From positions 136,340,001 through 136,404,000 of the forward strand of contig CM059431.1 of the NCBI GenBank assembly GCA_030390025.1: a stretch of DNA of 64,000 nt, read 5' to 3'. Position 1 is the stretch's first letter; each line of letters opens with the position of its first letter. This document shows, piece by piece, positions 1-64,000 of this stretch. A program made the translations under genes and the position numbers. This DNA comes from Squalus acanthias. Lineage: Eukaryota. Under the pieces are notes generated by a model that was given only the letters and a program-made list of their open reading frames with translations, searched no databases and was not told the origin of the DNA.

Positions 1-3000
1 TCTACTCCTGTAGTGGTCTGTGATGATTCTACTCCTGTAGTGGTCTGTGATGATTCTACTCCTGTAGTGGTCTGTGATGATCTACTCCTGTAGTGGTCTG
101 TGATGATTCTACTCCTGTAGTGGTCTGTGATGATCTACTCCTGTAGTGGTCTGTGATGATTCTACTCCTGTAGTGGTCTGTGATGATCTACTCCTGTAGT
201 GGTCTGTGATGATCCTACTCCTGTAGTGGTCTGTGATGATTCTACTCCTGTAGTGGTCTGTGATGATTCTACTCCTGTAGTGGTCTGTGATGATTCTACT
301 CCTGTAGTGGTCTGTGATGATCCTACTCCTGTAGTGGTCTGTGATGATTCTACTCCTGTAGTGGTCTGTGATGATTCTACTCCTGTAGTGGTCTGTGATG
401 ATTCTACTCCTGTAGTGGTCTGTGATGATCTACTCCTGTAGTGGTCTGTGATGATTCTACTCCTGTAGTGGTCTGTGATGATTCTACTCCTGTAGTGGTC
501 TGTGATGATTCTACTCCTGTAGTGGTCTGTGATGATTCTACTCCTGTAGTGGTCTGTGATGATTCTACTCCTGTAGTGGTCTGTGATGATTCTACTCCTG
601 TAGTGGTCTGTGATGATTCTACTCCTGTAGTGGTCTGTGATGATTCTACTCCTGTAGTGGTCTGTGATGATTCTACTCCTGTAGTGGTCTGTGATGATTC
701 TACTCCTGTAGTGGTCTGTGATGATTCTACTCCTGTAGTGGTCTGTGATGATTCTACTCCTGTAGTGGTCTGTGATGATTCTACTCCTGTAGTGGTCTGT
801 GATGATTCTACTCCTGTAGTGGTCTGTGATGATTCTACTCCTGTAGTGGTCTGTGATGATTCTACTCCTGTAGTGGTCTGTGATGATTCTACTCCTGTAG
901 TGGTCTGTGATGATTCCTACTCCTGTAGTGGTCTGTGATGATTCTACTCCTGTAGTGGTCTGTGATGATTCTACTCCTGTAGTGGTCTGTGATGATTCTA
1001 CTCCTGTAGTGGTCTGTGATGATTCTACTCCTGTAGTGGTCTGTGATGATTCTACTCCTGTAGTGGTCTGTGATGATCCTACTCCTGTAGTGGTCTGTGA
1101 TGATTCTACTCCTGTAGTGGTCTGTGATGATTCTACTCCTGTAGTGGTCTGTGATGATTCTACTCCTGTAGTGGTCTGTGATGATTCTACTCCTGTAGTG
1201 GTCTGTGATGATCCTACTCCTGTAGTGGTCTGTGATGATTCTACTCCTGTAGTGGTCTGTGATGATTCTACTCCTGTAGTGGTCTGTGATGATCTACTCC
1301 TGTAGTGGTCTGTGATGATTCTACTCCTGTAGTGGTCTGTGATGATTCTACTCCTGTAGTGGTCTGTGATGATTCTACTCCTGTAGTGGTCTGTGATGAT
1401 TCTACTCCTGTAGTGGTCTGTGATGATTCTACTCCTGTAGTGGTCTGTGCTGATTCTACTCCTGTAGTGGTCTGTGATGATTCTACTCCTGTAGTGGTCT
1501 GTGATGATTCTACTCCTGTAGTGGTCTGTGATGATTCTACTCCTGTAGTGGTCTGTGATGATTCTACTCCTGTAGTGGTCTGTGATGATTCTACTCCTGT
1601 AGTGGTCTGTGATGATTCTACTCCTGTAGTGGTCTGTGATGATTCTATTCCTGTAGTGGTTTGTGATGATTCTACTCCTGTAGTGGTCTGTGATGATTCT
1701 ACTCCTGTCGTGGTCTGTGATGATTCTACTCCTGCAGTGGTCTGTGATGATTCTACTCCTGTAGTGGTCTGTGATGATTCCACTCCTGTAGTGGTCTGTG
1801 ATGATTCTACTCCTGCAGTGGTCTGTGACGATTCTACTCCTGTAGTGGTCTGTGATGATTCTACTCCTGTAGTGGTCTGTGATGATTCTATTCCTGTAGT
1901 GGTCTGTGATGATTCTACTCCTGTAGTGGTCTGTGATGATCCTATTCCTGTAGTGGTCTGTGATGATTCTACTCCTGTAGTGGTCTCTGATGATTCTACT
2001 CCTGTAGTGATCTATAATGATTCTACTCCTGTAGTGGTCTGTGATGATTCTACTCCTGTAGTGGTCTGTGATGATCCTACTCCTGTAGTGGTCTGTGATG
2101 ATTCTACTCCTGTAGTAGTCTGTGATGTTTCTACTCCTGGAGTGGTCTGTGATGATTCTCCTGTAGTGGTCTGCGATGATCCTACTCCTGTAGTGGTCTG
2201 TGATGATTCTACTCCTGTAGTGGTCTGTGATGATTCTACTCCTCTAATGGTCTGTGATGTTTCTACTCCTGTAGTGGTCTGTGATGATCCTACTCCTGTA
2301 GTGGTCTGTGCTGATTCTACTCCTGTAGTGGTCTGGGATGATCCTATTCCTGTAGTGGTCTGTGATGGTTCTACTCCTGTAGTGGTCTGTGATAATTCTA
2401 CTCCTGTAGTTGTCTGTGATGATCCTACTCCTGTAGTGGTCTGTGCTGATTCTACTCCTATAGTGCTCTGGGATAATCTTACTCCTGTAGTGGTCTGTGA
2501 TGATTCTACTCCTGTTGTGGTCTGTGATGATCCTACTCCTGTAGTGGTTTGTGATGATTCTGCTCCTGTAGTGGTCTGTGATGATCCTACTCCTGTAGTG
2601 GTTTGTGATGATTCTACTCCTGTGATGGTCTGTGATGATCCTACTCCTGTAGTGGTCTGTGATGATCCTACTCCTGTAGTGGTCTGTGATGATTCTACTC
2701 CTGTAGTGGTCTGTGATGAATTTACTCCTGTAGTGGTCTGTGATGATTCTACTACTGTAGTGGTCTGTGATGATCCTACTCCTGTAGTTGTCTGTGATGA
2801 TTCTACTCCTGTAGTGGTCTGTGATGATTCTACTCCTGTAGTGGTCTGTGATGATTCTACTCCTGTGGTGGTCTGTGATGATCCTATGGCTGTAGTGGTC
2901 TGTGATGATTCTACTCCTGTAGTGGTCTGTGATGATTCTACTCCTGCAGTGGTCTGTGGTGATTCTACTCCTGTAGTGGTCTGTGATGATTCTACTCCTG

Positions 3001-6000
3001 TAGTGGTCTGTGATGATTCTACTGTAGTGGTCTGTGGCGATTCTACTCCTGTAGTGGTCTGTGATGATTCTACTCCTGTAGTGGTCTGTGATGATTCTAC
3101 TCCTGTAGTGGTCTGTGATGATTCTACTCCTGTAGTGGTCTGTGATGATTCTACTCCTGTCGTGGTCTGTGATGATTCTACTCCTGTAGTGGTCTGTGAT
3201 GATTCTACTCCTGTAGTGGTCTGCGATGATTCTGTTCCTGTAGTGGTTTGTGATGATTCTACTCCTGTAGTGGTCTGTGATGATTCTACTCCTGTCGTGG
3301 TCTGTGATGATTCTACTCCTGCAGTGGTCTGTGATGATTCTACTCCTGTAGTGGTCTGTGATGATTCCACTCCTGTAGTGGTCTGTGATGATTCTACTCC
3401 TGCAGTGGTCTGTGACGATTCTACTCCTGTAGTGGTCTGTGATGATTCTACTCCTGTAGTGGTCTGTGATGATTCTATTCCTGTAGTGGTCTGTGATGAT
3501 TCTACTCCTGTAGTGGTCTGTGATGATCCTATTCCTGTAGTGGTCTGTGATGATTCTACTCCTGTAGTGGTCTCTGATGATTCTACTCCTGTAGTGATCT
3601 ATAATGATTCTACTCCTGTAGTGGTCTGTGATGATTCTACTCCTGTAGTGGTCTGTGATGATCCTACTCCTGTAGTGGTCTGTGATGATTCTACTCCTGT
3701 AGTGGTCTGTGATGTTTCTACTCCTGTAGTGGTCTGTGATGATTCTCCTGTAGTGGTCTGCGATGATCCTACTCCTGTAGTGGTCTGTGATGATTCTACT
3801 CCTGTAGTGGTCTGTGATGATTCTACTCCTCTACTGGTCTGTGATGTTTCTACTCCTGTAGTGGTCTGTGATGATCCTACTCCTGTAGTGGTCTGTGCTG
3901 ATTCTACTCCTGTAGTGGTCTGGGATGATCCTATTCCTGTAGTGGTCTGTGATGGTTCTACTCCTGTAGTGGTCTGTGATAATTCTACTCCTGTAGTTGT
4001 CTGTGATGATCCTACTCCTGTAGTGGTCTGTGCTGATTCTACTCCTATAGTGCTCTGGGATAATCCTACTCCTGTAGTGGTCTGTGATGATACTACTCCT
4101 GTTGTGGTCTGTGATGATCCTACTCCTGTAGTGGTCTGTGATGATTCTACTCCTGTAGTGGTCTGTGATTATTCTACTCCTGTTGTGGTCTGTGATGATC
4201 CTACTCCTGTAGTGGTGTGTGATGATTCTACTCCTGTAGTGGGCTGTGATGATTCTACTGCTGTATTGGTCTGTGATGATTCTACTCCTGTAGTGGTTTG
4301 TGATGATTCTACTCCTGTAGTGGTCTGTGGTGATCCCACTTCTGTAGTGGTCTGTGATGATTCTACTCCTGTAGTGGTCTGTGATGATTCTACACCTGTA
4401 ATGGTGTGTGATGATTCTACTCCTGTAGTTGTCTTTGATGATCCTATTCCTGTAGTGGTCTGTGATGATTCTACTCCTGTTGTGGTCTGTGTTGATCCTA
4501 TGCCTGTAGTGATCTGTGATGATTCTGCTCCTGTAGTGGTCTGTGATTGTTCTACTCCTGTAGTGGACTGTGATGATTCTACTCCGGTAGTGGTCTGTGA
4601 TGATTCTACACCTGTAGTGGTCTGTGATGATCCTACTCCTGTAGTGGTCTCTGATGATTCTACTCCTGTAGTGGTCTGTGATGATTCTACTCCTGTAGTG
4701 GTCTGTGATGATTCTACTCCTGTAGTGTTCTGTGATGATCCTACTCCTGTAGTGGTCTGTGATGATTCTGCTCCTGTAGTGTTCTGTGATGTTTCTACTC
4801 CTGTAGTGGTCTGTGATGATTCTACTCCTGTAGTGGTCTGTGATGATTCTACTCTTGTAGTGGTCTGTGATGATTCTACTCCTGTAGTGGTCTGTGATGA
4901 TTCTACACCTGTAGTGGTCTGTGATGATCCTACTCCTGCAGTGGTCTGTGATGATTCTACTCCTGTAGTGTCTGTGATGTTTCTACTCCTGTAGTGGTCT
5001 GTGATGATTCTACACCTGTAGTGGTCTGTGATGATTCTACTCCTGTAGTGGTCTGTGATGATCCTACTCCTGTAGTGGTCTGTGATGATCGTACTCCTGT
5101 AGTGGTCTGTGATGATTCTACTCCTGTAGTGGTCTGTGATGATTCTACTCCTGTAGTGGTCTGTGATGCTTCTACTCCTGTATTGGTCTGTGATGATTCT
5201 ACTCCTGTAGTGGTCTGTGATGATCCTACTCCTGTAGTGATCTGTGATGATTCTACTCCTGTTGTGATCTATGATGATTCTACTCCTGTAGTGGTCTGTG
5301 ATGATTCTACTCCTGTAGTGGTCTGTGATGATCCTACTCCTGTAGTGGTCTGTGATGATTCTACTCCTGTAGTGGTCTGTGATGATTCTACTCCTGTAGT
5401 GGTCTGTGATGATTCTCCTGTAGTGGTCTGTGATGATCCTACTCCTGTAGTGGTCTGTGATGATTCTACACCTGTAGTGGGCTGTGATGATTCTACTCCT
5501 GTAGTGGTCTGTGATGATTCTACTCCTGTAGTGGTCTGTGATGATCCTACTCCTGTAGTGGTCTGTGCTGATTCTACTCCTGTAGTGGTCTGGGATGATC
5601 CTATTCCTGTAGTGGTCTGTGATGGTTCTACTCCTGTAGTGGTCTGTGATAATTCTGCTCCTGTAGTGGTCTGTTATGATCCTACTCCTGTAGTGGTCTG
5701 TGCTGATTCTACTCCTGCAGTGCTCTGGGATAATCCCACTCCCGTAGTTGTCTGTGATGATTCTACTCCCGTAGTGGTCTGTGATGATCCTACTCCTGTA
5801 GTGGTCTGTGATGATTCTACTCCTGTAGTGGTCTGTGATTATTCTGCTCCTGTTGTGGTCTGTGATGATTCTACTCCTGTATTGGTGTGTGATGATTCTA
5901 CTCCTGTAGTGGTCTGTGATGTTTCTACTGCTGTATTGGTCTGTGATGATTCTACTCCTGTAGTGGTTTGTGATGATTCTGCTCCTGTAGTGGTTTGTGA

Positions 6001-9000
6001 TGATTCTGCTCCTGTAGTGGTCTGTGATGATCCTACTGCTGTAGTGGTCTCTGATGATTCTACTCCTGTAGCGGTCTGTGCTGATTCTACTCCTGTAGTG
6101 GTATGTGATGATTCTAATCCTGTAGTATTCTGTGATGATCCTACTCCTGTAGTGGTCTGTGATGATTCTACTCCTGTAGTGGTCTGTGATGATTCTACTC
6201 CTGTAGTGGTCTGTGATGATTCTACTCCTGTAGTGGTCTGTGATGATTCTACTCCTGTAGTGGTCTGTGATGATTCTACTCCTGTAGTGGTCTGTGATGA
6301 TTCTACTCCTGTAGTGGTCTGTGATGATCCACTCTGTAGTGGTCTGTGATGATTCTACTCCTGTAGTGGTCTGTGATGATTCTACTCCTGTAGTGGTCTG
6401 TGATGATTCTACTCCTGTAGTTGTCTTTGATGATCCTATTCCTGTAGTGGTCTGTGATGATTCTACTCCTGTAGTGGTCTGTGATGATCCTACTCCTGTA
6501 GTGGTCTGTGATGATTCTACTCCTGTAGTGGTCTGTGATGATTCTACTCCTGTAGTGGTCTGTGATGATTCTACTCCTGTAGTGGTCTGTGATGATTCTA
6601 CTCCTGTAGTGGTCTGTGATGATCCTACTCCTGTAGTGGTCTGTGATGATTCTACTCCTGTAGTGGTCTGTGATGATTCTACTCCTGTAGTGGTCTGTGA
6701 TGATTCTACTCCTGTAGTATTCTGTGATGATCCTACTCCTGTAGTGGTCTGTGATGATTCTACTCCTGTAGTGGTCTGTGATGATTCTACTCCTGTAGTG
6801 GTCTGTGATGATTCTATTCCTGTAGTGGTCTGTGATGATTCTACTACTGTAGTGGTCTGTGATGATTCTACACCTGTAGTGGTCTGTGATGATTCTACTC
6901 CTGTAGTGGTCTGTGATGATTCTACTCCTGTAGTGGTCTGTGATGATTCTACTCCTGTAGTGGTCTGTGATGATTCTACTCCTGTAGTGGTCTGTGATGA
7001 TTCTACTCCTGTAGTGGTCTGTGATGATTCTACTCCTGTAGTGGTCTGTGATGATCCTACTCCTGTAGTGGTCTGTGATGATTCTACTCCTGTAGTGGTC
7101 TGTGATGATTCTTCTCCTGTAGTGGTCTGTGATGATTCTACTCCTGTAGTGGTCTGTGATGATCCTACTCCTGTAGTGGTCTGTGATGATTCTACTCCTG
7201 TAGTGGTCTGTGATGATTCTACACCTGTAGTGGTCTGTGATGATTCTACTCCTGTAGTGGTCTGTGATGATCCTACTCTGTAGTGGTCTCTGATGATTCT
7301 ACTCCTGTAGTGGTCTGTGATGATTCTACTCCTGTAGTGGTCTGTGATGATCCTACTCCTGTAGTGGTCTGTGATGATTCTACTACTGTAGTGGTCTGTG
7401 ATGATTCTACTCCTGTAGTGGTCTGTGATGATTCTACTCCTGTAGTGGTCTGTGATGATTCTACTCCTGTAGTGGTCTGTGATGATCCTACTCCTGTAGT
7501 GGTCTGTGATGATTCTACTCCTGTAGTGGTCTGTGATGATTCTACTCCTGTAGTGCTCTGTGATGATTCTACTCCTGTAGTGGTCTGTGATGATCCTACT
7601 CCTGTAGTGGTCTGTGATGATTCTACTCCTGTAGTGGTCTGTGATGATTCTACTCCTGTAGTGGTCTGTGATGATTCTACTCCTGTAGTGGTCTGTGACG
7701 ATTCTACTCCTGTAGTGGTCTGTGATGATTCTACTCCTGTAGTGGTCTGTGATGATTCTACTCCTGTAGTGGTCTGTGATAATTCTACTCCTGTAGTTGT
7801 CTGTGATGATCCTACTCCTGTAGTGGTCTGTGCTGATTCTACACCTATAGTGCTCTGGGATAATCCTACTCCTGTAGTGGTCTGTGATGATACTACTCCT
7901 GTTGTGGTCTGTGATGATCCTACTCCTGTAGTGGTCTGTGATGATTCTACTCCTGTAGTGGTCTGTGATTATTCTACTCCTGTTGTGGTCTGTGATGATC
8001 CTACTCCTGTAGTGGTGTGTGATGATTCTACTCCTGTAGTGGGCTGTGATGATTCTACTGCTGTATTGGTCTGTGATGATTCTACTCCTGTAGTGGTTTG
8101 TGATGATTCTACTCCTGTAGTGGTCTGTGGTGATCCCACTTCTGTAGTGGTCTGTGATGATTCTACTCCTGTAGTGGTCTGTGATGATTCTACACCTGTA
8201 ATGGTGTGTGATGATTCTACTCCTGTAGTTGTCTTTGATGATCCTATTCCTGTAGTGGTCTGTGATGATTCTACTCCTGTTGTGGTCTGTGTTGATCCTA
8301 TGCCTGTAGTGATCTGTGATGATTCTGCTCCTGTAGTGGTCTGTGATTGTTCTACTCCTGTAGTGGACTGTGATGATTCTACTCCGGTAGTGGTCTGTGA
8401 TGATTCTACACCTGTAGTGGTCTGTGATGATCCTACTCCTGTAGTGGTCTGTGATGATTCTACTCCTGTAGTGGTCTGTGATGATTCTACTCCTGTAGTG
8501 GTCTGTGATGATTCTACTCCTGTAGTATTCTGTGATGATCCTACTCCTGTAGTGGTCTGTGATGATTCTGCTCCTGTAGTGTTTTGTGATGTTTCTACTT
8601 CTGTAGTGGTCTGTGATGATTCTATTCCTGTAGTGGTCTGTGATGATTCTACTCTTGTAGTGGTCTGTGATGATTCTACACCTGTACTGGTCTGTGATGA
8701 TTCTACAACTGTAGTGGTCTGTGATGATCCTACTCCTGCAGTGGTCTGTGATAATTCTACTCCTGTAGTGATCTGTGATGTTTCTACTCCTGTAGTGGTC
8801 TGTGATGATTCTACACCTGTAGTGGTCTGTGATAATTCTACTCCTGTAGTGGTCTGTGATGATCCTACTCCTGTAGTGGTCTGTGATGATCGTACACCTG
8901 TCGTGGTCTGTGATGATTCTACTCCTGTAGTGGGCTGTGATGATTCTACTCCTGTAGTGGTCTGTGATGCTTCTACTCCTGTATTGGTCTGTGATGATTC

Positions 9001-12000
9001 TACTCCTGTAGTGGTCTGTGATGATCCTACTCCTGTAGTGATCTGTGATGATTCTACTCCTGTTGTGATCTATGATGATTCTACTCCTGTAGTGGTCTGT
9101 GATGATTCTACTCCTGTAGTGGTCTGTGATGATCCTACTCCTGTAGTGGTCTGTGATGATTCTACTCCTGTAGTGGTCTGTGATGATTCTACTCCTGTAG
9201 TGGTCTGTGATGATTCTCCTGTAGTGGTCTGTGATGATCCTACTCCTGTAGTGGTCTGTGATGATTCTACACCTGTAGTGGGCTGTGATGATTCTACTCC
9301 TGTAGTGGTCTGTGATGATTCTACTCCTGTAGTGGTCTGTGATGATCCTACTCCTGTAGTGGTCTGTGCTGATTCTACTCCTGTAGTGGTCTGGGATGAT
9401 CCTATTCCTGTAGTGGTCTGTGATGGTTCTACTCCTGTAGTGGTCTGTGATAATTCTGCTCCTGTAGTGGTCTGTTATGATCCTACTCCTGTAGTGGTCT
9501 GTGCTGATTCTACTCCTGCAGTGCTCTGGGATAATCCCACTCCCGTAGTTGTCTGTGATGATTCTACTCCCGTAGTGGTCTGTGATGATCCTACTCCTGT
9601 AGTGGTCTGTGATGATTCTACTCCTGTAGTGGTCTGTGATTATTCTGCTCCTGTTGTGGTCTGTGATGATTCTACTCCTGTATTGGTGTGTGATGATTCT
9701 ACTCCTGTAGTGGTCTGTGATGTTTCTACTGCTGTAGTGGTCTGTGATGATTCTACTCCTGTAGTGGTCTGTGATGATTCTGCTCCTGTAGTGGTTTGTG
9801 ATGATTCTGCTCCTGTAGTGGTCTGTGATGATCCTACTGCTGTAGTGGTCTCTGATGATTCTACTCCTGTAGCGGTCTGTGCTGATTCTACTCCTGTAGT
9901 GGTCTGTGATGATTCTAATCCTGTAGTATTCTGTGATGATCCTACTCCTGTAGTGGTCTGTGATGATTCTACTCCTGTAGTGGTCTGTGATGATTCTACT
10001 CCTGTAGTGGTCTGTGATGATTCTATTCCTGTAGTGGTCTGTGATGATTCTACTACTGTCGTGGTCTGTGATGATTCTACTCCTGTAGTGGTCTGTGATG
10101 ATTCTACTCCTGTAGTGGTCTGTGATTATTCTACTACTGTTGTGGTCTGTGATGATTCTACTCCTGTCGTGGTGTGTGATGATTCTACTGCTGCAGTGGG
10201 CTGTGATGATTCTCCTGCTGTATTGGTATGTGATGATTCTACTCCTGTAGTGGTTTGTGATGATTCTACTCCTGTAGTGGTCTGTGGTGATCCCACTTCT
10301 GTAGTGGTCTGTGATGATTCTACTCCTGTAGTGGTCTGTGATGATTCTACACCTGTAGTGGTCTGTGATGATTCTACTCCTGTAGTTGTCTTTGATGATC
10401 CTATTCCTGTAGTGGTCTGTGATGATTCTACTCCTGTAGTGGTCTGTGTTGATCCTATGCCTGTAGTGGTCTGTGATGATTCTACTCCTGTAGTGGTCTG
10501 TGATGATTCTACTCCGGTAGTGGTCTGTGATGATTCTACTCCTGTAGTGGTCTGTGATGATCCTACTCCTGTAGTGGTCTCTGATAATTCTACTCCTGTA
10601 GTGGTCTGTGATGATTCTACTCCTGTAGAGGTCTGTGATGATTCTACTCCTGTAGTATTCTGTGATGATCCTACTCCTGTAGTGGTCTGTGATGATTCTA
10701 CTCCTGTAGTGGTCTGTGATGATTCTACTCCTGTAGTGGTCTGCGATGATTCTATTCCTGTAGTGGTCTGTGATGATTCTACTACTGTAGTGGTCTGTGA
10801 TGATTCTACACCTGTAGTGGTCTGTGATGATTCTACTCCTGTAGTGATCTGTGATGATTCTACTCCTGTAGTGGTCTGTGATGATTCTACACCTGTAGTG
10901 GTCTGTGATGATTCTACTCCTGTAGTGGTCTGTGATGCTCCTACTCCTGTAGTTGTCTGTGATGACTTTACTCCTGTAGTGGTCTGTGATGATCCTACTC
11001 CTGTAGTGGTCTGTGATGATTCTACTCCTGTAGTGATCTATAATGATTCTTCTCCTGTAGTGTTCTGTGATGATTCTACTCCTGTAGTGGTCTGTGATGA
11101 TCCTAATCCTGTAGTGGTCTGTGATGATTCTACTACTGTAGTGGTCTGTGATGATTCTACACCTGTAGTGGTCTGTGATGATTCTACTCCTGTAGTGGTC
11201 TGTGGTGATCCCACTTCTGTAGTGGTCTCTGATGATTCTACTCCTGTAGTGGGCTGTGATGATTCTCCTGCTGTATTGGTATGTGATGATTCTACTCCTG
11301 TAGTGGTTTGTGATGATTCTGCTCCTGTAGTGGTCTGTGATGATTCTACTCCTGTAGTGGTCTGTGATGATCCTACTGCTGTAGTGGTCTCTGATGATTC
11401 TACTCCTGTAGCGGTCTGTGCTGATTCTACTCCTGTAGAGGTTTGTGATGATTCTACTCCTGTAGTATTCTGTGATGATCCTACTCCTGTAGTGGTCTGT
11501 GATGGTTCTACTCCTGTAGTGGTCTGTGATTATTCTACTCCTGTAGTGGTCTGTGATGATTCTATTCCTGTTGTGGTCTGTGATGATTCTACTACTGTCG
11601 TGGTCTGTGATGATTCTACACCTGTAGTGGTCTGTGATGATTCTACTCCTGTAGTGGTCTGTGATTATTCTACTACTGTTGTGGTCTGTGATGATTCTAC
11701 TCCTGTAGTGGTGTGTGATGATTCTACTCCTGTAGTGGGCTGTGGTGATTCTCCTGCTGTGTTGGTATGTGATGATTCTACTCCTGTAGTGGTTTGTGAT
11801 GATTCTACTCCTGTAGTGGTCTGTGGTGATTCCACTTCTGTAGTGGTCTGTGATGATTCTACTCCTGTAGTGGTCTGTGATGATTCTACACCTGTAGTGG
11901 TCTGTGATGATTCTACTCCTGTAGTTGTCTTTGATGATCCTATTCCTGTAGTGGTCTGTGATGATTCTACTCCTGTAGTGGTCTCTGTTGATCCTATGCC

Positions 12001-12922
12001 TGTAGTGGTCTGTGATGATTCTACTACTGTAGTGGTCTGTGATGTTTCTACTCCTGTACTGGTCTGTGATGATTCTACTCCGGTAGTGGTCTGTGATGAT
12101 TCTACTCCTGTAGTGGTCTGTGATGATCCTACTCCTGTAGTGGTCTCTGATAATTCTACTCCTGTAGTGGTCTGTGATGATTCTACTCCTGTAGAGGTCT
12201 GTGATGATTCTACTCCTGTAGTATTCTGTGATGATCCTACTCCTGTAGTGGTCTGTGATGATTCTACTCCTGTAGTGGTCTGTGATGATTCTACTCCTGT
12301 AGTGGTCTGTGATGATTCTACTACTGTAGTGGTCTGTGACGATCCTACTCCTGTAGTGGTCTGTGATGATTCTACTCCTGTAGTGATCTGTGATGATTCT
12401 ACTCCTAAGTGGGCTGTGATGATTCTACACCTGTAGTGGTCTGTGATGATTCTACTCCTGTAGTGCTCTGTGATGCTCCTACTCCTGTAGTTGTCTGTGA
12501 TGACTTTACTCCTGTAGTGGTCTGTGATGATCCTACTCCTATAGTGGTCTGTGATGATTCTACTCCTGTAGTGATCTATAATGATTCTACTCCTGTAGTG
12601 GTCTGTGATGATTCTACTCCTGTCGTGGTCTGTGATGATCCTACTCCTGTAATGGTCTGTGATGATTCTACTCCTGTAGTGGTCTGTGATGATTCTACTC
12701 CTGTAGTGGTCTGTGATGATTCTCCTGTAGTGGTCTGTGATGATCCTACTCCTGTAGTGGTCTGTGATGATTCTACTCCTGTAGTGGTCTGTGATGATTC
12801 TACTCCTCTAGTGGTCTGTGATGTTTCTACTCCTGTAGTGGTCTGTGATGATCCTACTCCTGTAGTGGTCTGTGCTGATTCTACTCCTGTAGTGTCTGGG
12901 ATGATCCTATTCCTGTAGTGGT
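1..12922. repeat. 27-bp tandem satellite (consensus TCTACTCCTGTAGTGGTCTGTGATGAT), block 1; runs off the left edge
   Basis: Continuous head-to-tail 27-mers with point variants and occasional 24-bp and 26-bp units; ends at ...cctgtagtggt, directly before the CR1 tail. Confidence 0.99.
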
Positions 12923-13118
12923 ACATAGATACATAGATACATAGAAGATAGGAGCAGGAGTAGGCCATCCGGCCCTTCGAGCCTGCTCCGCCATTTAATG
13001 AGATCATGGCTGATCCTCCAATTCAGTATCCCGTCCCCGCCTTCTCTCCGTAACCCTTAACCCCTTTTGCCTGTAGAAATATATCTAATTCCCTCTTAAA
13101 TATATTTAATGAGCTGGC

Positions 13119-15890
13119 CTACACTGCCCTCTGTGGCAATGAGTTCCACAGTTTCACCACCCTCTGAGTGAAGAAATTCCCCCTCATTTCTGTCCTAAAT
13201 GGTTTCGCCCTTATCCTTAAATTATGTCCTCTAGTTCTGTTCTCACCCGCCAAGGGAAACATTCCTTCTGCATCTAGTCTGTCTAGACCTGTCAGAATTT
13301 TATACACTTCTATGAGGTCCCCTCTCAATCTTCTAAACTCCAGTGTGTACATCCCTAAACTACATAGTCTCTCCTCATAGGTCAATCCCGCCATTCCTGG
13401 TATCAGCCTGGTGAATCGGCGCTGCACCCCCTCCATGGCAAGAACATCTTTCCTCAGATGAGGCGACCAAAACTGTACACAGTACTCGAGGTGTGGTCTC
13501 ACCAGTGCCCTGTACAGCTGCAGCAAGGTATCCCTGTTCCTGTATTCCAACCCTTTTGCTCTGAAGGCCAGCATACCGTTTGCCTTCTTGACCGCCTGTT
13601 GCACCTGCATGCTCGCCTTCAGTGACTGGTGTACAAGAACACCCAGGTCTCTCTGTACTTCCCCCTCTCCCAATTTATTGCCATTTAAATAATAATTTGC
13701 CCTCCCGTTCCTGCACCCAAGGTGGATAACTTCGCACTTGTCCACATTATAGTGCATCTGCCATTTATCCGCCCAATCACCCAGTCTGTCCAAATCGCTC
13801 TGGGGCTTCCTGGTCTCCTCCTCTGAGCCCACCCCCCCTCCTAGTTTAGTGTCGTCTGCAAATTTGGAAATGCTGCATCCGACTCCCTGATCCAGGTCAT
13901 TAATGTAAATTGTGAACAGCTGGGGACCCAGGACAGATCCCTGTGGTACCCCACTTGTTACTGCCTGCCATTCAGAAAATGAGCCGTTTATTCCAACTCT
14001 CTGTTTTCTATCTGACAGCCAGCTCTCTATCCACGTCAATACTTTCCCCTTTATCCCATGAGCTTCAATTTTCCATGCTAATCTTTTATGTGGGACCTTG
14101 TCGAAGGCCTTTTGGAAGTCCAGGTACACCACATCTACTGGCTCTCCCCCATCTATTTTACCAGTTACTCCCTCAAAAAATTCCAATAGATTAGTCAAGC
14201 ACGATTTACCCTTTGTAAATCCATGTTGACTCTGTCCTATCCTGTCCCCATTTGCTAAGTGCTCCGCTATTTCATCCTTAATGATGGACTCCAGCATTTT
14301 GCCCACAACTGATGTAAGGCTTACAGGTCTGTAATTACCTGCTTTTTCCCTACCCCCCTTTTTGAATAGTGGGGTAACGTTAGCTACCCTCCAATCCATG
14401 GGCACTGTTCCCGAGTCTAATGAATTCTGAAAAATCATACTTAGTGCATCCGCTATCTCTAGGGCCACCTCCTTCAGTACCCTAGGATGCATGTTATCAG
14501 GCCCTGGGGATTTGTCCGCCTTCAATCCCTTTAGCTTCCTTAACAACATATCCTTAGAGATATTGATTTGCGTCAGTTCCTCCTTTGCCCATGTCCCTAT
14601 TTTTCCCGATATCCCAGGGAGGTTTTTTGTGTCTTCCTTCGTAAAGACTGACCCAAAGTATGCATTTAGTTGGTCTGCCATTTCCTTATTTCCCGTTATA
14701 TATTCCCCCGTATCTGACTGCAATGGACCAACTTTGGTTTTCACCAGTCTTTTCCTCTTGATATACTTATAAAAGCTTTTGGAGTTAGTTTTTATATTTT
14801 CCGCCAGCTTGCTTTCGTAAGCTATTTTGCCCCTCTTGATTAAGCCCTTTGTCCTCCTTTGCTCTATCTTAAACTGTTCCCAATCTTCCGCTCTGGCGCT
14901 TTTTTTGGCTATTTTATACGCCCTATCTTTGGATTTTATGCTGTCTCTAATTTCCCCTGTTATCCACGGTTGAGTCACCTTTTTAGATTTCCTTTTATGC
15001 CAGATTGGTATAAACAATTTTTGCAAATTTGTCATTTTATCTTTAAATGCTTGCCATTGTTTATCTACCTCCAGTCCTCCCAGGAACGTTGTCCAATCAG
15101 ACCTACTCAGTTCCCGTCTAATGGCATCATAATTCCCCTTGTTTAAATTCAGGACCTTAGTCTCTGAGTCAATTTCTTCGCTCTCCATTTCGAGTGAGAA
15201 ATCGATCATGTTATGATCGCTCTGACCCAAGGGTCCCCGTACAACAAGATTACTAATTAGACCCTTCTCATTGCACAGTACCCAGTCCAATATAGCCTGT
15301 TCCCGAGTTGATTCCTCGACATATTGATCCAGATAACCATCCCTTAAACACTCAAGGAATTCCTCCTCCTCATTATTTTTACTGATTAGGCTAGTCCAAT
15401 CTATATGTAAGTTAAAGTCACCTATGATGACAGCTGTGCTCTTATTGCACGCTTCTCTAATTTCCCTCGTGATGCCCTCCCCAACCTCTATTTTACTATT
15501 TGGAGGCCTATATACCACTCCTATTAATGTTTTTCTCCCCTCGCTATTTCTTAGCTCCACCCATATAGATTCTGTATTAACTGAGTTAATATCCTTCCTT
15601 TCAATTGCATTTATCCCCTCTTTTACCAGCAATGCTACCCCTCCTCCCTTTCTTTTTTGTCGATCCTTCCTAAATACTGAATACCCCTGTATGTTAAGCT
15701 CCCAGCCCTGCTCACCCTGCAACCATGTTTCCGTAATCCCAATTAGATCATAATTATTAACCTCTATTTCCACAGCTAATTCATCTACCTTGTTCCTGAT
15801 GCTTCTCGCATTAAGGTATAAAACCCTCAGGCTTTTTTTATGCTCACATTTTTTATGAATTAGTTTGGCCCTTTGTTTTTTGTTCCTCAC
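13119..15890 (-). CDS. CR1 ORF2p: APE endonuclease + reverse transcriptase, C-terminally truncated by a premature stop
   Basis: Endonuclease motifs YLNARS, ITETW, YRPP, GDFN, SDH; RT motifs YLDFQKAFD, GVPQGSVLGP, FADD. TAG at 13119-13121 replaces the Glu codon. The frame continues ASSLNIFKRELDIFLQAKGVKGYGEKAGTGY to TGA at 13023-13025. Confidence 0.93.
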   Translation of the reverse strand: MRNKKQRAKLIHKKCEHKKSLRVLYLNARSIRNKVDELAVEIEVNNYDLIGITETWLQGEQGWELNIQGYSVFRKDRQKRKGGGVALLVKEGINAIERKDINSVNTESIWVELRNSEGRKTLIGVVYRPPNSKIEVGEGITREIREACNKSTAVIIGDFNLHIDWTSLISKNNEEEEFLECLRDGYLDQYVEESTREQAILDWVLCNEKGLISNLVVRGPLGQSDHNMIDFSLEMESEEIDSETKVLNLNKGNYDAIRRELSRSDWTTFLGGLEVDKQWQAFKDKMTNLQKLFIPIWHKRKSKKVTQPWITGEIRDSIKSKDRAYKIAKKSARAEDWEQFKIEQRRTKGLIKRGKIAYESKLAENIKTNSKSFYKYIKRKRLVKTKVGPLQSDTGEYITGNKEMADQLNAYFGSVFTKEDTKNLPGISGKIGTWAKEELTQINISKDMLLRKLKGLKADKSPGPDNMHPRVLKEVALEIADALSMIFQNSLDSGTVPMDWRVANVTPLFKKGGREKAGNYRPVSLTSVVGKMLESIIKDEIAEHLANGDRIGQSQHGFTKGKSCLTNLLEFFEGVTGKIDGGEPVDVVYLDFQKAFDKVPHKRLAWKIEAHGIKGKVLTWIESWLSDRKQRVGINGSFSEWQAVTSGVPQGSVLGPQLFTIYINDLDQGVGCSISKFADDTKLGGGVGSEEETRKPQSDLDRLGDWADKWQMHYNVDKCEVIHLGCRNGRANYYLNGNKLGEGEVQRDLGVLVHQSLKASMQVQQAVKKANGMLAFRAKGLEYRNRDTLLQLYRALVRPHLEYCVQFWSPHLRKDVLAMEGVQRRFTRLIPGMAGLTYEERLCSLGMYTLEFRRLRGDLIEVYKILTGLDRLDAEGMFPLAGENRTRGHNLRIRAKPFRTEMRGNFFTQRVVKLWNSLPQRAV

Positions 15891-15964
15891 CCTTTTACCA
15901 TTTATTTCTGTCTGCCTTTCACTTTCCTCTATTTCACTACATAGGTTTCTAGCCCCCTGCCATA

Positions 15965-16912
15965 CTAATTTAAATGCTCCCGAACTGCTTTATCAAAAAT
16001 TACCCCGAGAACATCAGTTCCATCTTTGCACAGGTGTAGACCGTCCCTTTTGTATAGGTCACACCTACCACAAAACTGGTTCCAATGCCTCAAAAATTTA
16101 AAACCCTCCCTCTTACACCACTGCTCAAGCCACGTATTTAGCCGAACTATCCTGTTCTCTGTACTCTTACTAGCACGTGGCACTGGTACTAATCCAGAGA
16201 TTACTACCTTCGAGGTCCTACTTTTCAGCTTGGCTCCTAACTCCCTAAATTCTACTTGTAGGACCTCTTCCCTTTTTTTAGCTACGTCGTTGGTACCAAC
16301 ATGTATCACGACAAATAGCTGTTCCACCTCCCCCTCCAGAATGTTCTGCACCCGCGCCAAGACATCCTTGACCTTTGCACCAGGGAGGCAACATACCATC
16401 CTGGAGTCTCGGTCGCGACCACAGAAACCCCTATCTATTCCCCTTACAATCAAATCCCCTATTACTATAGCCCTGCCACTCTTTTTCCCTCCCTTCTTTG
16501 CAACAGAGCCAGTCATGGTGCCATGAGCCTGGCTGCTGGTGCCTTCCCCCGATGAGTCATCCCCCCCGACAACAGCACCTAAGGCGGTGAACCTGTTGCT
16601 AAGGGAGACAACCCCAGGGGATTTCTGCACTACCTTCCTGCCCTTGCTCTGCCTTTTGGTCACCCATGTACTATCTACGCTGGCCTTAACCTGCGGTGTG
16701 ACCAACTCACTAAATGTGCTATCCACAACCCTCTCAGAATCGTGGATGCTCCAAAGTGAGTCCATCCGCAGCTCAAGGGCCGTCATGCGGTCCCACATGA
16801 GCTGCAGCTGGACACACTTCCCGCACACATGGTTGTCAGGGACACAGGAAGCGTCCCTGATTTCCCACATGTTACAGGAGGAGCATGACACAGGTCCGAG
16901 CTCTGCTGCCAT
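15965..16912 (-). CDS. CR1 ORF1p: CxxC..CxxC zinc-finger-like region, coiled coil, SGNH/GDSL esterase-like domain (315 aa)
   Basis: CSSC...CGKC; esterase blocks IVIGD(L)IVR, VIHVGTND and DGLHL. The catalytic Ser position reads Leu (TTG). Confidence 0.9.
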   Translation of the reverse strand: MAAELGPVSCSSCNMWEIRDASCVPDNHVCGKCVQLQLMWDRMTALELRMDSLWSIHDSERVVDSTFSELVTPQVKASVDSTWVTKRQSKGRKVVQKSPGVVSLSNRFTALGAVVGGDDSSGEGTSSQAHGTMTGSVAKKGGKKSGRAIVIGDLIVRGIDRGFCGRDRDSRMVCCLPGAKVKDVLARVQNILEGEVEQLFVVIHVGTNDVAKKREEVLQVEFRELGAKLKSRTSKVVISGLVPVPRASKSTENRIVRLNTWLEQWCKREGFKFLRHWNQFCGRCDLYKRDGLHLCKDGTDVLGVIFDKAVREHLN

Positions 16913-16938
16913 GACTTAACCCTTATATTACTTTTTAA

Positions 16939-19900
16939 TCTGTGATGGTTCTACTCCGGTAGTGGTCTGTGATACTTCTACTCCTGTATTGGTCTGTGAT
17001 GATCCTACTCCTGTAGTGGTCTGTGCTGATTCTACTCCTATAGTGCTCTGGGATAATCCTACTCCTGTAGTGGTCTGTGATGATTCTACTCCTGTAGTGG
17101 TCTGTGATGATCCTACTCCTGTAGTGGTCTGTGATGATTCTACTCCTGTAGTGGTCTGTGATTATTCTACTCCTGTTGTGGTCTGTGATGATCCTACTCC
17201 TGTAGTGGTGTGTGATGATTCGACACCTGTAGTGGGCTGTGATGATTCTACTGCTGTATTGGTCTGTGATGATTCTACTCCTGTAGAGGTTTGTGATGAT
17301 TCTACTCCTGTAGTGGTCTGTGGTGATCCCACTTCTGTAGTGGTCTGTGATTATTCTACGCCTGTAGTGGTCTGTGATGATTCTACACCTGTAGTGGTCT
17401 GTGATGATTCTACTCCTGTAGTTGTCTTTGATGATCCTATTCCTGTAGTGGTCTGTGATGATTCTACTCCTGTTGTGGTCTGTGTTGATCCTATGCCTGT
17501 AGTGGTCTGTGATGATTCTACTCCGGTAGTGGTCTGTGATGTTTCTACTCCTGTAGTGGACTGTGATGATTCTACTCCGGTAGTGGTCTGTGATGATTCT
17601 ACACCTGTAGTGGTCTGTGATGATCCTACTCCTGTAGTGGTCTCTGATGATTCTACTCCTGTAGTGGTCTGTGATGATTCTACTCCTGCAGTGGTCTGTG
17701 ATGATTCTACTCCTGTAGTATTCTGTGATGATCCTACTCCTGTAGTGGTCTGTGATGATTCTACTCCTGTAGTGGTCTGTGATGATTCTACTCCTGTAGT
17801 GGTCTGTGATGATTCTATTCCTGTAGTGGTCTGTGATGATTCTACTCCTGTTCTGGTCTGTGATGATCCTATGCCTGTAGTGGTCTGTGATGATCCTACT
17901 CCTGTAGTGGTCTGTGATGATTCTACTCCTGTAGTGGTCTGTGATTATTCTACTCCTGTTGTGGTCTGTGATGATCCTACTCCTGTAGTGGTGTGTGATG
18001 ATTCGACACCTGTAGTGGGCTGTGATGATTCTACTGCTGTATTGGTCTGTGATGATTCTACTCCTGTAGAGGTTTGTGATGATTCTACTCCTGTAGTGGT
18101 CTGTGGTGATCCCACTTCTGTAGTGGTCTGTGATGATTCTACGCCTGTAGTGGTCTGTGATGATTCTACACCTGTAGTGGTCTGTGATGATTCTACTCCT
18201 GTAGTGGTCTGTGATGATCCTACTCCTGTAGTGGTCTGTGATGATTCTACTCCTGTAGTGGTCTGTGATGATCCTATGCCTGTAGTGGTCTGTGATGATT
18301 CTACTCCTGTAGTGGTCTGTGATGTTTCTACTCCTGTAGTGGACTGTGATGATTCTACTCCTGTAGTGGTCTGTGATGATTCTACACCTGTAGTGGTCTG
18401 TGATGATCCTACTCCTGTAGTGGTCTCTGATGATTCTACTCCTGTAGTGGTCTGTGATGATTCTACTCCTGCAGTGGTCTGTGATGATTCTACTCCTGTA
18501 GTGTTCTGTGATGATCCTACTCCTGTAGTGGTCTGTGATGATTCTACTCCTGTAGTGGTCTGTGATGATTCTACTCCTGTAGTGGTCTGTGATGATTCTA
18601 CTCCTGTAGTGGTCTGTGATGATTCTACTCCTGTTCTGGTCTGTGATGATCCTATGCCTGTAGTGGTCTGTGATGATTCTACTCCTGTAGTGGTCTGTGA
18701 TGTTTCTACTCCTGCAGTGGACTGTGATGATTCTACTCCGGTAGTGGTCTGTGATGATTCTACTCCTGTAGTGGTCTGTGATCATCCTACTCCTGTAGTG
18801 GTCTCTGATGATTCTACTCCTGTAGTGGTCTGTGATGATTCTACTCCTGTAGTGGTCTGTGATGATTCTACTCCTGTAGTATTCTGTGATGATCTTACTC
18901 CTGTAGTGGTCTGTGATGATTCTACTCCTGTAGTGGTCTGTGATGATTCTACTCCTGTAGTGTTCTGTGATGATTCTATTCCTGTAGTGGTCTGTGATGA
19001 TTCTACTCCTGTAGTGGTCTGTGATGATTCTACACCAGTAGTGGTCTGTGATGATTCTACTCCTGTAGTGGTCTGTGGTGATCTCACTTCTTAGGTGGTC
19101 TGTGATGATTCTACTCCTGTAGTGGTCAGTGATGATTCTACACCTGTAGTGGTCTGTGATGATTCTACTCCTGTAGTTGTCTTTGATGATCCTATTCCTG
19201 TCGTGGTCTGTGCTGATTCTACTCCTGTTGTGGTCTGTGTTGATCCTATTCCTGTAGTGGTCTGTGATGATTCTACTCCTGTAGTGGTCTGTGATTATTC
19301 TACTCCTGTTGTGGTCTGTGATGATCCTACTCCTGTAGTGGTGTGTGATGATTCTACTCCTGTAGTGGGCTGTGATGATTCTACTGCTGTATTGGTCTGT
19401 GATGATTCTACTCCTGTAGAGGTTTGTGATGATTCTACTCCTGTAGTGGTCTGTGGTGATCCCACTTCTGTAGTGGTCTGTGATGATTCTACTCCTGTAG
19501 TGGTCTGTGATGATTCTAAACCTGTAGTGGTCTGTGATGAATCTACTCCTGTAGTTGTCTTTGATGATCCTATTCCTGTAGTGGTCTGTGATGATTCAAC
19601 ACCTGTAGTGGTCTGTGATGTTTCTACTCCTGTAGTGGTCTCTGATGATTCTACTCCTGTAGTGGTCTGTGAGGATTCTACTCCTGTAGTGGTCTGTGAT
19701 GATTCTACTCCTGTGGTATTCTGTGATGATCCTACTCCTGTAGTGGTCTGTGATGATTCTACTCCTGTAGTGGTCTGTGATGATTCAACACCTGTGGTGG
19801 TCTGTGATGATTCTATTCCTGTAGTGGTCTGTGATGATTCTACTCCTGTAGTGGTCTGTGATGATTCTACACCTGTAGTGGTCTGTGATGATTCTACTAC

Positions 19901-22900
19901 TGTAGTGGTCTGTGATGATTCTACTCCTGTAGTGGTCTGTGATGATTCTACTCCTATAGTGGTCTGTGATGATTCTACTCCTGTAGTGGTCTGTGATGAT
20001 TCTACACCTGTAGTGGTCTGTGATGATCCTACTCCTGTAGTTGTCTGTGATGACTTTACTCCTGTAGTGGTCTGTGATGATTCTACTCCTGTAGTGGTCT
20101 GTGATGATTCTACTCCTGTAGTGGTCTGTGATGATCCTACTCCTGTAGTGGTCTGTGATGATCGTACTCCTGTAGTGGTCTGTGATGATCCTACTCCTGT
20201 AATGGTCTGTGATGATCGTACTCCTGTAGTGTTCTGTGATGATTCTACTCCTGTAGTGGTCTGTGATGATCCTACTACTGTAGTGGTCTGTGATGATTCT
20301 ACTCCTGTAGTGGTCTGTGATTATTCTGCTCCTGTTGTGGTCTGTGATGATTCTACTCCTGTGGTGGTGTGTGATGATTCTACTCCTGTAGTGGTCTGTG
20401 ATGATTCTACTCCTGTAGTTGTCTTTGATGATCCTATTCCTGTAGTGGTCTGTGATGATTCAACTCCTGTTGTGGTCTGTGTTGAACCTATGCCTGTAGT
20501 GGTCTGTGATGATTCTACTCCTGTAGTGGTCTGTGATGTTTCTACTCCTGTAGTGGTCTGTGATGATTCTACACCTGTAGTGGTCTGTGATCATCCTACT
20601 CCTGTAGTGGTCTCTGATGATTCTACTCCTGTAGTGGTCTGTGATGATTCTACTCCTGTAGTGGTCTGTGATGATTCTACTCCTGTAGTGGTCTGTGATG
20701 ATTCTATTCCTGTAGTGGTCTGTGATGATTCTACTCCTGTAGTGGTCTGTGATGATTCTACTCCTGTTGTGGTCTGTGCTGATTCTATTCTTGTAGTGGT
20801 CTGTGATGATTCTACTCCTATAGTGGTCTGTGATGATTCTACACCTGTAGTGGTCTGTGATGATTCTACTACTGTAGTGGTCTGTGATGATCCTACTCCT
20901 GCAGTGGTCTGTGATGATTCTACTCCTGTAGTGGTCTGTGATGATTCTACTCCTGTAGTGGTCTGTGATGATTCTACACCTGTAGTGGTCTGTGATGATT
21001 CTACTCCTGTAGTGGTCTGTGGTGATCCCACTTCTGTAGTGGTCTGTGATCATTCTACTGCTGTAGTGGTCTGTGATGATTCTACACCTGTAGTGGTCTG
21101 TGATGATTCTACTCCTGTAGTTGTCTTTGATGATCCTATTCCTGTAGTGGTCTGTGCTGATTCTACTCCTGTTGTGGTCTGTGTTGATCCTATGACTGTA
21201 GTGGTCTGTGATGATTCTACTCGTGTAGTGGTCTGTGATGATTCTACTCCTGTAGTGGTCTGTGATGATTCTACTCCTGTAGTATTCTGTGATGATCCTA
21301 CTCCTGTAGTGGTCTGTGATGATTCTACTCCTGTAGTGGTCTGTGATGATTCTACTCCTGTAGTGGTCTGTGATGATTCTATTCCTGTAGTGGTCTGTGA
21401 TGATTCTACTTCTGTAGTGGTCTGTGATGATTCTACACCTGTAGTGGTCTGTGATGATTCTACTACTGTAGTGGTCTGTGATGATTCTACTCCTGTAGTG
21501 GTCTGTGATGATTCTACTCCTGTAGTGGTCTGTGATGATTCTACTCCTGTCGTGGTCTGTGATGATTCTACACCTGTAGTGGTCTGTGATTATCCTACTC
21601 CTGTAGTTGTCTGTGATGACTTTACTCCTGTAGTGGTCTGTGCTAATTCTACTCCTGTAGTGGTCTGTGATGATTCTACTCCTGTAGTGGTCTGTGATGA
21701 TCCTACACCTGTAGTGGTCTGTGATGATCGTACTCCTGCAGTGGTCTGTGATGATTCTACTCCTGTAGTGGTCTGTGAGGATCCTACTCCTGTAGTGGTC
21801 TGTGATGATTCTACTCCTGTAGTGGTCTGTGATTATTCTGCTCCTGTTGTGGTCTGTGATGATTCTACTCCTGTAGTGGTGTGTGATGATTCTACTCCTG
21901 TAGTGGTCTGTGATGATTCTACTCCTGTAGTTGTCTTTGATGATCCTATTCCTGTAGTGGTCTGTGATGATTCCACTCCTTTTGTGGTCTGTGTTGATCC
22001 TATGCCTGTAGTGGTCTGTGATGATTCTACTCCTGTAGTGGTCTGTGTTGATCCTATGCCTGTAGTGGTCTGTGATGATTCTACTCCTGTAGTGGTCTGT
22101 GATGATCCTACTCCGGTAGTGGTCTGTGATGATTCTACACCTGTAGTGGTCTGTGATCATCCTACTCCTGTAGTGGTCTCTGATGATTCTACTCCTGTAG
22201 TGGTCTGTGATGATTCTACTCCTGTAGTGGTCTGTGATGATTCTACTCCTGTAGTATTCTGTGATGATCCTACTCCTGTAGTGGTCTGTGATGATACTAC
22301 TCCTGTAGTGGTCTGTGATGATTCTACTCCTGTAGTGGTCTGTGATGATTCTATTCCTGTCGTGGTCTGTGATGATTCTACTCCTGTAGTGGTCTGTGAT
22401 GATTCTACACCTGTAGTGGTCTGTGATGATCCTACTCCTGTAGTGGTCTGTGATGATCCTACTCCTGTAGTGGTCTGTGATGATTCTACACCTGTAGTGG
22501 TCTGTGATGATTCTACTCCTGTCGTGGTCTGTGATGATTCTACTCCTGTAGTGGTCTGTGATGATTCTGCTCCTGTAGTGGTGTGTGATGATTCTACTCC
22601 TGTAGTGGTCTGTGATGATTCTACTGCTGTATTGTTCTGTGATGATTCTACTCCTGTAGTGGTTTGTGATGATTCTGCTCCTGTAGTGGTCTGTGGTGAT
22701 CCCACTTCTGTAGTGGTCTGTGATGATTCTACTCCTGTAGTGGTCTGTGATGATTCTACTCCTGTAGTGGTCTGTGATGATTCTACTCCTGTAGTGGTCT
22801 GTGATGATTCTACACCTGTAGTGGTCTGTGATGATTCTACTCCAGTACTGCTCTTTGATGATCCTATTCCTGTAGTGGTCTGTGATGATTCTACTCCTGT

Positions 22901-23045
22901 AGTGGTCTGTGATGATCCTATGCCTGTCGTGGTCTGTGATGATTCTACTCCTGTCGTGGTCTGTGATGATTCTACTCCTGTAGTGGTCTGTGATGATTCT
23001 ACTGAAGTGGTCTGTGATGATCCTACTCCTGTAGTGGTCTGTGAT
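16939..23045. repeat. 27-bp satellite, block 2
   Basis: Same 27-mer in the same orientation, resuming in phase after the CR1-A element. Confidence 0.99.
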
Positions 23046-26000
23046 TGGCCAGTGCTGGGACTAGTGTCCTGGCGAATCGAATAACTAGGGCTGTGGAGAT
23101 GGCTTTAAACTAATTAGTGGGGGGGAGGTTTCAAGAGAGCAAAAAATAAAAATGACAACAGAGAGGGTCATAGACATAGGTAGCAGTAGGGGAATCAGAA
23201 ATCAGAGCGTGGCAGGAAGGGTCAGAGTGTGTGGAGTAAAAGTTAAAGTGGTAAAAAGTGAAAAAGCAGGAACTAAGTGCCACAAAGCATATTTGAAAGT
23301 TCTCTATCTGAATGCAAGTAGCATTCGTAACAAAATAGACGAGTTAATGGCACAAATAACTACATATGGTTATGATATTGTGGCCATTACAGAAACATGG
23401 CTGCAGGGTGACAATGCCTGGGAATTAAACATACCAGTTTATTTAACGATCAGGAAGGACAGGCAGGAAGGAAGGGGAGGTGGGGTGGCTGTGTTAATAA
23501 AGGAAGGAATCACTGTAATACAGAGTAATGATATTGGGTCAAAAAATCATGATAATGAAACAGTTTGGGTGGAGATAAGGAATAATAAGGGGAAAAAAGC
23601 ACTAGTGGGCGTAGTCTATAGGCCTCCGAACATTTGCAGCTCTGTTGGACGGAGTATCAATCAGGAAATAGTTGAGGCATGTAATAAGGGAACATCTATA
23701 ATTATGGGGGATTTTAACTATCATATTAATTGGACAAATCAAATGGGGCAGGGCTGCCTTGAGGATGAGTTCATTGAGTGTATTAGGGATGGGTTTCTTG
23801 AGCAGTTTGTAACTGAACCGACCAGGGGGCAAGCAACCTTAGATCTGGTCCTGTGTAACGAGACAGGATTAATTAAAAATGTCCTAGTAAAGGATCCCCT
23901 TGGAATGAGTGACCATAACATGGTTGAATTCCATATTCAATTAGAGGGTGAGAAGGTTGGATCTCAAACAAGCGTGCTAAGCTTGAATAAAGGAGACTAT
24001 GAAGGTATGTGAGCGGAATTGAGTAGAGTGGATTGGGAAAATAGATTAAAGGGTAAGACGACACATGATCAGTGGTGTACATTCAAGGAGTTATTTTACA
24101 ACTTCCAAAAAAAATATATTCCACTGAAAAGAAAAGGGTGTAAAAGAAAGGACAGTCATCCGTGGCGAAGTAAAGAAATTAAGGATAGTATTCGACTAAA
24201 AACAAGGGCATATAAGGTAGCGAAATCTAGTGGGAGGACAGAGGATTGGGAAAACTTTAAAAGGCAGCAAAAAATAACAAAAAGATTGATTAAGAAAGGG
24301 AAGATAGATTATGAAAGTAAATTAGCAAAAAATATAAAAACAGATAGTAAGAGTTTTTATAGTTATATAAAAAGAAAAAGGGTGACTAAAGTAAATGTTG
24401 GTCCCTTAGAGGATGAGACCGGGAAATTAATGGTGGGAAATATGGAGATGGCAAAAACACTGAATGAATATTTTGTTTCAGTCTTTACAGTAGAGGACAC
24501 TAAGAATATCCCAACACTGGACAAACAGGGGGCTATAGGGGGAGAGGAGCTAAACACGATCAAAATCACTAAGGAAGTGGTACTCGGTAAAATAATGGGA
24601 CTCAAGGCGGATAAATCACCTGGACCTGATGGCTTACATCCTAGAGTCTTGAAGGAAGTGGCGGTAGGGATTGTAGATGCATTGGTAATAATTTTTCAAA
24701 ACTCCCTGGATTCTGCTAAGGTCCCGGCAGACTGGAAAACTGCTAATGTAACACCCTTATTTAAAAAGGGCAGTAGACAGAAGGCTGGTAACTATAGACC
24801 GGTTAGCCTAACATCTGTGGTAGGTAAAATTTTGGAGTCCATTATTAAGGAAACAGTAACAGGACATTTGGATAATCATAATTTAATAGGACAAAGTCAG
24901 CATGGTTTTACGAAGGGGAAGTCATGTTTGACAAATTTGCTGGAGTTCTTTGAGGAAGTAACATATAGAGTGGATAAAGGGGAACCAGTGGACGTAGTGT
25001 ATTTAGACTTCCAAAAGGCATTTGACAAGGTGCCACACAAAAGATTATTGCTTAAGGTAAAAAATCACGGGATTGGGGGTAATATTCTGGCATGGATAGA
25101 GGATTGGCTATCTAACAGAAAGCAAAGAGTTGGGATAAATGGTTCATTCTCAGACTGGCAATCAGTAACGAGTGGTGTTCCACAGGGGTCAGTGCTGGGT
25201 CCCCAACTCTTTACAACCTATATTAACGATTTGGAGGAAGGGACCAAGTGTAACATATCAAAATTTGCAGATGATACAAAGATGGGAGGGAAAGTAGTGA
25301 GTGAGGAGGACATAAAAAACCTGCAAGGGGACATAGACAGGCTAAGTAAGTGGGCAGAGATTTGGCAGATGAAATACAACACTGGAAAGTGTGAGGTGAT
25401 TCACTTTGGCAGGAAAAATCCTAGAGCAATTTATTATCTAAATGGCAAGAAACTGGAGAGTACTGAAGTGCAAAGGGATCTGGGGGTCCTGGTGCACGAA
25501 ACTCAAAAGGTTAGTATGCAGGTGCAGCAAGTGATTAAGAAGGCAAATGGAATGTTGGCTTTCATTGCTAGGGGGATAGAATATAAAAATAGGGAGGTAT
25601 TGCTTCAGTTGTACAAGGTATTGGTGAGACCGCACCTGGAATACTGCATACAGTTTTGGTGTCCTTACTTCAGGAAAGACCTCCTTGCTCTCGAGGCAGT
25701 GCAAAAAAGGTTCACTCGGTTAATCCCGGGGATGAGGGGGTGGTCATATGAGGAGAGGTTGGGTAGATTGGGACTCTACTCATTGGAGTTCAGAAGAATG
25801 TGAGGCGATCTTATTGAAACATATAAGATTGTGAAGGGGTTGGATCGGGAGGATGCGGGGAGGATGTTCCCGATGACGGGTGAGAATAGAACTAGGGGAC
25901 ATAGTCTTAGAATAAGGGGCTGCTCTTTCAAAACTGAGATGAGGAGGAACTACTTCACTCAGAGGGTGGTAGGGCCATGGAATATGCTGCCACAAAAAGC

Positions 26001-26340
26001 TGTAGAAGCTACATCATTAAATAAATTTAAAACAGAAATAGACAGTTTCCTAGAAGTAAAGGGCATTAAGGGTTACGGGGAGCGGGCAGGAATTTGGACA
26101 TGAGTCTAGGTTCGGATCAGTCATGGCCCTGTGGGTAGTGGAGCGGGCCCAGGGACCGTGTAGCCTGATTCTGCTCCTATTTCGTGTGTGCAATTCTGTT
26201 AGATGCAGGAGATGGTTCTGTGATAGATAGTAGATTGGAGGTTAGGATCAGATCAGCCATGATCTTATTGAATGGCGGAGCAGGCTCGAGGGGCCGATTG
26301 GCCTACTCCTGCTCCTATTTCTTATGTTCTTATGTTCTTA
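23046..26340 (+). mobile_element. CR1 LINE family B, 5'-truncated, copy 1
   Basis: Begins in the last codons of ORF1 (...LANRITRAVEMALN*), then ORF2, 3' UTR and a (TTCTTATG)n tail ending at 26340. Confidence 0.97.
23152..26103 (+). pseudogene. CR1-B ORF2 (APE-RT) with in-frame stops at 24010-24012 and 25801-25803
   Basis: ORF-track pieces 23152-24012, 24019-25803 and 25831-26103 share one frame; motifs ITETW, GDFN, SDH, YLDFQKAFD, FADD. Confidence 0.95.
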
Positions 26341-28699
26341 CTCCTGTAGTGGTCTGTGATGATTCGATTCCTGTAGTGGTCTGTGATGATTCTACTCCTG
26401 TAGTGGTCTGTGATGATTGTACTCCTGTAGTGGTCTGTGATGATTCTACTACTGTAGTGGTCTGTGATGATCCTACTCCTGTAGTGGTCTGTGATGATTC
26501 TACTCCTGTAGTGGTCTGTGATGACTCTACTCCTGTAGTGGTCTGTGATGATTCTACTCCAGTGGTGGTCTGTGAAAATCCTATGACTGTAGTGGTCTGT
26601 GATGATTCTACACCTGTAGTGGTCTGTGATGATTCTACTCCTGTAGTGGTCTGTGGTGATTCTACTCCTGTAGTGGTCTGTGATGATTCTACTCCTGTAG
26701 TGGTCTGTGATGATTCTACTGTAGTGGTCTGTGGTGATTCTACTCCTGTAGTGGTCTGTGATGATTCTACTCCTGTAGTGTCTGTGATGATTCTACTCCT
26801 GTAGTGGTCTGTGGTGATTCTACTCCTGTAGTGGTCTGTGATGATTCTACTCCTGTAGTGGTCTGTGATGATTCTACTGTAGTGGTCTGTGGTGATTCTA
26901 CTCCTGTAGTGGTCTGTGATGATTCTACTCCTGTAGTGGTCTGTGATGATTCTACTCCTGTAGTGGTCTGTGATGATTCTACTCCTCTAGTGGTCTGTGA
27001 TGATTCTACTCCTGTCGTGGTCTGTGATGATTCTACTCCTGTAGTGGTCTGTGATGATTCTACTCCTGTAGTGGTCGGTGATGATTCTTTTCCTGTAGTG
27101 GTTTGTGATGATTCTACTCCTGTAGTGGTCTGTGATGATTCTACTCCTGTAGTGGTCTGTGATGATTCTACTCCTGTAGTGGTCTGTGATGATTCTACTC
27201 CTGTAGTGGTCTGTGATGATTCTACACCTGTAGTGGTCTGTGATTATCCTACTCCTGTAGTTGTCTGTGATGACTTTACTCCTGTAGTGGTCTGTGCTAA
27301 TTCTACACCTGTAGTGGTCTGTGATGATTCTACTCCTGTCGTGGTCTGTGATGATCCTACACCTGTAGTGGTCTGTGATGATCGTACTCCTGCAGTGGTC
27401 TGTGATGATTCTACTCCTGTAGTGGTCTGTGAGGATCCTACTCCTGTAGTGGTCTGTGATGATTCTACTCCTGTAGTGGTCTGTGATTATTCTGCTCCTG
27501 TTGTGGTCTGTGATGATTCTACTCCTGTAGTGGTGTGTGATGATTCTACTCCTGTAGTGGTCTGTGATGATTCTACTCCTGTAGTTGTCTTTGATGATCC
27601 TATTCCTGTAGTGGTCTGTGATGATTCCACTCCTGTTGTGGTCTGTGTTGATCCTATGCCTGTAGTGGTCTGTGATGATTCTACTCCTGTAGTGGTCTGT
27701 GTTGATCCTATGCCTGTAGTGGTCTGTGATGATTCTACTGCTGTAGTGGTCTGTGATGATTCTACTCCGGTAGTGGTCTGTGATGATTCTACACCTGTAG
27801 TGGTCTGTGATCATCCTACTCCTGTAGTGGTCTCTGATGATTCTGCTCCTGTAGTGGTCTGTGATGATTCTACTCCTGTAGTGGTCTGTGATGATTCTAC
27901 TCCTGTAGTATTCTGTGATGATCCTACTCTTGTAGTGGTCTGTGATGATACTACACCTGTAGTGGTCTGTGATGATTCTACTCCTGTAGTGGTCTGTGAT
28001 GATTCTATTCCTGTAGTGGTCTGTGATGATTCTACTCCTGTAGTGGTCTGTGATGATTCTACACCTGTAGTGGTCTGTGATGATCCTACTCCTGTAGTGG
28101 TCTGTGATGATCCTACTCCTGTAGTGGTCTGTGATGATTCTACACCTGTAGTGGTCTGTGATGATTCTACTCCTGTCGTGGTCTGTGATGATTCTACTCC
28201 TGTAGTGGTCTGTGATGATTCTACTCCTGTAGTGGTGTGTGATGATTCTACTCCTGTAGTGGTCTGTGATGATTCTACTCCTGTAGTGGTCTGTGATGAT
28301 TCTACTCCTGTAGTGGTTTGTGATGATTCTGCTCCTGTAGTGGTCTGTGGTGATCCCACTTCTGTAGTGGTCTGTGATGATTCTACTCCTGTAGTGGTCT
28401 GTGATGATTCTACTCCTGTAGTGGTCTGTGATGATTCTACTCCTGTAGTGGTCTGTGATGATTCTACACCTGTAGTGGTCTGTGATGATTCTACTCCAGT
28501 ACTGGTCTTTGATGATCCTATTCCTGTAGTGGTCTGTGATGATTCTACTCCTGTAGTGGTCTGTGATGATCCTATGCCTGTCGTGGTCTGTGATGATTCT
28601 ACTCCTGTCGTGGTCTGTGATGATTCTACTCCTGTAGTGGTCTGTGATGATTCTACTGAAGTGGTCTGTGATGATCCTACTCCTGTAGTGGTCTGTGAT
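26341..28699. repeat. 27-bp satellite spacer between CR1-B copies 1 and 2
   Basis: Tandem 27-mers. Confidence 0.99.
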
Positions 28700-31600
28700 T
28701 GGCCAGTGCTGGGACTAGTGTCCTGGCGAATCGAATAACTAGGGCTGTGGAGATGGCTTTAAACTAATTAGTGGGGGGGAGGTTTCAAGAGAGCAAAAAA
28801 TAAAAATGACAACAGAGAGGGTCATAGACATAGGTAGCAGTAGGGGAATCAGAAATCAGAGCGTGGCAGGAAGGGTCAGAGTGTGTGGAGTAAAAGTTAA
28901 AGTGGTAAAAAGTGAAAAAGCAGGAACTAAGTGCCACAAAGCATATTTGAAAGTTCTCTATCTGAATGCAAGTAGCATTCGTAACAAAATAGACGAGTTA
29001 ATGGCACAAATAATTACATATGGTTATGATATTGTGGCCATTACAGAAACATGGCTGCAGGGTGACAATGCCTGGGAATTAAACATACCAGTTTATTTAA
29101 CGATCAGGAAGGACAGGCAGGAAGGAAGGGGAGGTGGGGTGGCTGTGTTAATAAAGGAAGGAATCACTGTAATACAGAGTAATGATATTGGGTCAAAAAA
29201 TCATGATAATGAAACAGTTTGGGTGGAGATAAGGAATAATAAGGGGAAAAAAGCACTAGTGGGCGTAGTCTATAGGCCTCCGAACATTTGCAGCTCTGTT
29301 GGACGGAGTATCAATCAGGAAATAGTTGAGGCATGTAATAAGGGAACATCTATAATTATGGGGGATTTTAACTATCATATTAATTGGACAAATCAAATGG
29401 GGCAGGGCTGCCTTGAGGATGAGTTCATTGAGTGTATTAGGGATGGGTTTCTTGAGCAGTTTGTAACTGAACCGACCAGGGGGCAAGCAACCTTAGATCT
29501 GGTCCTGTGTAACGAGACAGGATTAATTAAAAATGTCCTAGTAAAGGATCCCCTTGGAATGAGTGACCATAACATGGTTGAATTCCATATTCAATTAGAG
29601 GGTGAGAAGGTTGGATCTCAAACAAGCGTGCTAAGCTTGAATAAAGGAGACTATGAAGGTATGTGAGCGGAATTGAGTAGAGTGGATTGGGAAAATAGAT
29701 TAAAGGGTAAGACGACACATGATCAGTGGTGTACATTCAAGGAGTTATTTTACAACTTCCAAAAAAAATATATTCCACTGAAAAGAAAAGGGTGTAAAAG
29801 AAAGGACAGTCATCCGTGGCGAAGTAAAGAAATTAAGGATAGTATTCGACTAAAAACAAGGGCATATAAGGTAGCGAAATCTAGTGGGAGGACAGAGGAT
29901 TGGGAAAACTTTAAAAGGCAGCAAAAAATAACAAAAAGATTGATTAAGAAAGGGAAGATAGATTATGAAAGTAAATTAGCAAAAAATATAAAAACAGATA
30001 GTAAGAGTTTTTATAGTTATATAAAAAGAAAAAGGGTGGCTAAAGTAAATGTTGGTCCCTTAGAGGATGAGACCGGGAAATTAATGGTGGGAAATATGGA
30101 GATGGCAAAAACACTGAATGAATATTTTGTTTCAGTCTTTACAGTAGAGGACACTAAGAATATCCCAACACTGGACAAACAGGGGGCTATAGGGGGAGAG
30201 GAGCTAAACACGATCAAAATCACTAAGGAAGTGGTACTCGGTAAAATAATGGGACTCAAGGCGGATAAATCACCTGGACCTGATGGCTTACATCCTAGAG
30301 TCTTGAAGGAAGTGGCGGTAGGGATTGTAGATGCATTGGTAATAATTTTTCAAAACTCCCTGGATTCTGCTAAGGTCCCGGCAGACTGGAAAACTGCTAA
30401 TGTAACACCCTTATTTAAAAAGGGCAGTAGACAGAAGGCTGGTAACTATAGACCGGTTAGCCTAACATCTGTGGTAGGTAAAATTTTGGAGTCCATTATT
30501 AAGGAAACAGTAACAGGACATTTGGATAATCATAATTTAATAGGACAAAGTCAGCATGGTTTTACGAAGGGGAAGTCATGTTTGACAAATTTGCTGGAGT
30601 TCTTTGAGGAAGTAACATATAGAGTGGATAAAGGGGAACCAGTGGACGTAGTGTATTTAGACTTCCAAAAGGCATTTGACAAGGTGCCACACAAAAGATT
30701 ATTGCTTAAGGTAAAAAATCACGGGATTGGGGGTAATATTCTGGCATGGATAGAGGATTGGCTATCTAACAGAAAGCAAAGAGTTGGGATAAATGGTTCA
30801 TTCTCAGACTGGCAATCAGTAACTAGTGGTGTTCCACAGGGGTCAGTGCTGGGTCCCCAACTCTTTACAACCTATATTAACGATTTGGAGGAAGGGACCA
30901 AGTGTAACATATCAAAATTTGCAGATGATACAAAGATGGGAGGGAATGTAGTGAGTGAGGAGGACATAAAAAACCTGCAAGGGGACATAGACAGGCTAAG
31001 TAAGTGGGCAGAGATTTGGCAGATGGAATACAACACTGGAAAGTGTGAGGTGATTCACTTTGGCAGGAAAAATCCTAGAGCAATTTATTATCTAAATGGC
31101 AAGAAACTGGAGAGTACTGAAGTGCAAAGGGATCTGGGGGTCCTGGTGCACGAAACTCAAAAGGTTAGTATGCAGGTGCAGCAAGTGATTAAGAAGGCAA
31201 ATGGAATGTTGGCTTTCATTGCTAGGGGGATAGAATATAAAAATAGGGAGGTATTGCTTCAGTTGTACAAGGTATTGGTGAGACCGCACCTGGAATACTG
31301 CATACAGTTTTGGTGTCCTTACTTCAGGAAAGACCTCCTTGCTCTCGAGGCAGTGCAAAAGAGGTTCACTCGGTTAATCCCGGGGATGAGGGGGTGGTCA
31401 TATGAGGAGAGGTTGGGTAGATTGGGACTCTACTCATTGGAGTTCAGAAGAATGAGAGGCGATCTTATTGAAACATATAAGATTGTGAAGGGGTTGGATC
31501 GGGAGGATGCGGGGAGGATGTTCCCGATGACGGGTGAGAATAGAACTAGGGGACATAGTCTTAGAATAAGGGGCTGCTCTTTCAAAACTGAGATGAGGAG

Positions 31601-31994
31601 GAACTACTTCACTCAGAGGGTGGTAGGGCCATGGAATATGCTGTCACAAAAAGCTGTAGAAGCTACATCATTAAATAAATTTAAAACAGAAATAGACAGT
31701 TTCCTAGAAGTAAAGGGCATTAAGGGTTACGGGGAGCGGGCAGGAATTTGGACATGAGTCTAGGTTCGGATCAGTCATGGCCCTGTGGGTAGTGGAGCGG
31801 GCCCAGGGACCGTGTAGCCTGATTCTGCTCCTATTTCGTGTGTGCAATTCTGTTAGATGCAGGAGATGGTTCTGTGATAGATAGTAGATTGGAGGTTAGG
31901 ATCAGATCAGCCATGATCTTATTGAATGGCGGAGCAGGCTCGAGGGGCCGATTGGCCTACTCCTGCTCCTATTTCTTATGTTCTTATGTTCTTA
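28700..31994 (+). mobile_element. CR1 LINE family B, 5'-truncated, copy 2
   Basis: Same 5' junction (gtgat|tggccagtgctgg) and 3' junction as copy 1; offset 5654 bp. Confidence 0.97.
28806..31757 (+). pseudogene. CR1-B ORF2 (APE-RT) with one in-frame stop at 29664-29666
   Basis: ORFs 28806-29666 and 29673-31757 are in one frame, separated by a TGA. Confidence 0.95.
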
Positions 31995-34895
31995 CTCCTG
32001 TAGTGGTCTGTGATGATTCGATTCCTGTAGTGGTCTGTGATGATTCTACTCCTGTAGTGGTCTGTGATGATTGTACTCCTGTAGTGGTCTGTGATGATTC
32101 TACTACTGTAGTGGTCTGTGATGATCCTACTCCTGTAGTGGTCTGTGATGATTCTACTCCTGTAGTGGTCTGTGATGACTCTACTCCTGTAGTGGTCTGT
32201 GATGATTCTACTCCAGTGGTGGTCTGTGAAAATCCTATGACTGTAGTGGTCTGTGATGATTCTACACCTGTAGTGGTCTGTGTTGATTCTACTCCTGTAG
32301 TGGTCTGTGGTGATTCTACTCCTGTAGTGGTCTGTGATGATTCTACTCCTGTAGTGGTCTGTGATGATTCTACTGTAGTGGTCTGTGGTGATTCTACTCC
32401 TGTAGTGGTCTGTGATGATTCTACTCCTGTAGTGGTCTGTGATGATTCTACTGTAGTGGTCTGTGGTGATTCTACTCCTGTAGTGGTCTGTGATGATTCT
32501 ACTCCTGTAGTGGTCTGTGATGATTCTACTCCTGTAGTGGTCTGTGATGATTCTACTCCTCTAGTGGTCTGTGATGATTCTACTCCTGTCGTGGTCTGTG
32601 ATGATTCTACTCCTGTAGTGGTCTGTGATGATTCTACTCCTGTAGTGGTCGGTGATGATTCTGTTCCTGTAGTGGTTTGTGATGATTCTACTCCTGTAGT
32701 GGTCTGTGATGATTCTACACCTGTCGTGGTCTGTGATGATTCTACTCCTGCAGTGGTCTGTGATGATTCTACTCCTGTAGTGGTCTGTGATGATTCTACT
32801 CCTGTAGTGGTCTGTGATGATTCTACTCCTGCAGTGGTCTGTGATGATTCTACTCCTGTAGTGGTCTGTGATGATTCTACTCCTGTAGTGGTCTGTGATG
32901 ATTCTATTCCTGTAGTGGTCTGTGATGATTCTACTCCTGTAGTGGTCTGTGATGATCTTATTCCTGTCGTGGTCTGTGATGATTCTACTCTTGTAGTGGT
33001 CTCTGATGATTCTACTCCTGTCGTGGTCTGTGATGATCCTACTCCTGTTGTGGTCTGTGATGATTCTACTCCTGTAGTGGTCTGTGATGTTTCTACTCCT
33101 GTAGTGGTCTGTGATGATTCTACTCCTGTAGTGGTTTGTGATGATTCCAGTCCTGTAGTGGTCGGTGATGATCATACTCCTGTAGTGGTCTGTGTTGATT
33201 CTACTCCTGTAGTGGTCTGTGATGATTCTACTCCTGTACTGGTCTGTGATGATCCTACTCCTGTAGTGGTCTGTGATGATTCTACTCCTGTAGTGGTCTG
33301 TGATGATTCCAGTCCTGTAGTGGTCGGTGATGATTCTACTCCTGTAGTGGTCTGTGATGATTCTACTCCTGTAGTGATCTGTGATGATTCTACTCCTGTA
33401 GTGGTCTGTGATGATTCTACTCCTGTAGTGGTCTGTGATGATCCTACTCCTGTAGTGGTCTGTGATGATTCTACTCCTGTAGTGGTCTGTGATGATCCTA
33501 CTCCTGTAGTGGTTTGTGATGATTCTGCTCCTGTAGTGGTCTGTGATGATCCTACTCCTGTAGTGGTTTGTGATGATTCTACTCCTGTGATGGTCTGTGA
33601 TGATCCTACTCCTGTAGTGGTCTGTGATGATCCTACTCCTGTAGTGATCTGTGATGATTCTACTCCTGTAGTGCTCTGTGATGGTTGTACTCTTGTAGTG
33701 GTCTGTGATGTTTCTACTACTGTAGTGGTCTGTGATGATCCTACTCCTGTAGTGGTCTGTGATGATTCTACTCCTGTAGTGGTCTGTGATGATTCTACTC
33801 CTGTAGTGGTCTGTGATGATTCTACTCCTGTGGTGGTCTGTGATGATCCTATGCCTGTAGTGGTCTGTGATGATTCTACTCCTGCAGTGGTCTGTGATGA
33901 TTCTACTCCTGCAGTGGTCTGTGGTGATTCTACTCCTGTAGTGGTCTGTGGTGTTTCTACTCCTGTCGTGGTCTGTGATGATTCTACTGTAGTAGTCTGT
34001 GATGATTCTACTCCTGTAGTGGTCTGTGATGATTCTACTCCTGTAGTGGTCTGTGATGATTCTACTCCTGTCGTGGTCTGTGATGATTCTACTCCTGTAG
34101 TGAGTGGTCTGTGATGATTCTACTCCTGTAGTGGTCTGTGATGATTCTGTTCCTGTAGTGGTTTGTGATGATTCTACTCCTGTAGTGGTCTGTGATGATT
34201 CTATTCCTGTAGTGGTCTGTGATGATTCTACTCCTGTAGTGGTCTGTGATGATTCTACACCTGTAGTGGTCTGTGATGATCCTACTCCTGTAGTGGTCTG
34301 TGATGATCCTACTCCTGTAGTGGTCTGTGATGATTCTACACCTGTAGTGGTCTGTGATGATTCTACTCCTGTCGTGGTCTGTGATGATTCTACTCCTGTA
34401 GTGGTCTGTGATGATTCTACTCCTGTAGTGGTGTGTGATGATTCTACTCCTGTAGTGGTCTGTGATGATTCTACTCCTGTAGTGGTCTGTGATGATTCTA
34501 CTCCTGTAGTGGTTTGTGATGATTCTGCTCCTGTAGTGGTCTGTGGTGATCCCACTTCTGTAGTGGTCTGTGATGATTCTACTCCTGTAGTGGTCTGTGA
34601 TGATTCTACTCCTGTAGTGGTCTGTGATGATTCTACTCCTGTAGTGGTCTGTGATGATTCTACACCTGTAGTGGTCTGTGATGATTCTACTCCAGTACTG
34701 GTCTTTGATGATCCTATTCCTGTAGTGGTCTGTGATGATTCTACTCCTGTAGTGGTCTGTGATGATCCTATGCCTGTCGTGGTCTGTGATGATTCTACTC
34801 CTGTCGTGGTCTGTGATGATTCTACTCCTGTAGTGGTCTGTGATGATTCTACTGAAGTGGTCTGTGATGATCCTACTCCTGTAGTGGTCTGTGAT
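31995..34895. repeat. 27-bp satellite spacer between CR1-B copies 2 and 3
   Basis: Tandem 27-mers. Confidence 0.99.
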
Positions 34896-37800
34896 TGGCC
34901 AGTGCTGGGACTAGTGTCCTGGCGAATCGAATAACTAGGGCTGTGGAGATGGCTTTAAACTAATTAGTGGGGGGGAGGTTTCAAGAGAGCAAAAAATAAA
35001 AATGACAACAGAGAGGGTCATAGACATAGGTAGCAGTAGGGGAATCAGAAATCAGAGCGTGGCAGGAAGGGTCAGAGTGTGTGGAGTAAAAGTTAAAGTG
35101 GTAAAAAGTGAAAAAGCAGGAACTAAGTGCCACAAAGCATATTTGAAAGTTCTCTATCTGAATGCAAGTAGCATTCGTAACAAAATAGACGAGTTAATGG
35201 CACAAATAATTACATATGGTTATGATATTGTGGCCATTACAGAAACATGGCTGCAGGGTGACAATGCCTGGGAATTAAACATACCAGTTTATTTAACGAT
35301 CAGGAAGGACAGGCAGGAAGGAAGGGGAGGTGGGGTGGCTGTGTTAATAAAGGAAGGAATCACTGTAATACAGAGTAATGATATTGGGTCAAAAAATCAT
35401 GATAATGAAACAGTTTGGGTGGAGATAAGGAATAATAAGGGGAAAAAAGCACTAGTGGGCGTAGTCTATAGGCCTCCGAACATTTGCAGCTCTGTTGGAC
35501 GGAGTATCAATCAGGAAATAGTTGAGGCATGTAATAAGGGAACATCTATAATTATGGGGGATTTTAACTATCATATTAATTGGACAAATCAAATGGGGCA
35601 GGGCTGCCTTGAGGATGAGTTCATTGAGTGTATTAGGGATGGGTTTCTTGAGCAGTTTGTAACTGAACCGACCAGGGGGCAAGCAACCTTAGATCTGGTC
35701 CTGTGTAACGAGACAGGATTAATTAAAAATGTCCTAGTAAAGGATCCCCTTGGAATGAGTGACCATAACATGGTTGAATTCCATATTCAATTAGAGGGTG
35801 AGAAGGTTGGATCTCAAACAAGCGTGCTAAGCTTGAATAAAGGAGACTATGAAGGTATGTGAGCGGAATTGAGTAGAGTGGATTGGGAAAATAGATTAAA
35901 GGGTAAGACGACACATGATCAGTGGTGTACATTCAAGGAGTTATTTTACAACTTCCAAAAAAAATATATTCCACTGAAAAGAAAAGGGTGTAAAAGAAAG
36001 GACAGTCATCCGTGGCGAAGTAAAGAAATTAAGGATAGTATTCGACTAAAAACAAGGGCATATAAGGTAGCGAAATCTAGTGGGAGGACAGAGGATTGGG
36101 AAAACTTTAAAAGGCAGCAAAAAATAACAAAAAGATTGATTAAGAAAGGGAAGATAGATTATGAAAGTAAATTAGCAAAAAATATAAAAACAGATAGTAA
36201 GAGTTTTTATAGTTATATAAAAAGAAAAAGGGTGGCTAAAGTAAATGTTGGTCCCTTAGAGGATGAGACCGGGAAATTAATGGTGGGAAATATGGAGATG
36301 GCAAAAACACTGAATGAATATTTTGTTTCAGTCTTTACAGTAGAGGACACTAAGAATATCCCAACACTGGACAAACAGGGGGCTATAGGGGGAGAGGAGC
36401 TAAACACGATCAAAATCACTAAGGAAGTGGTACTCGGTAAAATAATGGGACTCAAGGCGGATAAATCACCTGGACCTGATGGCTTACATCCTAGAGTCTT
36501 GAAGGAAGTGGCGGTAGGGATTGTAGATGCATTGGTAATAATTTTTCAAAACTCCCTGGATTCTGCTAAGGTCCCGGCAGACTGGAAAACTGCTAATGTA
36601 ACACCCTTATTTAAAAAGGGCAGTAGACAGAAGGCTGGTAACTATAGACCGGTTAGCCTAACATCTGTGGTAGGTAAAATTTTGGAGTCCATTATTAAGG
36701 AAACAGTAACAGGACATTTGGATAATCATAATTTAATAGGACAAAGTCAGCATGGTTTTACGAAGGGGAAGTCATGTTTGACAAATTTGCTGGAGTTCTT
36801 TGAGGAAGTAACATATAGAGTGGATAAAGGGGAACCAGTGGACGTAGTGTATTTAGACTTCCAAAAGGCATTTGACAAGGTGCCACACAAAAGATTATTG
36901 CTTAAGGTAAAAAATCACGGGATTGGGGGTAATATTCTGGCATGGATAGAGGATTGGCTATCTAACAGAAAGCAAAGAGTTGGGATAAATGGTTCATTCT
37001 CAGACTGGCAATCAGTAACTAGTGGTGTTCCACAGGGGTCAGTGCTGGGTCCCCAACTCTTTACAACCTATATTAACGATTTGGAGGAAGGGACCAAGTG
37101 TAACATATCAAAATTTGCAGATGATACAAAGATGGGAGGGAATGTAGTGAGTGAGGAGGACATAAAAAACCTGCAAGGGGACATAGACAGGCTAAGTAAG
37201 TGGGCAGAGATTTGGCAGATGGAATACAACACTGGAAAGTGTGAGGTGATTCACTTTGGCAGGAAAAATCCTAGAGCAATTTATTATCTAAATGGCAAGA
37301 AACTGGAGAGTACTGAAGTGCAAAGGGATCTGGGGGTCCTGGTGCACGAAACTCAAAAGGTTAGTATGCAGGTGCAGCAAGTGATTAAGAAGGCAAATGG
37401 AATGTTGGCTTTCATTGCTAGGGGGATAGAATATAAAAATAGGGAGGTATTGCTTCAGTTGTACAAGGTATTGGTGAGACCGCACCTGGAATACTGCATA
37501 CAGTTTTGGTGTCCTTACTTCAGGAAAGACCTCCTTGCTCTCGAGGCAGTGCAAAAGAGGTTCACTCGGTTAATCCCGGGGATGAGGGGGTGGTCATATG
37601 AGGAGAGGTTGGGTAGATTGGGACTCTACTCATTGGAGTTCAGAAGAATGAGAGGCGATCTTATTGAAACATATAAGATTGTGAAGGGGTTGGATCGGGA
37701 GGATGCGGGGAGGATGTTCCCGATGACGGGTGAGAATAGAACTAGGGGACATAGTCTTAGAATAAGGGGCTGCTCTTTCAAAACTGAGATGAGGAGGAAC

Positions 37801-38190
37801 TACTTCACTCAGAGGGTGGTAGGGCCATGGAATATGCTGTCACAAAAAGCTGTAGAAGCTACATCATTAAATAAATTTAAAACAGAAATAGACAGTTTCC
37901 TAGAAGTAAAGGGCATTAAGGGTTACGGGGAGCGGGCAGGAATTTGGACATGAGTCTAGGTTCGGATCAGTCATGGCCCTGTGGGTAGTGGAGCGGGCCC
38001 AGGGACCGTGTAGCCTGATTCTGCTCCTATTTCGTGTGTGCAATTCTGTTAGATGCAGGAGATGGTTCTGTGATAGATAGTAGATTGGAGGTTAGGATCA
38101 GATCAGCCATGATCTTATTGAATGGCGGAGCAGGCTCGAGGGGCCGATTGGCCTACTCCTGCTCCTATTTCTTATGTTCTTATGTTCTTA
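34896..38190 (+). mobile_element. CR1 LINE family B, 5'-truncated, copy 3
   Basis: Same junctions; offset 6196 bp from copy 2; translated ORFs identical to copy 2. Confidence 0.97.
35002..37953 (+). pseudogene. CR1-B ORF2 (APE-RT) with one in-frame stop at 35860-35862
   Basis: ORFs 35002-35862 and 35869-37953 are in one frame. Confidence 0.95.
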
Positions 38191-41100
38191 CTCCTGTAGT
38201 GGTCTGTGATGATTCGATTCCTGTAGTGGTCTGTGATGATTCTACTCCTGTAGTGGTCTGTGATGATTGTACTCCTGTAGTGGTCTGTGATGATTCTACT
38301 ACTGTAGTGGTCTGTGATGATCCTACTCCTGTAGTGGTCTGTGATGATTCTACTCCTGTAGTGGTCTGTGATGACTCTACTCCTGTAGTGGTCTGTGATG
38401 ATTCTACTCCAGTGGTGGTCTGTGAAAATCCTATGACTGTAGTGGTCTGTGATGATTCTACACCTGTAGTGGTCTGTGTTGATTCTACTCCTGTAGTGGT
38501 CTGTGGTGATTCTACTCCTGTAGTGGTCTGTGATGATTCTACTCCTGTAGTGGTCTGTGATGATTCTACTGTAGTGGTCTGTGGTGATTCTACTCCTGTA
38601 GTGGTCTGTGATGATTCTACTCCTGTAGTGGTCTGTGATGATTCTACTGTAGTGGTCTGTGGTGATTCTACTCCTGTAGTGGTCTGTGATGATTCTACTC
38701 CTGTAGTGGTCTGTGATGATTCTACTCCTGTAGTGGTCTGTGATGATTCTACTCCTCTAGTGGTCTGTGATGATTCTACTCCTGTCGTGGTCTGTGATGA
38801 TTCTACTCCTGTAGTGGTCTGTGATGATTCTACTCCTGTAGTGGTCGGTGATGATTCTGTTCCTGTAGTGGTTTGTGATGATTCTACTCCTGTAGTGGTC
38901 TGTGATGATTCTACACCTGTCGTGGTCTGTGATGATTCTACTCCTGCAGTGGTCTGTGATGATTCTACTCCTGTAGTGGTCTGTGATGATTCTACTCCTG
39001 TAGTGGTCTGTGATGATTCTACTCCTGCAGTGGTCTGTGATGATTCTACTCCTGTAGTGGTCTGTGATGATTCTACTCCTGTAGTGGTCTGTGATGATTC
39101 TATTCCTGTAGTGGTCTGTGATGATTCTACTCCTGTAGTGGTCTGTGATGATCTTATTCCTGTCGTGGTCTGTGATGATTCTACTCTTGTAGTGGTCTCT
39201 GATGATTCTACTCCTGTCGTGGTCTGTGATGATCCTACTCCTGTTGTGGTCTGTGATGATTCTACTCCTGTAGTGGTCTGTGATGTTTCTACTCCTGTAG
39301 TGGTCTGTGATGATTCTACTCCTGTAGTGGTTTGTGATGATTCCAGTCCTGTAGTGGTCGGTGATGATCATACTCCTGTAGTGGTCTGTGTTGATTCTAC
39401 TCCTGTAGTGGTCTGTGATGATTCTACTCCTGTACTGGTCTGTGATGATCCTACTCCTGTAGTGGTCTGTGATGATTCTACTCCTGTAGTGGTCTGTGAT
39501 GATTCCAGTCCTGTAGTGGTCGGTGATGATTCTACTCCTGTAGTGGTCTGTGATGATTCTACTCCTGTAGTGATCTGTGATGATTCTACTCCTGTAGTGG
39601 TCTGTGATGATTCTACTCCTGTAGTGGTCTGTGATGATCCTACTCCTGTAGTGGTCTGTGATGATTCTACTCCTGTAGTGGTCTGTGATGATCCTACTCC
39701 TGTAGTGGTTTGTGATGATTCTGCTCCTGTAGTGGTCTGTGATGATCCTACTCCTGTAGTGGTTTGTGATGATTCTACTCCTGTGATGGTCTGTGATGAT
39801 CCTACTCCTGTAGTGGTCTGTGATGATCCTACTCCTGTAGTGATCTGTGATGATTCTACTCCTGTAGTGCTCTGTGATGGTTGTACTCTTGTAGTGGTCT
39901 GTGATGTTTCTACTACTGTAGTGGTCTGTGATGATCCTACTCCTGTAGTGGTCTGTGATGATTCTACTCCTGTAGTGGTCTGTGATGATTCTACTCCTGT
40001 AGTGGTCTGTGATGATTCTACTCCTGTGGTGGTCTGTGATGATCCTATGCCTGTAGTGGTCTGTGATGATTCTACTCCTGCAGTGGTCTGTGATGATTCT
40101 ACTCCTGCAGTGGTCTGTGGTGATTCTACTCCTGTAGTGGTCTGTGGTGTTTCTACTCCTGTCGTGGTCTGTGATGATTCTACTGTAGTAGTCTGTGATG
40201 ATTCTACTCCTGTAGTGGTCTGTGATGATTCTACTCCTGTAGTGGTCTGTGATGATTCTACTCCTGTCGTGGTCTGTGATGATTCTACTCCTGTAGTGAG
40301 TGGTCTGTGATGATTCTACTCCTGTAGTGGTCTGTGATGATTCTGTTCCTGTAGTGGTTTGTGATTATTCTACTCCTGTAGTGGTCTGTGATGATTCTAC
40401 TCCTGTCGTGGTCTGTGATGATTCTACTCCTGCAGTGGTCTGTGATGATTCTACTCCTGCAGTGGTCTGTGACGATTCTACTCCTGTAGTGGTCTGTGAT
40501 GATTCTACTCCTGTAGTGGTCTGTGATGATTCTATTCCTGTAGTGGTCTGTGATGATTCTACTCCTGTAGTGGTCTGTGATGATCCTATTCCTTTAGTGG
40601 TCTGTGATGATTCTACTCCTGTAGTGGTCTCTGATGATGCTACTCCTGTAGTGGTCTGTGATGATACTACTCCTGTTGTGGTCTGTGATGATTCTACTCC
40701 TGTAGTGGTCTGTGATGTTTCTACTCCTGTAGTGGTCTGTGATGATTCTACTCCTGTAGTGGTTTGTGATGATTCCAGTCCTGTAGTGGTCGGTGATGAT
40801 CCTACTCCTGTAGTGGTCTGTGTTGATTCTACTCCTGTAGTGGTCTGTGATGATTCTACTCCTGCACTGGTCTGTGATGATCCTACTCCTGTAGTGGTCT
40901 GTGATGATTCTACTCCTGTAGTGGTCTGTGATGATTCCAGTCCTGTAGTGGTCGGTGATGATTCTACTCCTGTAGTGGTCTGTGATGATTCTACTCCTGT
41001 AGTGGTCTGTGATGATTCTACTCCTGTAGTGGTCTGTGATGATTCTACTCCTGTAGTGGTCTGTGATCATGCTACTCCTTTAGTGGTCTGTGATGATTCT

Positions 41101-41715
41101 ACTCCTGTAGTGGTGTGTGATGATTCTACTCCTGTAGTGGTCTGTGATGATCCTACTCCTGTAGTGGTTTGTGATGATTCTGCTCCTGTAGTGGTCTGTG
41201 ATGATCCTACTCCTGTAGTGGTTTGTGATGATTCTACTCCTGTGATGGTCTGTGATGATCCTACTCCTGTAGTGGTCTGTGATGATCCTACTCCTGTAGT
41301 GGTCTGTGATGATTCTACTCCTGTAGTGGTCTGAGATGATTCTACTCCTGTAGTGGTCTGTGATGATTCTACTCCTGTAGTGGTCTGTGATGATCCTACT
41401 GCTGTAGTGGTCTGTGATGATTCTACTCCTGTAGTGGTCTGTGATGATCCTACTCCTGTAGTGGTTTGTGATGATTCTGCTCCTGTAGTGGTCTGTGATG
41501 ATCCTACTCCTGTAGTGGTTTGTGATGATTCTACTCCTGTGATGGTCTGTGATGATCCTACTCCTGTAGTGGTCTGAGATTATCCTACTCCTGTAGTGGT
41601 CTGTGATGATCCTAGTCCTGTAGTGGTCTGTGATGATCCTACTCCTGTAGTGGTTTGCGATGATTCTACTCCTGCAGACGGTTTGTGATGTTTCGGTTCC
41701 TGTAGTGGTTTGTGA
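38191..41715. repeat. 27-bp satellite, final block (array edge)
   Basis: Tandem 27-mers; the last few units (41570-41715) are the most diverged, followed by an abrupt switch to the 14-bp satellite. Confidence 0.98.
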
Positions 41716-42093
41716 CCTCTTTATTGTCACATCTGGGCTGAGACATCTGGAGTTTGACACCAGGTATTTACCATCTGCAGTGCGACATGTTGCATATGAC
41801 ATATGGAGCTTGACATCTGGAGTGCGACATCAGCAGTGTGACATCATGAGTGTGACATCTGGATTTCGAGATCAGGAGTTTGACATTATGAGTGTGACAT
41901 CTCGAATGGGACATCAGTAGTGTGTCATCAGCAATGTGACATTAGCAGTGTGACATATTTAGTGCGTCATTCGGAGTCTCATATCTGGAGTGTGACATCT
42001 GGAGTCTCATATCTGCACTGTTCCATCTCCAGTGTGCCACCTGGAATTTGACATCTGTATATTCACATTTGGAGTGAGACACCAGGTATATAC
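41716..42093. repeat. Degenerate 14-bp satellite (GGAGTGTGACATCW), segment left of the Gypsy element
   Basis: Recurrent gtgtgacatc(t/a)gga units at a 14-bp period. Confidence 0.9.
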
Positions 42094-42287
42094 TGTCGTA
42101 AGAATGAGCCTTACGCGTGGTGAACTTAAAGTAAGCTTTAATCAACTAAAAAGGTGCTACATACAAAAGAGGCCTTACTCTATGCCTCTCCAGGATTCAA
42201 CTGATCAGCCCAGTATTTATCCTGGACTAATCACAGGAAGTGATGTAATAAAGTTCAAGTCACAGGAAGCTGTATTGTGTTACCACA
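42094..42287 (-). repeat. 3' LTR of the Gypsy element
   Basis: Direct repeat of 46384-46577 with TG/CA ends; preceded on the minus strand by a G-rich PPT at 42288-42303. Confidence 0.97.
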
Positions 42288-42354
42288 TTCTCCCCCCCCC
42301 CCCAAAAGATTAGGAGGCCGGGATGAAGTTCGAGTCACAGGAAGCTGTATTGTG

Positions 42355-45300
42355 TTAGCACATTCTCCCTCCATTTCGTAGCCGCTGGACGAGGGAGAGC
42401 CGCACCCGTTTGGGTTCTCGTAGCGGTAGAGGGCCCCTGGCCCGTTTACCCGCCGCGGGCCGTGGACGAGAGTCCGAGTGATCCAGCCCGATCTGTGAGG
42501 GGTCAGGACGATCCTGACTGTGTACTGGTGCCCGAACGGGTGTCGGGCAGGGCTGTGGCAGATCCGTTTCCGAGCATATGGTACGGGGTGGATCGTGGCT
42601 GCGCGTGCGAGCCCCGACGGGCTCATAGTCAGTCTGCCCCAGGTCGGCACGCTGGAGTGAGGTACCAGCCGGCGTCAGATCCAGATCGTGATGAGAAGCA
42701 CCTGGCGAGCCCAGAGATGTGCCTGGTACAATATCATCCCCTGGTGTCCCTCTATGTTTCGGCGGGCAGGGAGCCAGATCCCGCAATGACACGGTAGATT
42801 CCCGACCGTCAGGATACCGAATATAGGCATAGGTACGGTTGACGTCAGTGAGCTCAACCTCATCTACCAGGGGGTCATTCTTAGACGCCCGAACATATCT
42901 TCGGAGTAGTACTGGTCCCGGTGCAGTCAGCCACGACGGGAGAGATATCCCATAGGATGAGCGACGCTGAAATCGGAAGAACCGTTCATGAGGTGTCGTA
43001 TTTGTGGTGGTCGAAAGGAGGGACCGTGTGGAGTGTAATGCGTCTGGAAGTACTGCTTCCCATTGCTGGTTGGGTAGGCCCCGAGATCTCAAAGCCAGAC
43101 GTACCGCATTCCAGATGATAGCGTTAAAACGCTCGACTTGCCCATTCCCGACCGGATGATAAGGCGTCGTTCTGCTGGCAGCAATACCCCGTTCCGAGAG
43201 ATAGACCTTGAGTTCTCCTGACATAAAAGAAGGGCCCCGATCCGAATGAACATAGGATGCCATGCCACAGAAAGCAAATACCTGCTCAAGGCAGCTGATA
43301 ACCGTGGTCGTCAGCATATTGGGGCAGGGAAAGGCAAACAGAAAACGGGAATACTCATCGACCATGGTCAATAGATAAGTGTTGCGAGTTGAAGAGGGCA
43401 ACGGCCCCTTAAAATCGATGCTAAGCCGTTGCATTGGCTGGGTCGCATGTATGAGTAGACCACCCGAGGGGCGGAAAAACGGAGGTTTCAATTCCGCACA
43501 GACTCTGCAGTCCGAGCACATCTTCCTTACATCCCCGGTAGAGAATGGGAGATTTCGGGACCGCACGAAGTGTAGCATGCGAGTAACGCCCGGATGACAC
43601 AACCCATCATGGATGTCTACGAGCGTAGAGGGTGCCATGGCGGAGCAGAATGATCGTGTGAGGGTATCCGGAGCCACATTCTCCTTGCCAGGTCGATAGT
43701 GGATGGTGTAACCAAAAGAGGCCAATTCCAGCCGCCAAAGCTGGATTTTATTATTTTTAATTTTGGTCCGTTTTCGATTATCGAGCATGAAGGCGACCGA
43801 TCGCTGGTCCGTGATTAAGGTAAAGTGCTGGCGAGCTAGGAGATGAGTCCACTTCCGTACTGCCTCTATGATGGCTGTAGCTTCTTTCTCGACTGGAGGA
43901 TAATGTAGCTCAGCCCCTTGAAAAGTCCTGGACAAAAATGCCACCGGACGACCTTCCTGATTCAGAGTGGCCGAGATCGCCACCTCCGAGGCATCACACT
44001 CAACAACAAAAGGAAGACTCTCATCGATGGAGTGAAGAGCCGCTTTCTCCAACTGTTTTTTCAGGAGGTTAAAGGCTGCAACAGCCATTGTGTCTAGTGG
44101 GAATGTGCTGGCCTTCAGTAGAGGTTGGATTCGGTCCGAGAAGTTAGGAATCCATTTAGCATAGTATGCAAACAGGCCGAGGGCCCGGCGCAAGGAGGCC
44201 GGATTCTTAGGTGGCGGGAGTTCTTGGAGTGGGCGAAGCCTTTCAGGGTCAGGTTTAATTATGCCATTGCCCACACAATAGCCAAGGATGTTGATGGTTG
44301 GTTGTGACTCAATGGATTTAGCCGCATTTAATGTCAAATTACGGTGCTGGAGTGCATCCCAAAATCGTTGGAGATTGGCGTCATGTTCCCGCTGATTGCG
44401 ACCTGCGACAGTAATATTGTCCAGATAAGGAAACGTATCCTTTAAGTCTTCCTGTTTGACCAGGTCATCCATTGCTCGCTGGAAGACAGCCACTCCATTA
44501 GTGACCCCAAAGCGGAGGCGACGAAATTGATACAGCCGTCCATTGGCTTCAAAGGCCGTATACTGCTTGTCTGAGACCTTCAAGGGTACCTGATGATAGG
44601 CACTTTTCAGATCGTATGTTGAGAACACCGTGTACTCAGCCAGTTTATTAACCATATCATCGATGCGCGGCAATGGGTATGCGTCCAAGTCCGTATATTG
44701 ATTGATGGTCTGTGAATAGTCAATGCACAGCCGTTTCTTGTGAGGTTGTAGAGGGTTCTTAACAATAACGACCTGGGCGCGCCATGGCGACGAACAAGGC
44801 TCGATGATATCCTCTGCTAAAAGCCAAGAAATCTCAGCCGCAATAAAAGACTGGTCTTCCTGACTGAAACGTCGTGACTTTGTTATAATCGGTTTGCATC
44901 GAGGAGGGATACTGGTAAACAGTGAGGGTTCATCCAGTGAAGCTGCTGACAATGCACAGAACGGTAATCGAGGTCGTATATTAGAAATAGTGAGTTCAGG
45001 TTTGGATCCGCCGAACTCAATGGTGAGCTTCTTATGCTGCTTTTGAAAATCTAGCCCTAAGATAAGATCACTACATAAGTCCTTGAGCACCGAAAGCCGG
45101 GTGGAGGGATACCTGTGACCATTAAGTGTTATTTCAACCATACAAAAGCCAGAAATTCTGGTATTAAGTGATGACTGAGCCATCGCAATTGCCTGGTCCG
45201 ATGGGAAAAAATGTAGCTTTAACTCTGCAACAATCTGTTCCCTAATGAAACTATCAGTGCTACCTGAGTCAATTAAGGCATCTAAAGTATGTCCATTAAT

Positions 45301-46305
45301 TGATGCTTTTGTAGCTGCATGGAATAGGTTCTGAGGACAAGCAGCTGTAATTGGTGTCGTTGCACAAAGAGTGGCTGAAACTCTAGGTGTGTTTCTTCGA
45401 GAGAAAACCCGAGAGGAAGCACGATAGATTTTAGCCGGAACATCTTGATAGGCCCTTACCGGGGCAGTTCGGTAGGACTTAGCTTGATAAGCCCTCGTAG
45501 AGGCTCTTGATAGGCAAACCTTTGCAAAATGACCCTTTTTGTTGCAATGACTGCAAAACGCATTGCGAGCAGGGCAGAATTTCCGAGGGTGAAACTCATC
45601 ACCACAAAAGAAGCATTTCTTAGATTGCCAAGAGGCTGCCACAGTGGGGTCATCATCCTCTTCATCAGTGAAGTCATCAGATTGATCGTCAGGGATAAAG
45701 TCCTCCCTAATAGAGTTCACCTGTGGCCTCTTAAATTGCCTGACTGTAGTTAAGGCAGCAGACCGAGGTCTGGGCACTGTATAAAGGTCTGCATTTCTTT
45801 TTGCCAGATCTAGAGAGCAAGCCATGTCATAAGCTCTCTGAAGCTCAAGTGTCTTACTTTCCAGTAGACGCTGGCGTATAAATGGGGAGGCAAGACCGCA
45901 GATGAAAGCATCACAGATCATTTCTTCACGGTACAGCTCAGCTGAGGCCGCCTGAAAGTTACAGTCCATACTAAGTCTGCGAAGCTCTTGGAGGAATTTA
46001 TCAATGGATTCCTCCGGCCCTTGTTGGGCTGTAGCTAGTAGATGTCTGGCATAGACCTCATTCGGTGTCTTAGTATATAGTCTTTTAAGCGTCCGAATTG
46101 CCTCCTCGTAACTGCCCCATTCCTCGACATACTGAAATACATTCGGGGTGACACAGTTGATGAGTATCCGCAATTTTGAGTCATCATCAGCCTTGCAATA
46201 TTCGAGAAAATTGTCAAACGTGCGATACCAGTGTTTCCACACCTTACCGGCTGCTGGGGTGTTTGGGTCCAAGTCAAGACGCGATGGTTTAAGGATGTTT
46301 TCCAT
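42355..46305 (-). CDS. Gag-Pol polyprotein, 1316 aa, uninterrupted
   Basis: Gag with two CX2CX4HX4C knuckles (CFFCGDEFHPRKFC, CSHCNKKGHFAKVC); protease LIDSGS; RT RLCIDY...DLKSAYHQ...YLDN; RNase H VECDAS; integrase HHCC plus IDFKG/SDRG/ERFN. Confidence 0.97.
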   Translation of the reverse strand: MENILKPSRLDLDPNTPAAGKVWKHWYRTFDNFLEYCKADDDSKLRILINCVTPNVFQYVEEWGSYEEAIRTLKRLYTKTPNEVYARHLLATAQQGPEESIDKFLQELRRLSMDCNFQAASAELYREEMICDAFICGLASPFIRQRLLESKTLELQRAYDMACSLDLAKRNADLYTVPRPRSAALTTVRQFKRPQVNSIREDFIPDDQSDDFTDEEDDDPTVAASWQSKKCFFCGDEFHPRKFCPARNAFCSHCNKKGHFAKVCLSRASTRAYQAKSYRTAPVRAYQDVPAKIYRASSRVFSRRNTPRVSATLCATTPITAACPQNLFHAATKASINGHTLDALIDSGSTDSFIREQIVAELKLHFFPSDQAIAMAQSSLNTRISGFCMVEITLNGHRYPSTRLSVLKDLCSDLILGLDFQKQHKKLTIEFGGSKPELTISNIRPRLPFCALSAASLDEPSLFTSIPPRCKPIITKSRRFSQEDQSFIAAEISWLLAEDIIEPCSSPWRAQVVIVKNPLQPHKKRLCIDYSQTINQYTDLDAYPLPRIDDMVNKLAEYTVFSTYDLKSAYHQVPLKVSDKQYTAFEANGRLYQFRRLRFGVTNGVAVFQRAMDDLVKQEDLKDTFPYLDNITVAGRNQREHDANLQRFWDALQHRNLTLNAAKSIESQPTINILGYCVGNGIIKPDPERLRPLQELPPPKNPASLRRALGLFAYYAKWIPNFSDRIQPLLKASTFPLDTMAVAAFNLLKKQLEKAALHSIDESLPFVVECDASEVAISATLNQEGRPVAFLSRTFQGAELHYPPVEKEATAIIEAVRKWTHLLARQHFTLITDQRSVAFMLDNRKRTKIKNNKIQLWRLELASFGYTIHYRPGKENVAPDTLTRSFCSAMAPSTLVDIHDGLCHPGVTRMLHFVRSRNLPFSTGDVRKMCSDCRVCAELKPPFFRPSGGLLIHATQPMQRLSIDFKGPLPSSTRNTYLLTMVDEYSRFLFAFPCPNMLTTTVISCLEQVFAFCGMASYVHSDRGPSFMSGELKVYLSERGIAASRTTPYHPVGNGQVERFNAIIWNAVRLALRSRGLPNQQWEAVLPDALHSTRSLLSTTTNTTPHERFFRFQRRSSYGISLPSWLTAPGPVLLRRYVRASKNDPLVDEVELTDVNRTYAYIRYPDGRESTVSLRDLAPCPPKHRGTPGDDIVPGTSLGSPGASHHDLDLTPAGTSLQRADLGQTDYEPVGARTRSHDPPRTICSETDLPQPCPTPVRAPVHSQDRPDPSQIGLDHSDSRPRPAAGKRARGPLPLREPKRVRLSLVQRLRNGGRMC

Positions 46306-46383
46306 GATGGGTGATTCCCTGGATCCTTAGTTCCGAGTTTGTCCAAAAAGTTTGAGTGTGAAGTTTTTCAAAGTTGATTAAAT

Positions 46384-46577
46384 TGTCGTAAGAATGAGCC
46401 TTACGCGTGGTGAACTTAAAGTAAGCTTTAATCAACTAAAAAGGTGCTACATACAAAAGAGGTCTTACTCTATGCCTCTCCAGGATTCAACTGATCAGCC
46501 CAGTATTTATCCTGGACTAATCACAGGAAGTGATGTAATAAAGTTCAAGTCACAGGAAGCTGTATTGTGTTACCACA
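46384..46577 (-). repeat. 5' LTR of the Gypsy element
   Basis: Direct repeat of 42094-42287; the difference seen is ggtcttactc versus ggccttactc. Confidence 0.97.
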
Positions 46578-49500
46578 TATACCATGTGGAGTGCAACATG
46601 TTGCCTATGACATCTGTAGTGTTATATCAGGTGTGCTACATCAGAAATATGACATCAGGACTGTGCCATCTGGAGCGTGCCAACTGGAGTGTGAAATCAG
46701 GAGGGTACATCACGAGTTTGACATCAGTAGTTTGACATCTGGAGTGTGATATCTGGAGTGCTACATCATTCATGTGACATTATGAGTGTGACATCTCGAG
46801 TGTGACATCAGTCGTGTGACATCAGCAGTTTGACATCTGGAGTGTGACATCAGGAGTGTGACATTATGAGAGAGTGATTTCTGGAGTGTGACATCTGCAG
46901 TGTTCCATCTGGTTTCGGAGATCTGGTGTGTGATATCAATATTGTGCCATCTGGCATGTGACCTCTGGATTGTGATATCAGGAGTGTTACATCAGTTGAG
47001 TGACTTCTGTAGTGTGACATCAGCATTGTGACATCAGCAGTGTGACATCAAGTGTGTGACATCTGCAGTGTGCCATCTGGTTTGTGAGATCTGGAGTGTA
47101 ACATGAACAGTGTACCATCTGGAGTGAGACCTCTGAATTGTGACATTTAGAGTGTGATATCAGGTGTGTGAGATCTGGAGTGTGATATCAGGAGTGTGAC
47201 ATCAGGAGTGTGACGTATGCTTGTGTTATCTGGAGTGTGACATCTGGAGTGTGCCATCAGGAGTCTGAGATCAGGAGGGTGACATCTCCAGTGTGACACC
47301 AGTAATGTGCCGTCAGCAGTGTGACATCTGGAGTGTGACATCAGGAATGTGACATTAGGTGTATAACATCGGGAGTGTGACATCTGAAGTCTTCCAACTG
47401 CAGTGTACCATCTGGAACGTGACATCTGTATTTTCACATCTGGAGTGACACCAGGTATGTACGATCTGCCGTGCGATATGTTGCGTATGACATCTGTAGT
47501 GAGATATCAGGTGTGCGACATCATGAGTGTGACATCTGGAGTGTGACATCTGGATTGTGAGATCAGGAGTGTGACATTATGAGTGTGACATCTCGAGTGG
47601 GACATCAGTAGTGTGACATCAGCAGGGTGACATCAGCAGTGTGACATATGGAGTGTGTCATCAGGCGTGTCACATCTGGAGTGTGACATCTGGAGTCTGA
47701 CACCTGCAGTGTTCCATCTCCAGTGTACCATCTAGAATGCGACATCTGTATTTTCACATCTGGAATGAGGTTCCAGCTATGTACCATCTGGACTGTAAGA
47801 TGTTGTGTATGACATCTGTAGTGTGATATCAGGTGTGAGACATCAGGAGTATGACATCAGGAGTGTGCCATCTGGAGCGTGCCATCTGGAGGGTGAAATC
47901 AGGAGGGTACATCACTTGTGTGACATCAGCAGTGTAACATCAACAGTGTGACATCTGGAGTGTGACAATAACAGTGTGACATCAGAAGTGTGACTTTTGG
48001 AGTGTGACATCTGGTTATTGCGATCATGAATGTGACATCAACAGTGTGCCATCTGGAGTGTGACATCTGGACTGTGACATCTAGAGTGTGACATCATGTG
48101 TGTGAGACCTGGAATGTGACATCAGCAGTATGACATCTGGTGTGTGATATCAGGAGTTTGACATCAGGAGTGTGACATATGCCTGTGACATCTGGAGTGC
48201 GACTTCAGGAGTGTGACATGTACAGTGTGCCATCTGGAGTGTAACATCTGGTTTGTGAAATCAGGAGTGTGACATCAGGAGTGTGACATCAGGAGTTTGA
48301 CATCAGGAGTGTGACTTCTGGAGTGTGACATCTGCAGTATTCCATCTGCAGTGTTCCATCTGTTTATGAGATCTGGAGTGTGATATCAACATTGTGCAAT
48401 CTGGCATGTGACCTCTGGATAGTGGCATCAGGAGTGTGACATCAGTAGTGTGACTTCTGGAGTGTGACGTCAGCAGTGTGACATCAAGCGTGTGACATCA
48501 GGAGTGTGATTTCTGCAGTGTGACATCTGGAGTGTGACATCTGGTTTGTGAGATCTGGAGTGTAACATCATAGTGTGCCTTCTGGATTGTGACCTCTGAA
48601 TTGTGACATCTAGAGTATGACATTAGGTGTGTGAGATCTGGAGTGTGACATAAGGAATGTGCCATCTGGAGTGTGCCATCTGGGGTATGACTTCTGGAGT
48701 GTGAAATCTCGAGTGTGACATCAGGGTGTGCGAGATCAGGAGGGTGACTTCAGGAGTCTGACATCAGGAGTTTGTATTCTGGAGTGTGACATCTGGAATG
48801 CGACATCAGCAGTGTGACATCATGAGTGTGACCTCTGGAGTGTGACATCTGCAGTGTTCCATCTGCAGTGTTCCATCTGGTTTATGAGATCTTGAGTGTG
48901 ATATCAATATTGTGCAATCTGGCATGTGACCTCTGGATTGTGGCATCAGGAGTGTGACATCAGGAGTGTGACTTCTGGAAAGTGGCATCTGCAGTGTGCC
49001 ATCTGGTTATTGAGATCATGAGTGTGACATCAACAGTATGCCTTCTGGAGTGTGACCTCCGCAATGTGACATCTAGAGTGTGACATCATGTGTGTGAAAT
49101 CTGGAGTGTGACATCAGGTGTGTGACATCTGGAGTGTGATATCAGGAGTGTGACATCAGGAGTGTGACGTAAGCTTGTGCCATCTGGAGTGTGACAACAG
49201 GACTGTGATTCTACAGTGTGCCATCTGGAGGGTGACATCTGGTTTGTCAAATCAGGAGGATACATCACGAGTGTGACATCAGGAGTTTAACATCTGGAGT
49301 GTGACATCTGGAGAGCGAAAACATTAGTGTGACATCTGCAGTGTGACATCTGGAGTATGACATCAGGAGTGTGACATCAGGAGTGTGACTACTGGAGTGT
49401 GACATCTGCAGTATTCCATCTGCAGTTTTCCATCTGGTTTATGAGATCTGGTGTGTGATATCAACATTGTGCAATCTGCCATGTGACCTCTGGAGTGTGA

Positions 49501-52500
49501 CATCAGAAGTGTGACATCAGGAGAGTGACATCAGGAGTGTGACATCTGGAGTCTGACACCTACAGTGTTCCATCTCCAGTGTACCATCTAGAATGCGACA
49601 TCTGTATTGTCACATCTGGAGTGAGGCTCCAGGTATGTACCATCTGGACTGTAAGATGTTGCATATGACATCTGTATTGTGATATCAGGTGTGCGACATC
49701 AGGAGTATGACGTCAGAACGGTGCCATCTGGACCGTGCCAACTGGAGTGTGAAATCAGGAGGGTACATCACTTGTGTGACATCATTAGTGTGACATCAGC
49801 AATGTGACACCTGGAGGTGACATCAACAGTGTGATATCAGGAGTGTGACTTCTGGAGTGTGACATCTGCAGTGTTCCATCTGCAGTGTGTCATCTGGTTA
49901 TTGAGATCATGAATGTGACATCAACAGTGTGCCTTCTGGAGTGTGACCTCCGGACTGTGACATCTAGAGTGTGACATCATGTGCGTGAGATCTGGAATGT
50001 GACATCAGAAGTGTGACATCTGGAGTGTGACATATGCTTGTGCCATCTGGAGTGCGACATCAGGAGTGTGACATGTACAGTGTGCCATCTGGAGTGTAAC
50101 ATCTGGTTTGTGAAATCAGGAGTGTGACATCAGGAGTGTGACATCAGGAGTTTGACATCAGGAGTGTGACTTCTGGAGTGTGACATCTGGTTAGTGAGAT
50201 CATGAATGTGACATCAACAGTGTGCCTTCTGGAGTGTGACTTCTGGACTGTGACATCTAGCGTGTGACATCATGGGTGTGAGATCTGGAATGTGACATCA
50301 GCAGTGTGACATCTGGAGTGTTACATATGCTTGTGCCATCTGGAGTGCGACATCAGGAGTGTGACATGTACAGTGTGCCATCTGCAGTGTAACATCTGGT
50401 TTGTGAAATCAGGAGTGTGACATAAGGAGTGAGACATCAGGAGTTTGACATCAGGAGTGTGACATCTGCAGTGTGACATCTGGTTAATGAGATCATGAGT
50501 CTGACATCAGCAGTGTGCCTTCTGGAGTGTGACCTCGTTAACTGTGACTTCTAGAGTGTGACATCATGGGAGTGAGAACTGGAGTGTGACATCAGGAGTG
50601 TGACGTATGCTTGTGCCATCTGGAGTGTGACATCAGGAGTGTGACATCTACAGTCTGCCATCTGGAGTGTGACATCTGGTTTGTGAAATCAGGAGGGTAC
50701 ATCATGAGTGTGACATCAGGAGTGTGACATCTGGAGTGTGACATCAGGAGTGTGACATCTACAGTCTGCCATCTAGAGTGTAACATCTGGTTTGTGAAAT
50801 CAGGAGGGTACATCAGGAGTTTTGAATCTGGAGTGTGACATCTGGAGTGCGACATCATTAGTGTGACATTTTGAGTGTGACATCTCGAGTGCGACATCAG
50901 TAGTGTGATATCTGCAGTGTGACATCTGGAGTATGACATCAGGAGTGTGACATCTGGAGTGTGACTTCTGGAGTGTGACATCTGCAGTTTTCCATCTGGT
51001 TTATGAGATCTGGAGTATGATATCAAAATTGTGCAATCTGGCATGTGAACTCTGGATTGTGGCATCAGCAGTGTGACATCAAGAGTGTGACTTCTGGAGT
51101 GTGACATCAGGAGTGTGCTTTCTGGATGTGTGCCATTTGGTTTGTGAAATCAGGAGTGTGACATCTGGAGTATGAAATCAGGAGTGTGACATCAGTAGTG
51201 TGACATCTGCAGTATTCCAGCTGCAGTGTTCCATCTGGTTTATGAGATCTGGAGTGTGATATCAACATTTTGCAATCTGGCATGTGACCTCTGGATTGGG
51301 GCAGCAGGAGTGTGACATCAGGATTTTGACTTCTGGAGTGTGACGTCAGCAGTGTGACATCAGGAGTGTGACATCTGCAGTGTGACATCTGCAGTGTGCC
51401 ATCTGCAGTGTGACATCTGGAGTGTAACATCAATAGTGTGCCTTCTGGATTGTGACCTCTGAATTGTGTCATCTAGAGTGTGACATCAGGAGTGTGAGAT
51501 CTGGAGTGTGACATCAGGAATGTACCATCTGGAGTGTGCCATCTGGGTTATGACTTCTGGAGTGTGAAATCTCGAGTGTGACATCAGGGTGTGCGAGATC
51601 AGGAGGGTGACTTCAGCAGTCTGACATCAGGAGTTTGTATTCTGGAGTGTGACATCTGGAAGGCGATATCAGCAGTGTGACATCTGGAGTGTGTCATCTG
51701 CAGTGTTCCATCTGCAGTGTGCCACCTGGTTTATGAGATCTGGAGTGTGATATCAATATTGTGCAATCTGGCATGTGACTCTGGAGTGTGACGTCAGCAG
51801 AGTGACATCAAGCGTGTGACATCAGGAGTGTGACTTCTGCAGTGTGACATCTGCAGTGTGCCATCTGGTTTGTGAGATCTGGAGTGTAACATCAACAGTA
51901 TGCCTTCTGGATTGTGACCTCTGAATTGTGACATCTAGAGTATGACATCAGGTGTGTGAGATCTGGAGTGTGACATCAGGAATGTGCCATCTGGAGTGTG
52001 CCATCTGGGTTATGACTTCTGGAGTGTGAAATCTCGAGTGTGACATCAGGGTGTGCGAGATCAGGAGGGTGACTTCAGGAGTCTGACATCAGGAGTTTGT
52101 ATTCTGGTGTGTGACAACTGGAATGCGACAACAGCAGTGTGACATCATGAGTGTGACATCTGGACTGAGACATCTGCAGTGTTCCATCTGCAGTGTGCCA
52201 TCTGGTTATTGAGATCATGAGTGTGACAACAACAGTGTGCCATCAGGAGTGTGACCTCTTGAATGTGACATCTAGAGTGTGACATCAGGTGTGTGACATC
52301 AGGAGTGTGACATCTGGAATGTGATATCAGGAGTGTGACATCAGGTGTGTGACATATGCATGTGCCATCTTGAGTGTAACATCAGGAGTGTGATATCTAC
52401 AGTGTGCCATCTGGAGTGTGACATCTGGAGTGTGACATCAGGAGTTTGACATCTGGTGTATGACTTATGGAGTGTGACACATGGATTTTGAGATCCGGGG

Positions 52501-54469
52501 TGTGACCTCATTAGTGGGACATGTTACGTGTGACATCAGGATTGAGAATTCATGATTGTGATATCTGGATTTTGATTTCAGGTGTGTGACATCAGGAGTA
52601 TACCATCTGGAGTTTGACCTCTGAAATGTGACATCGGAGTGTGGCTTCTGGAGTGTGACATCAGGAGTCTGCCATCTGGAGTGTGACATCTGCAATGTGG
52701 CATCTGGAGTGTGACATTAGGAGTCTGACAGCTGGAGTGTGAGGTCTGGAGTATGACATCAGCAGTGTGACATCTGGAGAGTGACATCTCGAGTGTGACA
52801 TCAGTAGTGTGACATCAGCAGTGTGACATTAGGAGTGTGACATCCTGAGTGTGACATCTGGAGTGGAAAATCTGGAGTGTGACACCAGGTATGTACCATT
52901 TGGAGTGCGACATGTTGCGTATGACATCTGTCGCGTGATATCAGGTGTGCGACATCAGGAGTGTGCCGTGTGGAGCATGCCATCTGGAGTGTGAAATCTG
53001 GAGTTCGCCATCTGGAGTGTGAGATCTGGATTGCGACAGCAGGATTGCGCCATCTGGATTGTGACATCAGCAGTGTGATATCAGGAGTGTGACATCAGGA
53101 GTGTGTCATCAGGATTGCGACATCAGCACTGTGAGATCTGGAGTGTGAAATTAGCAGCGTACCATCTGGAATGTGACATCTGGATTGTCACATATGGAGT
53201 GTGACATAAGCAGTTTGACATCTGGAGTGCGACATCTGGAGTGTTTCATCAGGAGTGCGACATCTGGAGTGTGAGATCAGAATTGTGACATCTGGAGTGT
53301 GACATCAGGAGTGCTACATCTCGAGTGTGAGATCAGATTTGTACCATCTGGAGTGTGACATAAGCAGTTTGACATCTGGAGTGCGACATCTGGAGTGTTT
53401 CATCAGGAGTGCGACATCTGGAGTGTGAGATCAGAATTGTGACATCTGGAGTGTGACATCAGGAGTGCTACATCTCGAGTGTGAGATCAGATTTGTACCA
53501 TCTGGAGTGTGACATCTGGAGTGTGACAACAGGAATGTGCCATCTGGAGTGTGATATCAGCAGTGCAACATCAGCAGTATGACATCAGGTGTGTGACATC
53601 TGGAATGTGAAATCTGGAGTCTGACATCAGGAGCCGGCCAGCTGGAGTGTGCTATCCGGAGTGTGACATCAGCAGTGAGACATCTGGACTGTGACATCGC
53701 CAGTGTGACATCAGTAGTGTGATGTCAGCATTGTGACATCTGGAGTGTGACATCAGGAATGTGACATTAGGAGTGTGACATCTGGAGTGTGTCATCTGAA
53801 GTGTTCCATCTGCAGTGTACCATCTGGAATGTGACATCTGTTTTGTCACATCTGGAGTGAGGCATCTGGAGTGTGACACCAGGTATGTACCATCTGCAGT
53901 GCGACATGCTGCGTCTGACATCTGTAGCGTGATATCAGGTGTGCGACATCAGGAGTGTGCCATCTGGAGCGTGCCATCTAGAGTGTGACTTCTGGAGTTT
54001 GAAACCTGGAGTGTGACATCAGGAGTGCGAGATCAGGAGGGCGACATCAGGAGTGTGACGTCAGGTGTTTGACATCTGGAGTGTGAAACCTGGATTGCGA
54101 GATCAGGTGTGTGACATTATGAGTGTGACATCTCGAGTGGTACATCAGTAGTGTGACATCAGCAGTGTGATATCAGGAGTGTGTCATCAGGTGTGCGACA
54201 TCAGGAGTGTGCCATCTGGAGCGTGCCATCCAGAGTGTGACTTCTGGAGTTTGAAACCTGGAGTGTGACATCAGGAGTGCGAGATCAGGAGGGCGACATC
54301 AGGAGTGTGACGTCAGGTGTTTGACATCTGGAGTGTGAAACCTGGATTGCGAGATCAGGTGTGTGACATTATGAGTGTGACATCTCGAGTGGTACATCAG
54401 TAGTGTGACATTAGCAGTGTGATATCAGGAGTGTGTCATCAGGAGTGTGACATCAGGAGTGTGACATAA
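46578..54469. repeat. Degenerate 14-bp satellite, main block, with internal multimer duplications
   Basis: 14-bp period (the minus-strand translation repeats every 14 aa = 3 units); near-exact internal duplications with periods 154 and 252 bp. Confidence 0.93.
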
Positions 54470-55296
54470 GGGACGCGATCTTGCCAGCCCTGGGGAGGCG
54501 AATATGGAGGCGGGACTGCCGGTTAAATGGCAGAATTTGGGAACGGTGCCCAACCCGCCCCCAACCTGCCTCCGTGCCATCTTGCCAGGAGGTGGGTAGT
54601 CGTCCCGCGCCGGGTCCCATCTCCTTGGAGGCGAGAAGGGGATTACAGCCACTTAACTGCCTTTTAACAGGTAGTTAACAGGCAGATAAGAGGATTATCC
54701 CCATTTTACACACAAAAGTGCGGGCTTCCCGAAGGCTGCAAACCCCGCCAAGGTCACCGAGGCGAGTAGTGGGTCTGCGGGGTGAAAAAGTGCACTGTGA
54801 AGGTAAGTGATGCGTGCAAGTGTGGAGAGTTGGGTATGTGAAGTCAGTGGAAAAGTTTACTTACCTTTGTTTCTTCATGCAGGCTTCAAGATTTGGGTAT
54901 GCAGAGAATCTCGCACCTGCGTGGCAGAGATAACAGATGGCTGTTGCATTCTCTAATGCAACAACCATTTAATTTCTGCAAAAGAAAGAGGTTTGATGCA
55001 TCTTGAATTCAAGATCTCATCAAACTACAGGGAATGTCAATGTTTGAAAGCTTCACAGAGCTGTCAAACGATGACAATTCATCTGTCAAAATTTTTTGAC
55101 AGATGCAACGTCATACGCTGACGTTTTCTGTCACCGGCTTTCCCTTAATTGGCAATGCTAAACCCGCTGGGCGGGTTTAACAAGGTCAATCAAGGGAAAA
55201 TAGCGTGGATTGGACACAAATCGATGGAGGCGGGACTTCGCCCCGACAAGCAGCAGTCCCGCCTCCAACGTGCCCCCATTGGCAAAATCAGCCCCC
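54470..55296. mobile_element. Non-autonomous DNA-transposon-like insert (~830 bp), possibly PIF/Harbinger type
   Basis: Non-satellite sequence interrupting the 14-bp array. Imperfect termini GGGACGCGATCTTGCCA and (rc) GGGGGCTGATTTTGCCA; perfect 13-bp subterminal inverted repeat TGGAGGCGGGACT (54505-54517 and 55255-55267). No clean TSD. Confidence 0.6.
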
Positions 55297-56558
55297 TGGA
55301 GTCTGACATCTGCAGTGTTCCATCTCCAGTATACCATCTGGAATGTGACATCTGTATTGTCAAATCTGGAGAGAGACATCTGGAGTGTGATGCCAGATAT
55401 GTACCATCTGAAGTGCAACATGTTGCGTACGACATCTGTAGTGTGATATCAGGTGTGCAACATCAGGAGTATGATATCAGGGGTGTGCCATCTGGCGTGT
55501 GAGATCAGGAGGGTGACATCAGGAGTGTGACATCAGGAGTTTGACATCTGGAGTGTGACATCTGGAGTGCGACATCAGCAGTGTGCCATCTGGAGTGTGA
55601 CATCAGCAGTGTGCCATCTGGAGTGTGACCTCTAGATTGTGACATCTAGTGTGTGACATCAGGTGTGTCAGATCTGGAGTGTGACATCAGGAATGTGTCA
55701 TCTGGAGTTTGTCATCTGGAGTGTGACTTCTGGAGTGTGAAATCTCGAGTGTGACATCAAGAGTGTGAGATCAGGAGGGTGTCATCTGGAGTGTGACATC
55801 AGAAGTGCGACATCAGCAGTGTGACATAACGAGTGTGACATCTGGTGTGTGACAGCTGGACTGGGAGATCAGGAGTGTGACACCTCGAGTGTGATATCAG
55901 TAGTGTGACATTATCAGTGTGACATCTGGAGTGTGACATCAGGAGTGTGACTTCTGGAGTGTGACATCTGCAGTGTTCCATCTGCAGTGTGCCATCTGGT
56001 TTGTGAGATTTGGAGTGTGACATCAACGTTGTGCCATCTGGAATGTGACATCTGGATTGTGACATTTAGAGTGTGACATCTGGTGTGTGAGATCTGGAGT
56101 GTGGCACCAGGAATGTGACTTGATGGGTGTGACATCTAGTGTGTGATATCAAGAGTGTGACATCAGGAGTGCGACATATGCAGTGTGCCATCTGGAGTGT
56201 GACATCAGGAGTGTGACGTCTACAGTTTGCCATCTGGAGTGTGACATCTGGTTTGTGACATCAGGGCTGTGACATCTGGAGTGTGACATCAGGAGTTTGA
56301 CATCAGGTGTATGACTTATGGAGTGTGATACATGGAGTGTGATATCAGGAGTGTGATCTCATTAGTGTGACCTGTTGCGTGTCACACCAGGATGGAGAAT
56401 TCATGATTTTGACATCTGGAATTTGACATCAGGACCGTGACATCAGGGCTGTACCATCTGGAGTGTGACATCTGGAATGTGACATCGGAGTGTGACTTCT
56501 GGTGTGTGACATCAGGAGTGTGACATGTTGTGGATGACATCTGGACGGGTGACATCTG
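55297..56558. repeat. Degenerate 14-bp satellite, right segment
   Basis: The same units resume after the insert and end near ...gggtgacatctg. Confidence 0.9.
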
Positions 56559-56954
56559 TGTTAATCCTGACTTTCTGATTTTGCACAGAGGTTTGCGGTA
56601 ATGCATCAATCGTATAAACTGAAGTGTGTGTTTTCTACCTCCGTCCATGCCTGTGTTAATTATGAATATTTCCAGCAAGGTTTCCCGAGCAGCTCGATAC
56701 TTGTCCAGCCGCTCTATTTCTTACTGTCGCAGTTCTTGTGAGAATCTGTGTGTATATATTTGGACACGTTAATATTGAACAATTCTATGCGAATCGCCAT
56801 TCTTTGGTTCAAATTACAACTGAGGCAAACATATCATTGCACATCTTCACTTCTTTGTCCCTATGATTCTCAGATCTGACTGAGACAAAAACCTTGTAAA
56901 GGGCAAGGAGGGGGAGAAATTCCGAATATGAATACAGGTCATAATCACTATGAT

Positions 56955-57630
56955 TCCAGCCCAACAAGGAAGGAAACAGTGCTGGATCAAGTTCTGGGGA
57001 ATTAAGTATGGCAAGTGCAGAATGTTTCTTCAGGAGAACTTCTGGAAAAGAGTGATCATAATATCATTATGCTTAGAGTAGCTATGGAAAGGGACAAACA
57101 ACAATCAAAGTTGAAGACACTCATCTGGAAGAGGGCTAATTTCAGTGAGTTGAAAGTGGATCTTGCCCAGGTGGATTGGAAGCAAAGATTATCAGGTAAT
57201 ACAGTAATGGGTGGAGTACACGGAGAAGATAGTTCAGACACAGACTAAGGAGGAAAGGAAGGACATCCAATGCTAGAGCTTCCTGGATGACTGAAGAAAT
57301 TAAGACTAAAATGAGACTGATGATAAATATCAGGTTCATAATACCATTGAGATTCAAGCAGGATACAGAATGTGCAGAGGAAAACTTAAAAGGAAAATAA
57401 AAGGTGCAAACAGAGTGCATGAGAAAAGATTAGTTGGCAACATAAAAAGCAACACAAGAGTCTGTTATAAACATATGAAGATTTAAATGATCGTCAAAGG
57501 AAGGACAAACTTCTTGTCGAGGCAGACGGCATGGTTGAGTTACTAAATAAGAATTTTGCGTCTGATTTCACTAAATAGGAAGATGCTGCCAATGTAACGG
57601 TAAAAGAGGAGGGGTGGAGAAATTGGATGT
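56955..57630 (+). mobile_element. Decayed CR1 ORF2 fragment (end of endonuclease and linker)
   Basis: PTRKETVLD, KSDHNII, WKRANFSELKVDLAQVDW; several stops and frameshifts; boundaries approximate. Confidence 0.75.
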
Positions 57631-57640
57631 ACGGGTCTAA

Positions 57641-57790
57641 TGTGTGACGTGTCAATCACACATTGTCAATAGCAAAATAACTATTGTGACGTCACCTGCG
57701 AGGAAGTTCCGGTGCATTCCGGGTAAAATCCCATTGTGACGTCAGAGGCCCAGCCACAGGGTCACGAGACTCAGCCGCCCGGCCCCACAG
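57641..57790. promoter_or_regulatory. Promoter-like motif cluster (two CRE palindromes, ETS-like and PBX/MEIS-like motifs)
   Basis: ATTGTGACGTCA twice (TGACGTCA at 57687-57694 and 57737-57744), TTCCGG, TGTCAATCA, locally CpG-rich. Motif evidence only. Confidence 0.35.
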
Positions 57791-58174
57791 CGCTGCTTCT
57801 GCAGGATATCCGGGGCTGAATGTTCCCCAATGGGGCACTGGGGAAATGCACAGACAGGAAGGGCCCAGGGTGGGGCTTAGTCTGTGCTGCAATGGAACAC
57901 TGACAGTTGCACTCAGTATTCCTGGGTTTGGGGTAAACATTACCCAGGTTCGCGCTCAGTATCAGTGCCCAGTGTCGCTGCTGGGAAGTGAAACTATGTG
58001 GGTTCAGGATGGGGACTGGGTCTGTTCAGCTGGGATGGGTCCCATCAATCAATAGGGATCAATACCCACTGTATGTGGTCACCCAAGTAAAGTATTCTAC
58101 TGAGGGTGGTTCCTGAGGATGGTGCACCCGTGAAACCGGACGCCACCCTTTTATGCAGTGCATTCCCGAACATA

Positions 58175-58817
58175 ACAATTAAATGGCTCTATTTTAATGG
58201 GGGAGCAGGAAATGAAAGACCTGGGGTTTCACATACAGACATCTTTGAGAGTGGCATGACAAGGCTGTTAAAAAAGAATAGGGAATCCTTGACTTTATAA
58301 TTAGAGACATATAATATAAAAGCAAATAATTTGTGCTAAACCGTTATAAATCACCGGTTAGGACTCAGTTCTGGGCACCACACTTTAGGAAGGATGTGAA
58401 GGTCTTGGAAAGGGTTCAGAGGAGATTTATTAGAATGGTACCAGGGCTGAGGGACTTCAGTTATGTGGAGACGCTGCAGAAACTGGGATTATTCTCCTTA
58501 GAGAAGAGAAGCTTCTGGGCAGATCTAATAGAGGTGTTCATAATTCTGAGGGGTTTTCATAAAGTAAATAAGGAGAAACTGTTTCAACTGGCAGGAGGGT
58601 CGGTAACCAGAGAATATGTTCTGGAATGCATTACCTGAAAGGATGGTGCAAGCAGATTCCTTATTAAATTTCAACAGGGAATTGTATATATAATTGGAAT
58701 TGCAGTGCTATGGGGAACAAGCTGGCGAGTGGGACTAGCTGGATAGCTCTTTCAAAGAGCAGGACACAGACACGATGGGACGAATGGCCGCCTCTGTGCT
58801 GTGTGATTCTACGATTC
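58175..58817 (+). mobile_element. Decayed CR1 3' fragment
   Basis: QFWAPHFRKDVKVLERVQRRFIRMVPGL, with a 3' end ...gaatggccgcctctgtgctgtgtgattctacgattc; left boundary approximate. Confidence 0.85.
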
Positions 58818-58988
58818 AAATCAGAGGGGGTGGGGTTGTAAATCAAAGCTTTGAAAACTCAACTCGCATCAAAACGACATGAATCAGCTATTGGGAAGTG
58901 TAAAGGAAATCCTAGGTGTCGGATTATACTGCACTCGAACTTCATATGTGAGCAACATTTGAGTAGAACACGAGACGGCGAGATCCAG

Positions 58989-59161
58989 GCGCACATGCGC
59001 GCTGACACTTCCTGGCGGGCTCCACTCAGAGCCTGGGGAGCGGAGAGCAAGGCGCAGAGACCGGCCCAATCCCCCAGCACCAGAGTCTTGACTGGGGACG
59101 GGAGCCGCTCGGACGGGATCGAGGGTTGCTTCAGTCTTTACAATGGACGAATTGGGTGAGT
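58989..59161 (+). promoter_or_regulatory. Candidate promoter plus first exon with start codon and splice donor
   Basis: NRF1-like GCACATGCGC (58991-59000), ETS-like CACTTCCTGG (59006-59015), GC-rich leader, ACAATGG (ATG at 59143), then G|GTGAGT at 59155/59156. Confidence 0.4.
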
Positions 59162-59366
59162 TACTGAGAATGTCTGACTGTGGGCGTGAAAAAGGTCGTC
59201 GGGAAGGGAAGGAGAGCGTGAAAATGATGGAGAGGCGAAAGAGATGTGGAGGTCAAAGGGGCGCCTTAGTTATTTGGACTCGGAGCCTAATGTTATATAA
59301 AAGTTAATATGTGTCTGCATTAAGTGCAGAACTCTTCATAAAAATCTGTGGCGATTTCTGTGTATT

Positions 59367-59655
59367 AGAATCACAGACTAGTGTCGCAGATTCTTACAGC
59401 ACAGGAGGAGGTCATTCGGCCCATCGTGCATCTTTTTCATAGAGCTATGCAATTAGTCCAACTTCCCTGCTCAGTAATATTTTCCTTTGCGTATATATAT
59501 CCAATTCCCGTTTGAAAGTTACTATTGAATCTGCTTCCTCCGCCCATCCAGGCAGTGCTTTCCAGATCACAACAAATCGCTGTGTAAAAACAATCTCTAC
59601 AACCCCCCTCCCCTTTTTTGCCAATTATCTTAAAACTGTGACTTGTGGTTATCGA
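59367..59655 (-). mobile_element. Decayed CR1 3' fragment
   Basis: acagcacaggaggaggtcattcggcccatcgtg 3' UTR signature followed by the reverse complement of the ORF2 C-terminal region; boundaries approximate. Confidence 0.7.
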
Positions 59656-60598
59656 CACATATTATTCTTAAAACGATTTCCTAATCATCCGTGTATCGAT
59701 TAATATATATCTTTAATTTGACTTAACAGGTTCAAAATATCAGTGAGAGGAAGAATCTTTATTTTGAAAGTATAGCGTGCCGAGGTGCTTTGACATTACA
59801 AAGCGACCCTTCTAATTCATGTCGTTGTTAAGAAATGGCGGGGATATATATAGATTTTTTTGAAATACAAAAAAAGTGAAGTCACCCATATTTCCAAACA
59901 CTTCTTTTTTCCCATTTGGCGGTTGTAATTTGTCAGCAAGCTCCAGAAACTGTTGCATCGCGAGCCTCTGCTGACTGCGGTTTGCAACCTGCGGCATGGT
60001 GTTAAAAGTAGGTCCCATTTCTCTAGCCACGGACACCGGTTCTCGGTAGAAAACAGGCGGCGAGCAAAGTTGAAAAAATAAAACCTAACGCGGAGAATCA
60101 ATCAAAACTCAAATTTTCAAAACTGCTAGGGGCCCCATAATCCTCAAGTGGAGGTTCGGGCGAATTGAACTCCAACGCTACTTTAATCAAAACACAGCGG
60201 GTTTGAATAATCGTTCTTGTGAAATAAAACTGAAGGGGTCTCAACATCTGTGTGCATGAGCTCATACAAAGTAAAAGCAAAATGCTGCAACTAGCAGAGA
60301 CAGAAGCAAACGCTTTCCGTTTGTGGGTAACTCACTTCCTCCAACTTTGGATCGAAATGAGTAAGATGTTTTTGCAGTTCGCACGTAGGCAGCACTTGCT
60401 GTGCCTGATGCAAGGTCTGATAAGGGACATGGGTCTTTGTCAATTTAACTTCTTAAATACCAGTCTGTATAGGAGTGTAGGAGTTGTCGATGGTTAAAGG
60501 TTAGATTTCAACATCCTGCTGCTTCGCCTCCACAGGCAAACGCACGCATACTCATTCAGAATCACTCACTGATATACAGGAGCACCCTTTATCTTTCT

Positions 60599-61345
60599 CT
60601 CATAGAATCATAGAATCATAGAAAGTTACAGCACGGAAGGAGGCCATTTCGGCCGATCGTGTCCGCGTCGGCCGACAAAGAGCTACCCAGTCTAATCCCA
60701 CTTCCCAGCTCTTGGTCCGTAGCCCTGCAGGTTACAGCATCCCAAGTGCACATCCAAGTACTTTTTAAATGTGGTTAGGGTTCCTGCCTCTACCACCCTT
60801 TCAGGCAGTGAGTTCCAGACCCCCACAACCCTCTGGGTGAAAAAATTTCCCCTCAAATCCCCTCTAAACCTTCCCCCAATTACTTTAAATCTGTGCCCCC
60901 TGGTTTTTGACCCCTCTGCTAAGGGAAATAGGTCCTGTCTATCCACTTTATCTATGCCCCTCATAATGTTATACACCTCAATAAGGTCTCCCCTCAGCCT
61001 CCTCTGTTCCAAGGAAAACAGACCCAGCCTATCCAGTCTTTCCTCATAGCTAAGATTCTCTACTCCCGGCAACATCCTTGTAAATCTCCTCTGTACCCTC
61101 TCTTGTGCAATTACATCTTTCCTGTAATGTGGTGACCAGTAATCTAGCTGAGGCCTGACTAGTGTTTATACAGTTGAAGCATAACCTCCCCTGCTCTTGT
61201 ATTCTATGCCACGGCTAATACAGGCAAGCATTCCGTATGTCTTCTTAACCACCTTATCTACCTGGCCTGCTCCCTTCAGGGAACTGTGGACATGCACTCC
61301 AAGGTCCTTTGTTCCTCTACACTACTCAGTGTCCTACCTTTTAAT
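60599..61345 (-). mobile_element. CR1 3' fragment with (TTCTATGA)n tail
   Basis: tcatagaatcatagaatcataga tail; ORF 60692-61075 LSYEERLDRLGLFSLEQRRLRGDLIEVY. Confidence 0.9.
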
Positions 61346-61364
61346 GTGTCCTACCATTCTCTGG

Positions 61365-61727
61365 ATCTCTCTCTCTCTTACACATACACACATATACATA
61401 CACAGTCGCTCTGATATACACACACATTCACTTTCTCTACCTCTCTCGCACAGACACAAACACTGACACAGTCACTCGCTCCCTCTATCTCTGTCTCTCA
61501 CACATACAATCATACACTTACTGATATGCACACGCATTCTCTGTCTCTGTCTGTGATTTTCTCTCTCTCTCTCTTACACACACACTCACTCAAGTGACTC
61601 AGTGAGGTACATATGCATCATTTGTCTCTGTCTGTTTGTGTGTGCCTCTGTCTCACACGCACACTCAGAGTAACTCACAGATATACACACGCCTTCTCTA
61701 GCTCTGCCTCACTCTTTCACACACACA
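61365..61727. repeat. Degenerate (CT)n/(CA)n low-complexity tract
   Basis: Alternating ctctct and acacac runs. Confidence 0.75.
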
Positions 61728-61908
61728 AAGGAGATCTTTAAATGTCGCAGACTGATTCATTTAGAACACAGGAGCCGGAAGGAGCTCTATCGGACTACAA
61801 AATAATTAGGCCCTAAGACACTAGAAAATCTTTCTACTTTAAAGGGCACAGATTGCAAACAGACCTTGCTCAACACTGGGCTTTTATTTTATTGTGGCCT
61901 TGTCTTCC

Positions 61909-63212
61909 AATCATAGAATCATAGAAATTTACCGCACAGACGGAGGCCATTCGGCCCATCGTGAGTGTGCCGGCTGAAAAGAGAGCTCTCCAGCCTAATC
62001 CCACTTTCCAGCTCTTGGTCTGTAGCCTTGTAGGTTACGGCATTTCAAGTGCACATGCAAGTACTTTTTAAATGTGACGAGCCTTTCTGCCTCTACTACC
62101 CTTTCAGGCAGTGTGTTCCAGATCCCCACCACCCTCTGGGTGAAAAAATGTCTCCTCTACGCCCCTTTACTCCTTTTGCCGATTACTTTAGATCTATGCC
62201 CCCAGGGTTATTGACCTCTCTGCTAAGGGAAGTTGGTCCTTACTATCCACTCTATCTAGACCCCTCACAATTATATGCACCTCAATTAAGTCACCACTCA
62301 GCCTCCTCCTATCCAACCTTTCCTCATAGTTAAAATCCTTCAGTCCTGGCAACATCCTCGCAAATCTCCTTTGTAACCCTCTCTGGTGCAATTACATCTT
62401 TCCTCTAATGTGGTGACCAGAACTGTACGCAATACTCTAGCTGTGGCCTAACTAGGGTTTTATACACTTCAAGCGTAACCTCCCTGCACTTATATGCTAT
62501 TCCTCGACTGATAAAGGAAAGTATCCCCTATGCCTTCTTAACCACCTTATCTGCCTGTCCTGCTACATTCAGGGATCTGTGGACATGCACTCCAAGGTCT
62601 GTTCCTCTGCACTTCTCGGTATCCTACCATTTGTCGTATATTCCCTTGCCTAGCTAGCCCTCCCCAAATGCATCACCTCACACTTCTCCGAATTGAATTC
62701 CATTTGCCACTTTTCTGCCCACCTGACCAGTCCATTGATATCTTCCTGCAGCCTACAGCTTTCTTCCTCACTATCAACCACTTAGCCAAGAATTGTATCT
62801 TCTGCAAACTTCTTAATCATGCCCCCTACGTTGAAGTCTAAATCATTGCTACATACCACAATACGCAAGGGAGCTAGTACTGAGCCCTTCCGTACCCCAC
62901 TGCAAACAACCTTCCAGTCACAAAAAAACCCGTCGACCATTACTCTTTGCTCCCAGCCACTGAGCCAATCCTGGCTCCAACTTGCCACTTTCCCTTGAAT
63001 CCCATGGGCTTTTACTTTTCTGACCAGTTTGCCATTGTGGACCTTTTCAAAAGCCTTGCTAAAATCCACGTAGACTACAAGAAACTGAACTACCCTCATC
63101 GACCTTCCTTGTTAATTCTTCAATAAATTCAATAACATTAGTCAGGCACGACCTTCCCTTAATAAATCCATGCTGACTGTCCTTGATTAATCCGTGGCTT
63201 TCTAACTGACTT
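61909..63212 (-). mobile_element. Decayed CR1 fragment (RT to 3' tail)
   Basis: aatcatagaatcataga tail; SQHGFIKGRSCLTN, YVDFSKAFEKV, KKFAEDT; frameshifted. Confidence 0.9.
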
Positions 63213-63377
63213 ATGAAAATGGCCTCTTGGTTTCCAACGGCGCCTGCAAGATGAGTCACTTGGTTAGCAGAAGTTGGAAGAACATTTCACTTTAAGCACA
63301 ATTCACTTGCATAATCTTCAAAATACAGAACAATAAAAAAATAAAGTGGTGATTTGAAATTTTGCATGTTGTAACAA

Positions 63378-63920
63378 ATCGGACGGGTTGCACCTCAACA
63401 GGACTGAGACCAATATCCTCGCAGGGAGGTTTACTCGTGCTGTTGGGGAGGGTTTAAACTAGCTCGGCAGGTGTAAGGAACCTGAGCTTTGAATCCGAAC
63501 AGAGAAAAGCAAAGCTGGAAAAAGAAGGCAGAAAATTAGTCAGTGAGTTTGTAAATCAGAGGAAACAAAGGCTAGAAAATAGACAACAAAGTGGTTTGGC
63601 AGTGCTTAATGGTACGTACTTCAATGCAAGGAGTTTAGTGAATAAGGCAGATGAGCTGAGGGCACAGATAGACAAGAGGAAGTATGATACCACAGATATT
63701 ACTGAAACATGGCTGAAAGAAGGGCAGGAATGACAGCTCAACATTCCTGGTTACAGAGTTTTCCGACGAGATAGAGAGGGGGATAAAAAAGGGTGTCGTA
63801 ATATTGTTTAAATAAACAATTACAGCTGTGAGGATGGAATATTTGTTAGAAGGATCATAAAATGAGGCCATATAGGTTGAACTGAAGAACACAAAGAAGC
63901 AGTCACACGGCTGGGAGTGT
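63378..63920 (+). mobile_element. Decayed CR1 fragment spanning the ORF1 end and the ORF2 endonuclease start
   Basis: DGLHLNRTETNILAGRFTRAVGEGLN*, then YFNARSLVNKADELRAQID...ITETWLKEG. Confidence 0.85.
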
Positions 63921-64000
63921 ACATAAGAACATAAGAAATAGGAGCAGGAGTAGGCCATTCAGCCCTTCGAGCCTGCTCCGCCATTCAATGAGATCATGGC
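63921..64000 (-). mobile_element. 3' end of another CR1, nested in the previous fragment; runs off the right edge
   Basis: acataagaacataagaaataggagcaggagtaggcc is the reverse complement of the same 3' UTR and tail type seen in families A and B. Confidence 0.88.

Follow-up and report, generated by a model that had tools for sequence, protein, structure and literature searches.

Covarying LTR and primer-binding-site arms point to self-primed reverse transcription in a chromodomain-less animal Ty3/gypsy lineage

The duplex by which the retrotransposon Tf1 primes its own reverse transcription is 11 nt long. According to the accessible portions of the published accounts (PMC4600332, PMC5341516, bioRxiv 10.1101/2022.12.06.519325), a 5' segment of the Tf1 mRNA pairs with a primer-binding site (PBS) just past the 5' LTR, with flanking duplexes, and self-priming is also inferred there for the Tf1/sushi elements, Tj1 and Tosmo; titles among the references that they cite name the RNase H domain of Tf1 as the nuclease. 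The Tf1/sushi elements are chromoviruses and carry a chromodomain, as described in the available part of bioRxiv 10.1101/2022.12.06.519325. Within Ty3/gypsy, self-priming is described in the accessible text of PMC6317226 for the Tf1/sushi group and the plant Tcn1 clade, with a prediction for the copia element TAR, and the portions available of this source, PMC4600332 and bioRxiv 10.1101/2022.12.06.519325 treat the trait among Ty3/gypsy elements as a hallmark of the Tf1/sushi chromoviruses. This group (Tf1/Tf2 of Schizosaccharomyces pombe, Tj1, Tosmo, Tcry, sushi-ichi, Maggy and Skippy, together with the plant Tcn1 clade) formed our comparison set. A second described group, the Mag lineage (Mag, SURL/C-clade, Jule, Steamer and Steamer-like elements), comprises elements of 4-5 kb with LTRs of about 140-300 bp, a 5-bp target-site duplication (TSD) and usually a single gag-pol ORF (PMC8905726 for Steamer, and a table of Culex elements in PMC3286476), typically with two CCHC arrays (PMC2577118). 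For Mag and Steamer, the sections available of PMC8905726 and PMC3286476 give a tRNA-Leu or tRNA-Ser PBS starting with TGG, that of Steamer being TGGTGTCAGAAG (PMC8905726). We found no report of self-priming in Mag, SURL or any other metazoan gypsy element in the full-text literature searched, a scope outside which Repbase Reports and most subscription journals lie.

The window analyzed here, a stretch of 64,000 nt from Squalus acanthias (GenBank assembly GCA_030390025.1, contig CM059431.1, positions 136,340,001 to 136,404,000), contains a young, intact Ty3/gypsy retrotransposon on its minus strand (Table 1). It has the TG...CA LTRs, TSD, polypurine tract (PPT) and PR-RT-RNase H-IN order of Ty3/gypsy elements (Metaviridae). 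Read on the minus strand, the LTRs start with TGTGG and finish with CGACA, and BLASTN of 46301-46800 against the window aligned 46384-46578 with 42094-42288 over 195 bases at 99.49% identity. Pfam matches on the gag-pol protein comprise an aspartyl protease, RVT_1, RT_RNaseH, rve and a weak Integrase_H2C2. The 39-bp internal duplication near the PPT is bypassed in contigs of three public sequencing runs (X1, X5 and X10), which join 42325 straight to 42365, showing that other copies are without it.

Table 1. Features of the window element (window positions; PR, protease; RT, reverse transcriptase; RH, RNase H; IN, integrase)
Feature	Position	Strand	Basis or remark
Complete LTR retrotransposon, Ty3/gypsy domain order, 4,484 bp	42094..46577	-	LTR pair, TSD, single ORF, Pfam PR-RT-RH-IN
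5' LTR, 194 bp, TG...CA	46384..46577	-	Sequence reading, BLASTN
3' LTR, 194 bp	42094..42287	-	1 difference from 5' LTR (42173 G vs 46463 A)
Target-site duplication GTATA, 5 bp	upstream 46578..46582, downstream 42089..42093	-	Sequence reading
LTR arm AGTTGATTAAA, proposed self-primer	46427..46437	-	3' LTR copy of arm at 42137-42147
Poly(A)-signal-like hexamer ATTAAA within LTR arm	46432-46427	-	
Hairpin 1 (GCUUA-CUU-UAAGU), stacked on arm duplex	46414..46426	-	Folding; hairpin at this position in several relatives
Hairpin 2 (CGUAAG(G)...(U)CUUACG), end of U5, adjoining PBS	46387..46405	-	Sequence and folding
Single spacer A between LTR end (CA) and PBS	46383	-	
Putative primer-binding site TTTAATCAACT	46372..46382	-	Perfect complement of LTR arm
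gag-pol ORF, 1,316 aa (P0001)	42355..46305	-	ORF list, Pfam
Two CCHC knuckles of Gag (CX2CX4HX4C)	45514-45615	-	Residues 231-244 and 251-264
RT catalytic box YLDN	44416-44427	-	Residues 627-630
gag-pol order: Gag, protease, RT, RNase H, integrase, SH3-like C-terminal domain, unannotated tail			
Polypurine tract G12AGAA, abutting 3' LTR	42288..42303	-	
39-bp internal duplication: purine tract and first U3 bases	42326..42364	-	Just upstream of true PPT

A preliminary description made from the letters of the window had proposed that this element lacks a tRNA-type PBS and instead carries a site complementary to its own LTR, and this layout was confirmed in every detail. On the minus strand, the LTR is followed by one A (46383) and then by TTTAATCAACT (46382-46372), which is not a TGG-type start and is the exact reverse complement of AGTTGATTAAA at 46437-46427, an arm lying within the LTR in the context TTTTTAGTTG. 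Of the 4,086 11-mers in the interior of the element, a single one is matched by a perfect reverse complement within the LTR, namely the one at offset 1 after the LTR, and the rest of the window contributes 1 of 118,560. When the LTR was shuffled, 6 of 20,000 sequences matched an 11-mer at offsets 0-3, and in a broader control with shuffles of the 260-nt upstream region, 2 of 200 attained a stem length of 11 bp somewhere in the zone. The RNA from 46437 to 46366 folds with a minimum free energy (MFE) of -15.4 kcal/mol (z = -3.2; none of 200 shuffles folds as well), and in this structure the arms are paired around a 44-nt loop bearing two hairpins. One hairpin (46426-46414) begins immediately after the LTR arm, and the hairpin in U5, noted in the preliminary description as CGTAAG/CTTACG and found at 46405-46400 and 46392-46387, stops 4 nt before the PBS.

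To assess how widely this layout is shared, we surveyed relatives of the element in protein and metagenome collections. Of 8,000 candidates from a search with residues 480-1180 of the gag-pol protein, 1,803 passed E <= 0.001. The best 120 of these homologues are 56-88% identical, and the ones named among the 120 listed come from shrimp, whipworm, sea louse, colonial tunicate, mussel and catshark. Scanning metagenomes with an 18-sequence alignment gave 547 confirmed stretches, from which 80 loci were kept. LTR pairs were sought in 67 of the 80 loci, with 13 short contigs left out, and 24 had matches, one of which (L044) is a contig-end repeat in the coding region rather than a pair of LTRs. For the 27 loci that could be matched to the N-terminus, we took the 110 nt that precede the ORF and looked there for the longest perfect stem whose partner lies 25-110 nt further upstream. 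In 23 of them a perfect stem of 9-19 nt occupies the LTR-internal and post-LTR positions; in 20 of these loci none of 200 shuffles did as well, and in the remaining three 1, 5 and 6 of 200 did. The four misses comprise two contigs cut at the LTR (L039, where the full arm pair is visible in the wrapped contig tail, and L051, where the arm is cut by the contig end), one locus whose arm is intact in the 3' LTR although the 5' LTR is mutated (L097), and one 5'-truncated copy (L047).

For comparison between families, we assembled 17 distinct ones, namely the window element and 16 metagenome relatives with 43-70% protein identity. All 17 have the layout in common, while the sequences that make it up differ. 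TAAA closes the LTR arm in 14 of the 17, with (A/G)C(C/T) after it; the LTRs of the relatives end in CA, the loop between the arms measures 28-79 nt, and 15 of the 17 families have a CA + A + TTT(A/T) junction. One more distant relative, a metagenome contig at 45% identity (L083), has a 14-nt arm/PBS pair in which the arm ends otherwise (...GATGAA), the spacer measures 2 nt and the loop 79 nt, indicating that the layout reaches beyond the families with a TAAA-ending arm.

Compensatory change between the two arms across related families, which had been put forward as a check on the proposal, turned out to be strong. Over the first 11 positions, arms paired with their own PBS form a mean of 10.65 Watson-Crick pairs, compared with 7.63 over 272 cross-family pairings, and at positions 5-13 own arms mostly pair at 9 of 9, the cross-family mean being 4.92 and the maximum 8. 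Position 7 is G-C in eight families, A-T in six, T-A in two and C-G in one; between loci L036 and L037, a G to T change in the LTR arm is matched by C to A in the PBS. On a MAFFT alignment of the 17 families, 95.5% of 221 cells are paired and 9 of 13 pairs have changed on both sides, giving a covariation score of 0.540 vs 0.156 for shuffles; none of 500 shuffles reached the paired fraction, the covariation score or the number of both-side cells, and slid controls paired in 23-50% of cells. RNAalifold, run on 15 families with no structure supplied, recovered the same arm helix with 16 pairs, 12 of them with compensatory changes, and unconstrained MFE folding paired the arms in 16 of the 17 families. 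A hairpin directly after the 5' arm appears in about half of the folds (e.g. those of the window element and of L031, L032, L035, L039, L059 and L074). The arm-PBS pairing is thus real and under selection. Covariation proves the pairing, not priming: the stem might also mask a poly(A) signal, aid packaging or control translation.

We consider Tf1-like self-priming the best explanation of this layout and a quite probable one, in agreement with the preliminary description: the PBS tracks the LTR of its own family, a TGG-type site is missing from all 17 families, and the PBS starts one base after the CA of the LTR, where a minus-strand primer must anneal. On this evidence, which comes from sequence comparison, a large lineage of animal Ty3/gypsy elements appears to use part of its own transcript, and not a tRNA, as the primer for minus-strand DNA. 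Transcription would start in the LTR at 46437 or a few bases upstream, and the first 11 nt of R, AGUUGAUUAAA (at least 13 nt in most relatives), would fold back over the 44-nt loop with its two hairpins and anneal to the PBS beginning one base past the LTR. A cut in the RNA after ...UAAA, made presumably by the element's own RNase H by analogy with Tf1, would leave a 3'-OH from which the reverse transcriptase could copy the spacer A, U5 and the rest of R before transferring to the 3' R. Of the two copies of the arm, the one in the 5' LTR would be used. The NNUAAA hexamer at the end of the primer arm probably has a second function as poly(A) signal, which would make R very short; it would act in the 3' LTR, with the 5' copy masked by the PBS duplex and by its closeness to the cap. 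A search of the 3.7-Gb Squalus acanthias genome with the LTR and PBS gave at least 956 candidate copies, and each of the 40 scored candidates showed 100% identity across 206 nt. The family is thus an abundant and very young one, and an element carrying this site has transposed recently.

The alternative that survives best, although we regard it as unlikely, is that the arm-PBS duplex serves some other purpose as a conserved RNA structure (in masking the poly(A) signal, in packaging or dimerization, or in gag translation) and that the element uses another primer. Structure and priming look the same to covariation alone, and the sequence of the arm is suggestive: it ends NNTAAA in the same 14 of 17 families, its 3' end being AATAAA or ATTAAA in nine and a one-base variant in most others, T/G-rich stretches lie upstream of it, some with TGTA, and in some relatives (L074) the duplex extends to the ATG. 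In HIV-1, the 5' poly(A) signal is masked by a hairpin. Scanning the 80 metagenome loci for poly(A) tails in relatives yielded only genomic A-runs. Against this alternative, the 3' arm sits exactly at the PBS position, and no alternative primer site is found: no TGG-type site occurs in the 17 families, and only 1-21 nt separate the duplex from the ATG in relatives. Masking is also compatible with priming, and is more likely an added function than a replacement.

Slightly less probable again is a primer that is self-derived but comes from elsewhere, the candidates being the arm copy of the 3' LTR, a second RNA packaged with the first, and a short trans-acting RNA derived from the LTR. The arm is present in both LTRs, which the sequence cannot separate as sources, and the extent of the pairing has some bearing here. 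A and G occupy arm positions 11 and 10 in almost every family, inside a T-N-A-G-Y word that resembles an initiator, and in the window element the duplex stops exactly at the A, 46437. In 16 of the 17 families, pairing reaches position 13, and in many 14-19, at least 2 nt upstream of this conserved initiator-like A. If the A were +1, positions 12 and beyond would be absent from the RNA, which suggests that the start in most relatives is probably a few bases further upstream; either transcription would begin upstream of the A equivalent to 46437, or the initiator reading would be wrong. Pairing past the presumed +1 would be easily explained by an arm lying inside the RNA, the situation in the 3' R. 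The loop is short (28-79 nt), its hairpins are conserved and the local MFE is good, which instead fits an intramolecular fold, and such a fold is established for Tf1 in the accessible part of bioRxiv 10.1101/2022.12.06.519325.

Other signals around the transcript start were less regular. The ATAAATA word of the preliminary description was found at 46510-46504, 73 nt upstream of 46437; acting as a TATA box, it would put the 5' end of the RNA about 40 nt ahead of the arm. TATA-like words are not conserved among relatives, occurring within 130 nt in only 5 of 14 families and at varying distances. We found 15 public sequencing runs with the element, all as Logan contigs, and compared four (X1, X5, X9 and X10), of which X9 is the only one recorded as RNA. 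The four are DNA-like, with LTR depth in X1, X5 and X10 about 2-5 times that of the interior and contig breaks at the LTR end (46384), and X9 covers 8 of 30 bins, in pol only. Neither a transcript start nor a poly(A) site is visible in these runs. A loose contig end at 46437 in X5 was considered as a start site and rejected, since it belongs to a diverged LTR variant.

Priming at the PBS by a host tRNA, a tRNA half or another host small RNA, with the LTR match incidental, is in our view very improbable. Half-tRNA priming does exist in copia lineages, as the available text of PMC6317226 describes, and a Steamer-like element of mussel has been annotated with a tRNA-Asn(AAC) PBS (PMC11046912). 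We speculate that this annotation may be the same self-arm architecture read differently. One family in our set has GCTGTTAA in its arm, which we take to resemble the Asn anticodon loop. The sample of host tRNAs is also tiny: an Rfam tRNA search gave 63 matches, and the 30 loci used yielded Lys(UUU) and Cys(GCA) genes only, with seven distinct sequences, among which the best complementarity to the PBS is 5 nt. The tRNA-Lys(UUU) genes are arranged in tandem, repeating about every 1.78 kb (host contigs C2208:413928-426494, C29:13254729-13265435, C1484 and C1516). Against a host tRNA, the PBS differs among families and always matches the family's own LTR, a pattern that a host tRNA cannot explain. 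In addition, the complementary stretch ends 1-5 nt before the ATG in several relatives, leaving no room there for another PBS. Chance complementarity, for which the AT-rich PBS (8 of 11 positions) and the two shuffles of the upstream region that formed an 11-bp stem might be cited, is practically negligible and refuted by covariation across families, the match being unique in the element, at the exact PBS position and kept with compensatory change in all 17 families.

With self-priming as the preferred reading, we asked to which lineage the element belongs. The protein features given in the preliminary description (a double zinc-knuckle Gag within residues 231-264, a YLDN box at 627-630 and the lack of a chromodomain) all held. 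Neither Chromo (PF00385) nor SH3_Tf2-1 (PF24626) gave a Pfam match on the gag-pol protein, neither is present in the precomputed Pfam annotation of the 120 listed homologues, and the last 217 aa matched no Pfam family at E <= 10. An AF2 model of residues 1090-1200 forms a five-strand barrel, with pLDDT above 90 over residues ~1125-1180. Foldseek returned only weak matches for this C-terminal module (best E 7.8e-3), to SH3, retroviral integrase C-terminal and Tudor/PWWP-type barrels, and none of the 50 entries shown is a chromodomain; the module is thus predicted to fold as an SH3-like barrel and not as a chromodomain. The best match to a solved structure is Ty3 RT-RNase H (193.6 bits). The last residue of the RT box is N in 14 and D in 3 of 17 aligned clade members, and no paper in the literature searched has 'YLDN' together with 'reverse transcriptase'; the YLDN family has nonetheless been active recently, as the identical copies indicate.

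The host genome also provides a contrast with conventional priming. Searches with Integrase_H2C2 and SH3_Tf2-1 found one tRNA-type gypsy family (L141) together with elements resembling endogenous retroviruses with two RNase H domains. L141 (C18:34731700-34739400) is an abundant gypsy with a 1,335-aa gag-pol ORF, 252-bp LTRs, a YLDD box and two CCHC knuckles; it has a TGG-type site after its 5' LTR and is 25% identical to the window gag-pol. The other loci (L142-L146) are endogenous retrovirus-like elements, with a retrovirus-like pol that has both an RT_RNaseH 'tether' and a second RNase_H domain, and some of them have an SH3_Tf2-1 or MLV-IN C-terminal domain. A Chromo search of the same genome found 16 short, host-like matches, suggesting that chromoviruses are rare or absent in it. 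Viral contigs scanned with a mixed alignment gave 69 loci, nearly all of them caulimovirus-sized genomes of 7-8 kb matching only RT-RNase H.

The clade is probably a self-priming lineage outside Tf1/sushi, as had been proposed, a placement that fits the lack of a chromodomain, the two CCHC arrays and the protostome and tunicate relatives and is made by features, not by a labelled tree. In the same way, 'Mag-like' is a description of its architecture and not a tested membership. The fuller proposition, that a pan-metazoan, non-chromoviral (Mag-like) Ty3/gypsy lineage, mostly with a YxDN reverse transcriptase, self-primes and uses one motif as transcript start, poly(A) signal and primer, is one that we advance tentatively, as somewhat short of an even chance.

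In its genomic setting, the element is inserted in a 14-bp satellite array (41742-41999 and 46608-56558; at least 650 copies), which is adjoined by a 27-bp satellite (38189-41715; ~131 copies, 91% matches). Near-identical copies of the element occur in the 15 runs (X1-X15), which come from five organisms, with 0.46-0.76 of sampled words present in 14 of the 15 and 0.07 in X9. Relatives at 56-70% protein identity span several animal phyla. This pattern would fit horizontal transfer, as reported for Steamer-like elements.

If self-priming is borne out, these families would form a second self-priming lineage, one without a chromodomain, and the trait would not be tied to chromoviruses; it would either have arisen independently of Tf1/sushi or be an old gypsy trait lost elsewhere, which bears on the idea of self-primed ancestral LTR elements raised in the accessible part of the discussion in PMC3601003. 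The relatives known by name come from shark, tunicate, mussel, shrimp, copepod and nematode, and the host genome has no fewer than 956 near-identical copies. Annotation pipelines that look for tRNA-type PBSs will mislabel or reject such elements, and host defences aimed at PBSs of this type, e.g. 3'-tRNA fragments, would miss them. Start-site choice, 3'-end formation and replication competence would be coupled within about 13 nt, and the overlap of the primer with a poly(A)-like motif is a testable link of transcript ends with replication competence.

Compared with the Mag lineage, the window element is similar in its length of 4,484 bp, its 194-bp LTRs, 5-bp TSD, single ORF and two CCHC arrays, and the Mag lineage, too, is widespread in aquatic animals, but unlike Mag and Steamer, none of the 17 families of its clade has a TGG-type tRNA-Leu or tRNA-Ser PBS. 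Its PBS complements its own LTR and not a tRNA, as in the plant Ty1/copia element TAR, for which self-priming is predicted in the available text of PMC6317226, although TAR belongs to a different superfamily and to different hosts and is not an animal gypsy. The Tf1/sushi elements, as far as the accessible parts of their accounts describe them, share more: the tRNA PBS is lacking, a segment at or near the start of R complements a PBS just after the CA of the 5' LTR, and U5 between the arms is structured, and the window element resembles Tf1 itself in its single gag-pol ORF and its 11-bp duplex. The 'pretzel' RNA of this group has three duplexes, a central one between primer and PBS and two that join PBS-adjacent with LTR sequence; in the window element the central duplex is present, and no duplex was found with sequence downstream of the PBS; the alignment of the spacer is too poor for a consensus. 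Unlike Tf1/sushi elements, the window element is without a chromodomain and a Tf2-type SH3 domain, has two CCHC arrays and a YLDN reverse transcriptase, bears a poly(A)-signal-like hexamer in its primer arm, and has a loop with local hairpins. The relatives also differ from chromoviruses in their presence in protostomes and a tunicate, where chromoviruses were undescribed as of PMC2577118. Judged from these sequence features, membership of Tf1/sushi is not supported, and similarity to Tf1/sushi in mechanism is.
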